Shown here in pieces: positions 1 through 64,000 of a DNA stretch of 64,000 nucleotides. The DNA is from a virus. The DNA lies in the IMG/VR virus record IMGVR_UViG_3300045988_134583, positions 1 through 64,000 of that record. One strand, written 5' to 3'. Within the stretch, counting starts at the first letter, position 1. The number at the start of each line of letters is the position of its first letter. The position numbers were made by a program, and so were the translations under genes. The notes below the pieces were generated by a model. The model did not search any database. It saw only the letters and a list, made by a program, of their open reading frames with translations, and was not told where the DNA came from.

Positions 1-38
1 CTCCCGCAGGGCATCCGCTACTGGTTTGCCGTATAAGA

Positions 39-440
39 TCATGCTGCCTCCTTTGCCGCCGCCAGATCGTCACACCACCGCAAAAATGCCCGGAGCAGTG
101 GGTTTGTGTTGCCCTGATCTGCCCATCCGGCAAATCCGATAAATCCGTCCTCGTTAAAGCTGATGGCCTCACGCCGGGTAAAGTAGTGGGAGTTAATATA
201 CAAAAAACATTTTATGATCGTCCCATTGGTGCGCTTTTTCATGTCGATTTTGCTACTCATGTGCATGGTGCTGACCGATGTTTCTCCGGCTTTGTTAGAC
301 TTTTTGATTTCCCGGTTTAGCAGCATCAGCAGGGACAAAATATCTCCTTCTGTGATGTCGTGATAGCTAAGCCCTTTGTCCCGGAAATACTGCCGGGCTT
401 CCTTGGTTGTGCAAACTGCATCAAATCCTCTGCAACTCAT
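39..440 (-). CDS. hypothetical phage protein (133 aa)
   Basis: Clean ORF. Start overlaps the stop of the upstream gene (ATGA coupling at 437-440). No motif recognised. Confidence 0.5.
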   Translation of the reverse strand: MSCRGFDAVCTTKEARQYFRDKGLSYHDITEGDILSLLMLLNREIKKSNKAGETSVSTMHMSSKIDMKKRTNGTIIKCFLYINSHYFTRREAISFNEDGFIGFAGWADQGNTNPLLRAFLRWCDDLAAAKEAA

Positions 441-682
441 TCTTGCTCCTCCATTTCTTCTTCCGTTAGATACCTAACACCAAGCTTTTCCAGTTCCGGG
501 CAGTCCATGTCATATACCCCCTCCGGTGTGTCGGGGCAGTCTTTGACCTTCTGCGTCCGGACATCGGTATACCATCCGTGCCCGTCCCATTCGTTAAAGA
601 GGTGCTTTGCCTTCCCGCGTGTGGGAGCCGCAACATAACAACACCAATCGCAGTTTTTGTAATAGCAGATGTATAGGGTCAT
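437..682 (-). CDS. Cys-rich hypothetical protein (81 aa from internal Met)
   Basis: Start moved to Met23 of the track ORF, giving an ATGA overlap with the stop of 679..939. Several Cys pairs. Confidence 0.45.
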   Translation of the reverse strand: MTLYICYYKNCDWCCYVAAPTRGKAKHLFNEWDGHGWYTDVRTQKVKDCPDTPEGVYDMDCPELEKLGVRYLTEEEMEEQE

Positions 683-939
683 TGTGCGACTTCCTCCGGC
701 AGCTCGGGGAGAGGCATCCAGTGGGTGACAGGGTTTCCATACCACCAATTCCCGCCTTCGTTCGGGTACATATAACCAAGTTCGTCCATATCGATACAGT
801 CAGCAGCGTAGTAATACCACCATTCCGGCAATAGTTCTCTTTTACGGATTTCTGCCCGGAATATTTGACCATCCAACAGCAGGATGATTACTTTCTCTCG
901 TTCTTCCGGCAGCCTGTCCTTTACGCTAATCCACTCCAT
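679..939 (-). CDS. DUF551-like phage protein
   Basis: N-terminal WISVKDRLPE and C-terminal THWMPLPELP resemble the DUF551 signature as I recall it. Confidence 0.6.
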   Translation of the reverse strand: MEWISVKDRLPEEREKVIILLLDGQIFRAEIRKRELLPEWWYYYAADCIDMDELGYMYPNEGGNWWYGNPVTHWMPLPELPEEVAQ

Positions 940-1007
940 TGCCTTCCTCCAATTTCATGTAGCACCCCCAAAACGTGTTCATCTTTTTGCCCGAACGATG
1001 CTTGCCG

Positions 1008-1172
1008 TTATTCATTTGTCTTCTCCCATAACAAAGGTTTACCATTTTCATCCAACGTTACAGAAAAACCGCCTGAGTAACCACCGCTGTGACAGAGATA
1101 GAGAACGTTTGTTTCTTTATCGACAAATATTTGATTGACGAAATCTGAACATAGATATACAATCTTTTTCAT
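1008..1172 (-). CDS. small hypothetical protein (54 aa)
   Basis: ORF below the track cutoff: MKKIVYLCSDFVNQ..., AAGGA-like RBS upstream, fills an operon gap. Confidence 0.3.
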   Translation of the reverse strand: MKKIVYLCSDFVNQIFVDKETNVLYLCHSGGYSGGFSVTLDENGKPLLWEKTNE

Positions 1173-1254
1173 TTTTATTTGAGATCCTTTCTATATTTTT
1201 TCGTTCTCGAAATGGTGTTTGCATTTCAGTCGTTCAAGTATGAAAGCATCAGCA

Positions 1255-2001
1255 TCAATCAGCCGCATTGTCTGTACCTCCTAAAGCTAATTCACAAAAA
1301 ATCCCGCAATCTTGCATTATTTCGTCCGTTTGTCTACCTGCGTCAGGCGGTAATTCGTCCAAAAAGCATTGCTTTAAGCACCTGCTATTCAGCCTTCTTT
1401 CCAGCGCCGCTCTATCGACAAAAACCTCCGGGAAATCTTTCCTGATTTTATTCCAGTATCCCATGCCGCCCTTTACACATCCGATGCAGTTATTGTTTGA
1501 GTATCCAAGATCGTACATAACCGGTCTCGCAATCCCGAGCCTCGCCAGAATACCGTGGCAATCCTCTTTTGTGAGTCCGTTTTCGATGAGCGGGAATTTG
1601 TGTTCAAATTGAGGCATTGCGTCTTGTATTCTCTCCGCTCTGCCCCGCTCTCCCACGTCAAATCCCCATATATAGGTTATTTCGCAGTCTTTATGCTTTT
1701 CTTCCCATTCGGAGCGCACCCGTTTTTTTAGGTATGCCGTGCATGGTGCAAACCCTTTCACCGATCTTATGATCCCGGCCGCCATGCAGGCTTCCTCCAC
1801 ATTCGCATAAGTGTCAGACCTCAAAATCTGCACTTCTTTCCCGAGTTCTTTTTCGCAGTCACGGATAAATCGTAGGCTGTCTTTATGCTGGTCGGCAATG
1901 TCGATGTAGATATATTGATCTGTGTTTTCTTTTTCCAGCCATCCGGCGACAAAGCTTGACACGCCAGCGGAGATCCAGCACACTTGCAATCTTTTACTCA
2001 T
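1255..2001 (-). CDS. PAPS reductase / PP-loop ATP-pyrophosphatase family protein
   Basis: N-terminal WISAGVSS (SGGxDS-like PP-loop), about 250 aa, C-terminal Cys cluster NNNCIGCVKGG. Typical of phage PAPS-reductase-like proteins. Confidence 0.6.
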   Translation of the reverse strand: MSKRLQVCWISAGVSSFVAGWLEKENTDQYIYIDIADQHKDSLRFIRDCEKELGKEVQILRSDTYANVEEACMAAGIIRSVKGFAPCTAYLKKRVRSEWEEKHKDCEITYIWGFDVGERGRAERIQDAMPQFEHKFPLIENGLTKEDCHGILARLGIARPVMYDLGYSNNNCIGCVKGGMGYWNKIRKDFPEVFVDRAALERRLNSRCLKQCFLDELPPDAGRQTDEIMQDCGIFCELALGGTDNAAD

Positions 2002-2047
2002 CCTGCATCTCCCTCCATGCTGCAGAACGGCGTTGATGGCTCAGTTC

Positions 2048-2452
2048 TCATTTTTCACACCTCCGGTTCCACGCTTCGATTGCTCTTTTTCTTCCATCAA
2101 AGTGAGGATCAACTAAAACTAGCGTTTCGTCTGTTCGGAAATAGTATTTAGAAATACCGCCGTCTTGTTTTGTGCCGCACTGTGGACACCATACCCACCA
2201 TTTTGTGATTAAATCCCCGTTTTCTTTGTTACGGCATTCCGAAACTACATCGTGGCGCAATACTGCATTGATACCGCAGAACGGGCAAGGTTTCAGTTCG
2301 AACGTCTTTACCTCCGCCCCGCAATGAGGACACTCCTTTTCCTCGAAAGCCACTCCCGGAAATGCATCGAACTCTTCCTCGGACATCTCCGGTAAGTAAC
2401 CGCAGCATAGGTACTTCGCCTTAAAATCGTCTGCTTTAATGTACTTCGGCAT
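2048..2452 (-). CDS. Lar-family (restriction alleviation)-like zinc-ribbon protein
   Basis: CPHCG, CPFCG and CPQCG motifs plus C-terminal AIEAWNRR signature. Confidence 0.6.
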   Translation of the reverse strand: MPKYIKADDFKAKYLCCGYLPEMSEEEFDAFPGVAFEEKECPHCGAEVKTFELKPCPFCGINAVLRHDVVSECRNKENGDLITKWWVWCPQCGTKQDGGISKYYFRTDETLVLVDPHFDGRKRAIEAWNRRCEK

Positions 2453-2572
2453 CTCGCTCTGTCTCCTTTCTTAAAACCCTTCGGTTTCGTTGACAGTAGG
2501 TAATTAGAACAAAAAATCGAAGTTTTGTTCATATTTTTTTTGCTTAAATTGTGAACTTTATTTTCGGCAACA

Positions 2573-2597
2573 AAAAAGAGCGGCTTAACACCGCTCA
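2573..2597 (-). terminator. intrinsic terminator (A/T runs on both sides)
   Basis: GAGCGG-loop-CCGCTC hairpin followed by a T-run on the minus strand, just after the stop of 2610..2981. Confidence 0.6.
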
Positions 2598-2609
2598 AAA
2601 AAGCCTAAG

Positions 2610-2981
2610 TTACTCGTTTTTCTGCTTGAACATGCCCGTTGTCCACATGTACTTCCCTCCGTCCAGATCGATGCGGAAGTAATACGGCCCGGCGGATGTT
2701 ATCCTCGCTCGAAGGCCGGAATAAGGAAGCATATCCGGAGAAACGCACAGGTATGTTTTGCCCGGAAACATCTTGTACCGCTTTTCAAGATCGAGGTCGT
2801 CCCGGATCGTAACAAACTCTCCCTCGCGTATGGAAAACTGTGCGCTGTAGTTTGCATGTTCCGGCGGACATGTCTGCTTCGGCGTTCTGTTGTGCCAGCA
2901 CCAAAGCGACGCATATATCGCCAGCATCAGCAATATGAACGCTATGGACATTTCGGCAAAGAAATAAAAGAACTCCTGCAT
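2610..2981 (-). CDS. membrane-anchored hypothetical protein (123 aa)
   Basis: Start set at the internal Met preceded by GGAGG. One N-terminal TM helix (FFAEMSIAFILLMLAIYASLW). Confidence 0.45.
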   Translation of the reverse strand: MQEFFYFFAEMSIAFILLMLAIYASLWCWHNRTPKQTCPPEHANYSAQFSIREGEFVTIRDDLDLEKRYKMFPGKTYLCVSPDMLPYSGLRARITSAGPYYFRIDLDGGKYMWTTGMFKQKNE

Positions 2982-2985
2982 ATGT

Positions 2986-3216
2986 TTAATCCTCCGCATC
3001 TTCCGGCATATACCGCCACTGCATGTCCTTCGCAAAGCCGCTGTCTATGCCCAGTCTTTCCCCAAGAGCAGGGATGTAAAAGAATGTTCCTGCCCTGTAT
3101 GCTTCCCGCACCCTCGGATAGGGCGAAAACTGAGGAACGAAGATAAGCAGGGGCATAAATTCCTCCGGAAGGTTTCCTTCTGTAATGTGATTCCAATGAT
3201 TCTTACCCTTAGTCAT
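2986..3216 (-). CDS. hypothetical protein (76 aa)
   Basis: ORF in an operon context, tightly packed with its neighbours. Confidence 0.4.
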   Translation of the reverse strand: MTKGKNHWNHITEGNLPEEFMPLLIFVPQFSPYPRVREAYRAGTFFYIPALGERLGIDSGFAKDMQWRYMPEDAED

Positions 3217-3508
3217 TTCCCGGCACCTTCTCTCCGATTAAACGCAGGCACTCCTTGTAAGCGCCGTCAAATATTTCGTTTACATAGCCTTTCAGCCGCA
3301 GTTCCCGGTCAGAACCCAGCCATTTCTTCTTGAATTTTGCTACGGTCTTTCTGTAGGTTTCCTCGCAGATGTCTCCGCTGTGCCACCACTCCGCATCATG
3401 ATAGACTTCGGCCATGTCTTTGGCCAAGTCCGTAAGCTCATGGTCGCACAAGTCCGCTGAATATTCCTCGATTCTGTAATAGATGTAATCCATGCTTCCG
3501 CCGCTCAT
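3209..3508 (-). CDS. hypothetical protein (99 aa)
   Basis: ORF with overlapping start and stop to its neighbours. Confidence 0.5.
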   Translation of the reverse strand: MSGGSMDYIYYRIEEYSADLCDHELTDLAKDMAEVYHDAEWWHSGDICEETYRKTVAKFKKKWLGSDRELRLKGYVNEIFDGAYKECLRLIGEKVPGND

Positions 3509-3726
3509 TCTTCCTTACCTCCGTTATTTATGAATTTCTCCAATTCTTGCATGAACGCAAGTGCACAGAATTCGTTCTGGAAGGAACCGTAGATGCACAT
3601 TTTATTGCCCTTCGTAACATGAAGGACGGGTTTCATCCTCATAGGAAGATGAGTTGCCCCTATAGTCACGTCTCCCCGTTTTAATGAAAACAATTTTGTA
3701 TTTTTATTCACTTTTACGTCCGTCAC
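3505..3726 (-). CDS. hypothetical protein (73 aa)
   Basis: ORF with 4-nt overlaps to both neighbours. Confidence 0.45.
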   Translation of the reverse strand: MTDVKVNKNTKLFSLKRGDVTIGATHLPMRMKPVLHVTKGNKMCIYGSFQNEFCALAFMQELEKFINNGGKEE

Positions 3727-4019
3727 GCATTCTTGTCGTCCGATACAAACCAGCTTACCCTTTCCCCGTCAAATCTCAACGCCTCCGTTACCCTGCACAG
3801 CATGTGCGCATACTTCCTCCGTATCCGCTTCTTACGGCAGCAACAGGCCATATGCACATACTTCTTCGGGAATACAACATAGACGCCCGAATCCCCGAAT
3901 ACCTCTACGATAACAGGCTCGTACCCGCGTTTCCGGCTGATGTCTGTGAACCGCTTTACCTTACCGGATTCCTGTACAAAGACTACCTTGCTTTCTTCCA
4001 GCAGCTTTCTTTCGCTCAA
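3723..4019 (-). CDS. hypothetical protein (98 aa)
   Basis: ORF with a 4-nt overlap to the downstream gene. Confidence 0.45.
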   Translation of the reverse strand: MSERKLLEESKVVFVQESGKVKRFTDISRKRGYEPVIVEVFGDSGVYVVFPKKYVHMACCCRKKRIRRKYAHMLCRVTEALRFDGERVSWFVSDDKNA

Positions 4020-4040
4020 AGTCTTACTGCACCCCCCTCT

Positions 4041-4202
4041 TTACCGAACAACAAGTGTGAAGGCAAACAAGACCCCGAACAGGATCGTAAGAACCCCGTA
4101 AGCAATCGCCTCCCTTCCCTTTTCCCGGGCAGTACGGGCAACGCACATGACCCAGAAAAACATAGTGACCAAACCCAGCAAAACAACAGCGATAATACAC
4201 AC
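4041..4202 (-). CDS. small two-TM membrane protein (53 aa, GTG start)
   Basis: Translated by eye as VCIIAVVLLGLVTMFFWVMCVARTAREKGREAIAYGVLTILFGVLFAFTLVVR. GGAAGGGAG RBS upstream. Below the track cutoff. Confidence 0.35.
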   Translation of the reverse strand: MCIIAVVLLGLVTMFFWVMCVARTAREKGREAIAYGVLTILFGVLFAFTLVVR

Positions 4203-4584
4203 GCTCCCTTCCGTTGCGAGAATTACATCCGGTAATTAACACAAATTTTTTCGATTTTGGAAACTAAATCTTCCCGGAAAATGAAAAAAGCTCAAAAAGG
4301 GGTCTAAAATCCGTTTTCGAATGTCGGGCAAGGAAATACTCGTACATATAGTGCAAAACGGAAAATAGGCGGCAAAGAATCGCTCACAGCCCTATCCACG
4401 AGAACACATAGGATAATAGGAATTGCACAGCAGGCTTAAAACCGCCCCGATTTTTCTTTTTACTTGTCAGATGTGAAATCCTACGGCTCGTTCCCGTAAA
4501 ACGGAAAACAGGGGCTAATGTGTGGCTTACAGACGGTGTTAGGACGACAGGAATACGAGCGCAGGGCAAGTGAACGCAGAAGCG

Positions 4585-4595
4585 TATGCGCAGAG
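4585..4595 (+). repeat. TATGCGCAGAG motif copy A
   Basis: Exact 11-mer, one of four exact copies in the window. Confidence 0.9.
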
Positions 4596-5187
4596 TACCT
4601 GAAACGGAGATGGGGCGAATGTGCCGGGTCTGCTTTTTTATTGGGGGTGGAGAGGCTGTGACGGTTGAGGTGGCGCGGTAAGGGTGTTGGAGCTGCTGAA
4701 TGATTGTGGGGGGAGGGTAGCTAATACGCGATAGCGGACAGAAAAACGCTCCCCACCTGAAAAAGGGGGGAGTGCCTGCCGGATCTCCTGCGGCTGCGGC
4801 GCTCTCCCGGTCGTCACTGCTTCCCCCTCCGGGGGCTGCCGATGCGCCCGCTGGCCGTCCTGCCGCCGATGGCGTGCGCATTATAACCATAATGCGACTA
4901 TGTGCCGACGGTCTGCGGCTGGTGGTAGCTGATCGATCTGCTCCGCGCCTATGCCCTGCGGCCTGCCTGCCGTGCTGGCTCCTGCCGGATGCGCTGCCGT
5001 GTTCTCTGCTGCTGGTGGCGGTGCCGGTGCTGTTGCTGATGGTTGCCCAGCAGCAGAGAGGCGGAGAGACGGAGAGCCGAAAAGCACAGATATGATATAA
5101 TGTTATATAATGACTTAGTGAACGATCGTTTACTGTTGATAGCAAAATCCCCCCTTAACAATCCCCCGTAGAAGTAACCGATATTAA

Positions 5188-5320
5188 ACAATAATAAATA
5201 CCATACAACCGACATAATAAGCAATAAGGGAATACAAGTAATAAACAATAAACAACCGTATAGAACCGATAATAAACAACGAATATATCTATACTCCCGT
5301 AAAGCCAATAATAAGCAAAT
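5188..5320 (+). repeat. A-rich iteron-like cluster (ATAATAA[A/G]CAA x5)
   Basis: Five copies at about 25-37-nt spacing in a non-coding AT-rich block. Confidence 0.5.
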
Positions 5321-5693
5321 ATAGTTGCTGTATAGAATATATATTAAGCAATACGGGCGTGTGTGCGGGCGTGAATATGCGGGCGGGCGCGCCTATATTA
5401 TATATGCGTGTATGCGCTTATTATTTATATATATTTGTCTGTATTATGCATTATATGCTATATAGGTTATACCGTATAGGGTTCGGGGGCGAATGCCTGA
5501 AGGGCTGCCGGATCCGCTCCAGGTATCGCAACCTTTCAACCCTTAACACTGCATATTATACATTTGCTTCACGATCTTAAAAAAGAATCTGCATATCCTT
5601 CTTTTACTGCATAAAGTAAATAAAAAAACCCCTGTTTTACAGTGTTTTTTCTACTTCCGAAAATATTTTAATGTATATCGGCCTTTATTGCGT

Positions 5694-5719
5694 TTATGCG
5701 GTATTATGCGCCATTATGC
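5694..5719 (+). promoter_or_regulatory. three helically phased TTATGC boxes (operator-like)
   Basis: TTATGC at 5694, 5704 and 5714 (exact 10-nt phasing), directly upstream of the promoter at 5722-5751. Confidence 0.45.
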
Positions 5720-5721
5720 AT

Positions 5722-5751
5722 TTGCAAAGGCTGCCGGAAATATGCTATAAT
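5722..5751 (+). promoter_or_regulatory. sigma70-type promoter for the rightward operon
   Basis: TTGCAA, 18-nt spacer, TGcTATAAT (extended -10). Confidence 0.5.
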
Positions 5752-5936
5752 AAGGCATAGCCAAGGGGGAGAGGAAAAGCCCCCGGAGCTATCCAGGGCT
5801 TAAAAAAGCGTATCGGGAACCGCTGCAACGGATCCCGATACAATAGCCTAAAAACGTTCACACACGGTTTAGGGGCTATGCACATCTTAGCATACCCCCG
5901 CCGAAACTGTCAAGGGTTATTTTTAAGGGGGTCAGC

Positions 5937-6071
5937 ATGAACCGGAAATATTACATCCGCCCCGGCTCTATCGCCTGTCATGTCCTGTTTATCTGGGGAC
6001 TTCTTCGGGCCTGGCTGCTGCCGATCTGGGCGACCGTCGCAATTATGATATTGTGCAGCATTAACCTGTAA
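5937..6071 (+). CDS. small hydrophobic protein (44 aa)
   Basis: MNRKYYIRPGSIACHVLFIWGLLRAWLLPIWATVAIMILCSINL. GGGGG RBS 6 nt upstream. Below the track cutoff. Confidence 0.35.
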   Translation: MNRKYYIRPGSIACHVLFIWGLLRAWLLPIWATVAIMILCSINL

Positions 6072-6156
6072 CCACATAGGGCACCGGCACAGCCGCCCCG
6101 CGTTCACATCGTAAGCCCCGCCGGGGGCATTGTACCCGGCCAAAAAAGGAGAGCAA

Positions 6157-6900
6157 ATGAAAAACAATATGAAGGAGCTTACGATCAAAGACATCGAGAG
6201 CATGAACGAAGGCACAACGTTTATTTTTGCTGATGAAAAAATGGAAATCAAGGGGCACACTGTGTATTTTATCGATCTGGGCGGCTCTTTCGGTTTTTCC
6301 GCGCTGGTTTTTGCCGATGGCCAGCAAATCAAATACGCGAATGATTACGAGCTGCACCACAGAGGGCAGAGCCGCGCGGAACTCCGAGAGCTGTATATTA
6401 AGAAAATGAACGCGTCTCTGTTTACGGATGAGGAACTGCGCACCGTTACCGGCTACGAGGACAAAGCCGCAAAAGAATATTATATCCGGAACTATTACGG
6501 ATTACGGCGGCCTCGCGTCTCCGCCTTCTACATAGGCGAAAATCCGCCCAGCACGGCGGGCCTTACATTCAGCCCGGTTTTTATGGCTTATTATGCCGAT
6601 ATCGATTTTGTGAAAAAGGGCGCGGAACTTCTGCGGGGGCTGAAAGCAGCTGAAAAGCAGAACGCGGAAAGTCTGGAATACTGGAAGGGCGCATTTTTGC
6701 ACGAAATGTACAATCACGAGTACGGCATAAATTGGCAAGCTGATTATGATGTTTGCTCCTGCTTTGGAAGCTGTGCAGGCGTGAAGGATTACGAAAACCG
6801 CGAAAAACTGTTTGACGCTTGCGGTTTTAACGAGATCCAGCGCACCGCGTACATGTGCGCCGTGCAAGAATATTACAAATCCGAAGCGGCGAACCTGTAA
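6157..6900 (+). CDS. hypothetical protein (247 aa)
   Basis: Start set at MKNNMKEL after the AAAGGAGAG RBS. No motif recognised. Confidence 0.6.
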   Translation: MKNNMKELTIKDIESMNEGTTFIFADEKMEIKGHTVYFIDLGGSFGFSALVFADGQQIKYANDYELHHRGQSRAELRELYIKKMNASLFTDEELRTVTGYEDKAAKEYYIRNYYGLRRPRVSAFYIGENPPSTAGLTFSPVFMAYYADIDFVKKGAELLRGLKAAEKQNAESLEYWKGAFLHEMYNHEYGINWQADYDVCSCFGSCAGVKDYENREKLFDACGFNEIQRTAYMCAVQEYYKSEAANL

Positions 6901-6917
6901 GCGGGGAGGCGTGAAAA

Positions 6918-7178
6918 ATGGATATTGAAAGCGTTTTTGAATTTGTCAAGCCACGCGGGGCCGATGATAGATTACTCCCTTGCCCCTTTTGCGGTAACAA
7001 TGAAATTGTGTACGCACATTATAAACACGTCGCCGGTGATCGTTGGGCGGTATTATGTACCGCCTGCATGGCGGAAATAGATCCGGGATATGCCCAGCAA
7101 AAAAGCGAAGCGGCGAAACAATGGAACCGGAGACAATCCCGCGAATACACCAATCTTGTAGAAAAATGGAAATTGTAA
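6918..7178 (+). CDS. Lar-family (restriction alleviation)-like zinc-ribbon protein
   Basis: LLPCPFCG ... CTAC zinc ribbon and AAKQWNRR signature. GGGGAGG RBS. Confidence 0.65.
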   Translation: MDIESVFEFVKPRGADDRLLPCPFCGNNEIVYAHYKHVAGDRWAVLCTACMAEIDPGYAQQKSEAAKQWNRRQSREYTNLVEKWKL

Positions 7179-7204
7179 AATTACAAACTAAAGGAGTTAC
7201 AAAT

Positions 7205-7525
7205 ATGTTCAGAGATATAAATACCTTGATTGCCAAAATCGAAACCATCATAAACCGTGCACACGATTTCCGGAAATCCTACTTTTTCACCCCGCCCAGC
7301 TCCGCATATTCCCGGCGGCAATACGAGCGCGCGAACAGCTGCCCCGTTACCGAGTGGGAAGAGGGCGGCCACACTTACACGGCGGCGTTTGCGGTCTCCT
7401 GCTCCTGCTCCTACGTTTACGCGCGGGGGGTGTACACCAGAGACGGCCACAATACCACACTAACGGCCATTAAAAACAGCCTGGAACGGCTGAAAAAGGC
7501 GCAAGCCTGCAATATTGCAGCGTAA
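7205..7525 (+). CDS. hypothetical protein (106 aa)
   Basis: Start set at the internal Met after the AAAGGAG RBS. The upstream part of the track ORF overlaps the Lar-like gene. Confidence 0.5.
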   Translation: MFRDINTLIAKIETIINRAHDFRKSYFFTPPSSAYSRRQYERANSCPVTEWEEGGHTYTAAFAVSCSCSYVYARGVYTRDGHNTTLTAIKNSLERLKKAQACNIAA

Positions 7526-7538
7526 GGAGGGTGGGAAG

Positions 7539-7688
7539 ATGTGGACGCATAGCGAAATTATAAGGGAAATTGATAATATATTTGATTATTTCAAATTCCA
7601 CAATAAGAACCTTACAAAAAAGCAGCTTTATTTATTGGCGGACCTGCAAAACCTTGTGCACGATTTAAGGATGGCGACGGAAAAATGA
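7539..7688 (+). CDS. small hypothetical protein (49 aa)
   Basis: TAAGGAGGG RBS. MWTHSEIIREIDNIFDYF... Below the track cutoff. Confidence 0.4.
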   Translation: MWTHSEIIREIDNIFDYFKFHNKNLTKKQLYLLADLQNLVHDLRMATEK

Positions 7689-7916
7689 AAAAGCGCGGAA
7701 GATATTATAAGCCCCTGCGGGAGTACGAGAACGCCGGAGGGAACGCCAGAGGAATAAAAAACGCGCCTTGTATCCATGTTTCCGGGAGCGTTTCCGGTAT
7801 GCGGCGGGACTTCTGGGGGGTACTCCTGCGACGTTGTACGGATAGGATCATACATCTACAAAGCTAACTAACAGAGGATGCCGACGGGCGGCGGCAAAAC
7901 CGCCCAGAAAGGGGAA

Positions 7917-8132
7917 ATGATGTATATAATCAACGAATATCCAGCAAAGAAGGCCAGAGAAAACGGATCCGCAAGATTCCCGGAGGACTTCCCACATTTA
8001 CGGACAAAAACCGAAAACAAGGTTTTCCACGCTTGGAAGGTTGGCGAAGATATCCACGTCGAAACCATTTTGCACGATGCCGACGAAATAATCAAAGCAA
8101 TTCGGGATTTTGAGGGAGAAAACCATGCTTAA
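7917..8132 (+). CDS. hypothetical protein (71 aa)
   Basis: Start at Met14 after AAAGGGGAA. Confidence 0.45.
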   Translation: MMYIINEYPAKKARENGSARFPEDFPHLRTKTENKVFHAWKVGEDIHVETILHDADEIIKAIRDFEGENHA

Positions 8133-8709
8133 ATATGATAATTGCAAAAATTGCGTTAGTGGCTGCGAACATGCCGGAAAAGATCGGGAATTTGTCTGCC
8201 CCGGCGGTATCTCCTGCAAGGTAGTTTGCAGGCATGACCGGGTAATAAATGCGGCGGCGGATTTTGCGGAAGCAATAAAAAAGCTTGCGGAGAATCCGCA
8301 GAACCTCGAGAATCTGCAAAGCTATCTTGCCAAGCATTTCCCGGAATGGCTGGAACGGTGCAGCACCCCGGAGAAAATAGCCGCAGAAATGTTATCTTTT
8401 GCCAACGTCGCTGAGCGGATTCACTGGATTGATGAGAACAAAATTTGGACATGCGCCTGTTCAAATCAAGCGACCGCCCCAGAGTTGGCGCTATGTGGAG
8501 GAATTGAAATGAGTGATTACATCAGCCGGGAGGCGGCGATTGACCGCTTAAACAAGAATCTTTCGGCTTGTAACCCTGGGACATTTTCAGAAATGTGCTA
8601 TGCGGATGCAATCGAAACCGTGAAGCATTTACCTGCAGCAGACGTGGAGCCGGTGCGGCATGGAAAATGGAATATCCGGGTTTCGGATGGTGGAAATATA
8701 AGAATTTGA
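8125..8709 (+). CDS. hypothetical protein with Cys-rich N-terminus (194 aa)
   Basis: Start at MLKYDNCKNC after GAGGGAG. 8-nt overlap with the upstream gene. Confidence 0.5.
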   Translation: MLKYDNCKNCVSGCEHAGKDREFVCPGGISCKVVCRHDRVINAAADFAEAIKKLAENPQNLENLQSYLAKHFPEWLERCSTPEKIAAEMLSFANVAERIHWIDENKIWTCACSNQATAPELALCGGIEMSDYISREAAIDRLNKNLSACNPGTFSEMCYADAIETVKHLPAADVEPVRHGKWNIRVSDGGNIRI

Positions 8710-8725
8710 AAGGAGCCAATATATT

Positions 8726-9640
8726 ATGCCCAGCAACACACAATTTTCAAAGCCTTTATTCATAAATGGAAATTTCAACCGTTCCGGAAGCCGTTCGCAT
8801 TTCGCCTTTGTTTCCCTGCTGCCCGCGTCTCCTTACGATCTGCGGATCTGGTGCAGAGCCGGAGCGCCGGACAACAGTTATCCCCAGGGCGAAAACGATA
8901 CACATTTTTTATATGTCGATATTGACGGCTGGATGATTCCCATCGGCTTGACGGCTGCAAGGCTGGAAGCCCAGGCCGGGCGGCATTTCCTTACCGTGGA
9001 GCAATTCGGCGGGGACGTCGGCGCATTTTGGAAGGCGTGGACAAACTGCAAAACGCCGGAAGAACGGGAAGCGTTTAATGCTAAATATGATCCGTTGGAA
9101 AAGGAATACGGGCAGGATCCTGCGCGACAGGGAGCCTATATCTCCGCCATGCTGGACGATAGAAAAAAGTTATGGCAGGAGTCGAAAGAAAATCCGCAAA
9201 AATGGCCGGATTGCATCGGCGCGGCAATATGCGGAGAGCTGGACAAATGGCAGGAGTTAGCGGCGGCCTACAAGGCGCGAAAGGCAGCCCAGGAACGGGC
9301 AAAAGCGGAGGAAAGAGCCGCCCAGGAAGCAGCAGAGCAGAAGGAGCAGGAAGCACGGGAAAAGGCCGAAATAGACGCATATATGGCTCTCCTGCGCAAG
9401 GCCGGGAGAGTAGCCGACGGCAAAATGGCGGTAAAAGTAGCCGATGCTCTGGGAGTTAAAATACCCTTGCGCACACGGGGCTTTATGCTGGAAAAGCTGG
9501 CGGCGTTTTATGTGGAGCAAGACGGCCATGTGGAACGGATGGAATACTATCGCATGGGAGGCAGAAAATACACCGGGGTGGGCGTTTATAATACCATTAC
9601 GGATATTTGTATGGCCGCACGGGAAAAAGTGTGTGCATAA
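8726..9640 (+). CDS. hypothetical protein with central charged coiled-coil (304 aa)
   Basis: AAAGGAG RBS. ARKAAQERAKAEERAAQEAAEQKEQEAREKAE segment. Confidence 0.55.
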   Translation: MPSNTQFSKPLFINGNFNRSGSRSHFAFVSLLPASPYDLRIWCRAGAPDNSYPQGENDTHFLYVDIDGWMIPIGLTAARLEAQAGRHFLTVEQFGGDVGAFWKAWTNCKTPEEREAFNAKYDPLEKEYGQDPARQGAYISAMLDDRKKLWQESKENPQKWPDCIGAAICGELDKWQELAAAYKARKAAQERAKAEERAAQEAAEQKEQEAREKAEIDAYMALLRKAGRVADGKMAVKVADALGVKIPLRTRGFMLEKLAAFYVEQDGHVERMEYYRMGGRKYTGVGVYNTITDICMAAREKVCA

Positions 9641-9737
9641 CACGCAGGAGCATGTTATACTATGGGCAGAGTTTTGGAGACCTTTCCCATAGAAAACCAA
9701 TCAGCAGCAGCCCGGAAGGGGCAGAAAGGTAAAACTA

Positions 9738-10178
9738 ATGTATAAGATTGTTGTTATTAACCAGATGTGCGGCAGCAAGGAAAAGGGCAAGGAATATACT
9801 ATCGATCTGGAACGAAAATTTGAAGGCTATCAGGAAGGAGATCTAATCTGCTACATTGCCCCTTTTTACGGCATCCCGCTAACGCTTAATATCGCCATCC
9901 GTAAGACTGGGGAGCTAATTTTCCGCTCGTGGAGCTGGAACGGTGGAGGGAATACATACCTGCACACCGAAGAAGTAGCCGCTGGCCGTGAAAAATCCCC
10001 ATTCCAGCGCGGTTTTGTGCCGACACAAGCACAGATCGATACCGTAAGCGGATTGTTTTCCGGTCGTATCACGTTTGACGGTTTGGAGCTTCCCCCGGGA
10101 AAATCATTGCAGGAAATATGTCATGTTGACGTAAGACGTGAGGAGGAGCTTGTCGGGCATAAAATATACCTGGCGTGA
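9738..10178 (+). CDS. hypothetical protein (146 aa)
   Basis: Clean ORF, no motif recognised. Confidence 0.5.
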   Translation: MYKIVVINQMCGSKEKGKEYTIDLERKFEGYQEGDLICYIAPFYGIPLTLNIAIRKTGELIFRSWSWNGGGNTYLHTEEVAAGREKSPFQRGFVPTQAQIDTVSGLFSGRITFDGLELPPGKSLQEICHVDVRREEELVGHKIYLA

Positions 10179-10215
10179 TATCGGACAAACATTCTATGCA
10201 TATATATTCAATATT

Positions 10216-10226
10216 ATGCGCAGAGT
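10216..10226 (+). repeat. TATGCGCAGAG motif copy B
   Basis: Exact 11-mer, 39 nt upstream of the 10265 start. Confidence 0.9.
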
Positions 10227-10264
10227 TATGCAATCGTTAAAGACTAAAAAGGAGGAAGAAACAA

Positions 10265-10783
10265 ATGGAAATGTTTGAAGTCGGCAAGCCTGCCCCATGG
10301 CTCAACCTGTCCAAGGAGGGCGCATATTTTGATCTGGACGGATCCGGTTTTTTGCTGGTGTACAACTACAACTCCCCCACTCCCGGCGAGACCGCAGCGT
10401 TTCAGGCTGGCACGGCCTGTGAGTTCCGGTTTGTCCGTGTGGGCGGTGTGCTGTTCCTGCTTTCCAAGCTGGGGTCGCTACCGTGGAATGATTCCCCATT
10501 TGCTTTGCAGCTGGCCCGTACTCCTTCCCTGCCGGAGGTTCCGGAGGAAAAAGGCTATGCGGTGACTATGGTACTGCTGGACAACAAAACAAAGCTCGTG
10601 CGCGGCTTACGTCTGGTGGGGATGGGTACTCAGTTTTCGCAAAAATTAAGGGCAGAGATTTTGGAAGATGTAGGCAAGCCCATGCTGCGGGAAGAATACT
10701 TTGCGAGGGTAGCGGCGGTGCAGTCTATGTACACCACCAGCGCCCTTGTGTCCTTTGCGTCTGACCGGTATAAAATAAACTAA
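10265..10783 (+). CDS. hypothetical protein (172 aa)
   Basis: AAAAGGAGGAAG RBS. No motif recognised. Confidence 0.55.
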   Translation: MEMFEVGKPAPWLNLSKEGAYFDLDGSGFLLVYNYNSPTPGETAAFQAGTACEFRFVRVGGVLFLLSKLGSLPWNDSPFALQLARTPSLPEVPEEKGYAVTMVLLDNKTKLVRGLRLVGMGTQFSQKLRAEILEDVGKPMLREEYFARVAAVQSMYTTSALVSFASDRYKIN

Positions 10784-10794
10784 GCGCAGAGACG

Positions 10795-10829
10795 AAAAAA
10801 GAAAAGGCGGAGCCGTTAAGCTCCGCTTT
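10795..10829. terminator. bidirectional intrinsic terminator
   Basis: GCGGAGC-CGTTAA-GCTCCGC hairpin (10807-10826). Long T-run on the minus-strand side (CTTTTCTTTTTTCG), short TTT on the plus side. Confidence 0.6.
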
Positions 10830-10850
10830 GTGGCCTACCCACTAATGATA

Positions 10851-10954
10851 TTTTCAATCCACACCCATTTCTGGGTGACAAGTGCCGTTTCCGTCGTTTT
10901 GATTGTTATATCATAAACACCAAATTTCAATCCAACACCCCATTTCCAGGGGAC
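10851..10954 (-). CRISPR. type I-C-like repeat-spacer-repeat unit (mini-array or solitary repeat units); no cas genes in the window
   Basis: The minus strand reads GTCCCCTGGAAATGGGGTGTTGGATTGAAAT (10954-10924), a 44-nt spacer, then GTCACCCAGAAATGGGTGTGGATTGAAAA (10879-10851). Each repeat is GTC + GC stem-loop + TGGATTGAAA(T/A), as in I-C repeats. Confidence 0.5.
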
Positions 10955-10960
10955 ACATAG

Positions 10961-10989
10961 AGAATAACATACGTCTCTGCCTATGTCAA
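10961..10989 (-). promoter_or_regulatory. promoter driving the repeat unit
   Basis: Minus strand: TTGACA, 17-nt spacer, TATTCT. The first repeat starts about 6 nt downstream. Confidence 0.5.
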
Positions 10990-11085
10990 GCGCTAATTAT
11001 GGACAGAACCATTCCCCCGAATCAGGGTAGTGGTTTCTTCCTCTTGTTCCATACGAATTGATATTGATGATTACTGTCTTGCTTT

Positions 11086-11096
11086 TATGCGCAGAG
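11086..11096 (+). repeat. TATGCGCAGAG motif copy C
   Basis: Exact 11-mer just beyond the 3' end of the Bro-N gene 11117..11752. Confidence 0.9.
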
Positions 11097-11116
11097 CTTT
11101 GAAAACGCCGGAAGTT

Positions 11117-11752
11117 TTATTTCTTATCCCCGTACTGCCCGTAGATCGCAGCACTGACGGAAAACTCTATGCCGTACCGATCTTTCAGGTCGAACAGTTT
11201 CACCGTCTCGTTAAATATTTTATCGTATTCCGGAAGCCGCTCCGCAGGTATCTCATCCTTCGGTACGGCCTTTTCTTTGTGCAGACGCATCCCCATGGCC
11301 TTCCCTGCTACTTTGGCCGCCGCGCAGTAATGTTTCCTGTCGCCCAATCCAGCCTCGTAAAGGTATCTATTTCCCTTCTTCTGGTTCTCCCTTGACAACA
11401 TACGCAGAGCATCCGCTGCGCCCAATCCAGCGGCATTTCTAAGGGCCGGTAGGACTTCGTGGGTAATCCAGCGCTTGAAGGACTTGGCTTCGGGTTTACG
11501 GGAACCCAGGATCAGGGTATATAGGCCGGGTTCATTAACCACCGCCACGTTGGGATTGCCTCGTTGATTACCCTCATTTGAAATGAGGGTAATTATCTTC
11601 TCGTCCTCGTCCAGTCGCGAAATAGCTTGAGACGGATTCCTGATATCAAGAGCATTGCATACGTCAGCCGCTGCAAACCACGGTTCTCCATCGATCATGA
11701 CTGTTCTTACTTTTCCAAATTCAGGATGCTCAAAGATTTTGTTCGCTTGCAT
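11117..11752 (-). CDS. Bro-N domain protein (antirepressor-like)
   Basis: FEHPEFGKVRTVMIDGEPWFAAADVCNALDI ... EPGLYTLILGSRKPEAKSFKRWITHEVLPALR is the Bro-N signature. Confidence 0.8.
   Translation of the reverse strand: MQANKIFEHPEFGKVRTVMIDGEPWFAAADVCNALDIRNPSQAISRLDEDEKIITLISNEGNQRGNPNVAVVNEPGLYTLILGSRKPEAKSFKRWITHEVLPALRNAAGLGAADALRMLSRENQKKGNRYLYEAGLGDRKHYCAAAKVAGKAMGMRLHKEKAVPKDEIPAERLPEYDKIFNETVKLFDLKDRYGIEFSVSAAIYGQYGDKK
11568..11592. repeat. perfect 25-bp palindrome inside a Bro-N gene
   Basis: TTACCCTCATTT-G-AAATGAGGGTAA. Encodes TLISNEGN. Confidence 0.85.
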
Positions 11753-11769
11753 TGATTTTTCCTTTCTAT

Positions 11770-11780
11770 TATGCGCAGAG
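11770..11780 (+). repeat. TATGCGCAGAG motif copy D
   Basis: Exact 11-mer, 18 nt beyond the start codon of 11117..11752. Confidence 0.9.
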
Positions 11781-11961
11781 TTCTAAATGCGTTGATTGCG
11801 ACGCGCTTTCCGCAGACGGAGTACATTTGCGTACCCCATTGCTTGGCCGAATAGGTATACGGTGTTTTGCCGTACACCGGGTTTCGTTTGAATGACCATC
11901 GGTTAAATCGACGGTCATTTATTGTCAGCGCCTACGATACGGCATCCTCCCGTACCCGCCC

Positions 11962-12840
11962 TCACCCTTCCCTATCTTCTTCGCTTCCCCACTTCCTGTA
12001 CACGGTATCGCTGACGGAGATATCCAGCCCGAAACGCTCTTTGAATGACATAATCTCCACTACATCGTCCAGTATGGGCTGACGGTCTTTGAGCATGTCC
12101 GGGGACATGTCGCCCTTGTGCAACATTGTCGGAAGTCCTGCACGGTTGGAAACTGCCTTATCCGCTATGGTATTGGCCTTAATGTAGTCCTGCCTTGTTA
12201 GTTCTCTTGTTCCCTGGATCTCGTCACGCATCTTACGCATGGCTTCCTTCTGTTGCTCCTTGTCCATCATGCGGAAAACCTCAAAGCCTTCAAAGCCGCT
12301 CTTTTGTCGCAGGGTACGGAGCATGTTGTACACCCAGCGTCGGAACACCTTTGCTTCCTTCTTGCGGCTCATGAAGATAGCATCGTATACGGCAAGCTCG
12401 TTGGCGATCAAAAGCTCCTGCTGACCGCCGGAAGTAGGAATTAGCGCAGTAGACAATTCCGGGGCTTTATCCTCGCTCCCCTCGTTTGAAACGAGGGAAG
12501 ATATACATTTTCTATCGTATTTATACAGAGGAGTTTTTCTATCGCCGTCTGTACTTTTTGCAAGGGTATCGTTTGAAACGATACCCTTTATGCACTTCTT
12601 GTTATTTTTATTCTCATCATTTTTTACCAGTTCGCCAAGCTTTTCCGAAAGGGTATTGTTTGAAACAATACCCTTTATGCATCCATATTCATCTGAAAGC
12701 CTATGTGCAACATTGTAAGCTTGCAACCCCAGTGCGTCGCATATGTCCTTCAACACGCCCCACCATTCTCCGTCCTTCCACACAAACCGAATGTTATGAC
12801 CTGCCCAGTTTTCAACCTTAATTTCTGCCTTTGCCCTCAT
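11962..12840 (-). CDS. Bro-N domain protein split by three 29-aa tandem repeats (292 aa)
   Basis: Start at MRAKAEIK after GGAGG. Bro-N halves (NIRFVWKDGEWWGVLKDICDALGL ... ELAVYDAIFMSRKKEAKVFRRWVYNML) are separated by three CI(K/S)(G/S)(I/L)VSN... repeats. Confidence 0.7.
   Translation of the reverse strand: MRAKAEIKVENWAGHNIRFVWKDGEWWGVLKDICDALGLQAYNVAHRLSDEYGCIKGIVSNNTLSEKLGELVKNDENKNNKKCIKGIVSNDTLAKSTDGDRKTPLYKYDRKCISSLVSNEGSEDKAPELSTALIPTSGGQQELLIANELAVYDAIFMSRKKEAKVFRRWVYNMLRTLRQKSGFEGFEVFRMMDKEQQKEAMRKMRDEIQGTRELTRQDYIKANTIADKAVSNRAGLPTMLHKGDMSPDMLKDRQPILDDVVEIMSFKERFGLDISVSDTVYRKWGSEEDREG
12479..12676. repeat. three 87-bp in-frame tandem repeats, each centred on a perfect palindrome
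   Basis: Palindromes at 12479-12497 (CCCTCGTTTGAAACGAGGG), 12562-12588 (AAGGGTATCGTTTGAAACGATACCCTT) and 12648-12676 (AAAGGGTATTGTTTGAAACAATACCCTTT). Their centres are 87 nt apart. Confidence 0.85.
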
Positions 12841-13087
12841 GTGAGACCTCCATGTGTATCGATTGGATGTGATGCCCGAAAGCATAACAATCATTAGAAC
12901 AAAAAAGCCGGGATTTGGAAACTGAAACGCCCTGGTTCACAATTTTTCTACCTTTACAGCGAACACATTTTCGGTTATGCCGTTAATAGCGGGATGTACA
13001 TAGTACGAAATCGTACTAAAGAGCAGCCTTACGCATCGAAAACTGCAAAAATTAGTATAAGAGAGGGATAAAACCTCTCTTTTTCTA

Positions 13088-13116
13088 TTTACGTCCTGAA
13101 TTATATATGTTATAAT
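13088..13116 (+). promoter_or_regulatory. sigma70-type promoter of the membrane/lipoprotein cassette
   Basis: TTTACG, 17-nt spacer, TGtTATAAT (extended -10), 22 nt upstream of the GTG start. Confidence 0.55.
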
Positions 13117-13138
13117 CTGTTGAAAAGGAGGTGATTTC

Positions 13139-14050
13139 GTGTTAATTAAATGTCCCGAATGTGGGAAAGAGTTTTCAGACAAAGCCCCTGCGTGTCCCGG
13201 ATGTGGATGCCCGGTAGAAGAAGCGAAGAAAATTATTGAGGAAGCAGAGAAAGCCACGGATCCTGCCGAATCATCGGTTGAAGCGCAAACAGAGTCACAA
13301 CCCAAGGCAGAAGTGAAATCCCAGACGGAAATGCAGGAAGAGCAACACCCCGAACCCGCATCAGATTCGGAGGAACAGGAAAAGAAGGAACTTATAGCAC
13401 AGGCGGCCAGTATATTGAACGCACAAGCTAACAAATTGCTGAACGATCAGTGCCCGGAAGCCACGCGGAATGAAGATTCTACATCGAATAAGGAGGACGC
13501 TCCGAACACCGGAAGAAAGAACAAAGGGAAGGCTCCCGCAGGCCTTATGGTCGCTATCTTTTTCGTTCTCCTGTTTATTTTTGCACAGGTATTGAAGACT
13601 AATCAGGAAAAAGAAGCAGAAAAGCGCTCCCGGGCTACCGCAACTCCGTACCATTCATATACCTCAAGTTATTCTGGTTCCTACGGTTCGTCCAGTTCTT
13701 CCAGTTCTTCTTCCAGCGGTTTTAAGTCCGATGCAGAGAATATCGGGAAAACTTACTCAACCCTTATTGGAAACGGAACATCCTACATGGTAATTGACGA
13801 CGCGCTATGGATCATATCCTCTCTTGATCTTACCAGCTCTCAGTACAAGGCTTTAAGGTCTACAACCGACGGCAAAAAAATGATCGATGATTTGATAGAT
13901 GGAGCGAAAGAAATTTGTAATACCGTAATGGAGACATACGAGGAATTAGGCTACACCAATAAACATATAAATTTTGAGGTTGGTTCCACAAGCGGAAGTA
14001 CACTGCTATTGGTGGTTGACGGCAAGGTTAAGGTTGATGCTTCAAAATAA
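13139..14050 (+). CDS. zinc-ribbon membrane protein (303 aa, GTG start)
   Basis: AAAGGAGGTG RBS. N-terminal CPECG...CPGCGC zinc ribbon, acidic linker, one TM (LMVAIFFVLLFIFAQVL), poly-Ser tract, C-terminal domain. Confidence 0.65.
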   Translation: MLIKCPECGKEFSDKAPACPGCGCPVEEAKKIIEEAEKATDPAESSVEAQTESQPKAEVKSQTEMQEEQHPEPASDSEEQEKKELIAQAASILNAQANKLLNDQCPEATRNEDSTSNKEDAPNTGRKNKGKAPAGLMVAIFFVLLFIFAQVLKTNQEKEAEKRSRATATPYHSYTSSYSGSYGSSSSSSSSSSGFKSDAENIGKTYSTLIGNGTSYMVIDDALWIISSLDLTSSQYKALRSTTDGKKMIDDLIDGAKEICNTVMETYEELGYTNKHINFEVGSTSGSTLLLVVDGKVKVDASK

Positions 14051-14065
14051 AAGGAGAATAAAGTA

Positions 14066-14593
14066 ATGAAGAGATTGTTTATATCGTTTCTTGCTATCTT
14101 GTTGGTTTTATCTTTTGTTGGATGCGCCAGCGGCACGTCTCTGTTTGCGTCTGTTTCCCCAACCCCAACGGAAGAACCAACTCCGTCCCCTTCCCCCACT
14201 CCTGAACCTACGCCAACACTAAGCCCGGAAGAGCAACAGAAAAAAGAAAACGCAAAGAACTTAATAATTCTTATGTTCTCCGCAAAGCTTGGGAAATACT
14301 ACGAAGGATACACGTTTCATGAAGATACGAACACTTTGGAATTGAAAGTAGAAATCCCTGGTGCCAGAGAGGAATGCTACAATTCCGATAAAAGCAAATG
14401 GGAAGAACTATGCGATATACAAATGGAAATGACCAAAACTTTTTCTTTGGACGAAATGAAGTTTGATGTAATGATATCCATCCTGAACGACGATCCACAA
14501 GCCGGAGATCCTGCGATACTGTACTCCACCGTCAACGGATACACCACCTATGACGCAGGTGGCCTTAATAAAAACATGATGCCAGAAAAATAG
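14066..14593 (+). CDS. lipoprotein (175 aa)
   Basis: Signal peptide with lipobox LSFVGC, then a Pro/Thr/Glu-rich linker. Confidence 0.7.
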   Translation: MKRLFISFLAILLVLSFVGCASGTSLFASVSPTPTEEPTPSPSPTPEPTPTLSPEEQQKKENAKNLIILMFSAKLGKYYEGYTFHEDTNTLELKVEIPGAREECYNSDKSKWEELCDIQMEMTKTFSLDEMKFDVMISILNDDPQAGDPAILYSTVNGYTTYDAGGLNKNMMPEK

Positions 14594-14606
14594 TGTCTAT
14601 AAAAAG

Positions 14607-14627
14607 AGAGGGCTTCGGCCCTCTTTT
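14607..14627 (+). terminator. intrinsic terminator
   Basis: AGAGGGC-TTCG-GCCCTCT followed by TTT. Confidence 0.7.
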
Positions 14628-14706
14628 ACATTTTGTTCATAAATTTGCCATTTACTTTTGACAACCATAAGTGCTATACTTTTGCTTAGCAAAAGGAGGT
14701 GATTAT

Positions 14707-14880
14707 GTGTCGGCAAAGATGGGTCGGCCAACGGAATATCCTAAACCATACCAAATCGGAATTAGAATAGGGCCAGACGAAAAGGCTATACTGGATGCTT
14801 ATTGTGAACAAGAAGGAGTTAGCCAGGCCAAAGCGGTAAGGATTGGAATCGGAAAACTGAAAGCCGACATAAAAAAATAA
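14707..14880 (+). CDS. ribbon-helix-helix (CopG/MobC-like) protein (57 aa, GTG start)
   Basis: AAAGGAGG RBS. GRPTEYPKPYQIGIRIGPDEKAILDAY... fits GRP + beta-strand + two helices. Confidence 0.5.
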   Translation: MSAKMGRPTEYPKPYQIGIRIGPDEKAILDAYCEQEGVSQAKAVRIGIGKLKADIKK

Positions 14881-15201
14881 GGCAACGCTTTTACTTTGAG
14901 CGGTGGAGCGAAGCCTTATCGTACCGACCCTTTCGGGAGGTGTAAATATTGTACTACACAATTCCGAAAAGGTCAAACATGAATTTGATTTTGGAGGAAT
15001 GAACACAAATGTATTTTCCCCCAAATGGGGGAAAACTAAAAAAACGCCTACATTGCTTGAAAAATTGTGTATCTAATTTCATCCTGAAAGATTAAATCTA
15101 AAAAATGCGCACGAGTTAACATTCAATTCATATTTTCGTTCTTGACTTATCGTCAGGACATGATGTATTATATTTGTGTGGACAGAAAGTGAGGTGAATC
15201 A

Positions 15202-15369
15202 ATGTCTCCAAAGACGGGTAGGCCGAAGATAGATAATCCAAAGACATCGAGGTTGGAAATCCGCGTTACACCAGACGAAAAGGCTGAAATACAAAGCTTT
15301 TCAAGAAAAAGCGGGTACTCTCTCCTTTCTCTCTTAAAAATTGGAATCGATTCGGTTAAACAAAAATAA
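15202..15369 (+). CDS. ribbon-helix-helix (CopG/MobC-like) protein (55 aa), paralog of 14707..14880
   Basis: MSPKTGRPKIDNPKTSRLEIRVTPDEKAEIQSF... GAGGTG RBS. TTGACT, 18-nt spacer, TATTAT promoter-like elements at 15142-15171. Below the track cutoff. Confidence 0.5.
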   Translation: MSPKTGRPKIDNPKTSRLEIRVTPDEKAEIQSFSRKSGYSLLSLLKIGIDSVKQK

Positions 15370-15494
15370 CGAGCTGTACTTTGGTAGAGACCAGCTCGTT
15401 ATCCACCCAAAACAAGTCTCGTAAAAACTGAAAGGGCACATATATTTTACACTGCCCTTTCAAGAATTGCAAGTGAAAAAAGAAAGGGATCAGT

Positions 15495-15785
15495 ATGAAT
15501 CTTATCGAAACACAGGAAAGAACCTTCAAAGAGTTTAAGGACGCAGTTTCTCAGGCCAACGAAAAAGTTGATAAAATCTACAGCAAGGGCGTTGACACCA
15601 TTGATCTGGTGCTGAACATCGAAACCGCATTGCGTTTCCTTGCAACGGACAAACTAAGGGACATGGACGAAGATGTATTCCGCATGGTCAGTCTGGTTCT
15701 GACAGGGGCAATGCGCATCGAGGAAGAACTACAGGGAATTGTAGATGCGGTCTATGACGTGGGAAGGAGCCTGACCAATGAGTAG
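15495..15785 (+). CDS. hypothetical protein (96 aa)
   Basis: AAAGGGA RBS. 8-nt overlap with the downstream antirepressor gene. Confidence 0.5.
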   Translation: MNLIETQERTFKEFKDAVSQANEKVDKIYSKGVDTIDLVLNIETALRFLATDKLRDMDEDVFRMVSLVLTGAMRIEEELQGIVDAVYDVGRSLTNE

Positions 15786-16767
15786 GGCTTTAACAATCTT
15801 CAACCGGGACATAATCCCCGTCTACACCACCAACGAAGGTAAGCAGATAGTTATAGGCCGAGAGCTGCATAGATGCTTGCACAGCAAATACCAATACTTA
15901 GACTGGTTCAAGAAGATGTGCTCTTATGGTTTTGTTGAAGGGCAAGACTACTTCCCCTACATCCCCTCTTCCGAAACAGATGGAAATGAATACAAAAGTA
16001 TTTTTTCAGAAAAAACTGAAAAAATCAAAAACCCCGAAGAACAGGAAAAAATTGGACGTGGCCGTCCTTCCCGAGACCACTATCTTACCTTCGATATGGC
16101 AAAGCACATTGCCATGATCCAGCGCACTCCCGAGGGATTTGCAATCCGTCAAAAGCTGTTGGAGCTGGAAGAACGTGTGCGTAACCAGATGGTCGCCCTT
16201 CCGCAAGACCTTCCCTCCGCATTGCGCAGACTGGCCGACACGGAAGAACAGAATCAGGCTCTCCGGTGCGCCAACAACCGCCTCCATTCCGAAGTGCAGA
16301 CGATGGAACACGAGATCGGCCTGATGGTAGATAAAGCGGACTTCTGCGACACCCTGCAAAACACGACGAACCTTTTCAGCATGAAGGAGCTGTCCGTGTA
16401 CCTGACGCAGAACGGCGTACCACTGGGCAGAACGCGGCTGATGGAACAGCTTCGTAAGGACGGCTACTTATGCAAGGGTGGGCAGTACCGCAACTCCCCG
16501 TCGCAGTTCTCTATCGACATGGGTCTGCTGATCGGGAGCATGACCACCTATAAGGAAGGGCGCAAGGTAATCCACTACACTTCCCCGAAGGCTACGGCAA
16601 AGGGCTTTGAATACTTCCTGCGCAAGTACGGAGCCGTCAAGGAGCATCACGCCGAGGACATTGCGAAGCTAAGAGCCGAAGCGGTCAAGGGATTGCCCGA
16701 GCCGAACAAGAAGCTGCTGCCTAAGCCGGAACCCCCGAAGAACCTTTACGGAAGCATCGACTTTTAG
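15778..16767 (+). CDS. phage antirepressor (AntA/AntB-like N-terminus plus KilAC-like C-terminus)
   Basis: N-terminal IIPVYTTNEGKQIVIGRELHRCL...YLDWFKKM. C-terminal FSMKELSVYLTQNGVPLGRTRLMEQLRKDGYL is KilAC-like. Confidence 0.75.
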   Translation: MSRALTIFNRDIIPVYTTNEGKQIVIGRELHRCLHSKYQYLDWFKKMCSYGFVEGQDYFPYIPSSETDGNEYKSIFSEKTEKIKNPEEQEKIGRGRPSRDHYLTFDMAKHIAMIQRTPEGFAIRQKLLELEERVRNQMVALPQDLPSALRRLADTEEQNQALRCANNRLHSEVQTMEHEIGLMVDKADFCDTLQNTTNLFSMKELSVYLTQNGVPLGRTRLMEQLRKDGYLCKGGQYRNSPSQFSIDMGLLIGSMTTYKEGRKVIHYTSPKATAKGFEYFLRKYGAVKEHHAEDIAKLRAEAVKGLPEPNKKLLPKPEPPKNLYGSIDF

Positions 16768-16856
16768 TAAACAATCGTTCACAAACAGGACGGAGGCAGG
16801 GCCGGAAACGGCTCTCCCTCCCCTATCTACTATAAATCGCAGAAGGGAGGAAGCGC

Positions 16857-17021
16857 ATGAAACCCGTAAGCGAAAACCTGAAAAAGTGGTTGAAGGAATA
16901 CTACCCCGATAAGTACGACGAAGTACGTCTGGGCAAGGAAGGTTCCTTCACCCCGCAGATGCAGCTGGAATATCTGAAATGGTGCAGAGGACAACGGCCA
17001 GTAAAACGGAAATGGAAATAA
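16857..17021 (+). CDS. small hypothetical protein (54 aa)
   Basis: AGAAGGGAGGAAG RBS. Below the track cutoff. Confidence 0.35.
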   Translation: MKPVSENLKKWLKEYYPDKYDEVRLGKEGSFTPQMQLEYLKWCRGQRPVKRKWK

Positions 17022-17108
17022 ATTCAGGCCGACATCCGAAATTCCATGAACAAAACGACCGGATTATGCTATAATAATAGTATCGACAGGTGAAGGAGGA
17101 TTGCCCAT

Positions 17109-17306
17109 ATGGCCGATAAGAAGAACAGAGTAAAAATCACTTGGTCTGACATTGTAAACGAATGTGTGCGCACATACGAAAAAAATCGAAAAATAAAGCA
17201 GGAGAACACACTTACCGGGAGTATTATTGGTGACTCGTTCCTGTTTGATGCCCTGATGGGAAGAAATAATCGCAGCCGGGACGACGACAGAAAGCGCAGA
17301 AGATAA
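17109..17306 (+). CDS. small basic protein upstream of the integrase (65 aa)
   Basis: GAAGGAGG RBS. An excisionase-like position, but no motif supports that role. Confidence 0.4.
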   Translation: MADKKNRVKITWSDIVNECVRTYEKNRKIKQENTLTGSIIGDSFLFDALMGRNNRSRDDDRKRRR

Positions 17307-17323
17307 GGAAGCAGGAGTGCAGT

Positions 17324-18253
17324 ATGGACATTATCGAATTGCGGGACAGCTACATTGCATCCCTGAAAGCCGACAAGGCGCAGACTACGATTGAAGGGTA
17401 TGCGCGGACGATCAATTTGTTCCTTGCTTGGGCGGGAGACAAAAACGCAAAGCTCAATACCGCAACGATAATGGGCTGGCGCTCCCACCTTGCCGAGGAA
17501 GGCGACGGCGTTACGACGATCTCCCTGTACATGCAGCACATGCGGTACTGGTGCGAGTACATCAGCGCTATACAGGATGGATTTGTTATGCCTGATTTCG
17601 GCATTTTGAACCCAGATAAGCGCAGAGTGTCCGTAGCTAAGAAAAAGCCGTACAAGCACGTTCTGGGGCCTTCCGAGGTGATTGCTATTCTCAGTGCAGA
17701 CAGGCCGAGCAAATGCAGCACGGAGACATGGCCGAGGAATAAAGCGATCCTGACGTTATTCTTGACCGGCTCCATGCGCAATGCAGAGCTATGTTCTATC
17801 CGTCCCTGCGATCTGGACTGGGAATCGCATCAAATCCTTTTGGAGAATACGAAGGGCGGTATGCCCCGATATGCCGCCTTCCCCGCCATTGCGCAAAAGG
17901 CGGTAACGGAGTATCTGGAAAGCGGATACAGACCTAAAACGTTGAAGGATACAGACCCTTTGTTTGTCTCTTATCCGCAAGGGAATCCCTTCTGCTGGGG
18001 TGCGTTTGACCGGGATGTTTTAAGCTCCCTTGTAATGCGTCTGGTGCGCCTTATAACTGGCATTGATGGCATCCGCTCCCATGCGTTGAGACACGCTTCC
18101 GCATCTTTTATGCTGACGCACGATGTGCCGTTGGATGAGATTCAGCAGGCGTTGGGGCACAGCAATATAAACACTACAATGCGCTATGCTCAGAGGATCG
18201 TCAACAAGGGAGAAGTACGAAAGAGTGTGTTCGATGCAATAGCCGCAGTATGA
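17324..18253 (+). CDS. int: tyrosine site-specific recombinase (phage integrase, XerC/D-like)
   Basis: C-terminal HALRHASASFML ... LGHSNINTTMRYAQ (R-H-R-Y catalytic signature). N-terminal SAM-like domain. Confidence 0.9.
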   Translation: MDIIELRDSYIASLKADKAQTTIEGYARTINLFLAWAGDKNAKLNTATIMGWRSHLAEEGDGVTTISLYMQHMRYWCEYISAIQDGFVMPDFGILNPDKRRVSVAKKKPYKHVLGPSEVIAILSADRPSKCSTETWPRNKAILTLFLTGSMRNAELCSIRPCDLDWESHQILLENTKGGMPRYAAFPAIAQKAVTEYLESGYRPKTLKDTDPLFVSYPQGNPFCWGAFDRDVLSSLVMRLVRLITGIDGIRSHALRHASASFMLTHDVPLDEIQQALGHSNINTTMRYAQRIVNKGEVRKSVFDAIAAV

Positions 18254-18296
18254 ACTTACATGCTAATCCGGTGTGCGAAATTAGTGCAAAAGAAAA

Positions 18297-18320
18297 AGCC
18301 GTCCGTATGGGCGGCTTTAT
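18297..18320 (+). terminator. intrinsic terminator after int
   Basis: GCCGTCC-GTAT-GGGCGGC hairpin followed by TTTATT. Confidence 0.6.
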
Positions 18321-18355
18321 TCATTACGTCCACAGTTCACAGGCCGTGGTGTGTC

Positions 18356-18446
18356 TTTCATAAATCATCCGCGCTTGAAGCGGCGGAGCGCTTTTCATAA
18401 ATCATCCGTACTCAAAGTAGCGGGGCACTTTCCATTATCATTTATT
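18356..18446. repeat. 2.4 tandem 37-nt repeats with a compensatory hairpin
   Basis: Units TTTCATAAATCATCCGCGCTTGAAGCGGCGGAGCGCT and TTTCATAAATCATCCGTACTCAAAGTAGCGGGGCACT, plus the partial TTCCATTATCATT. Confidence 0.8.
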
Positions 18447-18938
18447 TCAGATTTTCGGATACTCCATGCATTTAACTTCAAGAAGGGCAAAGTCGCAGCA
18501 GCGTTGTTTTACCTTAATGTCCTGCGGGGTCAAATTCTCATCGGCTTTAAGAACTAAGGTTCTTAGATTTTTAGCCGTTTTTATTATTTCGTTTTCGTCC
18601 GCCGTGATTAACCTTTGCTGGTTTTGCAGCAGGTTTCTATAATTGATATCAGGCTCCTTCTGTATATCGAAATAAAGAAGTTCTGCGCTTGGAACGGGGA
18701 TCATATTATTGAAGTTTATCGCTCCGTATTTTCCCCCTCCTATCTTTCTAAAGTCTTTGGTGTTTTTCATTTTCAAATGCTTTTTCTTCGGTGAGGAAAG
18801 AGGTGCGTAGTATTCCAAATTTCCGATCTGCACCACAAAGCCGATGTATGGTCTCCGCTGACCCTTGTTTTCAGGAACCTTGGAATCGTAGCCCCTAAGA
18901 TAAGATACATAGGCATCTTTGATGTGGTAAAATACCAT
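18447..18938 (-). CDS. toxN: type III toxin-antitoxin system ToxN/AbiQ-family endoribonuclease toxin
   Basis: MVFYHIKDAYVSYLRGYDSKVPEN...RRPYIGFVVQIGNLEYYAPLSSPKKKH...NFNNMIPV matches the ToxN/AbiQ N-terminal signature. GGAGGGGAGA RBS. Confidence 0.9.
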   Translation of the reverse strand: MVFYHIKDAYVSYLRGYDSKVPENKGQRRPYIGFVVQIGNLEYYAPLSSPKKKHLKMKNTKDFRKIGGGKYGAINFNNMIPVPSAELLYFDIQKEPDINYRNLLQNQQRLITADENEIIKTAKNLRTLVLKADENLTPQDIKVKQRCCDFALLEVKCMEYPKI

Positions 18939-18952
18939 TCTCCCCTCCGCAT

Positions 18953-18976
18953 AAAAAAAGGGGGAATAAATCCCCC
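18953..18976 (-). terminator. intrinsic terminator between the antitoxin repeats and toxN
   Basis: Minus strand: GGGGGA-TTTAT-TCCCCC followed by TTTTTTTAT. Confidence 0.7.
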
Positions 18977-19100
18977 AACTTTTTTAGTTCCCCGCTTGTT
19001 GGTGGGGGGTCACCGCTTTTTTAGTTCCTCTCTCATGGTGGAGGCTCACCGCTTTTTCCGTTCCTCGCTTATTGGTGGAGGCTCACCGCTTTTATGTCTC
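18975..19100 (-). ncRNA. toxI: type III antitoxin RNA repeat array (ToxI/AntiQ-like), about 3.4 x 36-37 nt
   Basis: Plus-strand units begin at 18975, 19011, 19047 and 19084 (CACCGCTTTTT-AGTTCC-...-GGTGGAGGCT). Located directly upstream of toxN on the same strand. Confidence 0.75.
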
Positions 19101-19101
19101 T

Positions 19102-19130
19102 ATTATATGCAGTCAGTTCAATAAAAACAA
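19102..19130 (-). promoter_or_regulatory. promoter of the toxI-toxN unit
   Basis: Minus strand: TTGTTT, 17-nt spacer, TATAAT. Confidence 0.45.
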
Positions 19131-19162
19131 TAGGTTTTGGCAAAAAAATTTAGGAATTTTTA

Positions 19163-19201
19163 TCCTTTTTTGAAAAAAGAGGGCTTCAATACCGCAATGT
19201 C
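19163..19201 (-). terminator. terminator of the late/lysis operon
   Basis: Minus strand: GAGGGCT-loop-AGCCCTC followed by TTTTTTC, downstream of the holin stop. Confidence 0.55.
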
Positions 19202-19234
19202 TTTAGCCCTCCTTTCCTCGTCCCTTATAAATTA

Positions 19235-19450
19235 TTAGAGTACGCCGCCAAAATCCTTATTGTACTGTGCCGTGGAGATGCACAGGATAGCGCCCAGAAA
19301 TACGGTAGCGCCGTTGATAGTAGCTACGATTTGGTCAGCATAGGGAAAACCCCAAGTGTTGGCCAGAAGCGCATAGAAGGTTGCGACAGCGGGCAGTACA
19401 ATTATTACTACCCATTTTAGCACATCATATACACGATCAGGAAGTTTCAT
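19235..19450 (-). CDS. holin (Dp-1-like family)
   Basis: 71 aa with two TM segments (VLKWVVIIVLPAVATFYALL; GATVFLGAILCISTA), directly downstream of the endolysin gene as the last gene of the late operon. Confidence 0.65.
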   Translation of the reverse strand: MKLPDRVYDVLKWVVIIVLPAVATFYALLANTWGFPYADQIVATINGATVFLGAILCISTAQYNKDFGGVL

Positions 19451-19497
19451 TGCTTCAAATCCTTTCTTTAATTTGCTTTTTCTATGGATACACGCGA

Positions 19498-20280
19498 TCA
19501 GGCATCGATCATCTGCGTGTATTTTGGAATGTTGGAAATGTAGGCTTCTTGCCCCTTGTATAGGATTTTATACCAGCCCGTCTTTTCGTGCAAACCGAGA
19601 TACGGGAACGTGTCTCCCCTGTGTGCGGTTCCCAGCCTCTTGCTGGAAGCATATCCGTCTGCACGAACGTTGACGGAACCGCCTACTACTTTTACCTTCT
19701 TCTCGCAGACAACAGGTGGAGTATCCGGGGCTTCCGGCTCTACGGGCTTTATATCCCCCGTTATTTCGTCCTTAAACACCAGAGGTATTCCCCATTTGTG
19801 CCAGTACCGTTCTTTGAATTTAACACGCACTACGCCAGTCCTGCGGCCTTCTGCATGAATACACTCCGTATCGGAGATCATGTACCCTACATGGGATACA
19901 CGACCGTTTGCATTTTCCCGGAAGAGCCAGTACCCTTTCTTCGGTGCTTCGGTTTTCGGCACCATAGCGCAGCGGGAAGCCATAGTATTGGAGTTTACAT
20001 CCATCTTGTACAGCTTTTTCAGGTTATACAGCCAATATACTCCCAAGCCGGAACAGTCATAGGCATACAAAACAGTGGCTCCTGCATCGAATTTCTTCTT
20101 GCAGAACTTTTTTGCAGCCTCCGCATAGGTCATATTTGGATATCCGCCCGTGCGTTTTTCGCATTTATCTACCACCTGTTCATAGTTTTCAGGGGTAAGT
20201 TTCGTATGCTGCCCGCCCCAGAGATATGGTTGCCCAACCTGTTCTTTCAAATACTTTATAAAGTCGGTAAGGTTACTCAT
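19498..20280 (-). CDS. endolysin: NlpC/P60 peptidase plus C-terminal SH3 domain
   Basis: Start at MSNLTDF after GGAGGTGG. QPYLWGGQ...YDCSGLG catalytic Cys motif, SHVGYM His. SH3-like C-terminus VNVRADGYASSKRLGTAHRGDTFPYL...GWYKILYKGQEAYISN. Confidence 0.85.
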   Translation of the reverse strand: MSNLTDFIKYLKEQVGQPYLWGGQHTKLTPENYEQVVDKCEKRTGGYPNMTYAEAAKKFCKKKFDAGATVLYAYDCSGLGVYWLYNLKKLYKMDVNSNTMASRCAMVPKTEAPKKGYWLFRENANGRVSHVGYMISDTECIHAEGRRTGVVRVKFKERYWHKWGIPLVFKDEITGDIKPVEPEAPDTPPVVCEKKVKVVGGSVNVRADGYASSKRLGTAHRGDTFPYLGLHEKTGWYKILYKGQEAYISNIPKYTQMIDA

Positions 20281-20394
20281 TGCTCGTGACCACCTCCACA
20301 TATATGCCTGCCAGCGCAGAAAGATCGTGGTACAATGGTGTACCGCTGTCTCTCATGCAGACGATTCTTTATCCCGTTGAGGACTTCCCGTATA

Positions 20395-20658
20395 TCATCC
20401 ATCCGCAAGCGTCTCCAATCCGGTCATTATCTGGGCAATGTTATTCTCGCATTCAGTTACCCGTGTTTCGAGATTCAGTCCGGGGTCAGGTGTTTCCGGC
20501 TTGGGAAGCGGATCGTAAACATAGGATCCGTCCACATAGCGATTGTCGTAGATGTCCCCGGCCGGGAGGGTGTCCACCAGCACAGCGCCCTCTTTGGCGT
20601 ACTGGGCATATGTGGCGGATAAGATCCTCCCGTCCATATCAAGGTTGAGTGCGTACAT
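20395..20658 (-). CDS. hypothetical tail-fibre-associated protein (87 aa)
   Basis: Start at the internal Met overlapping the upstream stop (TGATG). Sits between the fibre and lysis genes. Confidence 0.4.
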   Translation of the reverse strand: MYALNLDMDGRILSATYAQYAKEGAVLVDTLPAGDIYDNRYVDGSYVYDPLPKPETPDPGLNLETRVTECENNIAQIMTGLETLADG

Positions 20659-21527
20659 CAATATATCCCCCAAATCTGGTACAGGATGCATTCCGTGTTG
20701 TCCTGCTTCCCACCCATCCTGTTGTTGCTTAAGTTGTAATCATATCCGTAAGCGTTACCGATATGCACCTTGCCCCCGGCCACTCGGTTAATAATCCTCG
20801 TCTGTAAGGTGATATGGAGATCGTTGCTTATGGTCGTCCAGTGCGCTTCTGTCAGCACACCGCCCCGATCGGTATTGTCCAAAATAAACCCTCCGTTCGT
20901 CCCCACGCAGAGCAAAAACGGGCAGTTCTCGTCAATATCGATATCCTGTGGGGGTAGTGTAGAGGTGGGGCTTGCGTTTGTCCAGAGCACAACAGGCTTT
21001 CCCCACGCGCCGATACCTTCACGGGCTGTTGTGGGAGTTGTCCCACCTGTGCCGCCATTTGCAACCGACCATGGCGCCCCCAGATCTTTGAGCAGTTCTG
21101 TCAGTGTTGTTACCCCCGTCCCACCATCCGACACACTCAGCGGAAAACTTGGTATCCCTAAATTCTCTCTCGCTCCGTTAGCATCCTCCGCCCCCGTACC
21201 GCCCTTATTTATCGGAACCGGTATCTCAATAGAAGTCCCTCCCTGCATAAGTGGTACGGCAATGGCGTTAGTAGCTCCGTAAGACCACTCTATCCAGCAC
21301 ATATCCCCGACTTTCGCTTCGGAAAGCTGACTGGAATAGGGAATCATGATCTGATTGGAGAACGCTTCCTGCACCCCTATAAGCCCCGTAGTAGCGTTCG
21401 GCGCAGTAGAAACCTTGGCCTTGCGTCTTTGCACAGCACCAGCCGTCATAGCGGATATTTTCTTCGCCACCATAGGTTCCAGTGCTTTCCATATTTTCAG
21501 AGCCTCCACGGTGCTGTTATCAGGCAT
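20658..21527 (-). CDS. tail fibre protein
   Basis: Repeated GGTG(A/V/G)...A(R)..(L/I)G motifs (INKGGTGAEDANGARENLGI; SDGGTGVTTL; ANGGTGGTTPTTAREGIGA), typical of phage fibres. Confidence 0.6.
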   Translation of the reverse strand: MPDNSTVEALKIWKALEPMVAKKISAMTAGAVQRRKAKVSTAPNATTGLIGVQEAFSNQIMIPYSSQLSEAKVGDMCWIEWSYGATNAIAVPLMQGGTSIEIPVPINKGGTGAEDANGARENLGIPSFPLSVSDGGTGVTTLTELLKDLGAPWSVANGGTGGTTPTTAREGIGAWGKPVVLWTNASPTSTLPPQDIDIDENCPFLLCVGTNGGFILDNTDRGGVLTEAHWTTISNDLHITLQTRIINRVAGGKVHIGNAYGYDYNLSNNRMGGKQDNTECILYQIWGIY

Positions 21528-21563
21528 AAAAAGCGTTCTCCTATCTGTTGTTTTCTCTTTCCC

Positions 21564-22157
21564 TCAGAAGATGTACCCATCCTTGCTGTTAAATAATCCC
21601 ATAAATCCCCCGGGCACCGAATCAAACCCGACAACCCGCACATTGCGCCAGCCCTTGAGACAGGTGTAGCAGACATACTCCGCATCGTCTATCACGCTGT
21701 GGTAGTCCGCGTCCGTGATGTAGTCCCCGGTGTTGTGCCCGTCAATCGCCCATGTACAGGTGAGGGCTATAATCTCGTCCTTGGTGAGGATGTACGCCCG
21801 GTCGCCCACCTCCACTTTGGGGAGCGTTTTGAACTCCTGCGTCTTGTGGTCGGCTATGAGGTTGGATGTCTTGGTCAGGTAATGGTGATACCACCCTGCG
21901 CTGTCCTTGCGGTTGGCTATGCGCTGGCCGTTGTCCCAGTTGACGTAGTACAAGCCCACATCGATACCCACGCTGGGGATAATCAGTCGGCCTTTTAACC
22001 GGGGCTTTGTGACCATTTCTCCCCGCATTTCCATGTGCCGCCACATGATTTGCATACCCTCTGTTTTGATGTTGACAGGGGGAGCCTGTGCCTGTTTGGC
22101 GTGGCAGGGCATAGAGACGAGGATGCAGAGCAGGAGGACAGCGAGGTACTTACGCAT
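21564..22157 (-). CDS. secreted sortase-family (transpeptidase-fold) protein
   Basis: Signal peptide MRKYLAVLLLCILVSMPCHA. GRLIIPSVGIDVGLYYV, NLIADHKTQEFKTLPKVEVGDRAYI, YVCYTC and RNVRVVGF align with the sortase IPxIG / GH..F..L..GD / TC / R motifs. Confidence 0.6.
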   Translation of the reverse strand: MRKYLAVLLLCILVSMPCHAKQAQAPPVNIKTEGMQIMWRHMEMRGEMVTKPRLKGRLIIPSVGIDVGLYYVNWDNGQRIANRKDSAGWYHHYLTKTSNLIADHKTQEFKTLPKVEVGDRAYILTKDEIIALTCTWAIDGHNTGDYITDADYHSVIDDAEYVCYTCLKGWRNVRVVGFDSVPGGFMGLFNSKDGYIF

Positions 22158-22719
22158 CTGTGACCTCCGTTGCCTTGAGGGTGCCGGTGTCGTCTACCGT
22201 GATGCTGAATTTTTTGGTGGAACCGGTAGTGCTGGAATTTAGTATCACATCCGAGATGTCCGGCAGGAGGGACTTGTCCAGCTTCTTGGCCTGGTACTTC
22301 TTCGTTGTGACGGTTTTGGTTTGGGATACGGATACGCTCGACAAATTTGGGTAGGTTTGCGTAACTTGCATTCCACGACCAAAATCCGCGATAATGTACA
22401 TCGCGTCAAGCGGAAGGCTTGTTAGGGCACCGTTCATGACGAAATTGATCTCGTCTCCACCTATTACAAGCCTGTAGCTTTTCGCATTGTCATACCCGGA
22501 ATAACCTTCGGCTGGTGTCAAGCTGTAAGCATATGTACCTGTGCCCCCAACATCTTGCCCGTCAATGAGGTCGCCGCTGGCAATCTGCTGAGAATCCTCA
22601 TAAATTACAATATGCCCGCCAACATATTTTCCGTGCGCCAATACAGCTATTGGCGGCTCCTTTAAGTCGGCCATAATAGCATCATCAGGAGCGTTTGTAA
22701 TTCCAATGATTTTATCCAT
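22150..22719 (-). CDS. tail/baseplate-associated hypothetical protein (189 aa)
   Basis: ORF in the fibre module. 8-nt overlap with the sortase-like gene. Confidence 0.5.
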   Translation of the reverse strand: MDKIIGITNAPDDAIMADLKEPPIAVLAHGKYVGGHIVIYEDSQQIASGDLIDGQDVGGTGTYAYSLTPAEGYSGYDNAKSYRLVIGGDEINFVMNGALTSLPLDAMYIIADFGRGMQVTQTYPNLSSVSVSQTKTVTTKKYQAKKLDKSLLPDISDVILNSSTTGSTKKFSITVDDTGTLKATEVTDA

Positions 22720-22722
22720 AGA

Positions 22723-22998
22723 TTATGCTCCGAAAAAATACATAAGATAGGCAACGTCTTTAGCTGCGGTCTGCGTAGTCTCTCCGTCAAGCGTTACATT
22801 GTAAATATCGCCTTCGACAAAACCGCCGAACGTGTCGCTTACACTTACCGTTGCTTCTCCGTCTACGATAGTGGCAGTCAATAACGTTTCTTCGCTGGTG
22901 GATATCTCTGTGCCGAGATAAAACTTATACGCCGGGAGCATCTTAATGACCATTGCCCGCAGGCTGGTCAGGATGGCCTTGATGTGATTGGTGGTCAA
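22723..22998 (-). CDS. hypothetical tail-module protein (91 aa)
   Basis: ORF tightly packed in the operon. Confidence 0.45.
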   Translation of the reverse strand: MTTNHIKAILTSLRAMVIKMLPAYKFYLGTEISTSEETLLTATIVDGEATVSVSDTFGGFVEGDIYNVTLDGETTQTAAKDVAYLMYFFGA

Positions 22999-23000
22999 GG

Positions 23001-23261
23001 TTAGTTACCTCCGGATGTGTTGCCGATACTGAGACTTGCAAAGCTGCCGTTGTTGTCGGAAAAGATTTGGATGCCGACAACTCCCTCTGCCGTGCCAAAT
23101 ACTTTGCAGCTGGTTACTGTGCTTTGCGTTGTCCCCGCAGTGCTTACGTCTCCAAAACTCAAGACCACTTTCCCCGACATAAACGCATCGTAAATCTGCT
23201 GGGGGGTAGCTTCCGTGGTTTTTGCTGCGTCTGTATAAATTTTGTTGCCGCCTGCTGGCAT
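23001..23261 (-). CDS. hypothetical tail-module protein (86 aa)
   Basis: ORF tightly packed in the operon. Confidence 0.45.
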   Translation of the reverse strand: MPAGGNKIYTDAAKTTEATPQQIYDAFMSGKVVLSFGDVSTAGTTQSTVTSCKVFGTAEGVVGIQIFSDNNGSFASLSIGNTSGGN

Positions 23262-23274
23262 AATTTATCCCTCC

Positions 23275-23433
23275 TTAACCAACGTAAAAGGTCGTCACAC
23301 TTCCCCCGCCGAACTTGGCGTTTCCCTTGCTGATTCTCTTGGCCACTCCGTCCACGATAACAAGGATATCCGCATCTTCGGGGATTTCCGTTATTTCTTC
23401 CAAATCTGCCACGTCTCTAAACTCAATCGCCAT
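23275..23433 (-). CDS. small hypothetical protein (52 aa)
   Basis: MAIEFRDVADLEEITEIPEDADILVIVDGVAKRISKGN... AAAGGAAA RBS. Below the track cutoff. Confidence 0.35.
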   Translation of the reverse strand: MAIEFRDVADLEEITEIPEDADILVIVDGVAKRISKGNAKFGGGSVTTFYVG

Positions 23434-23445
23434 ATCAATTTCCTT

Positions 23446-24060
23446 TCACATCAAAATTATTTTGTCCTTGGCGCACAGGATTGCCCCTGCGCTGGTTACT
23501 GCCGGGAGGGTGTCCGTGTCTATCAGGCATTGGAGGAGGGTGTCGTCGTCCATCCGGATATTATTCCGGGCGACTTCCCGTTCTTCGGATGTCAAGTCCT
23601 GTTCCTGGTTATAGAGGACTGCGCCATCCAACGTAGCGGCCTTTCCCGCTCTTCGTTTAAGTGGCACTGATACGTCGTTCTGCTGCGCTATAAATATCCG
23701 TGCGGTTACTTCCCCATCTGCGTCGGAAGCTCCGGGGAGAACACTCCGAGAGCGGGAGAACATGATAGCCCCCGGTTCGCTTTCCCCGCCGACAACAGAT
23801 CCGTCCTGAAATACCGCTCTGGCCTGCACGTTGATGTACCCCTTTCTAAGGGCAAACGTGTTCTTCTGCGTAAGTGGTATCTTAAATTTCAGTGTGGCAT
23901 CGTCAAACGTAGCCGTCTCAGGCCACGTTTTTCTGATATCCCCTACCATAAATTCAACGCTGGTAACATTGTTGGGCGTTATGGCTTGCCCGTCCAGCGA
24001 TAGCAGGGTGATGTTAAGCGGGTATTCGTCTCCTTGCATCATCTTGAAAAATCTGGGCAT
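23446..24060 (-). CDS. baseplate/fibre-associated protein (BppU-N-like N-terminus)
   Basis: N-terminal MQGDEYPLNITLLSLDGQAITPNNVTSVEFMVG resembles baseplate upper protein N-domains. YNQEQDLTSEEREVARNNI is a fibre-like motif. Confidence 0.5.
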   Translation of the reverse strand: MPRFFKMMQGDEYPLNITLLSLDGQAITPNNVTSVEFMVGDIRKTWPETATFDDATLKFKIPLTQKNTFALRKGYINVQARAVFQDGSVVGGESEPGAIMFSRSRSVLPGASDADGEVTARIFIAQQNDVSVPLKRRAGKAATLDGAVLYNQEQDLTSEEREVARNNIRMDDDTLLQCLIDTDTLPAVTSAGAILCAKDKIILM

Positions 24061-24070
24061 GTATTCTCCT

Positions 24071-27000
24071 TTATTGTGCAGTCGTGATCGTGGCTACCGG
24101 GAAATCCTGTACGGAAGTGGCGTTAATGGTCATGCTTCCCGTCTGCCCTATGGGGATGGTGTATCCCGTTACGAGGTGTCTTTCTACCGGATTCCCGGGC
24201 TTGTCCGTGCGCTGAATAGTAACAAGGTTGTTTTCCACAAGATGGAACATCTGCGTACTTTCTATCGTGACGGACTTCTTCAATATACTTTGACGTTTCA
24301 GTTTGAAAACTGCCAGAGATTCACAGATATCCTGCGTATAGTAACCACTCTGCTGATATCTTTTGGTCTTTTTCCCGATAAGGTTTGCATTGGTGTCGCT
24401 GGCAGGATCGTAATTTGTGGCTCTGCCTGCGGTCTGCCCGTATTCGGACAGGGATTCCCCCATAATGATTATGTCGTTGTATACTTCGGAGTTTTTAACG
24501 ACATAGGTAGCCCCCAGAAATGTAGAATTGAGGGGCGTAAACTCCCACTGTATTGGCTTATTCTGGTCTACGATATCATCCTGCGAAGGACTTAAACGGA
24601 GCTGCCCGAAAGCGTCATACCCTATCCACCCCGCCAGCATCGTATTCAGTTCCAAAATAACGTCTGCATAGGAGCCGTTGTCGCTGTCGCACCTATATGT
24701 GTACGGCGTATTGGTAAGCGGTACGGTGGTTCCATCCGGCAGGGTAGTGGTTTTCCCGTTGTAGTACCCGGTAAAGACGGGTATGGTAGCATCCACTTTC
24801 TGCCCGTTGCCCCGGTCGAATTGCAGGATGGAATTGATAGCGTTAAATATATTACTATTTAAGGGTATTTCGTAGGTTCCGTCAAGATTTCCAAACAGCG
24901 TCCCGTCCAGATATGCCCACTTATCTACGAGGTTCAGAGTAGTCTGTTTCAGCCCCGGCTTGAATACTTCCTCCGGGTCTTTGATGTAAAACACGCCCTG
25001 AGACAGATAAAATGGCTCTCCGCCGGGAAGAACAATCCCCATCCACAACTGTACCTGCTGGCCGAACCAGAGTTTGTTTACGTTGTAATCATACTCCCCG
25101 TCAAGGTTTGCGAGAGTGACAGTAGCCGTTCTTCTCGCTCCGTTTTGCAGATTGACAGACAGTGAGCCTTCCTGAATAAATGCCCCGCTCCGGGAGTTTA
25201 ATTCGTTATAGTCCAGCGAGAAAGCAACAGACCCGTTCGGATTAAGGAAGTCAAGCCGCGCCAGCTTCTTATACTGCCCTTTTAACGCCTGTAAATACTG
25301 CGTCCACTGCGTATCCAGAGCCAGCACTACATTCTCTATCGTAATGGATGCAGTACCCGTCCAAACGGTTGCACTGGAAGTCCCTACCGTATTGGTAACG
25401 GCAGCCTTATACTGGGTAACGCCGCCTACTCTGGTATTGGGAGTAAAGATACTTCCCGTTTCGCCCGTTATAGGGGTGAACTGGCTGCCTTTATAGCTCT
25501 TATACCACTGATAGGAGATCGTCCCATAGGGAGCCGTAGCGGATGCATTCAGGGGCGTTGCAAGGTCGCCAGCGTTGTAGGTAGCGTCCTGCATGTAATA
25601 GTAGGATGTGAAGGTCGGCGCTTGTGCCTTTACAACCTTTACCTGGGCTACATTGCTGGTGATCTCTCTGGTATGCCCCGCACGGATGGCCGTTACCTTC
25701 ACCTTGTAATACAGGGAGCCGTCCTGCGTAGTGTCCGGGGCGTAGATAGCCTGATCTTCCGGCAGAGTGGTCAGCCATGCCCAGTTATCTGCGCCGTTCG
25801 GGCTTCTTCCCCACAGATAGTGGTTTATAAGACCGTTGGGCTTTACCGTACCGTCAAGCGGAGTGGCCGCAGTACCGATAGGCACTGCCTGATAGGAAAG
25901 CAGATCGCTCCGAAATTCTACAGGGATCTCCCCTCCCCAATACGGATAGAGGGTAATGCTCTGGTTCGCCGAATACACGGCATTTAGGTCGTAATCCTTG
26001 TTTCCGCCATCCGTCGTTGCCCATCCTACCTGCGTCCACCCTAACCGGGTAAATGTCACGCCCAGCAGGGTTATAGGCGTTCCGATGATCTGCGAAGCGG
26101 ACTGAGGCGTTCCCGTTCCGTTCGCACCGGGCGCATACGTTACCGTATAGGTGTTCAACTCCCAAACGGCATACAGCGTGGTATTTTCCGTAAGAGAGAT
26201 GCTGTCTCCCGCCTGATATGCCGCCGTTCCCGTAGGAGTAGTAGCCCAGCCCCTAAAGGCATATCTGTCCTTAGTAGGCACGGAAGCGGTTATGGTGGTG
26301 GTGTAGCCGCTTGCGCTTGCGTACACGGTTTCGGCGGCAGGAGCGTTGGTTCCGCCGTTGGCGTTATAGGCCAGAGTTACATAGGCCAGCTCGTAGTTTA
26401 GGGACATGCCGGATATCGTGGCCGTCCCGTTATAATTGCTTACGTCTCCGTCCCTATACCTGCCTACATTCAGGATGCATACGCCAGTGCTCTTTATTGC
26501 CTGTATGAGGCTGGCAGACAGCGGGATGGAGGTGGAAGTCCCGTCCAGCGTAGCCGTCTGGAACACCGCACCGCTGATGCTGTTTAGGAACTGAGGCGCA
26601 CTTACCGCAGTAATGTAAACCTGCCAGCTGGATACGTTGGAATGGGAGATCGTCAGCGTACCGGACTTGATAAGATCAGGCGTTACCGCAAAGGAACCGC
26701 ACCTCTCGTAGGAGGTTCGAGCGGAGGACAGAGAGTAGGTGCAGGTGCATCGAACAGTTACCCTCCAACCGTTGCCCAAACTCTCTATGTTGGTAGTGGT
26801 GTAGCTGTAGCTTTCGCCGGATCTTCCCTCGTCCGAATAGGCGTTACCTATAAGGGTACTGGTGCCTGTAGACAGGGTTCCGTTGCTCAGATACCACGTT
26901 CCTATGGCAGCGCGGTTATTTATGGCCGACTGGAAGGATATGGCAGCTCTTGCATTGGCCTGTGCTGCACTGATAGCCGCCGCAGAAGTGCTCCCAGTCC

Positions 27001-27091
27001 CGGAAGCCGTAGCAGACGATGTAAAACCGCCCCTCGTTCTTCTCGCTATCGTATTGATGCCCGTAGACATCGTAGCCGCAAGTATAGGCAT
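24071..27091 (-). CDS. large tail tip protein (Tal/prophage-tail-like C-terminal half; Listeria-Bacteroides-repeat and Ig-like N-terminal half)
   Basis: 1006 aa directly downstream of the Dit-position gene. YNANGGTNAP...FRGWATTPTG...LYAVW and YTVTYAPGANGTG...GWTQVGWATT are Flg_new-type repeats. Confidence 0.7.
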   Translation of the reverse strand: MPILAATMSTGINTIARRTRGGFTSSATASGTGSTSAAAISAAQANARAAISFQSAINNRAAIGTWYLSNGTLSTGTSTLIGNAYSDEGRSGESYSYTTTNIESLGNGWRVTVRCTCTYSLSSARTSYERCGSFAVTPDLIKSGTLTISHSNVSSWQVYITAVSAPQFLNSISGAVFQTATLDGTSTSIPLSASLIQAIKSTGVCILNVGRYRDGDVSNYNGTATISGMSLNYELAYVTLAYNANGGTNAPAAETVYASASGYTTTITASVPTKDRYAFRGWATTPTGTAAYQAGDSISLTENTTLYAVWELNTYTVTYAPGANGTGTPQSASQIIGTPITLLGVTFTRLGWTQVGWATTDGGNKDYDLNAVYSANQSITLYPYWGGEIPVEFRSDLLSYQAVPIGTAATPLDGTVKPNGLINHYLWGRSPNGADNWAWLTTLPEDQAIYAPDTTQDGSLYYKVKVTAIRAGHTREITSNVAQVKVVKAQAPTFTSYYYMQDATYNAGDLATPLNASATAPYGTISYQWYKSYKGSQFTPITGETGSIFTPNTRVGGVTQYKAAVTNTVGTSSATVWTGTASITIENVVLALDTQWTQYLQALKGQYKKLARLDFLNPNGSVAFSLDYNELNSRSGAFIQEGSLSVNLQNGARRTATVTLANLDGEYDYNVNKLWFGQQVQLWMGIVLPGGEPFYLSQGVFYIKDPEEVFKPGLKQTTLNLVDKWAYLDGTLFGNLDGTYEIPLNSNIFNAINSILQFDRGNGQKVDATIPVFTGYYNGKTTTLPDGTTVPLTNTPYTYRCDSDNGSYADVILELNTMLAGWIGYDAFGQLRLSPSQDDIVDQNKPIQWEFTPLNSTFLGATYVVKNSEVYNDIIIMGESLSEYGQTAGRATNYDPASDTNANLIGKKTKRYQQSGYYTQDICESLAVFKLKRQSILKKSVTIESTQMFHLVENNLVTIQRTDKPGNPVERHLVTGYTIPIGQTGSMTINATSVQDFPVATITTAQ

Positions 27092-27100
27092 AAGCCCTCC

Positions 27101-28555
27101 TTATTCTGCGCCCGGCCAGAAGCTATCCGTCGGCAGGGATACAATGGATTTATTCTTCGCGCTCCCGATCTCCGCCCACGATATCGTAGCTACAAGAGCT
27201 TGTTCGTAAGTATCATCCTGCGTCTGCATCGTAATGGCGGCAGAGGTGTCCACAAGGAGCACGTCCCCCTTCCGGTTCTTATAAAACTTCGGTGCATTGG
27301 AAGCGGAGATTTCGTAGATATCGTCTTGATACGCAACCGTATCTCCCTGATACTGATTCAGGCCGGATGCTTTGCCGATGTATGCTTTAACGGATCCGGT
27401 CTTATACAGGGAACTCTTGGGCTGTCTGTTCGGAAACCGGGTGAAGTTCTCCTGTAGAGACGGGCTGTTGGAGTTGGTGACGGCACCGCTCTCTACCCCT
27501 AAAGAGAAGGAATATTCGTTTGTTACCCGGTATGTACCGTCCGCATTAAGGGCGGTAAGCAGGATTGTATGTTCCCAAAACACGGGAGTAAAGCTTCCTG
27601 TCTGCACGACTTTCAGGATCTCCCCTCCCGCTCCCAGCGTCCAGATAACATAGGACACGCTCTTTTGGGAAGCGGTGGAATAATCACATATTCGGTTTGT
27701 TTCCGCTCCTACCTCTGCAATCTTGCGCAGTACAGCATCCCCAGCGTTCTGCCGATACACGATGTACTTGTAGATATTGGTCGTAAAGGTTTCCTTCGGC
27801 CATCGAAGATACACGGCGGAATGTCCGTTCAGTCTGCCCAGAACGTATCCTTCCGCAGGAGCCGTTTCCACTTCGTAGTCTGCCGAAAAGTCCACAAACC
27901 CGGTCGTTACCTGTACGCCGTTGGATGTCTGCACAGTACACTTTATTGCGTAAGTAACTCCAGACATAAGCCCCTCCACGGTATAGGAGAGAATCTGCGT
28001 CGTAATGGGGCCGGATTCTGCAATAGGATCGTCCTCCTTGCCGGAAAGAGCGAATACCCACGACACCCACGATACCGGGTCTCCCTGCGTCTGCTCGTAG
28101 TTGGCAGTGATGGTCATTTTTGCAGGATCCTCCGGGTCTGCGCTCGTGCCACCAATTTCCAGTGTAGGAGTATCCCTTGTGATAAAGACGGACGCGGAAG
28201 TCTGGGCAACACTCTCTGTATCGCTCCACCACTGCGTAATCAGCATCTTGTATCCGTATTCATAGCCGTTTACAATGCCCGCAGAAGCAATAGCGGAAGC
28301 GCTTATCTCCGTGGCAAAGAACTGCGGATTTCCCATTGCATCATGCGCCTGAAAAGGCTCTGCAAGGGCTACTTCCCCGGAGGAATACATCTGGGTGGAT
28401 TCCGTTGTGTTCTGATAAATAACGATCTGGTAGGCCGTCATGGGGCTATCCCCGTTTACCTGCCACGATACCTGTAACGGATTCGTTACATCCACCGTCC
28501 CCGCCCCTGCGCCGGAAAGACTGGACGGGGACACGTTAGAGGGCTGAAATAGCAT
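27101..28555 (-). CDS. tail protein in the distal-tail-protein (Dit) position
   Basis: 484 aa directly downstream of the tape measure gene. Call is positional. Confidence 0.55.
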   Translation of the reverse strand: MLFQPSNVSPSSLSGAGAGTVDVTNPLQVSWQVNGDSPMTAYQIVIYQNTTESTQMYSSGEVALAEPFQAHDAMGNPQFFATEISASAIASAGIVNGYEYGYKMLITQWWSDTESVAQTSASVFITRDTPTLEIGGTSADPEDPAKMTITANYEQTQGDPVSWVSWVFALSGKEDDPIAESGPITTQILSYTVEGLMSGVTYAIKCTVQTSNGVQVTTGFVDFSADYEVETAPAEGYVLGRLNGHSAVYLRWPKETFTTNIYKYIVYRQNAGDAVLRKIAEVGAETNRICDYSTASQKSVSYVIWTLGAGGEILKVVQTGSFTPVFWEHTILLTALNADGTYRVTNEYSFSLGVESGAVTNSNSPSLQENFTRFPNRQPKSSLYKTGSVKAYIGKASGLNQYQGDTVAYQDDIYEISASNAPKFYKNRKGDVLLVDTSAAITMQTQDDTYEQALVATISWAEIGSAKNKSIVSLPTDSFWPGAE

Positions 28556-28568
28556 CTATTTTCTCCGA

Positions 28569-31500
28569 TCACATGGATTCATTGGCGTATATGGACAAGG
28601 TGCTCAACACCTGAGACATGGGCTTGTTTGCCATATCCGCGCCGATCTTAACGCCGTTGATGTAGTAGTTTCTGCTGTTGTTTGTATTGGAAATGGAGCT
28701 GTTTCGCGTGGAGAATTTATTGCCGGAAGTTCCTGCTTCCACGAGTGCCCGGATGGATCGGGTGAAGTTCATGAACTGAGCGTTCTTAACCGGGCTAAGC
28801 ACGTCCTTCGTAATAGACGGCCCTATAACCACTTCGTCCCCAACTGCGCCTTTAGGCATATAGCCAGAGCCGGAAGCAATTCCGCCCTCATCGAACATCA
28901 TGTCGGTTCTGCTTCCACCGCTCCTTCTATCTACGGCAGAACTGACCTCTTGCTTTTTATTCTCTGTCTTTCCCCCGCCGCCTCCGGAACTCTTAGATTC
29001 CTTCGTTTCCGTCTTGGCCGTCTGCGCCTTATATCCGGCATTTATGATAGCCATGACAGCTTCATTTATGGCCGCATCGAACTTGGTTCCTGCTCCGTAA
29101 ATAATTTCCGTAAAGCCGTCCAGCACCCCGCCTACGTTTTCAGCGGCTTCTTTCAGCGCCGGAACTCCGCTGTTCTGCATATCCTGCAAGATTTCTGTAA
29201 TGCCCCTTGCGGGTGCTTCCATCGTCTTTAGGATATCTTCCCACTGCTTTACCGTGGCATCGTACTGGGCCTGAATAGCATCTTTCTGCGCCTGCAAGCC
29301 GTCCAGTATGGCCTGATATTCCTGCTCGGCCTTGAAGTCGTCCAGATTCTTCTGAGCGTCGTCCAGCTTTTCCTGTGCACTTGCGACGGCCTTCTGATCG
29401 GCCATCCACTCCCACTGCTTCGTATCCTCGTTGTAATACCGGACAGTCCGCTCTACCTGCGCTTGGAGCAGATTCTTTTGGGCTTCTTCTACCGCAAGCT
29501 GCAATTCAAGGAGCTTATCGGCCTCTTCCTGCGCTTCTTTGGAGGCTTTCAGCGCATCTATCTGTGCGTCGATTTCCTCCTGTCGCTTATCCGCTTCCTC
29601 CTTGGCCTTGTCCTTGTACCAGTTTACCCACTCCCTAAATTCGGACAGGATATCGTCCGGATTTTTGGAACTGGTAGAACCGGAGGAAGAACCGCCGCCG
29701 GAAGAAGTGGAGGAAGAACCGCCCCCCTTGGGAGAGGTTGTATTGAGCCATCCATCTTTTCCGCCTGCAAAAGCCGGGAGAGAACCGCCAAATGTGTTCT
29801 TGGTTTCGGCAGCGGTGAGCACCATATCGTCCGCACTCAGATTGACGATAGCGGGCTTGCCGTGATTGGCAACATAGGCACTTCCGGTGCGGTTGTTGAC
29901 AATAAGCTCCGGTTTGGAGCCGTCTGCTGGGTGTTCGTCGTTTACAAGAGCCAGACCGGAGTAGGAATCTCGTTTGCCCTTTGCTCTACCGCCTATGCCG
30001 GAAGTGGGTGATCCGCTTGTCGGCCCCTGTACACTAACCGGAATAACGATTGGATGTTTGGACGCTTCTGCCTGTGCATTTGCGGCTACTGTCTTTCCGT
30101 ATTGCTGTCCCTGCTCGGCGGCATAGCCCATGTCGGCAGGAATTTCTGTGCCGCCCTTTTCCTTTTGCTTGGCAATCCACTCAGAAATTTCTTCGGAGTA
30201 CATTCCCAAAGACTGGATAAAGGAGGCCCATACGGTCTCAGATACGCCAGTAGCCGACGCCATCTGGGCAAGGAACTCATCTACGCTCTTATTGCCCAGA
30301 TCGAACGACCATGCATATTCGTCTCCCATGTCCTGCATGGAAGCGATAATCTCTCCGGTGGCATCCCGCACAACGTAAGCACCGTCTGTGGTCTGCTCTG
30401 CAATATTCTGCCAGAACTCAGCAGACGCATCGGAGTAATTGCCGGTCTTAATAGCATCCATGTATGCGCTAAGACCGATTTCAGCCGCATACTCCATAAG
30501 TCCTGCGGCATCGTCTGCGTACTTTTCCCTTACCTCGTCGGAGAAAAGGAGGTCTGCGGACTTCAAGAACGCATTGGAACCGTAGTATCCCTTGTCTGCG
30601 GCTTCGGACATGGCATCGTAGATATCCCCGATGCCTTTTATATCCTCGTCAAGCTCTCCTTTTATGGCTTCCGCAGTATCCTTTATCTTCTGCGAAGCGT
30701 TTGAGAATGCTTCTTCCAGCTGGGTTCCGGAATCAGCTACCTTTTCCGTGCTATTGGCTGCGTTTGCGGCGGCTTCGGCATATTCGGTATACGCCTGTGC
30801 CAGCATATTGATAATCCGGTTCTGCTGTTCCAGCGGGAGGTCGGAATCTTGGATTGTTTTTATCAGTTTATCGTAGTTCTCCTGCGAATCTACGGTAACT
30901 TCATTCAGGAATCCAGCCAACGTCTTTCTATCGTTGGCCGCAACTTCTTCGTTTAGAGCGCTGCGATAGGCATTCGCCGTGTCGCCCAGCTTATTCGTCC
31001 AGTCTTTAAGGGACTTATAAGTATCCGTCTGGAATATGGATTCGTCACCGGTCTCTTTGGCAACCTGATCGTATTCTTTCAGTAAAGATACGGCAGCTTC
31101 ATAAAACGTGAGGATTTCTTTGGCGTCGCTTTTATCGAACCGAAGATTATACTTGGTTCCGCCGTTAGTGATGAATTTTTCTACATCACCACCAGCTTTT
31201 TTAAGCGTAAAGAAGGTTTTTCTGGAAAGACCGCCCCGGTACTTATCCAAGTCGGTGAAATCGAATCCGTCCAGACCGACACGGTTTTCAAAGATATTGC
31301 TGGCTTCCGCTTTAAGGCTTTCTGCCGCATCCGACCTTGCCTTAAACGCCGCCGTTTCAGCTTCTTCCAGCTTCGCCTGCGTAAGTTTTTTTATCTTTTC
31401 CGCAGTAAGTTCAGCCGCATCACCTTCTACACCCAAAGCAGCAGCAAGATCCTTTGCGGCCTTGGTGTGTTCCTCCGTATCGCTCTTTGTAGCTTCCAGT

Positions 31501-33488
31501 GCCTCGCCCAGTGTAAGTATCTTTAGGCTGGCATCGTTGGCCGCTTTCGCTTCCTTTAAGGATTCCTCAGCAGTGTCTTTCAGTTCTTGCTTGTAGTTAT
31601 TGTAGGCAACTACAGCTATGGCGATAGCCGCCACCAAAGCTACCGCAGCGGCCTGCACTATGGAAAGCATGGTTGCCGAAGTGGCAGCCGCAGTCCCCAG
31701 CGTTGTCAGGGATGTTGCAAAGCCTTTTACGCTGGTTATTGCTGTTTGTACGAAGCCAACAAAATCTTTTAGCTTTATGGCTGCCAGCGCAGCACCTACA
31801 ATCGCAAGCGCCGTCCCCAGATCGCCAAAACCGCTTATTAACTTCGTTACGCCGTCAATAAGCCCCTTTATCCAGTCCGTTTTTACAGTGTTGGACACGA
31901 ACTCTGCCCAGGTGTTTTTGAGAATGTTGACCTTGGCGTCCCAGCTGGTCAGCGCGTTCTCGACTTCCTTGTCTGCACTCCCTACCGAATTGGTAAAGGA
32001 ATCCAGCATGGATTCATACATATCCCAGTTCTGGATAAGAGCCAAAAGCTGGGAAGAACGGAGCTTACCGGAAATATCCGTTACCTGTTCCATCAACTCC
32101 TGCGCATTGAGCGTACCTTCTTTGTACGCCTTCGCAAGAGCGCCGATAGCCTCCATAGGGTCTATCAGATCCCCGGTAGCATCGGCAGCGGCCATAACAT
32201 CCGGGATATACTGGCGCAGAACATCCCGCAGGCCTTCAATTTCCCCGGCAGTCCACTGAGCACCGTCCTCTATCTCCGTCTTGGTGTCCCCAACGATGTT
32301 GAGCATCAGGGCACGAAGAGCACGAGCAGCTTCGGAACCGCTTCTCTGGGTAACTGCTGTAATAGTGCCCAGTGCAGCGGAAAGTTGGTCTGCGCCTACG
32401 CCTACCTGTGCGGCAACAGGGGCAACAATACCCATGCCCTCTGCCAGTTTCTCCATGGTAGTGGCGTAGTTATTATCGATCTCGTTTGCGCCGTCGATAA
32501 TCTTGTTCAGTTTCTCTACGCTTCCGCCCAGCTTATAGGCGGCATCTACGGAGATCAGGAACTGATTGGCGGTCTTTGCAGACATATCGCCTACCAGCTG
32601 TGTCTTTGCGGACAATTCAGCCAAATCAGCTATCTGCTCCTTATATCCTGCTCGGGCAAACGATGCGGCGGCGGAAAGATAGGAATCGGCCGTAGTACCG
32701 AGAGCGGATCCGGTCTTATACGCCTGTTCTTCCAACGTGGCCAGCTGCTCTTCGTTGAAGCCTGTGACCTTACGGACAGTTACCAGCTCGGAATCCACCG
32801 CTTTCATGGTGTCCAGAGCGTCGTTCATTGCCTTTCTCAGTTCGGAAAAGGCGATAGATTTCAGCCTGAAACCCAGGGTAGAAAGAGCGGTATTGTATCG
32901 TTCTGCGCTGGCGCTTGCCTGACCGGCAGACTGCGCATATTCTTTTTGTGCAGCGGCATCTTTTAGGGCTACACCAGCGTTTTTTTCATGTTGCTGTGCA
33001 ACCTTCAAGGCCTGTTGATAGGTCTTTTCTGTTGCTTGTGCCGTTCCCTGCTGTGCTTTTACTATGTCTGCTCCGCTTTTGGAAACGGTCTGGGTAGTCT
33101 TTTCCTGCGCTTGCTGGAATTTAAGCGCTTCCTGTCTGCTCTTTTCTACGGATTGCCGTGTTTTTTCATTGGCAGCCTGCGCTTTTGCCTGCTCCTGAGT
33201 GGTTTTCTGTATGGCCTGTGCAGTCTTTTCCTGCTCCCGTGCATATTTTGCGTTGGCGGCATCCGCTTTTGCCTGCTGTGCGGCCAGTTTTGCCTGTTCC
33301 GTAGCCAATTTCGCCTGCGCAGTAGCCAGTTTCAGGGCTTCTTTGGAGAGTCCTTCTACGCCTTTTGTATCTACCGAAAAGCTGATTTTTGTGCCGCTTA
33401 TAAGCTGTGCCGTTTTTTGCAGCTCTTGGAGCTTGGCAAGCGCATTATTCTCTTGGAGGTCTACTTTCAGTCTTACGATTTCAGGCAT
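28569..33488 (-). CDS. tail tape measure protein
   Basis: 1639 aa. Long Ala/Gln/Lys coiled coils, a TP901-type core (TMEKLAEGMGIVAPVAAQVGV...ALRALMLNI) and a TM-like segment. Confidence 0.9.
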   Translation of the reverse strand: MPEIVRLKVDLQENNALAKLQELQKTAQLISGTKISFSVDTKGVEGLSKEALKLATAQAKLATEQAKLAAQQAKADAANAKYAREQEKTAQAIQKTTQEQAKAQAANEKTRQSVEKSRQEALKFQQAQEKTTQTVSKSGADIVKAQQGTAQATEKTYQQALKVAQQHEKNAGVALKDAAAQKEYAQSAGQASASAERYNTALSTLGFRLKSIAFSELRKAMNDALDTMKAVDSELVTVRKVTGFNEEQLATLEEQAYKTGSALGTTADSYLSAAASFARAGYKEQIADLAELSAKTQLVGDMSAKTANQFLISVDAAYKLGGSVEKLNKIIDGANEIDNNYATTMEKLAEGMGIVAPVAAQVGVGADQLSAALGTITAVTQRSGSEAARALRALMLNIVGDTKTEIEDGAQWTAGEIEGLRDVLRQYIPDVMAAADATGDLIDPMEAIGALAKAYKEGTLNAQELMEQVTDISGKLRSSQLLALIQNWDMYESMLDSFTNSVGSADKEVENALTSWDAKVNILKNTWAEFVSNTVKTDWIKGLIDGVTKLISGFGDLGTALAIVGAALAAIKLKDFVGFVQTAITSVKGFATSLTTLGTAAATSATMLSIVQAAAVALVAAIAIAVVAYNNYKQELKDTAEESLKEAKAANDASLKILTLGEALEATKSDTEEHTKAAKDLAAALGVEGDAAELTAEKIKKLTQAKLEEAETAAFKARSDAAESLKAEASNIFENRVGLDGFDFTDLDKYRGGLSRKTFFTLKKAGGDVEKFITNGGTKYNLRFDKSDAKEILTFYEAAVSLLKEYDQVAKETGDESIFQTDTYKSLKDWTNKLGDTANAYRSALNEEVAANDRKTLAGFLNEVTVDSQENYDKLIKTIQDSDLPLEQQNRIINMLAQAYTEYAEAAANAANSTEKVADSGTQLEEAFSNASQKIKDTAEAIKGELDEDIKGIGDIYDAMSEAADKGYYGSNAFLKSADLLFSDEVREKYADDAAGLMEYAAEIGLSAYMDAIKTGNYSDASAEFWQNIAEQTTDGAYVVRDATGEIIASMQDMGDEYAWSFDLGNKSVDEFLAQMASATGVSETVWASFIQSLGMYSEEISEWIAKQKEKGGTEIPADMGYAAEQGQQYGKTVAANAQAEASKHPIVIPVSVQGPTSGSPTSGIGGRAKGKRDSYSGLALVNDEHPADGSKPELIVNNRTGSAYVANHGKPAIVNLSADDMVLTAAETKNTFGGSLPAFAGGKDGWLNTTSPKGGGSSSTSSGGGSSSGSTSSKNPDDILSEFREWVNWYKDKAKEEADKRQEEIDAQIDALKASKEAQEEADKLLELQLAVEEAQKNLLQAQVERTVRYYNEDTKQWEWMADQKAVASAQEKLDDAQKNLDDFKAEQEYQAILDGLQAQKDAIQAQYDATVKQWEDILKTMEAPARGITEILQDMQNSGVPALKEAAENVGGVLDGFTEIIYGAGTKFDAAINEAVMAIINAGYKAQTAKTETKESKSSGGGGGKTENKKQEVSSAVDRRSGGSRTDMMFDEGGIASGSGYMPKGAVGDEVVIGPSITKDVLSPVKNAQFMNFTRSIRALVEAGTSGNKFSTRNSSISNTNNSRNYYINGVKIGADMANKPMSQVLSTLSIYANESM

Positions 33489-33490
33489 TC

Positions 33491-33967
33491 TTATCTCCCG
33501 TCAACGATAAATCCTCTTTTTTTAAGGCCATTCGCCAAATATGTGTCTGCGTCTCCGCTGTTTACAAAATCTTCCATTCCCGGCTGCATGAACGGACGTG
33601 CGAGGGCCTGTGCGTAAATCCGGCTGTGTTTCCAATGATATCCATGTCCGGATTCGATAATGTCGGCTATATATCCAGGATCCCATCCGTCTGTATCATC
33701 GTATGCCGAGTTACCTTTCGTGACATTCTCAACGCCGACCTCCATATCCCCGCTGTAAAACTTGTAGTTCATGGGGTCTTTCAGGCCGTCGTCGGTTTCC
33801 CTTCGCTCATATCCGTCTGGGATGGGTGTATAGACATCGTATACGCGCCGCTCTGCGCTATCGATCATTGCGATCACGATAGGGTCTATCATGTCATTTT
33901 GGAGCGTTGCATTTACGGCGTTTACGAGCTGGCTTCTAAATTTTTGATAATCGTCCATAAGGGACAT
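33491..33967 (-). CDS. hypothetical protein in the tail-assembly-chaperone position (158 aa)
   Basis: Start at MSLMDDYQ after AGGGAGGGA. Located between the major tail and tape measure genes. Confidence 0.45.
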   Translation of the reverse strand: MSLMDDYQKFRSQLVNAVNATLQNDMIDPIVIAMIDSAERRVYDVYTPIPDGYERRETDDGLKDPMNYKFYSGDMEVGVENVTKGNSAYDDTDGWDPGYIADIIESGHGYHWKHSRIYAQALARPFMQPGMEDFVNSGDADTYLANGLKKRGFIVDGR

Positions 33968-34016
33968 ACTGCATCCCTCCCTTACTCCAAAGCGCCCACG
34001 CATGGATGTTTTGGAG

Positions 34017-34049
34017 TGCGCCCCGCCATCTGCAAGACGGAGGGGCGCA
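34017..34049 (-). terminator. GC stem-loop after the major tail gene (attenuator/stabiliser)
   Basis: TGCGCCCC-loop-GGGGCGCA with no clear T-run. Confidence 0.35.
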
Positions 34050-34056
34050 ATAGAGG

Positions 34057-35148
34057 TTAAGCCGTCACGGTCACGTTGCAGGTGGCCTTGATAGCGTTGT
34101 TGCTCTTGAGGGTGATAGTGCAGGTATCGCTGCCCGCAGTGCTGCCACCGGTTACTACGCCGGTGTTGCTCACGGTAGCCTTGTCCCCGGCCATGGCATA
34201 GGTCATAGTGCCGTAGTCGGGCACAACGATGGAGTTATCTGCCATGAGGAAGCGCACGGGGATCTGAGCGGTAGCAGAGGTCTTTACGGTCACACCGCCG
34301 CCGATAACGACGAGGCCCTGTACATCCTGCTCTGCATCACCGTTGGGAACGTATACCCAGTAGGCCAGCTGAGACATGGCGCAGTCGGTGCATACAGTGG
34401 TATCGCCAACGGGGTCGTAAAGCAATGCGGTGCCGGACAGAGCGGTGGTGGCGTTGCTGGACTGAGAACCGTCGGTATCCGCCTTGGCGGAGAACTGCAT
34501 ACGAGGAATAATGCAGTAGAGCCAGCCGACCATGGAGGACTGAGAGCTTGCAACGGTGTTCTCGGTGCTGTAAACGGCAATCTGGATGGTTACGCGCTTA
34601 ATTGCAGGGGAGAACACGGAGTTGGCGACCAACTGTTTGGCGGAAGCCTTGTTTACCCAGTAGTACACCTTGTAGGTAGTACCGGAAGTGGCGGTGAAGC
34701 CTACAACTTCGTGGGTATCGTTGTTGATGGTGTAGGCGGTAGCGGCATTGGAAGTGCCGTCGCTTACATAAGCAACAATCTTGGACAAGCCCTGGGGAGC
34801 TACGGCGGTAGCAGAAGCAGAAATGCTCAGAGTGGTACTGGATGCGGTAACGATCTCGCACACAGGAGCGGGGGCGTTGTACGTCACCTGAGAACCGAGC
34901 TGCATTGCGCGGGCTTCCAGAGAGAAGTCAGCAGCGGTCAGTTCCAGATTGACAGCGGAATCGGAGGGGAGCTGAATGGCAATAGCGTTGCCCAGACCGG
35001 CCCGGACTTCATTCATGTTGACGGAAGTGGTCAGGTTTGCGGTCTGCACCTTATTGGACTGGTAATCTACGTTGCCGGTTAACGGATCGTCTACGACAAC
35101 GTTGCAAGTGCCCTTGGCATACAAGTTTTTATTATTGAGCTGAAGCAC
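34057..35148 (-). CDS. major tail protein with C-terminal Ig-like (Big_2) domain
   Basis: 363 aa upstream of the chaperone and TMP. C-terminus ATVSNTGVVTGGSTAGSDTCTITLKSNNAIKATCNVTVTA is Big_2-like. Confidence 0.6.
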   Translation of the reverse strand: MLQLNNKNLYAKGTCNVVVDDPLTGNVDYQSNKVQTANLTTSVNMNEVRAGLGNAIAIQLPSDSAVNLELTAADFSLEARAMQLGSQVTYNAPAPVCEIVTASSTTLSISASATAVAPQGLSKIVAYVSDGTSNAATAYTINNDTHEVVGFTATSGTTYKVYYWVNKASAKQLVANSVFSPAIKRVTIQIAVYSTENTVASSQSSMVGWLYCIIPRMQFSAKADTDGSQSSNATTALSGTALLYDPVGDTTVCTDCAMSQLAYWVYVPNGDAEQDVQGLVVIGGGVTVKTSATAQIPVRFLMADNSIVVPDYGTMTYAMAGDKATVSNTGVVTGGSTAGSDTCTITLKSNNAIKATCNVTVTA

Positions 35149-35166
35149 AGTGGTTTCTCCTTTGCT

Positions 35167-36009
35167 TTATGAAATTGATGGTGTGTTAGGCGCATTTTGA
35201 TCTGTGGAAATAGTGGCGTTATGAGCCTTTTGCAGAGCATCCATAGAAATAAGACCGGCTGTATCGCTCTTTTCCCGGTCAAAACACCAGGAAGGTGTCG
35301 GGTTGCCCTCCTTGTACTTTCCTCCGTTTGCTTCTACAATGGCGGCGACCAGATAGCCGTATCGCCTTGAAATGGAGCGGACTTCCTCTTCAAACTCTTT
35401 TATCGTCCACTCGAAAAGCTCACTTTTTCGTATCCTTCTTTCGCTTGCTACGCTTGCAAGAAGGTCGTTCAGTTCAGTGTTCAGCGGCACGGCATTGGCC
35501 GCATTCATATCTTCCTGCGCCTGTATAAGATCGGGGTTATCCGCTTCGTCCGGAAGCGTTTCCCCGTTAAGTTCGGCTATCAGCTCCCGCACCTGCTGGA
35601 ACTGAGCGGACGTTATTTGGTACGTCCTGTCGCCTTGTTTGATTTGGATGGCCGTTAGCGCACGTTGGTTCGAAACCTTCCCTAATGGGACGATCTCATC
35701 CTTATCTGATAGCCGCAACGATAAGAACAGGATCTTCATCAGGGCTGGCCACTCGCCTCCGCCCGCTTCCGGGCCTTGCATCATACGGGAAATGGCCGCG
35801 TCATAACTCATTGCCCATACGCACTCAAGGTATGGAAGCACGGCGTATTGTACAGGGAGCGTGCCCTGACGCAGCAAGAGCACTGGCTTACACGCCTGCC
35901 ATATTTCGTAATCTTCTACTAACAGGGGATAGTAGACCATTCCTTCCAGCTCTACCGCTTCATTCTTTTGCAGAGCTTTCCGTTTATCTGAAAAGGGGTG
36001 TACATGCAT
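35167..36009 (-). CDS. hypothetical structural-module protein (280 aa)
   Basis: ORF in the head-tail joining region. Confidence 0.5.
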   Translation of the reverse strand: MHVHPFSDKRKALQKNEAVELEGMVYYPLLVEDYEIWQACKPVLLLRQGTLPVQYAVLPYLECVWAMSYDAAISRMMQGPEAGGGEWPALMKILFLSLRLSDKDEIVPLGKVSNQRALTAIQIKQGDRTYQITSAQFQQVRELIAELNGETLPDEADNPDLIQAQEDMNAANAVPLNTELNDLLASVASERRIRKSELFEWTIKEFEEEVRSISRRYGYLVAAIVEANGGKYKEGNPTPSWCFDREKSDTAGLISMDALQKAHNATISTDQNAPNTPSIS

Positions 36010-36032
36010 TCGTCTGCCGCCCTTCTCATGCG

Positions 36033-36698
36033 TTAAGTGACTGGCATCTCGCCCAGCTTATCGCCCATGATCGTAAGACCCATAACAAGCTGGTAGCCTA
36101 CGTTATGCGCGTCGTCCGTTATGTAGCGGATCCCGCACTCGGCGTTCTGTTTCCGGTCAAAATAGAAGGTTCCAACGCCCACGCCCATATTCAAGCCAGC
36201 AAGAGCGGCCATAATATCGGATGTAATTGCCCATGACCGGGAGAGCGCATAGTCCTTTGTGTTGGAATCGTAGGAGGTATTGCACAGCGTCCGGAACACT
36301 ACGGAAAGTTCCGACTTAAAGGGGTTGGATGCCTGTGCATATCCCATAAATGCGTTGATTCTGGTCTGCGCCTTTTCCTGTGCCTGTAACACTGCCATCT
36401 GAGGGAACATCCTGTAGCCTTTAAGCGTGGGTGCCGCATCCGGTTTTTCCGGGTCATATATAATGGAGAGCTTTTCTTCGGGAGTGGGAATGCGCTGATC
36501 CAGTGGCCGTGCATCATCCCAAAACAGTCTCTTGACAAGCCGCACCCTTGGGCATCGGTTATCCTCAAACGGGACGTGGGTTCCGGTGGGCATATCCAAT
36601 AAGTAGTAAAACACCTTGCGAAGCAGCTTTTCAGCATCCGGGAAGGTGAGATATGCCTGTGTCCGCTCATACGGTTCATACCAGTTTTCAAAGGCCAT
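36033..36698 (-). CDS. hypothetical structural-module protein (221 aa)
   Basis: ORF in the head-tail joining region. Confidence 0.5.
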   Translation of the reverse strand: MAFENWYEPYERTQAYLTFPDAEKLLRKVFYYLLDMPTGTHVPFEDNRCPRVRLVKRLFWDDARPLDQRIPTPEEKLSIIYDPEKPDAAPTLKGYRMFPQMAVLQAQEKAQTRINAFMGYAQASNPFKSELSVVFRTLCNTSYDSNTKDYALSRSWAITSDIMAALAGLNMGVGVGTFYFDRKQNAECGIRYITDDAHNVGYQLVMGLTIMGDKLGEMPVT

Positions 36699-36705
36699 GG
36701 TGTTG

Positions 36706-37278
36706 TTACTCCTTGACCTTTTCCGCCTCGATCTTTTTAAGGGTTTCCAGCAGCTCGTTAAGATCGTCCGGTGTAAGGGCGTTCATCTTATTTGCCATAA
36801 GAGTACGCCCTACAGGGTCATTTTTCAGAGCCATTTCCTGCTCGATCTCGATGTTCAACATCCGGAGGAACTGATGGTAATCATTCAGCATCTCATAACA
36901 GGCATCTGCCACTCCGGGGGTCTTACTCCGTTTCATGCGGTCGATCTGAGCTTCAAAGTTGCCCCAGCGGTCTGTATCGTCAGCAGACATAAGCCACTGG
37001 ATAGGCTTGCCGCCTTCGCTTTCCTCCGTATGCACCGGGTCAAATCCCTTCCGCATATACTCCTTAACGAAAACGCCCGTCTTAAACATGGCCTCCCGTA
37101 GAGTATTCCGATCTGCCATATCGGGAATGGCAGTCTTTTCGCCCCCGTCCATAATGGCTACAGGCTTTGTCTCCACTACGAGCTGGGCGATAAACTTTGC
37201 AGCTACCCATTTCTGCGTAACGGGCATGTAGGTGTTGGCGTTCTTTATATCGTTTTCCGTTATAACAATGCGTTCCAT
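36706..37278 (-). CDS. hypothetical structural-module protein (190 aa)
   Basis: Start moved to MERIVITEN after AAAGGAGAA. The longer track ORF would run through the tRNA. Confidence 0.5.
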   Translation of the reverse strand: MERIVITENDIKNANTYMPVTQKWVAAKFIAQLVVETKPVAIMDGGEKTAIPDMADRNTLREAMFKTGVFVKEYMRKGFDPVHTEESEGGKPIQWLMSADDTDRWGNFEAQIDRMKRSKTPGVADACYEMLNDYHQFLRMLNIEIEQEMALKNDPVGRTLMANKMNALTPDDLNELLETLKKIEAEKVKE

Positions 37279-37311
37279 GCGTATTTTCTCCTTTTTTTGC
37301 ATGTTGGATAT

Positions 37312-37385
37312 TGGCAGGGATGGAAGGTATCGAACCTTCTGCATCCGGGTCAAAACCGGATATTCTCCCTTTGAACTACATCCCT
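37312..37385 (-). tRNA. tRNA-Gln (anticodon UUG), CCA encoded
   Basis: Hand-folded cloverleaf: acceptor AGGGATG/CATCCCT, D stem GTTC/GAAT, anticodon stem TCCGG/CCGGA with loop TTTTGAC, T arm GAAGG-TTCGATA-CCTTC, then G-CCA. Confidence 0.85.
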
Positions 37386-37833
37386 ATGCGTTCTGTCCCC
37401 AGCGAAGCGTGTTGTAATACTCTTTAACGGCCTTTATGGAATATACCGCCTTGGAGTTTTCAAATTCTTCGTGAGCACGGCAGAAACTCTCGTACTCGTC
37501 AATGTCTGTCAGGACATCTTCCAGCCGCTCTTTCGATGGCTTCCGTCCTTCTGCGATCTCGTCTGCCATCTGCAAAGCCCTGCGTCTGGCTTCCTTTGCG
37601 TTCTTGATCTCATCAGCATGGACGTGCTCGTCATGCTTTTCGCACAGCTCGTCCAGTCGCTTTTTCATCTCCTGAATAAGGGAGTATGTCTGCTCTTCCT
37701 GTTTCTCGATCTTTGCTTTGCTCTTATCTTCCTTGTTCCACTTACGGGTCAGAAACAGTCCGGTCAGGGATACTGCCGCCCCTATGGCCGCACTGGTTCC
37801 GTAAGTGATTACTGCGCTTACCACTTCATTCAT
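37384..37833 (-). CDS. membrane-anchored coiled-coil protein (149 aa)
   Basis: N-terminal TM (VVSAVITYGTSAAIGAAVSLTGLFL) followed by a charged helical region. The stop overlaps the tRNA 5' end by 2 nt. Confidence 0.5.
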   Translation of the reverse strand: MNEVVSAVITYGTSAAIGAAVSLTGLFLTRKWNKEDKSKAKIEKQEEQTYSLIQEMKKRLDELCEKHDEHVHADEIKNAKEARRRALQMADEIAEGRKPSKERLEDVLTDIDEYESFCRAHEEFENSKAVYSIKAVKEYYNTLRWGQNA

Positions 37834-37853
37834 TTTTTACCCTTCCGGCGGGA

Positions 37854-38060
37854 TTATTTGCCCTGATAGACCGCACAAACCCGGCCTGGGTCGTCCGCCA
37901 CTTCGTATCTTTTGGTCATGCCGCAATACCGCTGGAAGGCGCAGATGCATTGGGATGCTTCATGCGTATTGGTCGGCTCCTTCCCTCCAGGGTAAAGCTT
38001 GGAACACGTTACAAACCGCCATAGGCTATCCCGCCGGGCGTATTCGCAGTTATATGCCAT
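37854..38060 (-). CDS. Cys-rich hypothetical protein (68 aa)
   Basis: ORF in an operon gap. Confidence 0.4.
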   Translation of the reverse strand: MAYNCEYARRDSLWRFVTCSKLYPGGKEPTNTHEASQCICAFQRYCGMTKRYEVADDPGRVCAVYQGK

Positions 38061-38070
38061 GGGTTTCTCC

Positions 38071-39378
38071 TTAAAAAGCCATCAAAACGACGATCTGCTC
38101 TGCCGTCTGTCCGTTGCAGGAGGCAGTTATCGTCAGGGGAATATTAGAGGTGTCGTAGCAGGTGACGATCAGTGTGTTTCCGTCCGTTACGGCCTTATAG
38201 CACGTTTCTTCCGGGCCGGAGAAGGTGTAAGTAATGGGGTTCTCCGTTTTCACCCCGTCCTCATAGTAAGCAGCTTCGGTATTGAAACTCTCATACTGGC
38301 CTATTTTCATAGGTACTGGCATAAGGAACTGCACAAAATCATTTGTAGAGGACTTGGCGACTGTTATTTCCAGCGTTTTTCTGATGGAAGGGTTCTCGTG
38401 CAAGTAGCACTCTATCTCGGCAGAGCCAGCCCCCTTTGCCGTCACATTCCCCTCTGCGTCCACGGCAAGCACATCTGTATCGCTGCTGTCCCAGCCGTAA
38501 GAGAAGGGGAATTTATCTCCGTCCGGTGTTTCTCCGTTACGCACGGATACCGGAACCAGCTTTTGCTTGGTTCCTGCGATCATGCTATGACTTCCTTCCA
38601 TCGTTATCTCCCAGGAGAAAGCGCCTGCATCGGCCACTTCGTTTTCCAGATCGTCATACACATTGGCTTCGCTAAGTCTGCACTCAGCTTTTATGACGTG
38701 ATTACTGTCCGCTTCCATGGTGTAGTCCCGGACAAAATTAGTCATACCCGTCAGGTAGTACCCTTCCCCGCCCAATATGATCCGCGTATTGTTTTTTACG
38801 TCCCGTGTGGTGTCATTCAGCTGTAAGATAACGTGCTGATAGGTGCTCGGCAGGGTGATATACTCCGTTACCCAGTTGGCAGACGCAAGGCTCATGCCCT
38901 TGGAGTAGGACATTGGCGTTTTTACCACGTTGCCGTAATAATCCAGGTGGTTATAAGTGCAGTTGCACCGGCGTACTACCGCATTTCCCACGATAGAGGC
39001 CGTGTTGCCGGGATTGACTACGATCCAGTAATTGTTGTTAAAGTACACATACGCGCCGGAAGGAATGTAGTCTATGCTGTCGTTTTCCAGCAGAATGGTC
39101 TGCCAATCGTCCCCCAGATGCTCCCCCGTGGTAGGGTTAATGAGGTCAGAGGAGCGGAGTTTTACAGGCGTCCATGCGTAAAAATCCTTGTAATCTACGC
39201 CCTGAATCTCTCCTTCAAACACATCGGAGGCGAGATAGAAATTCCTTCTGTAAAAGGCTTTGGTAGCCTTGCTGAAAAGCTGCTTTTGCAATCCCCCTGC
39301 ATGAGGGACGTTGGAACCAAACGAAGAAGGGAGCTTCCCCGCCGTAGCCGTCCTGATATTTTTCTGAATATCCGCCAT
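38071..39378 (-). CDS. structural protein with Ig-like (Big_2) domain(s)
   Basis: DTDVLAVDAEGNVTAKGAGSAEIECYL...LEITV is a Big_2-like motif. 435 aa. Confidence 0.6.
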   Translation of the reverse strand: MADIQKNIRTATAGKLPSSFGSNVPHAGGLQKQLFSKATKAFYRRNFYLASDVFEGEIQGVDYKDFYAWTPVKLRSSDLINPTTGEHLGDDWQTILLENDSIDYIPSGAYVYFNNNYWIVVNPGNTASIVGNAVVRRCNCTYNHLDYYGNVVKTPMSYSKGMSLASANWVTEYITLPSTYQHVILQLNDTTRDVKNNTRIILGGEGYYLTGMTNFVRDYTMEADSNHVIKAECRLSEANVYDDLENEVADAGAFSWEITMEGSHSMIAGTKQKLVPVSVRNGETPDGDKFPFSYGWDSSDTDVLAVDAEGNVTAKGAGSAEIECYLHENPSIRKTLEITVAKSSTNDFVQFLMPVPMKIGQYESFNTEAAYYEDGVKTENPITYTFSGPEETCYKAVTDGNTLIVTCYDTSNIPLTITASCNGQTAEQIVVLMAF

Positions 39379-39426
39379 GCAATGCTCCCTTCTAATATGC
39401 GTCCATATGTATTTCTTTTGTGCAAA

Positions 39427-40140
39427 TCACGGTGAAAACCGAACGTGCTTAATAATTACCTGTCTGTAGTGGGCGTTTTGCTCGTACTTCATAAGGCGGT
39501 CATTCAGCTCAATCTGAATCTGCCTGCGCTTACGCTCCTGTGCTTCCGTCCACGCGCCCTCGGTAGAGGACGGCTTAAACGTCTTATCGTAGGTCTTGGG
39601 TGTCCGGTCTATCCATGCTCCGGAGAAGGCCGTCTCCCATAGGCTTCCCAGACACATACACAGGATCTCCTTTATCTCCCCATTCAACGGGTTATCGAAA
39701 ACTGCATCCGTATAAAAATCCAGTTCGATTATGTCCTCTGCCCTGACAGGGGAATCTTCGGAGGCGTATACCGTAACGTCCCCACTTGTGGGGTCGTAGG
39801 ATCCAGTTCTTGGGGTGTATACGGTATCCCCGAATCGATCTTTGGAGATAATGCCAATGGAGCACAGTTCATATCCCGTGCGTCCACTGGCTATCATCAC
39901 GTTTTCTTCCGTGTAGTTTCCCTGTACCTTTTCCATGCTGTCGAAGGACGGCTCGGAATAAGTCAGGTATTCCCGCATTTCAGGCGGACGGTCAAATTTC
40001 GTGACTGCCAGCTCCATCATTTGGGACTTCTGTCGCAGAAAAAGGGCCGGATTCTCTGAGAAATCCTGTTCCCATCTGTCGTCGTTAATGACTTTGGACG
40101 CCATTGCCAGCGTAATGATGTCTGTAAAGGTGGTGGCCAC
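39427..40140 (-). CDS. hypothetical head-tail module protein (237 aa)
   Basis: ORF, positional call only. Confidence 0.5.
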   Translation of the reverse strand: MATTFTDIITLAMASKVINDDRWEQDFSENPALFLRQKSQMMELAVTKFDRPPEMREYLTYSEPSFDSMEKVQGNYTEENVMIASGRTGYELCSIGIISKDRFGDTVYTPRTGSYDPTSGDVTVYASEDSPVRAEDIIELDFYTDAVFDNPLNGEIKEILCMCLGSLWETAFSGAWIDRTPKTYDKTFKPSSTEGAWTEAQERKRRQIQIELNDRLMKYEQNAHYRQVIIKHVRFSP

Positions 40141-40193
40141 GCATGTCCTCCCGAATTAGTTCTATGTGGAACTTGTTCCACGCTGTTTCACGG

Positions 40194-40937
40194 TTAGTCT
40201 CTCTCGTCTGCCTCGTCCCGTTCGTTCATTCCCCGGATGATGGCAATGAAGTCTCCGTCTCTGCGAGGATCTACATCCGGCAGGTCTCTGTAACGCTTTT
40301 TGGACAGCTTATTGAGCTTCACGATCAGATCCCGATTGCCCAGAATCCGCTTATCGCCGTTCTCGTATGCTTCCAGGAACTTACTGGCCACAGCGTCCTT
40401 ATAGGCGGGGCAAAGATCCTGATACACATCCAGCAGCTTTTCAGGCCGTTCGACGAAGTTCCGGAACATATCCTCACTCATGACCTCATTGGGTGCATAA
40501 GAGACCTCATACATAGCCCGTTCTTCGTCCGTAAGGCCGTCCATGACCAGCAGTTTTCTCTTTTTCAGGAGCAGCTGCACGAAGTTATCCCGGAACTCTC
40601 CGAAAAAATCATCCCTGCTTACGGAGAAACGGCCTATGGGGCCTGTAATGGAGCCAAATTTGCCGTTATTGCCGAACTGGATATAGTTATCGTCCGAACA
40701 GGAATCCATAAAAAGAAGCTTAACCATGGGCTTCTCAGCTGTTACCTGTACCACGCTATTGGCGGTGGCAGCCTGCATCTTCGCCATGGCTTCCTTGACG
40801 GCGGCTTCTACAAGAGCCTGCACCTGCTCTTTTGTGAAGGTTTCAGGTGCCTTTTCCTCGGCAACGGGTTCCTGCTTTTTATTCTCTTTTGCGGCCTTAC
40901 GAGCGGCCTTTTCTTCCTCAGTCAGCTTTGCAGCCAT
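40194..40937 (-). CDS. hypothetical structural protein with charged N-terminus (247 aa)
   Basis: ORF downstream of the capsid gene. Lys/Glu/Ala-rich N-terminus. Confidence 0.5.
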   Translation of the reverse strand: MAAKLTEEEKAARKAAKENKKQEPVAEEKAPETFTKEQVQALVEAAVKEAMAKMQAATANSVVQVTAEKPMVKLLFMDSCSDDNYIQFGNNGKFGSITGPIGRFSVSRDDFFGEFRDNFVQLLLKKRKLLVMDGLTDEERAMYEVSYAPNEVMSEDMFRNFVERPEKLLDVYQDLCPAYKDAVASKFLEAYENGDKRILGNRDLIVKLNKLSKKRYRDLPDVDPRRDGDFIAIIRGMNERDEADERD

Positions 40938-40979
40938 GTGTTTTTCTTCCTTTCTTTACATGGTTTTGTGCTTGTAAAA

Positions 40980-41023
40980 TGGCGCGGGCTTCCGGAGTCG
41001 AACCGGAAAGAGCCTCAACCCGC
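40980..41023 (-). other. tRNA-like acceptor/T-arm minihelix ending in CCA (not a full tRNA)
   Basis: Minus strand: GCGGGTT-GAGGCTCTT-TCCGG-TTCGACT-CCGGA-AGCCCGC-G-CCA. A 7-bp acceptor-like stem plus a canonical T arm, with no D or anticodon arms. Confidence 0.5.
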
Positions 41024-41030
41024 ATGTATA

Positions 41031-41053
41031 GGAGGGAGAGGTTGTCTCCCTCC
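41031..41053 (-). terminator. 9-bp GC stem-loop directly after the capsid gene
   Basis: GGAGGGAGA-CAACC-TCTCCCTCC with no T-run. Likely an attenuator or mRNA stabiliser. Confidence 0.4.
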
Positions 41054-41063
41054 TTGAAGCACA

Positions 41064-42272
41064 TCAGGTGATGGAGCTGATAACACCGATCTTGGAACCC
41101 ATGGGGGCGATAGCGCCTACACTCAGGGTCATGTTGATATCGATGCTGTTGTCGCCGGTCTCCCGAGGATCCATCTCAATGACGATAGGATCGTCCTCGA
41201 AGATAATATAAACGGGCGCATAGCCTTCGCCAGCACGGGCAACCATCCAGATGGTGTCGGTGGGCAGCATCTCGGTGGGAGCGGCGTTGTTGACGGTGCC
41301 AGCGGGGTACGCGTTCTGGATGAGCGCCATGGGAACGCCCAGAGCGGTGCCCATGTAGCCCCGGCTGAACCATTCCTGACCCAGCTGGTAGGTGAGGGCG
41401 GCGTCCTGAGAAGTGCCGGAGGGCAGTACCTTGGACAGGGGCAGCCAGTCACCGTATGCTACGATGCTCTCACGGGGCAGACCGTTGGCCTGAGACACTG
41501 CCTTTGCCAGAGAAATCCAGTTGGCGGTGGTGTATCCGGTTTTCTTGAGGTAGGCAGGGATAGCAGCCGCATTGGCGATACCTGCGGTCATGGCCGCATT
41601 CCACATGGCGAGAATTTTGTTCTCGATGCCGCCAGCCATGGCGAGGTAGTACCGACCGATGTCCGCACCGCCGTCCTGATTGCCCACGAGCTGATACCAC
41701 TTGACCTTGGCAGCTGCACTCTTGGGAGTGGGGTTGCAAGTGATATTCTTCTCGTACAGGTAGTTCTTGGGCACACTGCGGGAAGCGCCCCAGGAGCTAT
41801 CCTGGAAAACGAAGATATCATTGGACAGAGTCCGCACCTCGTAGGTCTTGCCAATGGGAGTACGATCTACAAAGGCCAGATCGCCCAGAGCGTTAGAGGT
41901 GGTGTAGGGAATCATGGGAGAAATTACCTCGGTGGTAATTCCCTGCAAGGTTGCCAGGAAGGAGTTATTCCGGAACCACTGCTTCTGACCCCGCAGGAAC
42001 TCCGCGTAATCCTGGGGAGCGTCTTGACCGGTGGCCTGAGCGGCTACCTTGGCGCAGAACAAGAAGGTTTTCTGAGAAATACTCTCATTCATCTTCCTGT
42101 ACTCGGCCTCGTTCATACGAGCCTCGAACTTCTCTTTACGGGCATTGGCAAACAGTTTTCCATGGCTCTCGGCCAGAAGCAGACGGCTGCCAGCAACGAT
42201 TTCCTTACGCTCGTCGGTTCTGCTGCCCACGAACAGGGAAGCAGGGGCGTTGTTAAGTTTCAAGGATTCCAT
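41064..42272 (-). CDS. major capsid protein
   Basis: 402 aa downstream of the protease/scaffold-position gene, followed by a strong stem-loop. Call is positional plus size. Confidence 0.65.
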   Translation of the reverse strand: MESLKLNNAPASLFVGSRTDERKEIVAGSRLLLAESHGKLFANARKEKFEARMNEAEYRKMNESISQKTFLFCAKVAAQATGQDAPQDYAEFLRGQKQWFRNNSFLATLQGITTEVISPMIPYTTSNALGDLAFVDRTPIGKTYEVRTLSNDIFVFQDSSWGASRSVPKNYLYEKNITCNPTPKSAAAKVKWYQLVGNQDGGADIGRYYLAMAGGIENKILAMWNAAMTAGIANAAAIPAYLKKTGYTTANWISLAKAVSQANGLPRESIVAYGDWLPLSKVLPSGTSQDAALTYQLGQEWFSRGYMGTALGVPMALIQNAYPAGTVNNAAPTEMLPTDTIWMVARAGEGYAPVYIIFEDDPIVIEMDPRETGDNSIDINMTLSVGAIAPMGSKIGVISSIT

Positions 42273-42291
42273 TTATTTCACTTCCTCTCTG

Positions 42292-42882
42292 TTAGGCAGT
42301 AGCCACGTTGACGTCGCGGCAGGCCATGACATCGTAGTAGGTCATGCCAGCCCAGGAACCCACGGTGGCATTGCCGGTGTCTACCAGCTTGAAGTAAGGG
42401 GTGCCAGCCTTGGGAGCGGCAGATGCGGGAACCAGCAGACCAGCCGCAATGGTGAAGTAGGTGTTGGAGCCGATGGCAGTGCTCAGATTGCCGATGCCGA
42501 AGCGATAAATCTTATCGTTGGAGTCAAAGTCAATCTTGGTGAAGGTGGTGGGGATACCGGCCACTTCGCCCAGACCCAGAGTTTCGGTGCCCACCTTATA
42601 GGCGTTACCGGAAGCACTGGAAACCATCTGCACATCGTAGGGATTGCATGCGTAGATGCCGGTGATGTCGGAAGCGGCAGCAGCGGTCATGAGGTAGGCA
42701 TTCATGTTGTTGATGCCGGTATACCCCTGATTGGGGTAACGGTTGCCACGGACGCAGAGCAGACCAGCGGAGCAGTCTGCGTTGGCACTGGAAGCCTGAT
42801 ATACGCCGGTGATGTTCGCCAGCTCGTCGTAGACGGAGTTGGAGCACTTCACCTCAAACATGGTGTTTGCGATAAAAGCCAT
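42292..42882 (-). CDS. capsid-module protein (possible decoration protein)
   Basis: 196 aa between the scaffold/protease-position gene and the capsid gene. Confidence 0.45.
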   Translation of the reverse strand: MAFIANTMFEVKCSNSVYDELANITGVYQASSANADCSAGLLCVRGNRYPNQGYTGINNMNAYLMTAAAASDITGIYACNPYDVQMVSSASGNAYKVGTETLGLGEVAGIPTTFTKIDFDSNDKIYRFGIGNLSTAIGSNTYFTIAAGLLVPASAAPKAGTPYFKLVDTGNATVGSWAGMTYYDVMACRDVNVATA

Positions 42883-42903
42883 GTGGTTTATTTTCCTTTC
42901 TCT

Positions 42904-44307
42904 TTACTTGCAGTTACGGGCAATAAGGCCGTCTACGCCGTCGCCCTCGTTGTTGTCGGTAGAGTTGCCCCGGATGGAATCCAGCCAGGAGTGGACGGAG
43001 TTTTCGGCCTTCTTACGGTCGGAGCGGATCTTGCTCTCGTGGTCGAAAATCTTGGACTTTACGACCTGACAAGCCTTCTCGTCGCCGCAGAACTCGCCCT
43101 TCTCGTTCTCGCACTCACTGTATTTATCTTCCTCGGCGTCCTTCTTGACGTCCTCCACTTCCTCGTCGGAGATGGGGTTCTCTGCATCCTCGTTGTACTT
43201 GGCAACAAGGGCATTGATAGCAGCAATGACGGAATTGCGCCGACGGGCGATCTCCTTGCGTTTCAGTTCCGTAGCTTCCTTCTCGGCGGAATTAGCGCGT
43301 TCCTCTGCCTGCTTCTGAGCGGTCTCAGCGGCAGAAGCCTTGTCGGTAAGCTCCTTAACCAGGGCGTCATAACCGGCCAGCACATCCACATGGATGGATT
43401 CTCCGTTTTCCATGACGGCCTCGGAGTTCAGGGCAACGGGCTTGATACGGGATTCAATGATATTGTCGCCGTCGTCAGCCTGCCGGGTGTACTCATACAG
43501 GCAGTTGTCCTTCTTGGACAGAAGGCCAAAGCTCATGCCATCCTCGGAGTTACCCACGATCACATAGCCGGGGAACTTCTCACGCATGGCGTCAAGCTGT
43601 GCTTTATTAAAAGCCATCTTGCTTTTGTTTCCTTTCTCTTGGTTTTTTGCGGCTTCTTCTTGGTAGGCGGCGACCTTGAGCTTGAAATCTTTCAGATCGT
43701 CTGCCAGGGACAAGGTGCGGATATGCGCGCCTGCAACGGCGGGAGTTACGCCCAGCCCCAGAATGGTGGTGCCCAAAATCTGGTAGCGGTCGAAAACTTC
43801 TACGTCGTTTTCTTTCCTTATATCTTCCACAAGCGTCTCGATGCTTACATCCATGCCTCTGGCTCCCTGTTCCGTCAGCAAGGCGGTAAGCTCCTGGGCG
43901 TAATAGCTCCAAATGGTGCCCTCGCCCACAATCCATTGCACGTTGTCCTTGTCTACAAGCTTTATATCTTCATCGGATTTGAACCATCCGACGATTCTTT
44001 CTGCTTTAGCGTCCATAAAGGAGGCGTATTCATTGCCCCGTTTATCCCGCTTCACCTTATAGTTGTGCCCGTCGCCCACCTTATCCGGGTTGGGATAGGC
44101 CACAAGGATGGGCGTATCCACGAACAGGGAACGATGCTCGGAAAGGTTCTTGTACTGCCATCCGTTCCGGTTTACTTCCCCATTCAGCAGCCATACCTCA
44201 ACCCGGTACTGAAACGGATTTTCCTGTGCGAGAACCCGCAGCTTGCCGGGGAAGGATCGGTAGGCTTGGCCGCCGTCTACGGTCTTGAATTTACTCATCT
44301 TCTTCAT
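42904..44307 (-). CDS. putative prohead protease/scaffolding fusion protein
   Basis: 467 aa. Globular N-terminal half, then a long Glu/Lys/Ala coiled coil typical of scaffolds. Call is positional. Confidence 0.5.
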   Translation of the reverse strand: MKKMSKFKTVDGGQAYRSFPGKLRVLAQENPFQYRVEVWLLNGEVNRNGWQYKNLSEHRSLFVDTPILVAYPNPDKVGDGHNYKVKRDKRGNEYASFMDAKAERIVGWFKSDEDIKLVDKDNVQWIVGEGTIWSYYAQELTALLTEQGARGMDVSIETLVEDIRKENDVEVFDRYQILGTTILGLGVTPAVAGAHIRTLSLADDLKDFKLKVAAYQEEAAKNQEKGNKSKMAFNKAQLDAMREKFPGYVIVGNSEDGMSFGLLSKKDNCLYEYTRQADDGDNIIESRIKPVALNSEAVMENGESIHVDVLAGYDALVKELTDKASAAETAQKQAEERANSAEKEATELKRKEIARRRNSVIAAINALVAKYNEDAENPISDEEVEDVKKDAEEDKYSECENEKGEFCGDEKACQVVKSKIFDHESKIRSDRKKAENSVHSWLDSIRGNSTDNNEGDGVDGLIARNCK

Positions 44308-44821
44308 CCTCCATCAGGTGAAGCACCCAGTTATCAAAGGAGGAAGCGTTTACGCCTTTGTCCCACATATTCCACGCTTGAAGAATCTTCGTATACAGCC
44401 GAGAATTTGCAAGCATGAACTCTTCTGTTTTCAGCGCCATGGGACGGAAATCCGCATTGTCGGTAGCCCTGTGAAAAGCTTCCAGCGCTTCCTGATACTC
44501 ATCCATAACGCCTATAACGATCTCAAACGCCTTATCCACGTCTCCGATCTCTTCCACCAACTCCGGAGTAGACGGGTAAATACCCATCAAATGGCGCTCA
44601 TGCAAAAGATCGATAAACTGATCGAAAAACTGAGGGTACAGGTGACTGATCTTGTGGATGAATTTGGAGGTGTTTGGCAACGCCGCCTCGATATAGAACC
44701 ACTCTTGCACGGTGTCAAGGAAGCGGTTCACTCGCTGGGCTGCGTCCACAACTCCCCTTGCAGGCTCTTTTAAGGGCGCATACTTTTGATTTTTATAGTC
44801 GAAAATGTCTCTTGCTTTCAT
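44291..44821 (-). CDS. hypothetical head-module protein (176 aa)
   Basis: Start at MKARDIF after GGGAGAGGG. Confidence 0.5.
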   Translation of the reverse strand: MKARDIFDYKNQKYAPLKEPARGVVDAAQRVNRFLDTVQEWFYIEAALPNTSKFIHKISHLYPQFFDQFIDLLHERHLMGIYPSTPELVEEIGDVDKAFEIVIGVMDEYQEALEAFHRATDNADFRPMALKTEEFMLANSRLYTKILQAWNMWDKGVNASSFDNWVLHLMEDEEDE

Positions 44822-44938
44822 GTGTGTCCCTCTCCCAAAAAGAAAAGGGCAAAGAGCCTTTTGCTGCTCTCTGCCCCACTTGGCCTTGCCGCTTCCCACT
44901 TGAAGCGGCGCATGTTTTGCTTCGATTTTCCATGCGTT

Positions 44939-45014
44939 TGGCGGGAACGGTAGGTTTCGAACCTACAGCCTTCCGGTTAACAGCCGGATGCTCTACCTGT
45001 TGAGCTACGAACCC
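44939..45014 (-). tRNA. tRNA-Asn (anticodon GUU), CCA encoded, with two U-U mismatches in the acceptor stem
   Basis: Hand fold: D arm GCTC-AACAGGTA-GAGC, anticodon stem TCCGG/CCGGA with loop CTGTTAA, T arm GTAGG-TTCGAAA-CCTAC. Acceptor GGGTTCG/CGTTCCC has mismatches at pairs 4-69 and 5-68. Confidence 0.65.
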
Positions 45015-45382
45015 ATGTATGCAAACGGTTACTCACGCACTAAAAAAATACTCGATGCCACAGAACCCCACAGCGCCTTCATGTTACCTGAAAAGGTGTT
45101 GCGCTTTCACCGTTAAGCATCAAAAACAATGCTTTAGGGGAACGTATGCGTGACGGCTTTTAACCATTGTCCAGTAGCCGAGGCCCAGCATCGGATGGGG
45201 CATCCCTCGGCGGTACTACCGGAAGCACCCTGGACGATTTACGACAGCTTGCCGTGGAGAACGATTGTTCCGCCGTGTTCTCCGTCCGGCGACCCTCCTT
45301 CGCGGTTGGGTTCGCGCCTGCCGTCAGGACAGCGGATGCGCTTGCCAGTGCTCATCCTCACGAGCCTAATTCGTGCGCATTT
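45015..45382 (-). ncRNA. candidate structured non-coding RNA adjacent to tRNA-Asn
   Basis: 368 nt, GC-rich, with no ORF of 60 aa or more on the operon strand. Many local helices, e.g. CCGAGG...CCTCGG 45178-45210, GGAGAAC...GTTCTCC 45256-45283, GGATG...CATCC 45334-45357. Confidence 0.3.
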
Positions 45383-45565
45383 TCAGCGTCTGCCCTCGAA
45401 TCCCTTTGACGGCTTTGGAATATTGACAGCAGATACTTCAATATGGAGTTTCTGCCGATAAACTACATCTACGATCTCGTTATTTCGTATCTTCCTGCGT
45501 ATGAGCACATCGTCTCCGTCCGCAAGAATACGCTCTATGGCCCTGGTCTCCCGCTCTCCGATCAA
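45383..45565 (-). CDS. possible small protein (60 aa, TTG start)
   Basis: GGAGG 7 nt upstream of a TTG that overlaps the metallophosphoesterase stop (GGTTGA). May instead be part of the ncRNA candidate. Confidence 0.3.
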   Translation of the reverse strand: MIGERETRAIERILADGDDVLIRRKIRNNEIVDVVYRQKLHIEVSAVNIPKPSKGFEGRR

Positions 45566-46347
45566 CCTACGACCTCCAACAGTTTTTTGTTTCCGGCCAG
45601 CATGATCTGCTGTTTCAGGTTTGCCGTGGGTGTAAGCAGCTTTCTGGCCGCATAGGAGGAATACCCCAGCCACGACGTAGAAACGATCAATCGCCACGAA
45701 ACAACGCTCACACGGTTATTCTGCTTGTCCACCATGATCTTACCCACCGGATAATTCATGGGCTTGTGGGTATGCCCCACCACAAGGCAGTCTATACCGT
45801 CAATCGCCATCCCGAAGCGCTCTGCCTTTGTAGCCGACGCACCGGTGTAAATGGAAGAACCGTTCCCGTGCGTAATTGCAAAAGTGTATGTCGGGTTTCT
45901 AAGGCCGTTGCTCTCTTTCCTGCCAAATTGGAGTTTCAGGAAGGCAATGTCCTCCCTGTATATGTCCTCCAAATCCAGTTTGGCCATGATGTCGTAGGTG
46001 ATATCGTTGTCCACTTCCCGCAGGTTTCGAGCTTCGTGGTTGCCGGATACGGCGCACAGGATTCGCTCCCTAATGGGCGTTAGGTTACGCACCATCCGGG
46101 ACTTCTGTTCCTTCGGGCGCATCCGTTCCTCGTAAACGTTCGTGACGGAACTTTTGATGCCGTTGTTTACAAGGTCTCCTACCAGGACAATGTAAGTGTT
46201 CTTGCTATCCAGCAAATCCCGGCAGAATTTATCCCAGTCTTTTTCGTAGCACTCCTGCGCCCCTAAATGGACATCCGACACGGGAATGATAGTGATCCCC
46301 TCGTTGGTCGGGAAATGGCGGATTATCATCTCAAAATTGTCTCTCAC
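45562..46347 (-). CDS. calcineurin-like metallophosphoesterase
   Basis: IIPVSDVHLG, LVGDLVNNG, SGNHE and VGHTH motifs. Confidence 0.85.
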   Translation of the reverse strand: MRDNFEMIIRHFPTNEGITIIPVSDVHLGAQECYEKDWDKFCRDLLDSKNTYIVLVGDLVNNGIKSSVTNVYEERMRPKEQKSRMVRNLTPIRERILCAVSGNHEARNLREVDNDITYDIMAKLDLEDIYREDIAFLKLQFGRKESNGLRNPTYTFAITHGNGSSIYTGASATKAERFGMAIDGIDCLVVGHTHKPMNYPVGKIMVDKQNNRVSVVSWRLIVSTSWLGYSSYAARKLLTPTANLKQQIMLAGNKKLLEVVG

Positions 46348-46362
46348 TTGACCGCCTTTCGG

Positions 46363-48081
46363 TTACATATCCATATCCCCGTAGGAATCCGCATCGTCCT
46401 CTGCCCCCTCGCTTTGGGGCGTATCGTTGGACGGTCTGCCGGGCGACGGGTTTGCTCCGCTGTCCGGGTTCTTGGCGGAATAAGAGGATATGAGGGGAAT
46501 CCGCTTGCTGAGCAGGTTGGACTTCTCAATAGCGCTGGAAATTGAGATATCTTCCAGCAGAGAATGTCCTCTGAGCGCGTCGTAGCGGAGCGTTTCTATC
46601 AACAGCCCGAGTGTCATGCCGTCTTTGGCGGCTTTAAGATCGTCCTTTTCGGAGAAGATATCCCCGAACATCTTGAAGCCCCACTCGTATTTCAGGTTCA
46701 GCGTCCCGTACAGATAGTTAATCATGCGCTCAAAGCCCATGTAAACGCACTGGCCGAACTTTGCCGCAATGGCAGCGGCCACATTGACCATGCCTACTCG
46801 TGGTTCTGCGCTTGCGCTGATAATGCCGATACCGGATTTCTGAATCAGGTAGGAGTACCCGGCGGCGGAAATATTCTCCGCATTAGGCGCTTCGGCAAGA
46901 CTATTCAGCTTCATGTCCTTAAATGGTGCTGCATATATGCCGATACCGGAAGTATTATTCTGGGCCATCATGTTATACCACAAGGCCAGATACACGTCCC
47001 GCACCGCCGGACTGATCTTTATGGGATCTGCCTGCGTAGGCGTGTTTGTGTTAATTGTCTCCATCTCGCCCAGCACACAGGCCACAAGGGGGTTTTGCAG
47101 GATACTGAGCTGCACTGCCTCGTAGTCCGCCTGCTGTATGGCGGAAATGAGAAGCCCCGTAAACGGGGAGATCTCATCCATGGTGGTATCGTCTATCTCA
47201 AACGTCCAGCACTCCGTAGGCGGCAGTGTGACCCAGTAGAACCACGTTCCGTTCTGTTCGTACACGTCTGGGTTTCCTGCCAGCGCTCTGCGTTTCTTCT
47301 CCGCTTCGATCTTTTCAAGGTCGAAATCACAGGAGCGTTTGGAAGAATATACGATCTTGCTTCCGGGCTTTTTGATGAAGCTCTGCATGTCCCGGACATA
47401 CGGTTCAAACAGATCCCCGAACTGCCGGTAATCGGTTCCCGGCTGTAAGAAGTACATCATGTCAAACATGAGGGTGTACTTGGAGATGTTATTGAATCCT
47501 ACAATCTTTATCCAGTCCTGTGGAAGCCTTTGCAGATAGGCATACTCGCAGGTGTTATGGGCTTTATCTATCTTCTTCCGAAGGTAATAATGCACCTTGC
47601 CGCTTATCCCGCACTCACCCATTACCCGGTGCGCGGCGGCTCTTACGTCCATCTTCCCGCAAATCTTTTCCAGAAGCCGCCATTCCCGCAGGAGATCATC
47701 CTTGGCAATGGAGCTTTCCGAATCCAGATACAGAGGGTAATTGTACCAGCGGTAGGTGGGGACGTCCTGATAGGTCTTTATGATGTTGAAGATGGGATAG
47801 GCGCTGTACCGCACCCACTCCATAGCCTGTCTTAAAGGCTTTTCGCTGTTATCCGGGTTATCAAGATAGCTGGCTACCTGGTTTTTATCGTATTTGAAAG
47901 CCCGGGAAGAGATCCCCTTGATGCGGTTATTCTGCATGTAGGGGTTAAAGGTCATGGCCGCTCCCAATCCGGTTCTGGAAAAGGCGGACAGCACACCTTC
48001 GGGAGAAATATTCCCGTACCGCTCCATTAACTGGCGATAGTGCTCAGATACGGGCGGTTTCCCCTGTTTCTGTTCTCCCAT
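46363..48081 (-). CDS. portal protein
   Basis: 572 aa from MGEQKQG (AGGAGAAAG RBS), just downstream of the large terminase. Acidic C-terminus. Confidence 0.7.
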   Translation of the reverse strand: MGEQKQGKPPVSEHYRQLMERYGNISPEGVLSAFSRTGLGAAMTFNPYMQNNRIKGISSRAFKYDKNQVASYLDNPDNSEKPLRQAMEWVRYSAYPIFNIIKTYQDVPTYRWYNYPLYLDSESSIAKDDLLREWRLLEKICGKMDVRAAAHRVMGECGISGKVHYYLRKKIDKAHNTCEYAYLQRLPQDWIKIVGFNNISKYTLMFDMMYFLQPGTDYRQFGDLFEPYVRDMQSFIKKPGSKIVYSSKRSCDFDLEKIEAEKKRRALAGNPDVYEQNGTWFYWVTLPPTECWTFEIDDTTMDEISPFTGLLISAIQQADYEAVQLSILQNPLVACVLGEMETINTNTPTQADPIKISPAVRDVYLALWYNMMAQNNTSGIGIYAAPFKDMKLNSLAEAPNAENISAAGYSYLIQKSGIGIISASAEPRVGMVNVAAAIAAKFGQCVYMGFERMINYLYGTLNLKYEWGFKMFGDIFSEKDDLKAAKDGMTLGLLIETLRYDALRGHSLLEDISISSAIEKSNLLSKRIPLISSYSAKNPDSGANPSPGRPSNDTPQSEGAEDDADSYGDMDM

Positions 48082-48421
48082 TCTCTTTCTCCTGTTCTGC
48101 TTTAAGCTCACGCTCAAACTCATCTAAAAAGTCGTGGGTAAGCTTTTCTATTTCATTTTCGTGGCGCTTGGCTTCCTCGTGCGCAATAGTGCCGATGCAG
48201 TCTTTGAGCCACTTCCAATCTTCGTCCTTAAAATGCCCCGCAGCATCCGAATTAGAGATCAGGACGCATGGAAGCTCGGGTTCATTCTCGGTGAAAACAA
48301 GTACATACTTGGGTGTGATCCGGTAAAACCGCTGTCTCAGCGCATACCCTATGGATTCCTGCGTCATACGAAGGCCGTACACCTTTTTGGTTTCGGGCTT
48401 CTTCACTCTTTTTGCCGTCAC
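48044..48421 (-). CDS. hypothetical protein (125 aa)
   Basis: ORF between the terminase and portal genes, overlapping both. Confidence 0.45.
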   Translation of the reverse strand: MTAKRVKKPETKKVYGLRMTQESIGYALRQRFYRITPKYVLVFTENEPELPCVLISNSDAAGHFKDEDWKWLKDCIGTIAHEEAKRHENEIEKLTHDFLDEFERELKAEQEKENGRTETGETARI

Positions 48422-50253
48422 CGATTATTTCCTCCGATTCGTCCTATGCATCTTGCTCTGCCGTAAACAGGGCCGTTTACAAGCCCGTTAATAGCGCCCC
48501 CTGTCTGCATCTGTTGCCGTGCCCATTGCTCCCACTGGTTATCTCCCCGGTTCGCATCGGCTCGGCGCTCATCCTCCAACAGTCTGCATACCCGCAGGCC
48601 GTATTTGGTGGCAGACCACATATCTCGCTGTATGCTTTTGCTTATTCTGACTTCGTTATAGCCGTATACGCCGTTTTTCTTTTTCAGATTGGCAATCTGG
48701 CCGCACAGTTCTCTGGTTTTCAGATACGGATATGCGATTGCACCGTCCATTTCGTCCGTTTTGATCCTGTGCTCTGTCTTATACGCTTTGATACCGTCCT
48801 GAATGTTGGAAACCAGCATACGGACGTTTCCGTGCTCCCACTCACGCTCTGCGTATTCCAGCATACCGGAATCCGAATCGTGAGACCCCGTTATGCCGCC
48901 TGTAGCGACGATGGGGTAAAGCACCGGAATTGCTCCCTTTACTTCCAGTTCCGGGTAATCGTGGTTGATGCAGCACAGCGGAGGCATTCCGTCCTGTAGG
49001 TCGCTGTGGAGCATTTCTATGATGGCCGTGCCGTATGCCCGGGAGTCGATAGCTATGTAAGCTGGCGAAGAATTACGCATGGTGTACCTGCGCCAGTAGT
49101 CCTTAACGATTCTCGCCTGTTCTGCGGCGCTCTTGGGAGGATCCATGTCCTGCACATAGACGATATCCTTCTTGAACAGACTGTTGTCCCACACTCCGTT
49201 CTGGGGTGTACACTTGATAACGCTATAGGCGCACTTGGCATTGTTCGTTCCGTCCCGATAGGAGTTATCCTGCCCTATAACGTACACGCACTGGGGATCT
49301 CCGCAGTGCTGGAACTCCATACAGGAGATTGTCTTGCTCTGCGTAAGGGTCAAGTCCCTGATAACCGGGTTTTCACTGGTGCCCGTCCATATGGACAGCA
49401 TCTCCCGGAGCCACACGTCCGGGGTAAGAGCGTCTTTAAGCTCCTGTGCCCAGGAGTATTTCCGTATCCCGGACAGGATAGCCACCTCGAATGGGATGTC
49501 TATGGCAAAAGCGCTCTTGCCTTCCCGCATCTTCCGGTATGTGTTTACCCGCATATCGAAGGATGGATTCTGTTGTGTACCGGCGGATGTGACGTAATGG
49601 TGCTGGTTCTGCGGAAATGTGCTGTCCTCTTTGGCGTTTATTGTCCGCGTAGCACGGACGGCAGCCAGAACCACCTTTTCAAACTCATCGTGGTCAAAGG
49701 CTTTGCCGGATTCCTCCTGCGCCACTTCCTCTGCGGTAACTCCGTGGATGGTATCGCCACGGGCTACTGCGACAGAGATTTTTGACCCGAACTTGGTCTT
49801 TATCTCAAATCGATCTGCGGAATCGGATACGATCTCCCACATGGAGGTAAGTCCCGGGAAGTTCCCGCATATCTCTCTCCAAACCTGAGAGAGAATACCG
49901 ACCGTCTGCTTGTTTGTGGGGCCTACATACGCCCTCTGTACACCGGGGAACAGGATTCCCTGCACCGCCGCATTGGTAAGCTCTACATACGACTTCGTAA
50001 GTCCTCGGCTGCCGGTGATGAACGTATCGGTGTATCTGCTGGATACCCGCATGTTCATGCGCTGAATGGGAGCCAGACGGTACTTCGGATTATCCGCTTC
50101 GCAAAGATCGAGGAATTTGTCCGGATACCAGCGCCAGTAGGAGATCAGGAGAGCTGCGCCCTCATCCCCGTACTGCTCGTAGTCCAGCGCCCTTTCTTTC
50201 TCGATCTCGACCCATGCGCGTTTGTTTTTGTCGTATTTTTTACCTAACGGCAC
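48418..50253 (-). CDS. terL: terminase large subunit
   Basis: 611 aa. Walker A-like ITGSRGLTKSY, an acidic Walker B region, and C-terminal RNase H-like nuclease Asp motifs (VIGQDNS, IAIDSRAYG). Confidence 0.85.
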   Translation of the reverse strand: MPLGKKYDKNKRAWVEIEKERALDYEQYGDEGAALLISYWRWYPDKFLDLCEADNPKYRLAPIQRMNMRVSSRYTDTFITGSRGLTKSYVELTNAAVQGILFPGVQRAYVGPTNKQTVGILSQVWREICGNFPGLTSMWEIVSDSADRFEIKTKFGSKISVAVARGDTIHGVTAEEVAQEESGKAFDHDEFEKVVLAAVRATRTINAKEDSTFPQNQHHYVTSAGTQQNPSFDMRVNTYRKMREGKSAFAIDIPFEVAILSGIRKYSWAQELKDALTPDVWLREMLSIWTGTSENPVIRDLTLTQSKTISCMEFQHCGDPQCVYVIGQDNSYRDGTNNAKCAYSVIKCTPQNGVWDNSLFKKDIVYVQDMDPPKSAAEQARIVKDYWRRYTMRNSSPAYIAIDSRAYGTAIIEMLHSDLQDGMPPLCCINHDYPELEVKGAIPVLYPIVATGGITGSHDSDSGMLEYAEREWEHGNVRMLVSNIQDGIKAYKTEHRIKTDEMDGAIAYPYLKTRELCGQIANLKKKNGVYGYNEVRISKSIQRDMWSATKYGLRVCRLLEDERRADANRGDNQWEQWARQQMQTGGAINGLVNGPVYGRARCIGRIGGNNR

Positions 50254-50256
50254 AGT

Positions 50257-50982
50257 TTACTCCCTCGGGGGAACTGCCTCTCCTAAGTCATGCATTGCCC
50301 GTTCCTCCCGCAGTGTCATTTTCGGCGCAAGCTCGTTGTAAACATCGGTTACTTGCAGAGACTTCGGCAGGAACGATAGTTCGGATTCCCCTCCGTTTTG
50401 TCGGATTGTATTTTCGATTTTCAGCAGGATCGTGTCCAGCACGTCCAGCGAAAGATCGTATTTGCCCTTGTCACCCTTGATGTACCGCACGACTTCCTCT
50501 CGGGTGTATGTCTTGACGCCTTTGCGTTCGAGACGGTCAATCAGAGCATCGGGACGAAAGGTCTCCATAGGCTTGGAATCCCCTGCCCGCATGGCCTCTG
50601 TAGCCATCTCTTTGTTAATCATGTCCTGGTATTTCTTTTCTCCGTCCGTATCGTTCTCCATACGGCATCTGCGCTGTAGCAAACGCCAGCAGGAGATCGT
50701 GTGCAGGGACGCGTCGGTTCTGCTGGGAGCATTTTTATACTCCTGCGCAATGCTGTCGTAGAACCGGTTTAGAAGCTCCAAATCTCTGTCCGAAATATCG
50801 TCCAGATACAGTTCCCATACCTCTCGGCTGTGCGGGTCAAGCCTTCCGGCGAGAGCCGGTTCATCGCTTTCCTGCACAGTCTCCGGAATCTCCTTCGCAT
50901 TTTTCTCCTGTGCGGCGAGACGGCCTTTCAGGGCCTTTCCGGACTTCGCTTTATTCAGTTCTTTTTCGTCTGGAAATCTCAT
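50257..50982 (-). CDS. putative terminase small subunit (241 aa from internal Met)
   Basis: Directly upstream of terL. Start at MRFPDEKEL has a weak RBS. The longer track ORF runs into the promoter region. Confidence 0.45.
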   Translation of the reverse strand: MRFPDEKELNKAKSGKALKGRLAAQEKNAKEIPETVQESDEPALAGRLDPHSREVWELYLDDISDRDLELLNRFYDSIAQEYKNAPSRTDASLHTISCWRLLQRRCRMENDTDGEKKYQDMINKEMATEAMRAGDSKPMETFRPDALIDRLERKGVKTYTREEVVRYIKGDKGKYDLSLDVLDTILLKIENTIRQNGGESELSFLPKSLQVTDVYNELAPKMTLREERAMHDLGEAVPPRE

Positions 50983-51208
50983 AGCACAAAATTTACGACC
51001 GGGGTTCCCCAACACCCGATTCAACCCGCCCTTACGCCGTCCCGAGGATGGGGAACTTGGCGCACATCCAATTTTTGAGAAGGAGAGAGAACGATCTGTC
51101 CGATGAAAAAAATCACAAATGCAAGGAAAATTCCCTGCATGAAAATTGTCTTGCCAGAGGCAGAAACCCCTGTTCGCATTTGTTTTTCTATGCCATGTAT
51201 TATAACAC

Positions 51209-51247
51209 AAACCGTGTGCAAAGTATAGGGTGAATTTATGGTTTTAT
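51209..51247 (-). promoter_or_regulatory. late-operon promoter module (proximal copy)
   Basis: Minus strand: 25-nt box AAATTCACCCTATACTTTGCACACG, 8 nt, then TATAAT with an extended TGt. Confidence 0.5.
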
Positions 51248-51292
51248 GTGTCTTTGCTGTGAACTTATATGCGATTTTTAACTCATACACCC

Positions 51293-51331
51293 ATTTTACC
51301 GGAAAGCGTGTGCAAAGTATAGGGTGAATTT
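51293..51331 (-). promoter_or_regulatory. late-operon promoter module (distal copy)
   Basis: Identical 25-nt box, 8 nt, then TAAAAT. Located 84 nt upstream of the proximal copy. Confidence 0.4.
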
Positions 51332-51335
51332 TCGC

Positions 51336-51935
51336 TTAAATTCTGCCGGGTCTATACAAACCAAGCATGGTGTCCCGGAAGGTTACGCCGACGGCAATAG
51401 CCGCCCAGCAGTCTGCGCTTACTCCGTGGAAAATATCGGGGTTCTTCTTGGTGCCCCTACCGTTCTGCATATCGTGCTTCGCATAGCGGTCGATCAGCGC
51501 CCGGCGGATATTGGCATCCTTGGCTCTGGGGTTCCCACACAGATCCAGCTTCTCGTCCTTGCGGTACACCAGGTAAGGCCGGGGGAATAAGCCTCCCACC
51601 GTATAGGGTGCAAGGGCTTCTTGCAGCCTGCCGATGAAAACGCACGTCTCAAAGACCTCAAAGCCTACCGCCATGCCGTAGGAGGCGATCATCTCTATGG
51701 CCGTATCCAGTGCGCCTTCTTCCTGCGCCGTCTCCTTCACTTGCGCCATGAAGGTGTCGTTGTCCAGCTTGCCATATGACAAGACCTCCATGCTCCTGTC
51801 GTCCATTCCCGTCCAGCGAAGCAGTGCGTAGGCGCTTTTTGCGTTGCCGGGGTCTATCGATAGGATGGTGAACGACGCTCCGTCCTGAATCCTATGCTTT
51901 GTGCTTGCGTTCTGGGCTTCTAAAACCATGCTCAT
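51336..51935 (-). CDS. RuvC-like Holliday junction resolvase
   Basis: ILSIDPGNAKSAYALL (first catalytic Asp), ...EMIASYG..., and C-terminal SADCWAAIAVG. Confidence 0.75.
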   Translation of the reverse strand: MSMVLEAQNASTKHRIQDGASFTILSIDPGNAKSAYALLRWTGMDDRSMEVLSYGKLDNDTFMAQVKETAQEEGALDTAIEMIASYGMAVGFEVFETCVFIGRLQEALAPYTVGGLFPRPYLVYRKDEKLDLCGNPRAKDANIRRALIDRYAKHDMQNGRGTKKNPDIFHGVSADCWAAIAVGVTFRDTMLGLYRPGRI

Positions 51936-52039
51936 TCTCGTTTTGCTCCTTTTTTGTTCCAGTTACTCACGTTTGCGCCTAAAATCGATTTTAGACATGT
52001 TTCTGTGCTTTCTATCGGTGCTCGCGAGGGTGGGTGGTG

Positions 52040-52834
52040 TCACCGCTTCCCTCCCGCCATTCCGAACTGCTCCATCATGCGGGTCATTTTATCCTTCGCC
52101 ATCCCCAGTCTGCGTCCCTTGGTGGTTACTCGCATGGGAGCACACATCTCCGTAAGGCGGTCGTAGATGCGCTTGCGCACCGCGTCCTCGGTCTCCGTAA
52201 AGACCGTGGGGGTCAGGTTGGTGGTTACGATCAGCGGCTTCTTAGCCTTGTACCGCGTGTTTACAATCTCGTAGGCGGATTCCATGCCGAACTCTGTATC
52301 CCGCTCTATACCCACATCGTCCAGAATCAGCAGGGGTATATCCGCTACGGTGGATAGCACGGCTTCCCGGTTCTCCCCGAAGTCACGCTGCATACTGGCG
52401 GTCAGTTTGGGGATGGTGGTCATTATGACCGGGATGCCCTTATCGATCAGGGCGTTGGCGATACAGGCGGCGTAAAAGGTCTTACCGCCTCCGACATCCC
52501 CCCAAAGCAGGATTCCGGCGTTGTTTTTACGCACCCAGTCCCAATTCTCAACGTACTTTTTGCACAATTCGCTGGTTTTTGCGCTTGTGCCATCGTCATT
52601 GGCGAAAGTGCAGTCGATGTACTGAGCGTCTGTAAGCCCTCGTTTCCGGTAGGCGGAGATCTTCTGTTCGGTCTCACGCTTTACCCGGGCGGCTTCTTCG
52701 GCTTTCTGCCTCTCCCTCTCGCAACGGCACATCCGATGCACCAGTCGGAAGGGAATCAGCCCCTCTACACCAAACCAACGTTCGGTCTTTTCTCCGCAGA
52801 CAGGACAGGTTCTCTCAGCAGCCATCTGTTCCAT
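52040..52834 (-). CDS. DnaC/IstB-like AAA+ helicase loader with N-terminal zinc finger
   Basis: CPVCG...CRCE zinc finger, Walker A GDVGGGKT, Walker B LLILDDVG. Confidence 0.85.
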   Translation of the reverse strand: MEQMAAERTCPVCGEKTERWFGVEGLIPFRLVHRMCRCERERQKAEEAARVKRETEQKISAYRKRGLTDAQYIDCTFANDDGTSAKTSELCKKYVENWDWVRKNNAGILLWGDVGGGKTFYAACIANALIDKGIPVIMTTIPKLTASMQRDFGENREAVLSTVADIPLLILDDVGIERDTEFGMESAYEIVNTRYKAKKPLIVTTNLTPTVFTETEDAVRKRIYDRLTEMCAPMRVTTKGRRLGMAKDKMTRMMEQFGMAGGKR

Positions 52835-52840
52835 GCAGCA

Positions 52841-53839
52841 TCACCACCCGAAATCCTTTCCTGTCTCGTACTCGCTGGGGTCGATACGGGGCTTGCCCTT
52901 TTCGACCGACCTGTTCAGGTATCCCTCGAACTTTGTGGGTCTGAACAGGGTTTCCGGGCGGAAGTATTGCTCCATCTCCGTGTTCTTCCATGCATCCCAC
53001 ATTTTTTTGACGACGGTCTTGCAGTCCTCTACGCTGTACCCTTCTCCCAATCTGGCCAGCACACGATCCCGGTTTGATTTTATGTGCCGGTATTTTTTTC
53101 CGGATACGGAGTTCATGTAGTCTATTACCGTATCTGCATCCGTGTAATTCACACTTGGTTTCTCACTCGGAGTAGGAGTAAGTGTTACTTGGTTATCTCT
53201 AACAAGACTGTTACCCGGTATTGCTACTTGAGTGTCTATATCGTTACTAACTTGTGAAGGATTTAGAGATAAGTCTTTCTCGTTGTTAGAAGATATATAT
53301 ATATAATCTTTTTCTTTGGTTCTTTCTTTTTCTGCGTTACATGTAACGTTACATTCCGTTACTGTAACGTTACGTAACGTTACATCTTCCTCGGGAGTTG
53401 ATCCCTCACAAAGCTGCGCGTTTCCTTCCGGTTCCGGAAGTCCCTGCTGTTTTTTCCTCTCCCGATGCTCCTTGACCCGTATCCTTGTTTGCTCCCTGAT
53501 TCTTTCAATTTCGTCGTCTTTCTGGTATTCTTCCCATCCGTTGATCTGCAAAATGGTGTCTGGATTGGTTTGAACCATGTTCAGACTTTCAAAGGCAGCT
53601 AAAGCGAATTTCACGATGTTTTCATCAAAACCCAGCTCGTCGGCAAGCGATTTTGTGGTATACGGAACGTTCTCTGTCAGGAAGATCATCCCATTGGCGC
53701 TGCACCGGCCTGCCATTGTAAGCAGCATTATCCAAATCAGGACGATGCTGTTACCTTCCGGGAGCTTCCGCAAATACTTGATTTTGCGGTTATCAAACAT
53801 ATCGGTTGTTATTTTAACCCACTCGACTTTGCCACTCAT
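52841..53839 (-). CDS. phage replisome organizer (Phage_rep_org_N plus Phg_2220_C-like)
   Basis: N-terminal WVKITTDMFDNRKIKYLRKLPEGNSIVLIWIMLL. C-terminal YMNSVSGKKYRHIKSNRDRVLARL...FRPETLFRPTKFEGYLN. Confidence 0.85.
   Translation of the reverse strand: MSGKVEWVKITTDMFDNRKIKYLRKLPEGNSIVLIWIMLLTMAGRCSANGMIFLTENVPYTTKSLADELGFDENIVKFALAAFESLNMVQTNPDTILQINGWEEYQKDDEIERIREQTRIRVKEHRERKKQQGLPEPEGNAQLCEGSTPEEDVTLRNVTVTECNVTCNAEKERTKEKDYIYISSNNEKDLSLNPSQVSNDIDTQVAIPGNSLVRDNQVTLTPTPSEKPSVNYTDADTVIDYMNSVSGKKYRHIKSNRDRVLARLGEGYSVEDCKTVVKKMWDAWKNTEMEQYFRPETLFRPTKFEGYLNRSVEKGKPRIDPSEYETGKDFGW
53291..53385. repeat. candidate origin: AT-rich tract plus nested GTAACGTTAC palindromes inside the organizer gene
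   Basis: GTAACGTTAC at 53343, 53364 and 53374. CGTTAC half-sites at 53335 and 53357. (AT)n/T-rich tract at 53291-53333. Confidence 0.5.
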
Positions 53840-53842
53840 AGC

Positions 53843-54145
53843 TCACGCCTCCTGCCCACTAATCGTGTACCAGCTCATCCTATCCATCGGGTTTTGGCTG
53901 TAATTTCCCGTGAGTACAAGCCCTTTTTCCACCAGCTTTTGGATGGCGATGCCTATCTGGCGTTCCGTCATATACGGAAAAATATCGGCGAACATGCGCT
54001 TTGAAACACAGATCCAGAAGTGCCCGTCGTGGAAATTCTTTCCGGTAGCTTTATTCTGCTCTACCCATGACCTTATCATCTCAAAAACGGTTGCCGAATT
54101 GGTTCCACAGAGTGCGGCAATTTCAGTGTCAAAAACGTGCTTCAT
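53843..54145 (-). CDS. winged-helix/HTH-like protein (100 aa)
   Basis: Directly upstream of the replisome organizer. ERQIGIAIQKLVEKGLV is wHTH-like. Confidence 0.45.
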   Translation of the reverse strand: MKHVFDTEIAALCGTNSATVFEMIRSWVEQNKATGKNFHDGHFWICVSKRMFADIFPYMTERQIGIAIQKLVEKGLVLTGNYSQNPMDRMSWYTISGQEA

Positions 54146-54147
54146 GC

Positions 54148-54714
54148 TTACCCTCCAAATTTGCTTAGTTCTCTTTGTTTTTCCATGTACTCCCGAAGAT
54201 CCTGCGCTCCGGGTATTTCACCCTTCCGCACTATCTGGTCGAACATCTGGGAGTTAGATCGCTCGATTACTGCGTTCTTCCGGGCGCAGAACTGCCTACC
54301 ATCCGCTGAGTAGGGCGGGATAATCATGTCCGCTTCGATGATGAAGAACGTCTGCTTCTTGTACTGCGAGTAGAGTTTATCGTACACCAATGAGCCGTAA
54401 ACGCAAACCGGATCTCCCTTCATGAGGTACTGAATCCCCTCTGCGTATACGTCACGCACCTGCACCCGCATATTTTCGGTTCTGGATACTCCAGAGAAGT
54501 TAATCCACATCCGGACTACAAAAACTTTCTCCCGACGCTTTGCTCCCCAGCCTTCGGTCTTGATGTAGCCCTTTTGGGGGTCGGACATAAGAGTGCCCCA
54601 CCCCCAGCAGGGAAGCTGGAATTGCCTCGGTCTCGTTTGCGCATAACTATTCACTTCTCCCGGCGTGGCGAATACGAAGTTATTCCGTTTATGCGAATAG
54701 ACAAACAGGGGCAT
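54148..54714 (-). CDS. hypothetical protein in an SSB-like position (188 aa)
   Basis: Start at MPLFVYSH overlapping the upstream stop (TGATG). No canonical SSB motif seen. Confidence 0.4.
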   Translation of the reverse strand: MPLFVYSHKRNNFVFATPGEVNSYAQTRPRQFQLPCWGWGTLMSDPQKGYIKTEGWGAKRREKVFVVRMWINFSGVSRTENMRVQVRDVYAEGIQYLMKGDPVCVYGSLVYDKLYSQYKKQTFFIIEADMIIPPYSADGRQFCARKNAVIERSNSQMFDQIVRKGEIPGAQDLREYMEKQRELSKFGG

Positions 54715-55172
54715 CAGATCCCCTCCATTATCTTTTTTGCCCAGCAGTATTCTGTCTCGATGATGCATCCGGCAGCGGCAAAATCGGCCACGGATTTTAC
54801 GGCATCGGCAGTGGCAATATCCTTGGCTATTTCTTCCGTCTCGGCCTTTACATCGAAGTCCTTGACCTGTACGCTGACACAGGTGCCGTCGGTCTCCTTA
54901 ACCGTAACTACGACGGATACCTTGTACCAGTTCTTTACAACGTTGAACCGGACAGAGCCAGCGGAACGGGTGTCTGCATCAATGCAGAATTTCTCCGTTC
55001 TTCCGGAATAATCCGCAGAAACCTTCATGGATTCAAGAGGGTTCTGGATGCGGTTTTCGAGGATATCCAGCACGTCCATCTTGTCCGTCCAGTTGGCCTT
55101 GCGAAGCTTGTTAATGATGCTCAAAACATACTCCTGCGGAATGTAAATGTTGGATTCAATCTTTCTTTCCAT
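54714..55172 (-). CDS. hypothetical protein (152 aa)
   Basis: Start at MERKIESN. Confidence 0.45.
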   Translation of the reverse strand: MERKIESNIYIPQEYVLSIINKLRKANWTDKMDVLDILENRIQNPLESMKVSADYSGRTEKFCIDADTRSAGSVRFNVVKNWYKVSVVVTVKETDGTCVSVQVKDFDVKAETEEIAKDIATADAVKSVADFAAAGCIIETEYCWAKKIMEGI

Positions 55173-55384
55173 TGCTCTTTGTTCCCTTTCTGCGTAGTGC
55201 GATATAGTGGTCAAAACCAACCCAAAGGTAGAACCTGAACGTCCTCTGAAAGTGCTCGTCCAGATAATAAGAGGGACGATAGAAGAAGTAAAAGCGGCGT
55301 CTGTTTGAGTGCCGTTTGCCCCAGCAGAAGCGTCCTATACAATGCATAGAAGTCCTCCGTATACATGAATTATTATCCAAATAA

Positions 55385-56119
55385 TCAGTCGTTTGTTTTC
55401 CAACCGATGATGCCGCACAGTTTCTCGTCCAGACGGATTCCGTCGGTATGATACTTCGCATCGAAGGTGGTCTGGCCTATGGAATGTGCTTCCCGATGAT
55501 GTTCCCGGCACAGCGGCTCTACAAGCTGCCCTAAGTGCGCTATTTGCCCTCTATTTCGCCCCATGCCCACCGCCTCGACTTCGTGTACGTCTGCGGGCTT
55601 TCCACAGATACAGCACCGTTTATTTGCCACACAGGCGTACATATACCGGGTTATATCGCTGGCACGATTCAAAAGGCTTTCGGAGCATGGAATCGCATTC
55701 TCCACACAGAGGTTTACGAGCCAGTCTATAAAGTCCGATGCGGTGGATTGATCTATTGTGTTTTCAGATCTGGCAGACAGGGAAAAGAAGTCTATTCCGG
55801 TTAATCGACAATAGTTATTGGTGAGGATGAAGCGTACTTCCTCACTGTCTGCGGTATCGATCAGATAGTTGAGTTCCAGGGCGTTCATTGTTTCCGCTAT
55901 GACGTGTCGTTTCTCCGCATAGCCGGAAATGAAGGAGGTAATATCGTGTACAAGGGCATGGATACAGCGCCGCTGCGCCGGGGTAATTTCCCGTGCGTCC
56001 TTCAAGATCACTTCGACCTCCGAGCTTTTATCCAGGACGTCGCTGATATCTCCGAGTATGGGGCACGAGATATAGAGCACCCCCGCACGTTCGTCAAAAG
56101 CGTTTATTGTTCCTTTCAT
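55385..56119 (-). CDS. DUF968-like putative HNH nuclease
   Basis: C-terminal CCICGKPADVHEVEAVGMG...PLCREHHREAH...F motif. Confidence 0.65.
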   Translation of the reverse strand: MKGTINAFDERAGVLYISCPILGDISDVLDKSSEVEVILKDAREITPAQRRCIHALVHDITSFISGYAEKRHVIAETMNALELNYLIDTADSEEVRFILTNNYCRLTGIDFFSLSARSENTIDQSTASDFIDWLVNLCVENAIPCSESLLNRASDITRYMYACVANKRCCICGKPADVHEVEAVGMGRNRGQIAHLGQLVEPLCREHHREAHSIGQTTFDAKYHTDGIRLDEKLCGIIGWKTND

Positions 56120-56147
56120 ACGGGGGATGCTCCTTTACTGTTGTTCT

Positions 56148-57011
56148 TTATGCGAGAGGATCTGCCTCCATGGTCTGGTCTATGGTAACAGCGGGTTCTT
56201 CGGGGACTTCTACGGCCTCTGTTACGATTTCGCCGCCCTTAACAACGCCGATAGATTCATCCGTTTCGAACGCACGAATGAGTTCCGTGGACATGATGCC
56301 CCATTTGGAAATGATCTGTCTGAGAAGGGTCTTACATCCCATGTCGTCAAACGCGGTGTACCAAAATGAAGAATATTTCCACATTTCCGACTGCGGGATT
56401 TCTCCCCTTTGCAGCTTTTCATACGCTTCCTTACTGAAAGCCTTTGAATATTTGTCCGCATGGGCAAGCATTTTCTGGTAAGACCAGTACATGGCCTTCC
56501 TAAACCCGTTAAGATATTCGAAGAAGCAGTAGTAGCCTATCGTCTTTGCTTTTTCTCTGGCTTCTTCATCCTCTATGAGGTTTACTTCGATTTCTTCTGA
56601 AAGCGGATCGAAGCTTACGAGTTCTCCTTCTTTGATGGGAAGAACGTTAATTTTCTTGTAATATCCGCTTCGAATAGCAAGTTGGACATATCCTTTATAC
56701 CCCATTTGAAAGGTGGCCACCTTGCATCCACGCTTTTTATCGTCATACGGAACCATGTAAAACATTCCGAGCTGGGGAGAGGGCGAAAGGTTGAGCGCTT
56801 CGCCCAGCAAACCGGCAGACAATATGGTGGATGCCTCACACTCTTGCAGTTTAGGATTTACGGAAACCGCCGAAGTGATGGAAGCTATGAACCTGGCCGA
56901 ACGCTTGGGATCTCCGATTGTCTGGTTGATGAGATTCTTGTAGCCTTCGCTTTGAATAGCTACGCTGAATTTGGGTCTCTGATTCTTGGTAAGAGAATTG
57001 TTAGTTGCCAT
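56148..57011 (-). CDS. recT: RecT-family single-strand annealing recombinase
   Basis: SILSAGLLGEALNLSPSPQLGMFYMVPY...FQMGYKGYVQLAIRSGYYKKI is the RecT signature. Confidence 0.85.
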   Translation of the reverse strand: MATNNSLTKNQRPKFSVAIQSEGYKNLINQTIGDPKRSARFIASITSAVSVNPKLQECEASTILSAGLLGEALNLSPSPQLGMFYMVPYDDKKRGCKVATFQMGYKGYVQLAIRSGYYKKINVLPIKEGELVSFDPLSEEIEVNLIEDEEAREKAKTIGYYCFFEYLNGFRKAMYWSYQKMLAHADKYSKAFSKEAYEKLQRGEIPQSEMWKYSSFWYTAFDDMGCKTLLRQIISKWGIMSTELIRAFETDESIGVVKGGEIVTEAVEVPEEPAVTIDQTMEADPLA

Positions 57012-57014
57012 TGA

Positions 57015-57233
57015 TTATGGCTCCTTTCTGTATAATTTAAGCCGTTTGGTAAGGGAAACAATCTGCTCTTGCAGCTGCTCAATCGTGGCCTGCTGTTTAA
57101 GGCATAGATCGTCCAGCTCTTTCAGTGTCTTGTCCTGATACTCGATAAGTGCTGCGGAAATCTCGCAGGCATTGAGAATATCCGTTATGCTGGTGGATTC
57201 CCGCAGCGTTTGAAGGAGAGTGAATTTGTTCAC
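57015..57233 (-). CDS. small coiled-coil protein (72 aa)
   Basis: ORF with tight coupling to its neighbours. Confidence 0.4.
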   Translation of the reverse strand: MNKFTLLQTLRESTSITDILNACEISAALIEYQDKTLKELDDLCLKQQATIEQLQEQIVSLTKRLKLYRKEP

Positions 57234-58102
57234 TTAACACTCCCGTACCGGATGCCATTCCGCAGAAGGAAGTCCCGCAGAGCTGCTTTCTGTGCATCGT
57301 TTACCCACACCCGGAAATCAATCTGCTGCAATGGCTTGGGTGTTTCCAGCACGTCCTCTTCAAAATCAACTTTATCCACAACGGCGTCAAGTTCTTCAAC
57401 TTCCTCCACGTCGGGGTTTGGTTGTTCCACAGGAGCCTGCGCCTTGGCCTGTTCCGCCTGACGGATGCGCTCTGCGGCTTCCTCTTCCCGTTTTCTGGCC
57501 GTTTCCAGTGTAGTGTTATGTCGGATAACATCAGCAATGGAAAGGGTCAAATAGTACCGCTGTACAAGCTCTATAGAGAAGGGAGAATCCATCTTGCGGA
57601 TAGTTTCCAGATCGTCCCGGATACCGTTCAGGCGGTCGCTGATGTCCGTTTCCACCTGCGCCATCTTGTAGGTACGGTTAAGCCACTTCGGATTCCAGAT
57701 TTTATCCAGAGAGATGTGTTCGGCCAATTCTCCGGCGGTAATGGCATAGAACTTCTCGATCTGAGACTGCTTTTCCTTGATCTCCGCGTCCTCGAAAGCC
57801 TTGACCTGTGTGTTGATATTATCGATGCCCAAATGGATGATGCCCGTGATCTCCTTCATCCGGGCTTCAAACTCCTTGTAGGGCTTCTCGCATTCCTTCT
57901 TAATGGCCTTGCGCTGATCTTCCAGCGCGGATTCCAGTTTACGAAGGTTGGCAAGATCCTTTTTCGCGGCAGTAACACCATCTGCGGTGACGAGGACGGA
58001 CTGATAAGGTTCCATTCTCTCGGCTATTTCTGCCTTCAACTGCTCCCAATTCCAGGAAATAGGCGTAGACTTAATAGGGGACACGATCATTTCAAGTGCC
58101 AT
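57230..58102 (-). CDS. DUF1351-like phage protein
   Basis: 290 aa, coiled-coil-rich, located between the exonuclease and RecT genes as in many Gram-positive phages. Confidence 0.55.
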   Translation of the reverse strand: MALEMIVSPIKSTPISWNWEQLKAEIAERMEPYQSVLVTADGVTAAKKDLANLRKLESALEDQRKAIKKECEKPYKEFEARMKEITGIIHLGIDNINTQVKAFEDAEIKEKQSQIEKFYAITAGELAEHISLDKIWNPKWLNRTYKMAQVETDISDRLNGIRDDLETIRKMDSPFSIELVQRYYLTLSIADVIRHNTTLETARKREEEAAERIRQAEQAKAQAPVEQPNPDVEEVEELDAVVDKVDFEEDVLETPKPLQQIDFRVWVNDAQKAALRDFLLRNGIRYGSVK

Positions 58103-58182
58103 AGCGTTCGATTCTCCTTATTTGATTTTCAATTTGTTCGGAAAGTGATGAAATGAGTAAGATGGGGTAACAAGTGATACAG

Positions 58183-58842
58183 TTAGATTTCGGGCAGGAT
58201 CAGGGGTGGGCGTTTGTCGGCTTCCACATATCCCCAGAACTTGGTTTCCTCTTTCAGGAGCCATTCCATGCCGTCGGCAACGTTCTGGTCGGTACGGTCT
58301 ATCCGATATTCCCGAACCACCCATTCATTCTGCCCCATAAGGAGCGCATACAGTATAACAAAATCCCATCCTGTGGCAAGGAGTTGGTGTACGGTCTGGC
58401 AGAAGTATCCCTGCGGGTAGCCGTCCTTCCATTCGTCCCATTGTGCCCTTGTAGTCAGTGTAGCGGTTTTGATTTCCAGTATGCCGTGGTTGGCTCCGTA
58501 ATGAGTCGGTGAATCCGTGTAAAGTTCTCCGTCCAGCGTGGCTCTCAGCCATGGCCGCTCCGAAAGATAGAGGATATCGAACTGGTTGTAGGAAAGCTGG
58601 TATTCCGGGTGCTTGACCTTGAACATTTCCCGCATAACCGGCTCCATTTTGTTGCCGAACTCGATGAACCTATTGTTTACGCGCTTGGATTTTTTGTGTC
58701 CAGCCATGATCTCCCAAAGCTCCTGATTGGTTTGCCACTTTGAGATTCCTACGGCTGCGGCTGCGCTGGATGCTCCGATTCCGGTAGTCCTTCCGGCCAG
58801 CCAGTCCTCTCTGTTTGTAAAGTGCAGTCTTTCAAGGGGCAT
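58183..58842 (-). CDS. YqaJ-like (lambda Exo family) recombination exonuclease
   Basis: WLAGRTTGIGASSAAAAVGISKWQTNQELW plus a PD-(D/E)XK-like DGE...EIK motif. Confidence 0.85.
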   Translation of the reverse strand: MPLERLHFTNREDWLAGRTTGIGASSAAAAVGISKWQTNQELWEIMAGHKKSKRVNNRFIEFGNKMEPVMREMFKVKHPEYQLSYNQFDILYLSERPWLRATLDGELYTDSPTHYGANHGILEIKTATLTTRAQWDEWKDGYPQGYFCQTVHQLLATGWDFVILYALLMGQNEWVVREYRIDRTDQNVADGMEWLLKEETKFWGYVEADKRPPLILPEI

Positions 58843-58865
58843 GTCCGCATATCACCTCCTTAATT

Positions 58866-59090
58866 TCAGTCCCATTCAGACACACATTTGACGGTTATGC
58901 ATTCGTCACAGCCTACCACATCCCCGAAGTCGTTTTCGTACAGGCGCTCCGGGAGATTATTGCCGCAGACCGGGCAGCACACACGCTTCTTCTTACTGTC
59001 TCTCCATTCCTCCGGGGTCATTCCGGTACGCTCCATAAGGGCAATATCGGGATGATCTGGGAACATAGGATCGTTTGCTTTGTAACTCAT
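58866..59090 (-). CDS. zinc-ribbon protein (74 aa)
   Basis: Start at MSYKAND with an ATGA overlap to the sigma gene stop. CCPVCG...CDEC. Confidence 0.45.
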   Translation of the reverse strand: MSYKANDPMFPDHPDIALMERTGMTPEEWRDSKKKRVCCPVCGNNLPERLYENDFGDVVGCDECITVKCVSEWD

Positions 59091-59899
59091 GCCGCATAAC
59101 TCCTGTAACCACGCATGAAGTAGCAGAGGTAATTCAACGCTTCCTGATCTTTCATTCCAACCCATGTGTGAGACATTTTCAGCTTCTTCCCAATCTCCCG
59201 CATAGGGATATTAAGACAGTAGTGCATGTAAACAATCTTCTTGCAATCTTCGGTAAGGTGTTTAAGGGAGTTTTCCAGATCGACCCGCAGATTGGAATAG
59301 TCCTCGAAGGGAGCGTCAGATGCGAGGGTATCCATAATGGTTTTCACGCCTTCCCGGTCATTGCAGATAGGAGCGTCCAGATAGGAAACGCCGACGTAGG
59401 AGGAAATGAGCAGATAGTAATCGTACTCAGACATTCCCATCTCATGAGCCACGGCCTCGTTAGCGGTTTTGGCATCGCCCTCTTTCAGCAGCGTGGAGAA
59501 TCGCTTGATTGCCTTACGGGCTTTGGCTCTGTCGTGCTCCGGAATATGCAGCTGAGCGCAGTTACGCTCGTAAACGGTGAACTCACCCTTGATCTTGTAA
59601 TAGGCGAAGGTGGAGAATTTAACGGAAGAATCCAAACTGAACTGGTCTACCGCCTTGCAAAGCCCCATGCACCCGGTCTGGATGCAATCTTCCCAATCGG
59701 GAGTACAGCTGCCGTAGTGGTCGTTTATATACTTGGCTACGAGGCGCATGTTCCCTTCGATGCACTTTTCTCTGGCCTGATCGTCCCCGGCGTGTGCGAG
59801 GCGGATAAGGCGCATGGATTCTTCGTTGGAGATAGAAGGATAATCTTTCAGGTCGATAAAGAACCTGTTTTCCATTTCGCGGTACTTACTCTTGCACAT
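59087..59899 (-). CDS. sigma-70 family RNA polymerase sigma factor (group 3/sporulation-sigma-like)
   Basis: Region 2: NMRLVAKYI...DCIQTGCMGLCKAVDQF...FSTFAYYKIKGE. Region 4 HTH: IPMREIGKKLKMSHTWVG. GGAGGAAAG RBS. Confidence 0.8.
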   Translation of the reverse strand: MCKSKYREMENRFFIDLKDYPSISNEESMRLIRLAHAGDDQAREKCIEGNMRLVAKYINDHYGSCTPDWEDCIQTGCMGLCKAVDQFSLDSSVKFSTFAYYKIKGEFTVYERNCAQLHIPEHDRAKARKAIKRFSTLLKEGDAKTANEAVAHEMGMSEYDYYLLISSYVGVSYLDAPICNDREGVKTIMDTLASDAPFEDYSNLRVDLENSLKHLTEDCKKIVYMHYCLNIPMREIGKKLKMSHTWVGMKDQEALNYLCYFMRGYRSYAA

Positions 59900-60665
59900 A
59901 TTGTCTGCTTTCCTCCGTAGCCAGAAATTTATTGACGAAATAAAGCTGCCCCTTCCCGGTAATGACGGGTGTCTTATTGATGATCGTGCCGGAAGGAGTG
60001 GAAACGGTTCTTTCCTTGATCTCCATCAATCCAAGCTCCATGCTGTACTGGGTAGGCATGTTCTTTGACTGCCCATCCTTCATAAGGTATCCGCTGCTTC
60101 TTAACCAATCGAACATCCGGGTTCGGCCAATGTCCACGCCGTTCTGACGGATGATCTTTGCCAGATCGCCTACGAGGATGGTGCTTTCGGAAGTACCTAC
60201 CGAATCAGCGAACAGGACTTTTGGAGCGTTCTCCTTCTCCCTTGCTTCCAACGCTTTGCGCTTTTCCGTTTCCTCTTTCAGGGCGGTAGCCAGCTTAATG
60301 AGGTAGTCGGGGTTGAGCAGTGCGGCTTCAAGAGTTTCGGGGGTAAGGTAGGCACCGTGTTTACGGATTGTGGGTAACACTTCATCAAATACCCAGCGTT
60401 CAAACTTCTCAGCGGTGGGGAGCTTACTATGCGTTATGAGACGGTATACATCGCCCTCTGCGATAAACAGCATTTCCTGTTCCCCGCCGTTTGTAGGGAT
60501 ACGCCGTTTTAGCGTACCCTTTGCATGACGAGCAACTGCTTCGTTTGGTCTACTGTATCCGAGCGCCCTCGCAACATCGGATCCGCAGAACAACGGCTTC
60601 CCGTTTTCCTCGATCGTTCGTACTTCACCAAACTGTTCATTACGGAATACTTGCATCTCTTCCAT
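59886..60665 (-). CDS. antirepressor (Bro-N plus KilAC domains)
   Basis: FRNEQFGEVRTIEENGKPLFCGSDVARALGY...YRLITHSKLPTAEKFERWVFDEVLPTIRKHG. C-terminal LVGDLAKIIRQNGVDIGRTRMFDWLRSSGYL. Confidence 0.8.
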   Translation of the reverse strand: MEEMQVFRNEQFGEVRTIEENGKPLFCGSDVARALGYSRPNEAVARHAKGTLKRRIPTNGGEQEMLFIAEGDVYRLITHSKLPTAEKFERWVFDEVLPTIRKHGAYLTPETLEAALLNPDYLIKLATALKEETEKRKALEAREKENAPKVLFADSVGTSESTILVGDLAKIIRQNGVDIGRTRMFDWLRSSGYLMKDGQSKNMPTQYSMELGLMEIKERTVSTPSGTIINKTPVITGKGQLYFVNKFLATEESRQYVQE

Positions 60666-60681
60666 GGTATAGTTCCTTTCT

Positions 60682-60912
60682 TTATTTACTTTTTGCCGAA
60701 GGTGTGTTATCCTGAGTTGATACAGTAGAAAAGAGTTTTCTCGGGTCTGTATAGTCGTAAAGTTCCAGCAGCTTTATCAGAACATCGTAGGACGGTTTTC
60801 GTTCCCCCTTTTCCATGAGGCGAACCGCTTCTGCGGATACTCCAATCAAAGAAGATACATAGGCTCTGCTCCATCCACGAGTTCTTCTTTCTTCTTCTAT
60901 TGCAAGGATCAC
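60682..60912 (-). CDS. XRE-family HTH regulator (Cro-like position, first gene of the leftward early operon)
   Basis: RTRGWSRAYVSSLIGVSAEAVRLMEKGERKPS. Confidence 0.7.
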   Translation of the reverse strand: MILAIEEERRTRGWSRAYVSSLIGVSAEAVRLMEKGERKPSYDVLIKLLELYDYTDPRKLFSTVSTQDNTPSAKSK

Positions 60913-60948
60913 TGGTTACTCCTTTCTCCTTGCACGCTCCAACTCTCG

Positions 60949-60985
60949 GTTGGAATAGTTACATAATAGCAACTTTAAGTTGGAA
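60949..60985. promoter_or_regulatory. direct GTTGGAA boxes in the divergent intergenic region (operator candidates)
   Basis: GTTGGAA at 60949 and 60979 (30-nt spacing) between divergent HTH genes. Confidence 0.35.
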
Positions 60986-61001
60986 AGTCAAGGTGTGTTT
61001 T

Positions 61002-61223
61002 ATGTCTTACAGAGAAATTTTTTCAGAGAGATTTTCCAGTCTGCGCATAAAGAGCGGAATCAGCAGAAGCCAAATGGGAAAAATACTCGGCGTCTCAAAC
61101 GAAGCAATAAGGCTTATGGAAATAGGAATGAGAGCGCCCGGCTTCGAAATGTTTCTGGCGATTGCAGACTACTTCAACGTTTCGTTGGACTACTTAACAG
61201 GTAGGGATTCCAAAGAAGAATAA
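61002..61223 (+). CDS. XRE-family HTH regulator (73 aa)
   Basis: Start at MSYREIF. LRIKSGISRSQMGKILGVSNEAIRLMEIGMRAP...ADYFNVSLDYLTG. Confidence 0.7.
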   Translation: MSYREIFSERFSSLRIKSGISRSQMGKILGVSNEAIRLMEIGMRAPGFEMFLAIADYFNVSLDYLTGRDSKEE

Positions 61224-61224
61224 A

Positions 61225-61500
61225 ATGTTCAAGGATAGGTTTCGCTCGGCTCGTATTTACCGAGGATATACCTTGCAAGAAGTTGCAGACAATTTAGGAA
61301 TGGCATTAAGGTCGATACAGAAGTATGAAGGCGGAAACAGAGAGCCGGACTTTTCTACTCTGGTAGAAATTGCGGACTTATTCGATGTCCCTACCGACTT
61401 CCTGCTCGAACGGGATGATTATCTTCGTTCTCTCGGAGTATCCGTTGATGTACCCCCAGAATGTCCTCTAAGGCGTCCCAAACCTCAAAAGAACCATTGA
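61225..61500 (+). CDS. XRE-family HTH regulator (91 aa)
   Basis: ARIYRGYTLQEVADNLGMALRSIQKYEGGNREP...IADLFDVPTDFLL. Confidence 0.7.
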   Translation: MFKDRFRSARIYRGYTLQEVADNLGMALRSIQKYEGGNREPDFSTLVEIADLFDVPTDFLLERDDYLRSLGVSVDVPPECPLRRPKPQKNH

Positions 61501-61612
61501 GGTCTGCATACTCTATCTTCTGATAGTGACGAAGGGAAAGCCCCAAAGCGTCCGCAATAGACTGCTGGGTGTATCCGTGTTCTTCCCGGGCTTTTTTCAG
61601 TTTGCTCCGCAT
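61391..61612 (-). CDS. XRE-family HTH regulator (73 aa)
   Basis: LKKAREEHGYTQQSIADALGLSLRHYQKIE. Its 3' end overlaps 61225..61500 by 110 nt (convergent). Confidence 0.65.
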   Translation of the reverse strand: MRSKLKKAREEHGYTQQSIADALGLSLRHYQKIEYADLNGSFEVWDALEDILGVHQRILRENEDNHPVRAGSR

Positions 61613-61623
61613 GACCGGCCTCC

Positions 61624-61845
61624 TTATGCATCCTCAAAAAACTTAGTAACGGGAACCCGCATCTTCTTTGCAATGCTGTCCAGCTCCCCTAATGTTATGT
61701 CCGCAGGATTCTTTCGCCTGCGTTCCAGTGTTCTGCCGGAAAATCGTGCCCAAAGAGAAAGCTCGGCGTCGCTTACCCCTCGAATCTTGGCGTTGTACTC
61801 TACGGACGCAAGCACTCGTTCCGGTGCGGTAGTCTTGCTGGCCAT
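61624..61845 (-). CDS. small HTH-like protein (73 aa)
   Basis: ITLGELDSIAKKMRVPVTKFFE resembles the end of an XRE-like domain. Confidence 0.45.
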   Translation of the reverse strand: MASKTTAPERVLASVEYNAKIRGVSDAELSLWARFSGRTLERRRKNPADITLGELDSIAKKMRVPVTKFFEDA

Positions 61846-61856
61846 CCCTTCCCCTC

Positions 61857-62141
61857 CTATCCGGCTGTGCGGGCTTTTCTCTCCGCAGCGTCCTTTTTAA
61901 GCTGCTTGTCTGCAATGTGCAGGGTGTTCTCAATGTTCTTGAGTTTCCGGCGCATAAGCGTTTTTTCCGTGTCCTCCTGCATTGGTTCGGACTGATCGAA
62001 TATAGAGTCGGAGATATTGCCCAGAGTGACCGCATAGCCCTTTACGAGCGTTACAAGGGCTTTCATGTTCCGGGCATGTTCCGAGCAGGATCCTTTGTCG
62101 TCAAAGGTTACGATGTTGCCGTTCTTAATGATGATCTTCAC
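61857..62141 (-). CDS. hypothetical protein (94 aa)
   Basis: ORF with a 4-nt overlap to the upstream gene. Confidence 0.45.
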   Translation of the reverse strand: MKIIIKNGNIVTFDDKGSCSEHARNMKALVTLVKGYAVTLGNISDSIFDQSEPMQEDTEKTLMRRKLKNIENTLHIADKQLKKDAAERKARTAG

Positions 62142-62935
62142 TGGTTTTTACCTCCCTTAAAAATTGCTTTTCCGTTGATCCTGAAATCTTCGATAATGTT
62201 TCTGTAAATCTTGGAGAAATGGGCTTTGCCCTGCGGGGTAATCATCGTGCGCTTTCCTACATGGCCTGTAGATGCTTGGAAGTCTTTGAGGACGAAGTAA
62301 CCGGCGTTCTTATTGGCGTTAGGTCTGAACTCTCTCGTGCGGCCTGTAGTGCGGTAGATATATTCGCTATCCAGCAGGAGGTTGATAAAGGCGCGTTCCG
62401 GAAGTCCTATCTGCTTTGCGGTGTCCCGGAAGTTGCTGAGGGAAGCATCCGCATGAATGAAGCTATCGTAGTAATCGGCCTTGGGGAGCATCTGCTCGTT
62501 CTCGTATTGGAGCGCTGCCGTTTTCTTCCGTTCTTCCTTTAAGGCGGTAAGGAGCTGGATGCCAAACTCCGGGGAAGCGATCATCTGATCTACTACGTTG
62601 GGTGTGATGTATGCACCGTGCTTGCGGATGGAGGGGATAACCTCGTCGAATACCCAACGCTCGAATTTTTCTGCGGATGGGAGTTTGCTGTGTGCGATAA
62701 GACGATAGACATTTCCTTCTGTAATGAACTTCGCCTGCTGCTCTCTACCCATGCTGTCTATGACTGGGCAAATTGCCCACCCATCTTCCTTGCAGTGCAG
62801 CTTTATTGCCTTTGCAGTATCTGCATACCCGAGTGCCCTCGCAACATCTGTTCCGCAGAAAAGAATCTGTCCGTTTTTCTCGATCGTTCGTACAGAGCCG
62901 AAGTCGTTGTTCTTGAAGATTTGAATGTCTACCAT
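62138..62935 (-). CDS. antirepressor (Bro-N plus C-terminal DNA-binding-like domain)
   Basis: Start at MVDIQIF after AAAGGAGAAG. FKNNDFGSVRTIEKNGQILFCGTDVARALGY...YRLIAHSKLPSAEKFERWVFDEVIPSIRKHG. Confidence 0.8.
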   Translation of the reverse strand: MVDIQIFKNNDFGSVRTIEKNGQILFCGTDVARALGYADTAKAIKLHCKEDGWAICPVIDSMGREQQAKFITEGNVYRLIAHSKLPSAEKFERWVFDEVIPSIRKHGAYITPNVVDQMIASPEFGIQLLTALKEERKKTAALQYENEQMLPKADYYDSFIHADASLSNFRDTAKQIGLPERAFINLLLDSEYIYRTTGRTREFRPNANKNAGYFVLKDFQASTGHVGKRTMITPQGKAHFSKIYRNIIEDFRINGKAIFKGGKNQ

Positions 62936-62949
62936 TGATGCTTCTCCTT

Positions 62950-63087
62950 TTAGTCGTGTGTACACTCCCGCAGTATTTGCAGGATAAAGGCGTTCATCGT
63001 CAGTCCTTCATATGCGGCTTCACTCTTGATAATTTCATAAAGCCAATCCGGAACCGCTATTCCAATTCGTTTCTTGTTCGTCACCAT
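62950..63087 (-). CDS. ribbon-helix-helix protein (45 aa)
   Basis: MVTNKKRIGIAVPDWLYEIIKSEAAYEGLTMNAFILQILRECTHD. GGAGGTG RBS. Below the track cutoff. Confidence 0.45.
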   Translation of the reverse strand: MVTNKKRIGIAVPDWLYEIIKSEAAYEGLTMNAFILQILRECTHD

Positions 63088-63198
63088 TTCGTCACCTCCT
63101 GATATCATTATATCGTTGCGTCACTTTTGCGTCAATACCTTTTTTTGTTTTTATTTTGAGATATAATGGCGCAAAATAGACGCAAGGAGGATTTCACA

Positions 63199-63381
63199 AT
63201 GCCGTCAATCATGCCTCGCTACACTCTGCGTATCTCTAAAATCCTGCTGGACAAGATCGGATATATCGCAGAAGAAAACGGACGCTCCGCCAACCGTGAG
63301 ATCGAGCTGCTGATAAAGCAACGTATCAAGGAGTATGAACAAGAGAACGGTGTGATCTCGCCCACTGATTTAGAGCGATAA
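63199..63381 (+). CDS. Arc/MetJ-type ribbon-helix-helix protein (60 aa)
   Basis: Start at MPSIMPRYTLRISKILLDKIGYIAEENGRSANREIELLI after AAGGAGG. Confidence 0.6.
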   Translation: MPSIMPRYTLRISKILLDKIGYIAEENGRSANREIELLIKQRIKEYEQENGVISPTDLER

Positions 63382-63511
63382 GAATTGTCTGATTCATGGT
63401 CATGCCACTTTCTTCCGCTTTACTGCGGATAAGCGCATCCATTTCATCATTCATCCGGAGCGTCAGCCGAACCCGCCTGGGTTCGGAATTTTTGCATGAT
63501 TTACCTTTCAT
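63326..63511 (-). CDS. ribbon-helix-helix (CopG-like) protein (61 aa)
   Basis: RVRLTLRMNDEMDALIRSKAEESGMTMNQTILIALNQ. Convergent 56-nt overlap with 63199..63381. Confidence 0.5.
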   Translation of the reverse strand: MKGKSCKNSEPRRVRLTLRMNDEMDALIRSKAEESGMTMNQTILIALNQWARSHRSLVHTP

Positions 63512-63582
63512 AGTTATTCCTTTCCGAATGAAATTGCTGTCCCTAAAAATTCTTCTCTATGCCCTAACACTCCACGTCAGGG

Positions 63583-63984
63583 TTACAATTTAATCAAATC
63601 TTTTTTTGCAAGAGATTCTATCAGCATAATGACCAGCGCTTGTTCTCTTGCGGGAAGGGAAGAATACAGGGTTACGGCCTCCTGCTCTGCTTTGTTTCGT
63701 TCCAAAAATCGTCCGACGCCATCTAACTCTTCATCAGACAATCCCTTCATTTTGGGAAGGAGAGAAATGGTCTTATCGGAGTACATCTTCGTATCCGCAT
63801 CTTTTCCGGTAACAAGATATTCTACGGAAACTCCGAACACTTTAGCCGCCGTTACCAGCTTATCTCCCGTAGGAGAATTGTTAGCCCATCTGGTGAAAGT
63901 GTTTTTGCCGAAGCCGCACATTCTTTCTGCGGCAGACAAGGACATGCCTCTTTCTGCACACAAACCTTCGATACGCTTTTTCAA
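63583..63984 (-). CDS. XRE-family HTH regulator with C-terminal extension (133 aa; CI-like candidate)
   Basis: LCAERGMSLSAAERMCGFGKNTFTRWANN...AAKVFGVSVEYLVTG followed by a 65-aa tail. Confidence 0.75.
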   Translation of the reverse strand: MKKRIEGLCAERGMSLSAAERMCGFGKNTFTRWANNSPTGDKLVTAAKVFGVSVEYLVTGKDADTKMYSDKTISLLPKMKGLSDEELDGVGRFLERNKAEQEAVTLYSSLPAREQALVIMLIESLAKKDLIKL

Positions 63985-64000
63985 TCCGGTATTTCCTGCC

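Follow-up and report, generated by a model that had tools for sequence, protein, structure and literature searches.

A compact RNA unit was found on the minus strand of the window, i.e. the whole 64,000-nt stretch of phage DNA analyzed here, and the reading that we favor, albeit tentatively, is that it represents a solitary-repeat RNA anti-CRISPR (Racr-like) directed against type I-C systems, in which two modules have been fused into a pair that would act as a Cas-occupying decoy. The unit extends from 10989 to 10795 and comprises a promoter and two repeats separated by 44 nt, after which come a 23-nt tail and an intrinsic terminator. As judged from alignments with related phages, the 44-nt 'spacer' is the tail of the first module joined to its decayed terminator and was not acquired by adaptation. 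An earlier note on this DNA had considered a mini-array or an RNA anti-CRISPR likelier than a normal array. The present analysis supports that view, and the comparative data favor the anti-CRISPR RNA branch because sister phages carry a single repeat with a terminator at the same site, the 'spacer' appears not to have been acquired, and no target was detected.

Organization of the RNA unit

The promoter is of the sigma-70 type, matches the consensus at 10 of 12 positions, and has an additional TG (consensus scan), while 6 nt separate its -10 element from the first G of the first repeat. It looks strong and constitutive, and the predicted transcription start coincides with, or adjoins, the first base of repeat 1. 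The resulting RNA, predicted to be ~160 nt long, would contain two miniature I-C repeat hairpins, each followed by the genuine 11-nt tag TGGATTGAAAN and a short tail, with the terminator hairpin coming last. The features of the unit and its immediate surroundings are as follows.

11117..11752, minus strand: Bro-N anti-repressor gene, upstream of the RNA unit and on the same strand
10961..10989, minus strand: sigma-70-type promoter (TTGACA at 10989-10984, 17-nt spacer, extended -10 TG-n-TATTCT at 10966-10961)
10954..10924, minus strand: psiR1 (R1, alpha type), GTCCCCTGGAAATGGGGTGTTGGATTGAAAT, 31 nt
10923-10880, minus strand: inter-repeat segment, 44 nt
10901..10923, minus strand: psiS1 core (tail family B), TTGGTGTTTATGATATAACAATC, with homology to the 26-nt tail that follows the repeat in sister phages with a single module
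10880..10900, minus strand: remnant of the first module's terminator, AAAACGACGGAAACGGC and then ACTT, as indicated by MAFFT alignment
10879..10851, minus strand: psiR2 (R2, beta type), GTCACCCAGAAATGGGTGTGGATTGAAAA, 29 nt
10828..10850, minus strand: psiS2 (tail family C), TATCATTAGTGGGTAGGCCACAA, 23 nt, with a small GTGG/CCAC hairpin
10795..10826, minus strand: intrinsic terminator found by scan, 8-bp GC-rich stem GCGGAGC.../...GCTCCGC and then CTTTTCTTTTTT
10786..10794 (plus strand) and 10972-10980 (minus strand): 9-bp inverted repeat GCAGAGACG, its second arm lying inside the promoter spacer
10265..10783, plus strand: 172-aa gene (phrog_12389), convergent with the RNA unit and last gene of the plus-strand cassette

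R1 is composed, in order, of GTC, a 5-bp stem with two wobble pairs, a GAAA tetraloop, TGT, and the 11-nt tag TGGATTGAAAT; R2 is built of GT, a 6-bp stem (CACCCA/TGGGTG), a GAAA loop, and the tag TGGATTGAAAA. The terminator hairpin at 10826-10807 reads GCGGAGC TTAAC GGCTCCGC, and its T-run continues to 10795. On re-reading the window, everything that the earlier note had stated about the sequence of the promoter, the repeats, the 44-nt gap, and the terminator was confirmed, and consensus scans recovered both the promoter and the terminator that it had assigned to the unit as its own. As to structure, R1 is no weak 4-bp stem; with its two wobbles, it forms the 5-bp stem of its relatives, capped by the GAAA tetraloop.

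The unit had also been described as bracketed by the 9-bp inverted repeat. This repeat does exist, GCAGAGACG having three matches in the window against 0.4 expected, and it belongs to the intergenic motif GCGCAGAG, which is itself enriched (seven matches in the window vs 2.2 expected, with seven reached in 0 of 100 shuffles). Its role as the bracket of a mobile unit was rejected, since the two arms do not occur together in L110, L013, L011, and other relatives (denoted here by L numbers). As far as these sequences tell, the inverted repeat is no part of the RNA unit.

Similarity to type I-C repeats

The signature of type I-C repeats (5' GTC, then a stem-loop rich in GC, and, at the 3' end, the 11-nt tag (G)TGGATTGAAA[C/T]) is present in both R1 and R2, the deviations being an extra T ahead of the tag in R1 and a final A in R2. 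Both depart from the usual I-C repeat size (about 32-33 nt with a 6-8-bp stem), being 31 and 29 nt long, respectively, with 5-6-bp stems and a GAAA tetraloop; in the family, a 32-nt repeat occurs in unit 2 of L008 only. The bare 11-mer tag is not rare by itself, with two matches in the window vs 1.28 expected. A covariance model was built from an alignment of only 13 published I-C repeats and solitary repeat units (supplement of Camara-Wilpert et al. 2023) and scored at every position of the window on both strands. R2 (27.1 bits, E 3.4e-4) ranked first and R1 (18.7 bits, E 0.04) second, both as full-length matches, which upholds the I-C likeness proposed in the earlier note. In the comparison with published I-C repeats that had been suggested as a check, R2 was near the repeat GTCACCCTCCATGCGGAGGGTGTGGATTGAAAT of the Racr supplement (PMC10651486). 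A second covariance model, built from the family itself, detected no further copy in the window, so that the number of repeat copies is two. Searches of Rfam at gathering and permissive thresholds returned only a sub-threshold match to CRISPR-DR9 (15.3 bits, E 1.5); exact R2 had no match in IMG/VR, and the exact repeats were not found in the literature and its supplements.

The repeat hairpin is 100% paired across 15 variants, and in 6 of these its closing pair is switched between A-U and G-C, with G-U intermediates, a pattern that was reached in 2 of 500 shuffles. The complete pairing and the switch at the closing pair together argue for selection on the RNA hairpin. Canonical arrays contain at least three repeats that are nearly identical and spacers that vary but are uniform in length, and they are accompanied by cas genes, either adjacent or elsewhere in the genome. 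In contrast, the window unit has two unlike repeats and a 44-nt 'spacer' that recurs in other phages, and PADLOC and Pfam revealed no match to Cas models among the 53 largest ORFs of the 64-kb window (down to ~146 aa), in agreement with the earlier statement that no cas gene is present.

A modular family in related phages

Relatives were gathered by look-ups of neighboring proteins, one pattern scan of IMG/VR, and one pattern scan of metagenomes, which yielded 17 different forms of the unit; they come from gut phages and metagenomes and belong to several phage lineages. The module that they share consists of a promoter, a minimized I-C-like repeat (GAAA-tetraloop hairpin plus TGGATTGAAA tag), a tail of 23-32 nt that can fold into a hairpin, and a terminator. 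The -35 element, the TG, the -10 element, and the 6-nt offset to the repeat are kept in 17 of 17 variant units despite three unrelated promoter-spacer sequences, and a terminator of the GCGGAGC...GCTCCGC family closes every module in the relatives. The repeats are of an alpha type (GTCCCCC[A/G]GAAA[T/C]GGGGTGT(T)GGATT[G/T/C]AAA[T/C]), a beta type (GTCACCCAGAAATGGGTGTGGATTGAAA[A/T]), or a gamma type (GTCGCCCCGGAAACGGGGTGTTGGATTGAAAC, 32 nt), and the tails fall into families A, B, B', C, and D, each of which is predicted to form its own small hairpin.

The modules occur in several arrangements. A single module is found at the window's own site (Bro-N gene/plus-strand cassette) in L109 and L110, and near the integrase/attP of another group of temperate phages of 40-45 kb (L011, L013-15, L114, L115, L118, and L121). 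Two complete tandem modules, each with its own promoter and terminator, are present in L008, L117, and L119. Fused transcripts with two repeats are predicted for the window, L113, L016, L112, and L108/L116.

Origin of the 44-nt segment and properties of the tails

In a MAFFT alignment that also included L117 and L119 (tandem) and L110 (single), the window has lost 4 nt and roughly 45 nt relative to the tandem form. Its 44-nt segment is made up of the family B tail (23 nt), AAAACGACGGAAACGGC, and ACTT. The second part equals the terminator minus 4 nt of its 5' stem and the entire 3' stem, and ACTT corresponds to the last 4 nt of the post-(-10) segment of the lost second promoter (cf. L117, where TATACTTAACTT is directly followed by GTCACCC). 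The 'mini-array' thus originated from a deletion between two tandem solitary-repeat genes, which explains both the odd spacer length and the non-identity of the repeats. The earlier note was therefore right about the 44 nt between the repeats, but their identity as a spacer did not stand. The same 44-nt segment is found in the window, L016, and L113, and L113 also has an identical copy of psiS2. Read in this way, the alignment provides evidence, both new and direct, that two solitary-repeat genes can fuse into what looks like a phage 'repeat-spacer-repeat', and the series from single through tandem to fused units indicates that phage 'mini-arrays' can come from such genes by deletion and not by spacer acquisition.

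The tails are nearly constant in length, with 23-28 nt up to the terminator hairpin, and in all families the first 6 nt follow the pattern R-T-R-G-T-G. They are exactly conserved while being recombined among repeat types, tail A2 standing behind a beta repeat in L016 and L112 and behind an alpha repeat in L121. The core of the family B tail is -10-like (TATAAT/TGATATAA). The relatives' copies of this tail fold into a 7-bp hairpin, which in psiS1 of the window is weakened by one mismatch (G4/A18). Tail variation consists mainly of wobble-preserving transitions (A/G and C/T) inside the predicted hairpins, and the fraction of paired positions is 96% for family B and 87% for family A, compared with ~47% in control pairings shifted out of register. 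Covariation in the tail hairpins amounts to one double change, which was reached in 88 of 500 shuffles and so lends weak support. Variability in family A is highest at the PAM-proximal positions, and conservation is highest in the 3' half; the A/G transitions of this family lie opposite U, so that the RNA hairpin would be kept but a DNA target would change. In family B, variant A15G likewise preserves the hairpin, and not the pattern of a segmented guide. The notion that changes among family B tails are confined to every sixth position, as in a Cascade guide signature, was dropped, since A15G and C19T fit a wobble-tolerant hairpin equally well or better.

Genomic neighborhood and probable host

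The window derives from a tailed phage of about 73.7 kb whose source is human gut metagenomes, and contigs of 73.6-73.8 kb that are near-identical to it recur across several ENA assemblies. The phage encodes RecT/YqaJ recombination proteins, a replisome organiser, a tape-measure protein, a holin, an endolysin, an integrase, and several anti-repressors; no cultured phages similar to the region of the RNA unit were found. Two Lar-type restriction-alleviation genes are also present in this region of the window.

The RNA unit is intergenic and lies between the Bro-N gene (11117-11752) and the convergent 172-aa gene (10265-10783). The 146-aa and 172-aa genes of the plus-strand cassette are common to the phages L011 and L012 (about 92% identity), and searches of PDB with the two proteins gave no sequence matches. 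In L011 and L012, the first gene of the cassette encodes a 166-aa protein with a C-terminal AcrIC5 domain (Pfam PF22147, 68.8 bits, E 4.5e-19) that matches PDB 7YHR (E 2.7e-6), and in a related phage the AcrIC5-domain gene is located 2.7 kb from the RNA unit. RacrIC1 is also in an operon with an acrIC5 homologue (PMC10651486). Viewed through the acr cassette of its relatives, the setting of the RNA unit is an anti-CRISPR context.

A prophage of the L011 group was found integrated in a contig whose flanking genes correspond to 'Eubacteriales/Clostridiales bacterium' MAG proteins in NCBI. The host is probably an uncultured member of the Eubacteriales, this related prophage in a MAG contig being the sole lead. 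The alpha-type repeat had no exact match in 185,579 GTDB species genomes, and no host array was identified.

Target searches and weighing of explanations

A search for the spacer in phage and plasmid databases had been recommended in the earlier note, and it did not reveal a target in INPHARED, PLSDB, or IMG/VR. In these databases and in the window, the 44-mer and the tails B, C, and A gave only other copies of the unit or chance-like matches, psiS2 had no match in IMG/VR, and a match of the spacer to a Vibrio plasmid was set aside as a chance similarity with an iteron region. The segmented 18-base pattern of family B had 75 chance-like matches in the 185,579 GTDB species genomes and 16 in IMG/VR, of which none followed an I-C tag; the single TTC-flanked match was in a Bacteroidota MAG (Proteiniphilum), with none in gut Firmicutes.

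According to the decoy model, Cas5d (Cas5c) of the host would recognize each repeat mimic, cut it at the base of the mini-hairpin, and remain on the 11-nt tag, and the products would draw Cas7 and Cas8c into non-productive complexes. The hairpin located 0-8 nt past the tag (in the relatives, and in psiS2 of the window) would probably limit Cas7 polymerization, so that the tail would serve to soak up the single-turnover processing/handle-binding subunit. In this manner, Cas proteins would be withheld from host crRNAs, and the phage would face less interference. Two unlike repeat mimics, with alpha and beta stems, and two unlike tails may widen the range of I-C variants covered.

It is also possible, though we hold it to be less probable, that the unit is a regulatory array of the Cracr type, whose processed tag-plus-tail RNAs would, by pairing over a limited PAM-proximal stretch, guide the host I-C Cascade to the promoter of the cas operon or of CreT (CRISPR-guarding toxin) and repress it without Cas3 cleavage, the two tails corresponding to two host I-C variants. 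The architecture matches the psiR, psiS, terminator, and two-spacer arrays described for such RNAs (10.1101/2024.10.29.618823), the short tails (23-28 nt) resemble the shortened spacers of crRNA-like RNAs, and the -10-like core of family B and the semi-conserved first 6 nt point in the same direction. Moreover, the exact conservation of the tails across different repeat and promoter contexts suggests a sequence-specific tail function that a pure decoy does not obviously need; together with the near-constant lengths and the R-T-R-G-T-G start, it indicates that the tails matter and keeps the regulatory alternative alive. Against it stand the absence of a match to a host CreR/CreA or cas promoter in the search with the 18-base family B pattern, which gave chance-like matches in the 185,579 species genomes, the PAM-proximal variability of family A, whose A/G changes would alter a DNA target, and variant A15G of family B, which preserves the hairpin. 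We favor the decoy over the regulatory guide because the tail transitions keep RNA pairs and the PAM-proximal half of family A is the more variable one; variation inside hairpins fits a constraint on RNA structure better than a DNA-targeting guide. More doubtful than either is the proposal that the hairpin tails are the active part and that the units form a distinct anti-I-C RNA sub-class in gut Clostridia phages. In that case, the GAAA-tetraloop repeat and its tag would load Cas5d, the terminator hairpin would replace the 3' repeat handle, and the tail would either block Cas7 polymerization ('spacer-less crRNA' traps) or guide a shortened Cascade to a host promoter, with modules shuffled among repeat types and multiplexed through deletion-fusion of the tandem genes. 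If true, this sub-class would offer a minimal scaffold of natural origin in which a single repeat suffices to load I-C Cascade.

The two remaining explanations appear improbable. One is that the unit is a functionless, decaying fragment of a host array or a small RNA with an incidental I-C resemblance, as might be supposed from the shortened and mutually non-identical repeats, the sub-threshold Rfam match, and the absence of a matching array from GTDB representative genomes. However, 17 variants in different phage lineages keep the promoter, hairpin, tag, and terminator and show a compensatory stem change, the units are linked to the acr cassette, and the independent I-C model gives significant matches. 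The other, to which we assign the lowest probability, is a genuine mini-CRISPR array in which the 44-nt spacer, and possibly also the 23-nt tail, would turn host I-C interference on a rival phage or plasmid for superinfection exclusion. The repeat-spacer-repeat order with its own promoter agrees with this explanation, and virus-borne mini-arrays with anti-viral spacers are already known (cited in PMC10651486). Yet neither the 44-mer nor the segmented tail patterns had a match in INPHARED, PLSDB, IMG/VR, or the window, the Vibrio plasmid similarity being the sole notable one, and the 'spacer' is homologous to the tail of a single-repeat unit followed by a decayed terminator. In addition, it measures 44 nt instead of the usual roughly 34-36, it is constant among the window, L016, and L113, unlike varying spacers, and the two repeats that flank it are unlike each other.

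Comparison with known systems

Racrs are RNA anti-CRISPRs made of solitary repeat units, RacrIC1 being one of them (Camara-Wilpert et al. 2023, PMC10651486). Like these, the window unit is phage-borne, intergenic, and cas-less, carries a mimic of an I-C repeat with a promoter immediately upstream, and is presumed to work by occupying Cas proteins; as with RacrIC1, its relatives in L011 and L012 are located near genes of the AcrIC5 family. The single repeat, tail, and terminator of L109 and L110 correspond to the published solitary-repeat/Racr architecture (PMC10651486). In contrast to Racrs, which are near-identical copies of host repeats, the window carries two repeat mimics on one predicted transcript, and these are minimized to 29-31 nt with a GAAA tetraloop; furthermore, every module of the family ends in a conserved hairpin tail followed by a terminator of its own.

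With Cracr RNAs, the unit shares a degenerate repeat, a short spacer-like tail, a rho-independent terminator, and stacking in arrays, multiplexed arrays with two 'spacers', nine of them of type I-C, having been reported in a preprint (Liu et al., bioRxiv 10.1101/2024.10.29.618823). Cracr RNAs are often accompanied by Acr proteins (10.1101/2024.10.29.618823), and the unit family has an acr linkage too. Cracr RNAs are defined by a psiS of which at least nine PAM-proximal nucleotides match the spacer of a host CreR/CreA as well as a cas or creT promoter (10.1101/2024.10.29.618823), whereas the tail variation of the unit looks structure-driven and not target-driven, and the family B pattern revealed no partial match to a host cas/creT promoter or CreR/CreA in the 185,579 species genomes. 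The unit also resembles the degenerate mini-CRISPRs CreA and CreR of hosts (bioRxiv 10.1101/2023.03.10.532045) in having degenerate repeats around a short pseudo-spacer and, as predicted here, in using Cascade without cleavage, but these lie inside host CRISPR-Cas loci, whereas the unit lies in an anti-defence region of a phage without cas genes. Virus-borne mini-arrays of inter-viral conflicts likewise have a repeat-spacer-repeat order within a virus and a dependence on host Cas proteins (predicted for the unit), but differ in that the repeats of the unit are non-identical, its 'spacer' is a tail plus a terminator remnant, and no protospacer was detected.

Solitary I-C repeats in phages, RacrIC1 beside AcrIC5, and multiplexed I-C crRNA-like arrays have thus already been published. 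What is new is a concrete family in gut Clostridia phages, with a minimized GAAA-tetraloop repeat and shuffling of modules, which adds a well-resolved type I-C case from uncultured human-gut phages to the recently described RNA anti-CRISPRs. With its 5-6-bp stem, GAAA loop, and 11-nt tag, the minimized repeat hints at how small an RNA determinant can become and still be accepted by I-C Cas5d, and it may be of use in I-C-based tools. The findings also affect classification in surveys, in which solitary-repeat tools would skip the window unit and array finders would call it a CRISPR: under the 'solitary' criterion of SRUFinder, L109, L110, L011, L013, L114, L115, L118, and L121 are included, whereas the window unit is excluded by its two repeats 75 nt apart.

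Genomic neighborhood of the RNA unit

In the group of 40-45-kb temperate phages (such as L011, L013 and L121), the RNA module was found directly downstream of the integrase gene, with an AT-rich stretch carrying repeated TGTAGTAT motifs between the two; these repeats are probably integrase arm sites of a putative attP.

RNA module and attP-like region in temperate relatives
L011, 7100-7400, minus strand
L013, 6680-6980, minus strand
L121, 14650-14944, minus strand

Since the module lies across the putative attP from the integrase, it would be located in a lysogen at the prophage end opposite this gene. The related contig L111, in which host genes follow int immediately and no RNA unit is present within 10 kb, is consistent with such an arrangement.

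The RNA unit also adjoins the end of a gene cassette, the first gene of which, in L011 and L012, encodes a 166-aa protein composed of a C-terminal AcrIC5 domain and an N-terminal domain of unknown function. A shortened version of 95 aa, devoid of the AcrIC5 domain, is present in L013 (4204-4491). The same cassette holds co-transcribed genes for proteins of 202, 106, 146 and 172 aa, which are candidate anti-defence genes; searches of Pfam and PDB gave no match for these four proteins.

Cassette genes
L011, 3834-4334, plus strand: 166-aa protein, C-terminal AcrIC5 domain
L012 (related contig), 112-612: 166-aa protein, C-terminal AcrIC5 domain
Window, 9738-10178: 146-aa protein
Window, 10265-10783: 172-aa protein

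Recurrent sequence motifs

The octamer GCGCAGAG, mostly found in the longer form (T)TATGCGCAGAG and having a palindromic TGCGCA core, occurs seven times in the window versus 2.2 copies expected.

Copies of GCGCAGAG in the window
4588, 10218, 10784, 11089, 11773 and 17620, plus strand
33851, minus strand

Four of the seven are located in consecutive intergenic gaps around the RNA unit, whatever the gene orientation. The octamer could mark module boundaries, serve in recombination or, given its palindromic core, be bound by a regulator. The earlier note described a 9-bp inverted repeat (10786-10794 and 10972-10980) bracketing the unit; one arm is indeed a plus-strand GCGCAGAG copy, while its minus-strand partner, in the promoter spacer, is chance-like.

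Comparison of the tails following the repeat tag (psiS) across all families (window 10923-10918 and from 10850, plus L008, L011, L016 and L117) revealed that their first 6 nt are semi-conserved as R-T-R-G-T-G (observed as TTGGTG, GTAGTG, ATAGTG and ATGGTG), even though the families are otherwise unrelated. In family C, the TAGTGG motif is shifted 6 nt further into the tail.

Another I-C-like pair was found at 1868-1950 of an unrelated 36-kb viral contig (L009, IMGVR_UViG_3300022697_000115), in the order GTCGCCCTCCGGGGTGTTGGATTGAAAC, the 22-nt TGTCAATTATTGGTTTTTATTA and GTCGCGCCTACGGGCGTGCGGGTTGAAAC. TGTCAATTATTGGTTTTTATTA includes the reverse complement of TTGACA. The pair is possibly a crRNA-like regulator with a short pseudo-spacer.

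Other loci of the window

By sequence, window 18447-19093 (minus strand) is a complete type III toxin-antitoxin locus, the repeat array being the predicted ToxI-like RNA antitoxin expected beside ToxN/AbiQ.

Toxin-antitoxin locus
18447-18938, minus strand: ToxN/AbiQ toxin gene (Pfam ToxN, E 9.5e-49; PADLOC AbiQ, E 9e-41)
18979-19093, minus strand: 37-nt tandem repeat, 3.1 copies, just upstream of the toxin gene

At roughly this position, the sister phages L108 and L016 carry a PBECR4-domain gene (PF18813); two others, L109 and L110, have neither this gene nor the toxin-antitoxin locus. A 248-aa ORF (1255-2001, minus strand) gave an SspD-like match in PADLOC (E 7e-11) and no Pfam match at E 1e-5.

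About four tandem palindromic decamers GTAACGTTAC (53335-53385), likely replication-origin iterons, are present within the replisome-organiser gene (52841-53839, minus strand). Two tRNA genes sit inside the structural gene block.

tRNA genes
37315-37385, minus strand: Rfam tRNA, 59.8 bits
44942-45014, minus strand: Rfam tRNA, 66.3 bits

Follow-up and report, generated by a model that had tools for sequence, protein, structure and literature searches.

A ToxIN-family type III toxin-antitoxin module in the holin-integrase slot of a temperate-type human gut phage

ToxIN is a textbook case of an RNA-protein toxin-antitoxin system that also acts in abortive infection, and to our knowledge almost all of the studied examples reside on plasmids. 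A locus adjoining the integrase gene of a phage, contained in the 64,000-nt stretch of viral DNA analysed here (the window), raises the questions of whether a complete module of this type is present, whether its repeat RNA belongs to the ToxI antitoxins or to an unrelated RNA family, as had been proposed in a sequence-only reading, and what the module would do for its carrier. Our analysis indicates that the locus is almost certainly a ToxIN module. We assign a probability of about 75% to the more extensive reading that it represents a functional type III module of the ToxIN family, which a temperate-type phage carries as an accessory ('moron') cassette and which acts by the full mechanism outlined below.

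The toxin candidate is encoded on the minus strand (toxN, 18938-18447) and consists of 163 aa, in which the peptides previously quoted as a ToxN/AbiQ signature are indeed present. The product matched the entire Pfam profile PF13958 (positions 1-159 of 159) with 166.1 bits (cut-off 25) and an E value of 9.5e-49, was assigned to AbiQ by PADLOC (9.1e-41), and retrieved ToxN/AbiQ proteins only in a sequence search of the PDB (7d8o, 4ato and 2xd0, each at about 1e-18). An AlphaFold model of the protein (pLDDT 93.7, pTM 0.88) was compared with the PDB by Foldseek, yielding TM scores of 0.84 for 4ato, 0.80 for 2xd0, 0.78 for 7d8o and 0.75 for 4glk; beyond these four ToxN/AbiQ structures, which show the ToxN fold of a twisted sheet of six strands and a kinked helix, nothing significant was found, the next match having an E value of 0.16. 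The profile comparison suggested earlier thus gave a positive answer for ToxN/AbiQ and a negative one for CptN/TenpN. Membership in the latter group was rejected because Pfam at E values up to 1 returned only ToxN_toxin and a chance match to MAS20, PADLOC reported AbiQ alone, and the fold matches were restricted to ToxN/AbiQ. A close orthology to AbiQ was rejected as well, since AbiQ is further removed than any other relative of solved structure and the window protein is ToxN-like.

The catalytic positions of ToxN_Pa/Ec are K33, T52, S53, K55, Y110 and Q117, the last two of which hold the RNA (PMC8860590). Their equivalents in the window protein are R29, S48, S49, K51, Y100 and Q107; all of these are invariant in 55 homologs except for S48, which is either Ser or Thr. 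Functional variants with Arg in place of K33 and with Ser in place of T52 have been documented (PMC8860590, PMC5086642). At the RNA-contact positions W57, F88 and N79 of ToxN_Pa/Ec, the window toxin has other residues (K53, N78 and G69), and its cleavage motif and complex stoichiometry may therefore deviate from those of ToxN_Pa/Ec.

On the strand of toxN, a promoter-like site is followed by the repeat RNA, the terminator and the toxin gene. The earlier description of a complete type III module is borne out by the open reading frame, the tandem repeat analysis (TRF), the terminator scan and the profile and fold matches of the toxin. The promoter-like site (19102-19130) consists of a -35 element TTGTTT (19130-19125), a 17-nt spacer and a -10 element TATAAT (19107-19102), and the 5' start of the transcript is expected near 19095. 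While these elements can be read directly in the sequence as claimed, the promoter scan did not flag the site because its -35 element fits only three of six positions. The promoter region is 94-97% identical across the sister phages, including alleles with other cargo, and is shared by the drum/PBECR4 cassette found in some of them, which has a better -35 element (TTGAAA).

Behind the promoter-like site, three full ToxI units were detected by TRF and by a covariance model of the unit: unit 1 (AAAAGCGGUGAGCCUCCACCAAUAAGCGAGGAACGG, 36 nt, 19058-19093; 40.9 bits, E 4e-8), unit 2 (AAAAAGCGGUGAGCCUCCACCAUGAGAGAGGAACUA, 36 nt, 19022-19057; 38.5 bits) and unit 3 (AAAAAGCGGUGACCCCCCACCAACAAGCGGGGAACUA, 37 nt, 18985-19021; 35.0 bits). 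Unit 1 contains the stems GGUG/CACC and CCUC/GAGG, and stem 2 of unit 3 reads CCCC/GGGG, representing a compensatory change from U-A to C-G relative to units 1 and 2. The array closes with the A-run AAAAAG of a fourth-unit start (18979-18984, read in the sequence), which would serve as the 3' processing site for unit 3, and it ends 40 nt 5' of the toxN start codon. The unit size of 36-37 nt given in the sequence-only reading was correct and lies within the range of about 31-46 nt expected of such arrays, whereas its count of about 3.4 repeats has to be revised to three complete units followed by the beginning of a fourth, and the unit supposed to begin at 18975 extends into the stem of the terminator. 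Of the A-rich stretches ascribed to each unit, AACTAAAAAAGCGGTG is present at the junctions 2/3 and 3/4, but junction 1/2 reads AACGGAAAAAGCGGTG. The intrinsic terminator GGGGGA-UUUAU-UCCCCC followed by U7 (18953-18976), which had been recognised correctly, was reported by the scan between ToxI and toxN, its hairpin (18976-18960) comprising six pairs (five of them G-C) and a loop of 5 nt before the T7 tract. It is followed by a ribosome-binding site (GGAGGGGAG, 18940-18948, read in the sequence) and the toxN ATG at 18938.

The module is part of an 846-bp accessory cassette (18322-19167, minus strand), which was delimited by comparison with a sister phage with an empty slot (L130), where window position 19168 is fused directly to 18321. 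The G+C content of the insert is 0.39-0.43, versus 0.50-0.55 in the flanks. Behind toxN, the cassette ends in a 3' tail (18322-18446) in which the 16-nt direct repeat CGGATGATTTATGAAA occurs twice (18408-18393 and 18371-18356); this tail is found in ToxIN and orphan-ToxI alleles, and alleles with PBECR4 or an empty slot lack it and resume the window sequence at 18321. On one side, the cassette is flanked by minus-strand genes for a Dp-1-type holin (19235-19450; phrog_881 8.7e-24, PF16938 4.7e-23) and an NlpC/P60 + SH3 lysin (19498-20301; PF00877, PF08239), and on the other by a plus-strand gene for a tyrosine integrase convergent with toxN (17324-18253; phrog_1 4e-34, PF00589 3.5e-24), which agrees with the earlier statement that the module is carried by a phage next to its integrase.

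TRF reported a single array at 18979-19093 with a period of 37, 3.1 copies, 84% matches and a score of 167. When the entire 64-kb window was searched with the covariance model, whose training set included the three window units, only the three array sites were recovered (E 4e-8 to 1e-6), the next best site having an E value of 1.2. Similar arrays are located directly 5' of the toxin gene and on its strand in 88 of 94 related loci, most commonly with about 3.1-3.2 copies, and the unit start AAAAAGC is near-invariant across the clade. The A-run at the unit start is compatible with the cleavage specificities of ToxN_Bt and AbiQ, A/AAAA and A/AAA, respectively (PMC5086642).

A pseudoknot in the repeat, which the sequence-only reading had proposed to look for, is supported by covariation in both stems. 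Among 121 distinct units, the pseudoknot pairs are formed in 92.2% of cases versus 41-58% with the partners slid, figures that are somewhat inflated because the covariance model already imposed stem 2 when aligning the units; none of 500 shuffles reached the observed level. Six of the eight pairs show changes on both sides, and three of the four stem-2 pairs switch from U-A to C-G in 20-26 distinct units, while the pair switched in unit 3 of the window also covaries family-wide (columns 15/32). Pair counts from a MAFFT alignment (A2) were dropped in favour of the realignment with the covariance model because variable loop lengths displace the 3' strand of stem 2. Nested minimum-free-energy folds of the array and of single units were no better than those of shuffled sequences (z -0.7 to +0.2); these energies are uninformative because the structure is a pseudoknot, and covariation was used instead. 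In ToxI RNAs of Group I, both stems measure 3-4 bp, loop 2a-1b is short and loop 1b-2b does not exceed 7 nt (PMC3401426). With stem 1 GGUG/CACC, stem 2 CCUC/GAGG and loops of 2, 0-1 and 7 nt, the window unit is assigned the same H-type pseudoknot architecture by sequence comparison.

That these repeats are unrelated to ToxI and constitute a new family of antitoxin RNAs, as the sequence-only reading had considered, now appears highly unlikely. The proposal could draw on the scan of the locus against Rfam, in which the ToxI family RF02519 (gathering score 50 bits) was unmatched even at E values up to 10. However, RF02519 recognises the Bacillus thuringiensis array alone and misses both ToxI_Pa and the Lactococcus array, so the missing match reflects a narrow model and does not argue for an unrelated RNA. 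A covariance model built from the clade alone found ToxI_Bt with 23.2 bits (E 5.9e-5) and the arrays of the phages phiFN37 and D-1873 with E values of 0.006-0.07; its matches to ToxI_Pa were local only, at five periodic sites with 7.3 bits and E 1.6 per unit, which taken by itself would favour a separate family. Yet a unit can be aligned to the verified Pectobacterium atrosepticum ToxI without internal gaps, with GGTGA..CTACC..TAAGTG in common and typical clade units agreeing with it at 21 of 36 positions, and its length, stem order and loop lengths equal those of ToxI Group I (PMC3401426). [quoted passage not shown] 5_1_39BFAA, which had already been catalogued as toxIN in 2012. On these comparisons we place the window array in a known ToxI clade and regard the toxIN module as a new member of a well-known family.

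The carrier is a temperate-type phage of about 74 kb, classed as such by its integrase and Ant-type regulators, and it occurs in many human gut metagenomes. The collection lists the exact toxin protein in 73 blocks, and in every place shown it occupies the same slot on phage contigs. The contigs read that contain the exact ToxN or the holin are phage-only and 52-75 kb long, several of them measuring about 74 kb with different break points. No host flanks were found among these contigs, so that the prophage state named in the sequence-only reading is presumed, and no block offered a contig larger than 200 kb, the holin being listed in 385 blocks. A megablast search of positions 17000-20400 gave no match among GenBank phages, single-protein scans of IMG/VR with ToxN, the integrase and PBECR4 did not find the phage lineage (long matches of the integrase being limited to relatives of no more than 28% identity), and when JGI metagenome data were scanned with a 21-nt core of ToxI, only two unrelated contigs came up. 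ToxN homologs are present in 4 of 50,697 GenBank phage records.

Toxin family, fold, catalytic positions, operon layout, covarying pseudoknot and phage location are taken from this analysis, while A-run processing, ring assembly, trigger and exclusion phenotype are proposed by analogy with characterised ToxIN systems. According to this mechanism, a single promoter would produce a transcript beginning with the three ToxI units, most copies of which would be halted at the terminator to give an excess of RNA, with occasional read-through providing toxN mRNA. ToxN, as a metal-independent endoribonuclease, would then cleave the precursor inside the conserved A-runs into 36-37-nt units, each folding into the H-type pseudoknot with the stems GGUG/CACC and CCUC/GAGG, and the single-stranded tails of the units would hold two ToxN molecules in a closed inactive ring. 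ToxI RNA, being labile, has to be made continually, so that ToxN would be set free once a superinfecting phage disturbed or shut off host transcription. The freed toxin would cut A-rich RNAs and abort the infection, protecting the lysogen population together with the resident phage. Phage exclusion, for which a lysogen is assumed as the setting, is in our estimate somewhat favoured as the main biological role.

We consider it doubtful that the module is chiefly a device for addiction or stabilisation by post-segregational killing, which would be of particular use to an episomal prophage. Plasmids are indeed stabilised by ToxIN_Pa and ToxIN_Bt (PMC5086642; Short 2015, cited in PMC12283969); of the four GenBank phage records that encode a ToxN homolog, three (D-1873, pCD1602_4 and ES-S-0107-01) describe prophages that are very large or resemble plasmids; and the contigs read include circles of about 74 kb without host flanks. 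Against this, the integrase adjoins the cassette and no ParA/ParB-type partition gene was found among 30 proteins scanned, the cassette occupies a classic lysogenic-conversion slot, and the occurrence of empty-slot and alternative-cargo alleles indicates that the phage does not depend on ToxIN. The roles in addiction and exclusion are not mutually exclusive.

A service of the RNase to the lytic programme of its own carrier, as in the turnover of host or phage mRNA by T4 RegB, in which the antitoxin RNA would be a brake that sets the timing, seems very improbable to us. Phage RNases of the BECR type such as RegB act in this way (PMC5512222), and toxN directly follows the lysis cassette on the same strand, but the ToxIN cassette has a promoter-like site of its own, and the holin terminator lies between it and the late operon. 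Moreover, the existence of empty alleles shows that the cassette is dispensable, and the characterised ToxN/AbiQ systems are all toxin-antitoxin or abortive-infection modules. It is scarcely credible that the window contains a decaying, non-functional relic: toxin loss does occur in the family, with a precise deletion of toxN in the sister phages L131 and L132 and a remnant of 17 codons in L143, but the window reading frame is of full length with intact catalytic residues, both stems are kept in all three units, and the identical protein recurs in many samples.

The holin-integrase slot is a swap site: some sister phages carry a ToxIN that has diverged, others a pair of drum RNA and PBECR4 RNase, drum together with ToxI repeats lacking a toxin, or no cargo at all, and in this alternation the slot behaves like a defence island. 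In one of these phages (L101), the backbone is 95-99% identical to that of the window, the ToxN protein is only 71% identical, and ToxI is altered on both strands of stem 2, a pattern expected for a co-evolving toxin-RNA pair that determines specificity. In L131 and L132, the deletion comprises exactly the terminator and toxN, leaving drum and three ToxI units with intact pseudoknot stems. The drum RNA is located 45-50 nt 5' of PBECR4 and on the same strand in four lineages (47-54% identical, in different contexts). The drum motif was reportedly described in 2017, with no known role, and our literature search retrieved no paper tying it to a toxin-antitoxin function.

A wider interpretation, which we regard as tentative and on balance unlikely to hold in all of its parts, is that the window ToxIN represents one allele in an arms race of RNAs against RNases at a promoter-equipped slot. 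Co-diverging toxin and RNA alleles of ToxIN would then set exclusion specificities; drum RNA, terminator and PBECR4 would form an unrecognised type III-like pair with a non-repetitive RNA antitoxin, which would provide the orphan drum motif with a function; and the toxin-less alleles with drum and ToxI would be transcribed decoy antitoxins. Such decoys would allow superinfection of sibling lysogens bearing ToxIN or PBECR4, much as in phage PhiTE, where antitoxin-only arrays (pseudo-ToxI) neutralise a resident ToxN and the phage escapes (PMC3475682). This parallel is relevant to L131 and L132 and not to the window itself, and their orphan arrays may simply show how a toxin-antitoxin pair is expected to decay.

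The module itself adds no new mechanism, and the polymorphism of the slot lends the locus a moderate added interest. A widespread human gut phage with ToxIN in a lysogenic-conversion slot, together with natural sister phages that differ in this slot only, provides an isogenic series usable for studying competitor exclusion by prophage-borne type III systems, the evolution of toxin-RNA specificity and antitoxin-only counter-defence.

Among the known systems, the best structural match is ToxIN_Bt of B. thuringiensis plasmid pAW63 (PDB 4ATO, RF02519), with a TM score of 0.84 and about 31-32% identity. Its locus has the same order, leading from the promoter (a promoter-like site in the window) through about three repeats, terminator and ribosome-binding site to the toxin, and its repeat is built alike from an A-run, GGUG, a 4-nt stem-2 strand, UACC, a loop and the complementary strand; the A-run at the unit boundaries of the window is compatible with the A/AAAA cleavage by ToxN_Bt (PMC5086642). 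In contrast to ToxIN_Bt, the window units are 36-37 nt long (34 in Bt) with a longer loop 1b-2b and are unmatched by RF02519, the toxin lacks the C-terminal extension of ToxN_Bt, and the module is borne by a phage instead of a conjugative plasmid. Closer in sequence are the R. torques ATCC 27756 and Ruminococcus sp. 5_1_39BFAA loci of the same clade (Blower et al. 2012, PMC3401426), with 57% and 61% identity (L023 and L005), a repeat consensus nearly equal to that of the window (AAAAAGCGGUGAGUCUCCACCAUAAAGAGAGAACC) and a gut Firmicutes setting. These loci are known from sequence and lie on chromosomal scaffolds of isolates, and they show UCUC/GAGA or UCCC/GGGA in stem 2 where the window has CCUC/GAGG.

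ToxIN_Pa of P. atrosepticum plasmid pECA1039 (2XD0/2XDD) and ToxIN_Ec (7D8O) share the fold (TM 0.78-0.80) and the catalytic positions with the window toxin. The 36-nt unit of ToxIN_Pa aligns gap-free with the window unit over the common core GGUGA..CUACC..UAAGUG, and its RNA:toxin ratio is likewise set by a terminator. However, ToxIN_Pa has 5.5 repeats versus three in the window and cleaves AA/AU, a motif absent from the window units, which carry AAAAAG instead; the RNA contacts W57, F88 and N79 are not conserved, and the covariance match to ToxI_Pa is weak and local (E 1.6). AbiQ/antiQ of Lactococcus lactis plasmid pSRQ900 (PDB 4GLK) belongs to the same family and fold (TM 0.75), contains Ser51 (PMC5086642) at the T52 position of ToxN like the Ser of the window protein, and resembles the window in its 2.8-3 or so repeats with an A-rich cleavage stretch, but is the most distant solved relative of the toxin (phmmer E 5e-8, 25% identity). 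The phage location is paralleled by Clostridium phage D-1873, the sole reported phage carrying toxIN before 2025 (PMC12283969), and Fusobacterium phage phiFN37, both of which encode a ToxN of 34-40% identity with a ToxI-like array upstream. D-1873 is an episomal converting phage (a plasmid prophage) and the phiFN37 gene lies inside the structural region, whereas the window module occupies an accessory slot between lysis genes and integrase; these two phages are the only kind of precedent for its location.

The ToxIN locus lies on the minus strand (19130-18447). It starts with a promoter-like site in which 17 nt separate TTGTTT (19130-19125) from TATAAT (19107-19102); the promoter scan leaves this site out because its -35 box agrees at only three of six positions. 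The site is followed by three tandem units of 36, 36 and 37 nt (19093-19058, 19057-19022 and 19021-18985), a closing AAAAAG (18984-18979) representing the first six bases of a fourth unit, a G+C-rich hairpin with a T7 tail found by the terminator scan (18976-18953), the ribosome binding site GGAGGGGAG and the toxN ORF of 163 codons (18938-18447). Tandem Repeats Finder (TRF) reported a single array at 18979-19093 (period 37, 3.1 copies, score 167). Sequence reading and the two programs thus recovered every element of the module proposed in the sequence-only reading, including the array, whose copy number is corrected from 3.4 to three units plus six bases.

The assignment of the 163-aa product to the ToxN/AbiQ family was likewise borne out. 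The protein covers the entire Pfam profile ToxN_toxin (166 bits, E 9.5e-49) and matches the PADLOC AbiQ model (9e-41). The only significant sequence matches among solved structures are ToxN_Ec, ToxN_Bt and ToxN_Pa (~1e-18) from Escherichia coli, Bacillus thuringiensis and Pectobacterium atrosepticum, and AbiQ (5e-8). A confident AlphaFold model built from 55 homologs (pLDDT 93.7) gave significant PDB fold matches to this same set only (TM 0.84, 0.80, 0.78 and 0.75). [quoted passage not shown] By alignment with ToxN_Pa and ToxN_Bt, as translated from their plasmids, the equivalents are R29, S48, S49, K51, Y100 and Q107, five of which are invariant in the 55 homologs. E. coli clusters 4 and 5 likewise have Arg at the Lys33 position (PMC8860590), and AbiQ has Ser at the Thr52 position (PMC5086642). 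The cognate-RNA contact residues W57, F88 and N79 are not kept, as expected because the systems differ in specificity.

To characterise the repeat RNA, we collected 94 related-toxin loci (80 genomes and 14 viral contigs). TRF arrays are present in 80 of them, with 2 to 3.2 copies of 32-39 nt (6.3 copies in one locus), ending ~30-120 nt 5' of the toxin. A covariance model added arrays in seven further loci, and four of the six remaining loci lack enough upstream sequence. The unit consensus across this clade is AAAAGCGGUGAnnCnCnACCAUnAAGUGGGAAC. After realignment to the covariance model, 121 distinct units support an H-type pseudoknot, with 92.8% pairing in stem 1 (columns 7-10 with 17-20) and 91.6% in stem 2 (columns 13-16 with 31-34), compared with 41-58% for slid partners. 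None of 500 shuffles matched the observed pairing or covariation score, and at three of the stem-2 pairs, U-A and C-G replace each other in 20-26 distinct units. Because stem 2 was used in fitting the alignment, these figures are somewhat inflated; stem 1 lies outside the model. One compensatory switch of this kind occurs inside the window, where unit 3 changes from CCUC/GAGG to CCCC/GGGG. Nested folding energies were uninformative for these units.

The proposal that this repeat is a new RNA family distinct from ToxI did not hold. Stem lengths and loop pattern of the clade unit agree with the definition of ToxI Group I given by Blower et al. (PMC3401426). The ToxI_Pa unit, confirmed in the sequence of plasmid pECA1039, can be aligned to the clade with no internal gap and has GGUGA, CUACC and UAAGUG in common with it. 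Searching with a covariance model made from clade units alone, we found the arrays of Lactococcus plasmid pUCCL632E (47-50 bits, E about 1e-11 to 1e-12) and Clostridioides phage pCD1602_4 (42-45 bits, E about 1e-10 to 1e-11), followed by B. thuringiensis ToxI (23.2 bits, E 6e-5), the arrays of phages phiFN37 (16 bits, E 0.006) and D-1873 (12-14 bits, E 0.02-0.07), and a local, periodic match to ToxI_Pa (7.3 bits, E 1.6). Rfam RF02519 is a narrow model, which finds the B. thuringiensis array at 59 bits and fails on the window array, ToxI_Pa and the Lactococcus array. Two clade members were already in the 2012 toxIN catalogue, from R. torques ATCC 27756 (L023, 57% identity) and Ruminococcus sp. 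5_1_39BFAA (L005, 61%). Taken together, these comparisons argue that the clade RNA is ToxI. The arrays of the dairy Lactococcus plasmid (L097 1341-1446) and the 132-kb Clostridioides phage (L100 2316-2423) score as full clade members at 42-50 bits, and their toxins are only 46-49% identical to the window ToxN; across these hosts, conservation is thus higher in the RNA than in the protein.

The molecular reading is carried over from ToxIN_Pa, ToxIN_Bt, ToxIN_Ec and AbiQ (PMC5086642, PMC8860590; also Guegler and Laub 2021, cited in PMC12283969). The terminator would set ToxI RNA in excess, the precursor would be processed at the A-run, and the pseudoknot units would close ToxN into an inactive ring, from which it would be freed once RNA synthesis stops. 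Every tested feature is consistent with this scheme, and the A-run boundary in the window is a better fit to the A/AAAA and A/AAA specificities than to AA/AU.

The cassette is flanked by a Dp-1-type holin and an NlpC/P60-SH3 lysin on one side and by a tyrosine integrase convergent with toxN on the other, and has a G+C content of 0.39-0.43 vs. 0.50-0.55 in the flanks. The window further encodes tail proteins, a tape measure, a portal, DnaC/DnaD-type replication proteins, a sigma factor, a RecT/RecE pair (56148-58842), which could promote cassette exchange, and several Ant paralogs. These Ant/Bro-type anti-repressors are unusually many, with at least five genome-wide (11117-12894, 15778-16767, 59886-60665 and 62138-62965). 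A PAPS-reductase-like gene (1255-2001) and two tRNA genes in the structural/packaging region (37315-37385 and 44942-45014, minus strand; Rfam tRNA 59.8 and 66.3 bits) were also observed. Within the assembly collection, 73 blocks list the exact ToxN and 385 the exact holin. The contigs inspected were 52-75 kb long and phage-only, and they showed no integration, att sites or host. Because several of ~74 kb break at different points and no block contains a contig above 200 kb, the data indicate that this gut-metagenome phage has a genome of ~74 kb that assembles as a circle. The carrier is temperate in type.

The slot between holin and integrase is polymorphic among sister phages. In an empty-slot phage (L130), window position 19168 is joined to 18321, which defines an insert of 846 bp. 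Another (L101) is 95-99% identical to the window in its tail, lysin and holin proteins and 94-96% identical in its promoter, and divergence starts exactly at the first repeat, directly behind that conserved promoter (L101 9800-10500 vs. window 19100-18440), identifying the RNA-toxin pair as the variable unit. Its ToxN is 71% identical, and its units carry CCCC/GGGG with both stem-2 strands altered, owing either to replacement of the cassette or to rapid co-evolution of toxin and RNA. Other sister phages contain, in place of ToxN, a 206-aa PBECR4 protein (PF18813, 68 bits) behind the same promoter region, a ~210-nt non-repetitive leader with a drum RNA (Rfam RF02958, 80.9 bits; 68-81 bits overall, gathering score 43) and a terminator-like hairpin (L125 4300-5210; also L126, L128, L129 and L133). 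Three more, independent PBECR4 lineages (L134/L135, L137/L139 and L140/L142; 47-54% protein identity) have different neighbours. Each of the four lineages tested has its drum RNA on the PBECR4 strand, with a gap of 45-50 nt between the end of the RNA and the gene downstream. Drum, an orphan motif, has a 3' terminator, and its association with proteins encoded nearby is unexplained (PMC5737381); PBECR domains are predicted RNases (PMC5512222). The layout is type III-like, though with a non-repetitive RNA. In a further sister phage, a 66-aa protein has a precomputed match to the anti-CRISPR family AcrIC5 (PF22147; L103 19842-20042), which suggests that these phages carry counter-defence genes as well.

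Two sister phages (L131 4300-4700 and L132 4295-4695) have antitoxin-only alleles, in which promoter and drum leader are retained together with three ToxI units that keep both stems intact, and from which terminator, toxN and PBECR4 are missing. In window coordinates, exactly 18978-18444 is deleted, joining the equivalent of 19097-18979 to 18443. An unrelated JGI contig (JAEEGL016630634.1; L143 1330-1130, minus strand) has an intact three-unit array and terminator followed by a toxN remnant of 17 codons, a second and independent toxin loss with the antitoxin kept. Just 3' of the toxN stop, two 16-nt direct repeats CGGATGATTTATGAAA (18408-18393 and 18371-18356, minus strand) lie 37 nt apart in a part of the cassette retained in the orphan-ToxI alleles and missing from the PBECR4 and empty alleles.

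Work on phage PhiTE has shown that a resident ToxN can be neutralised by antitoxin-only arrays (PMC3475682), and the two orphan arrays could by analogy with the PhiTE pseudo-ToxI act as decoy antitoxins. They could also reflect simple decay, loss of the toxin first being the viable route for a toxin-antitoxin pair. As to the complete module, superinfection exclusion by lysogens is rated the most likely biological role, because the slot acts like a defence hotspot. A real alternative is prophage stabilisation, as replicon stabilisation is known of ToxIN systems and, of the four GenBank phage records that encode a ToxN homolog, three are plasmid-like or represent very large prophages.

Phage-borne toxIN is known but rare: a ToxN homolog occurs in 4 of 50,697 phage records vs. 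212 plasmids, with D-1873 (PMC3401426) and the annotated ToxN gene of phiFN37 as precedents. The window module itself is of the known ToxIN type. The more novel material lies outside the window, in the drum-PBECR4 pairing and antitoxin-only alleles of the sister phages.
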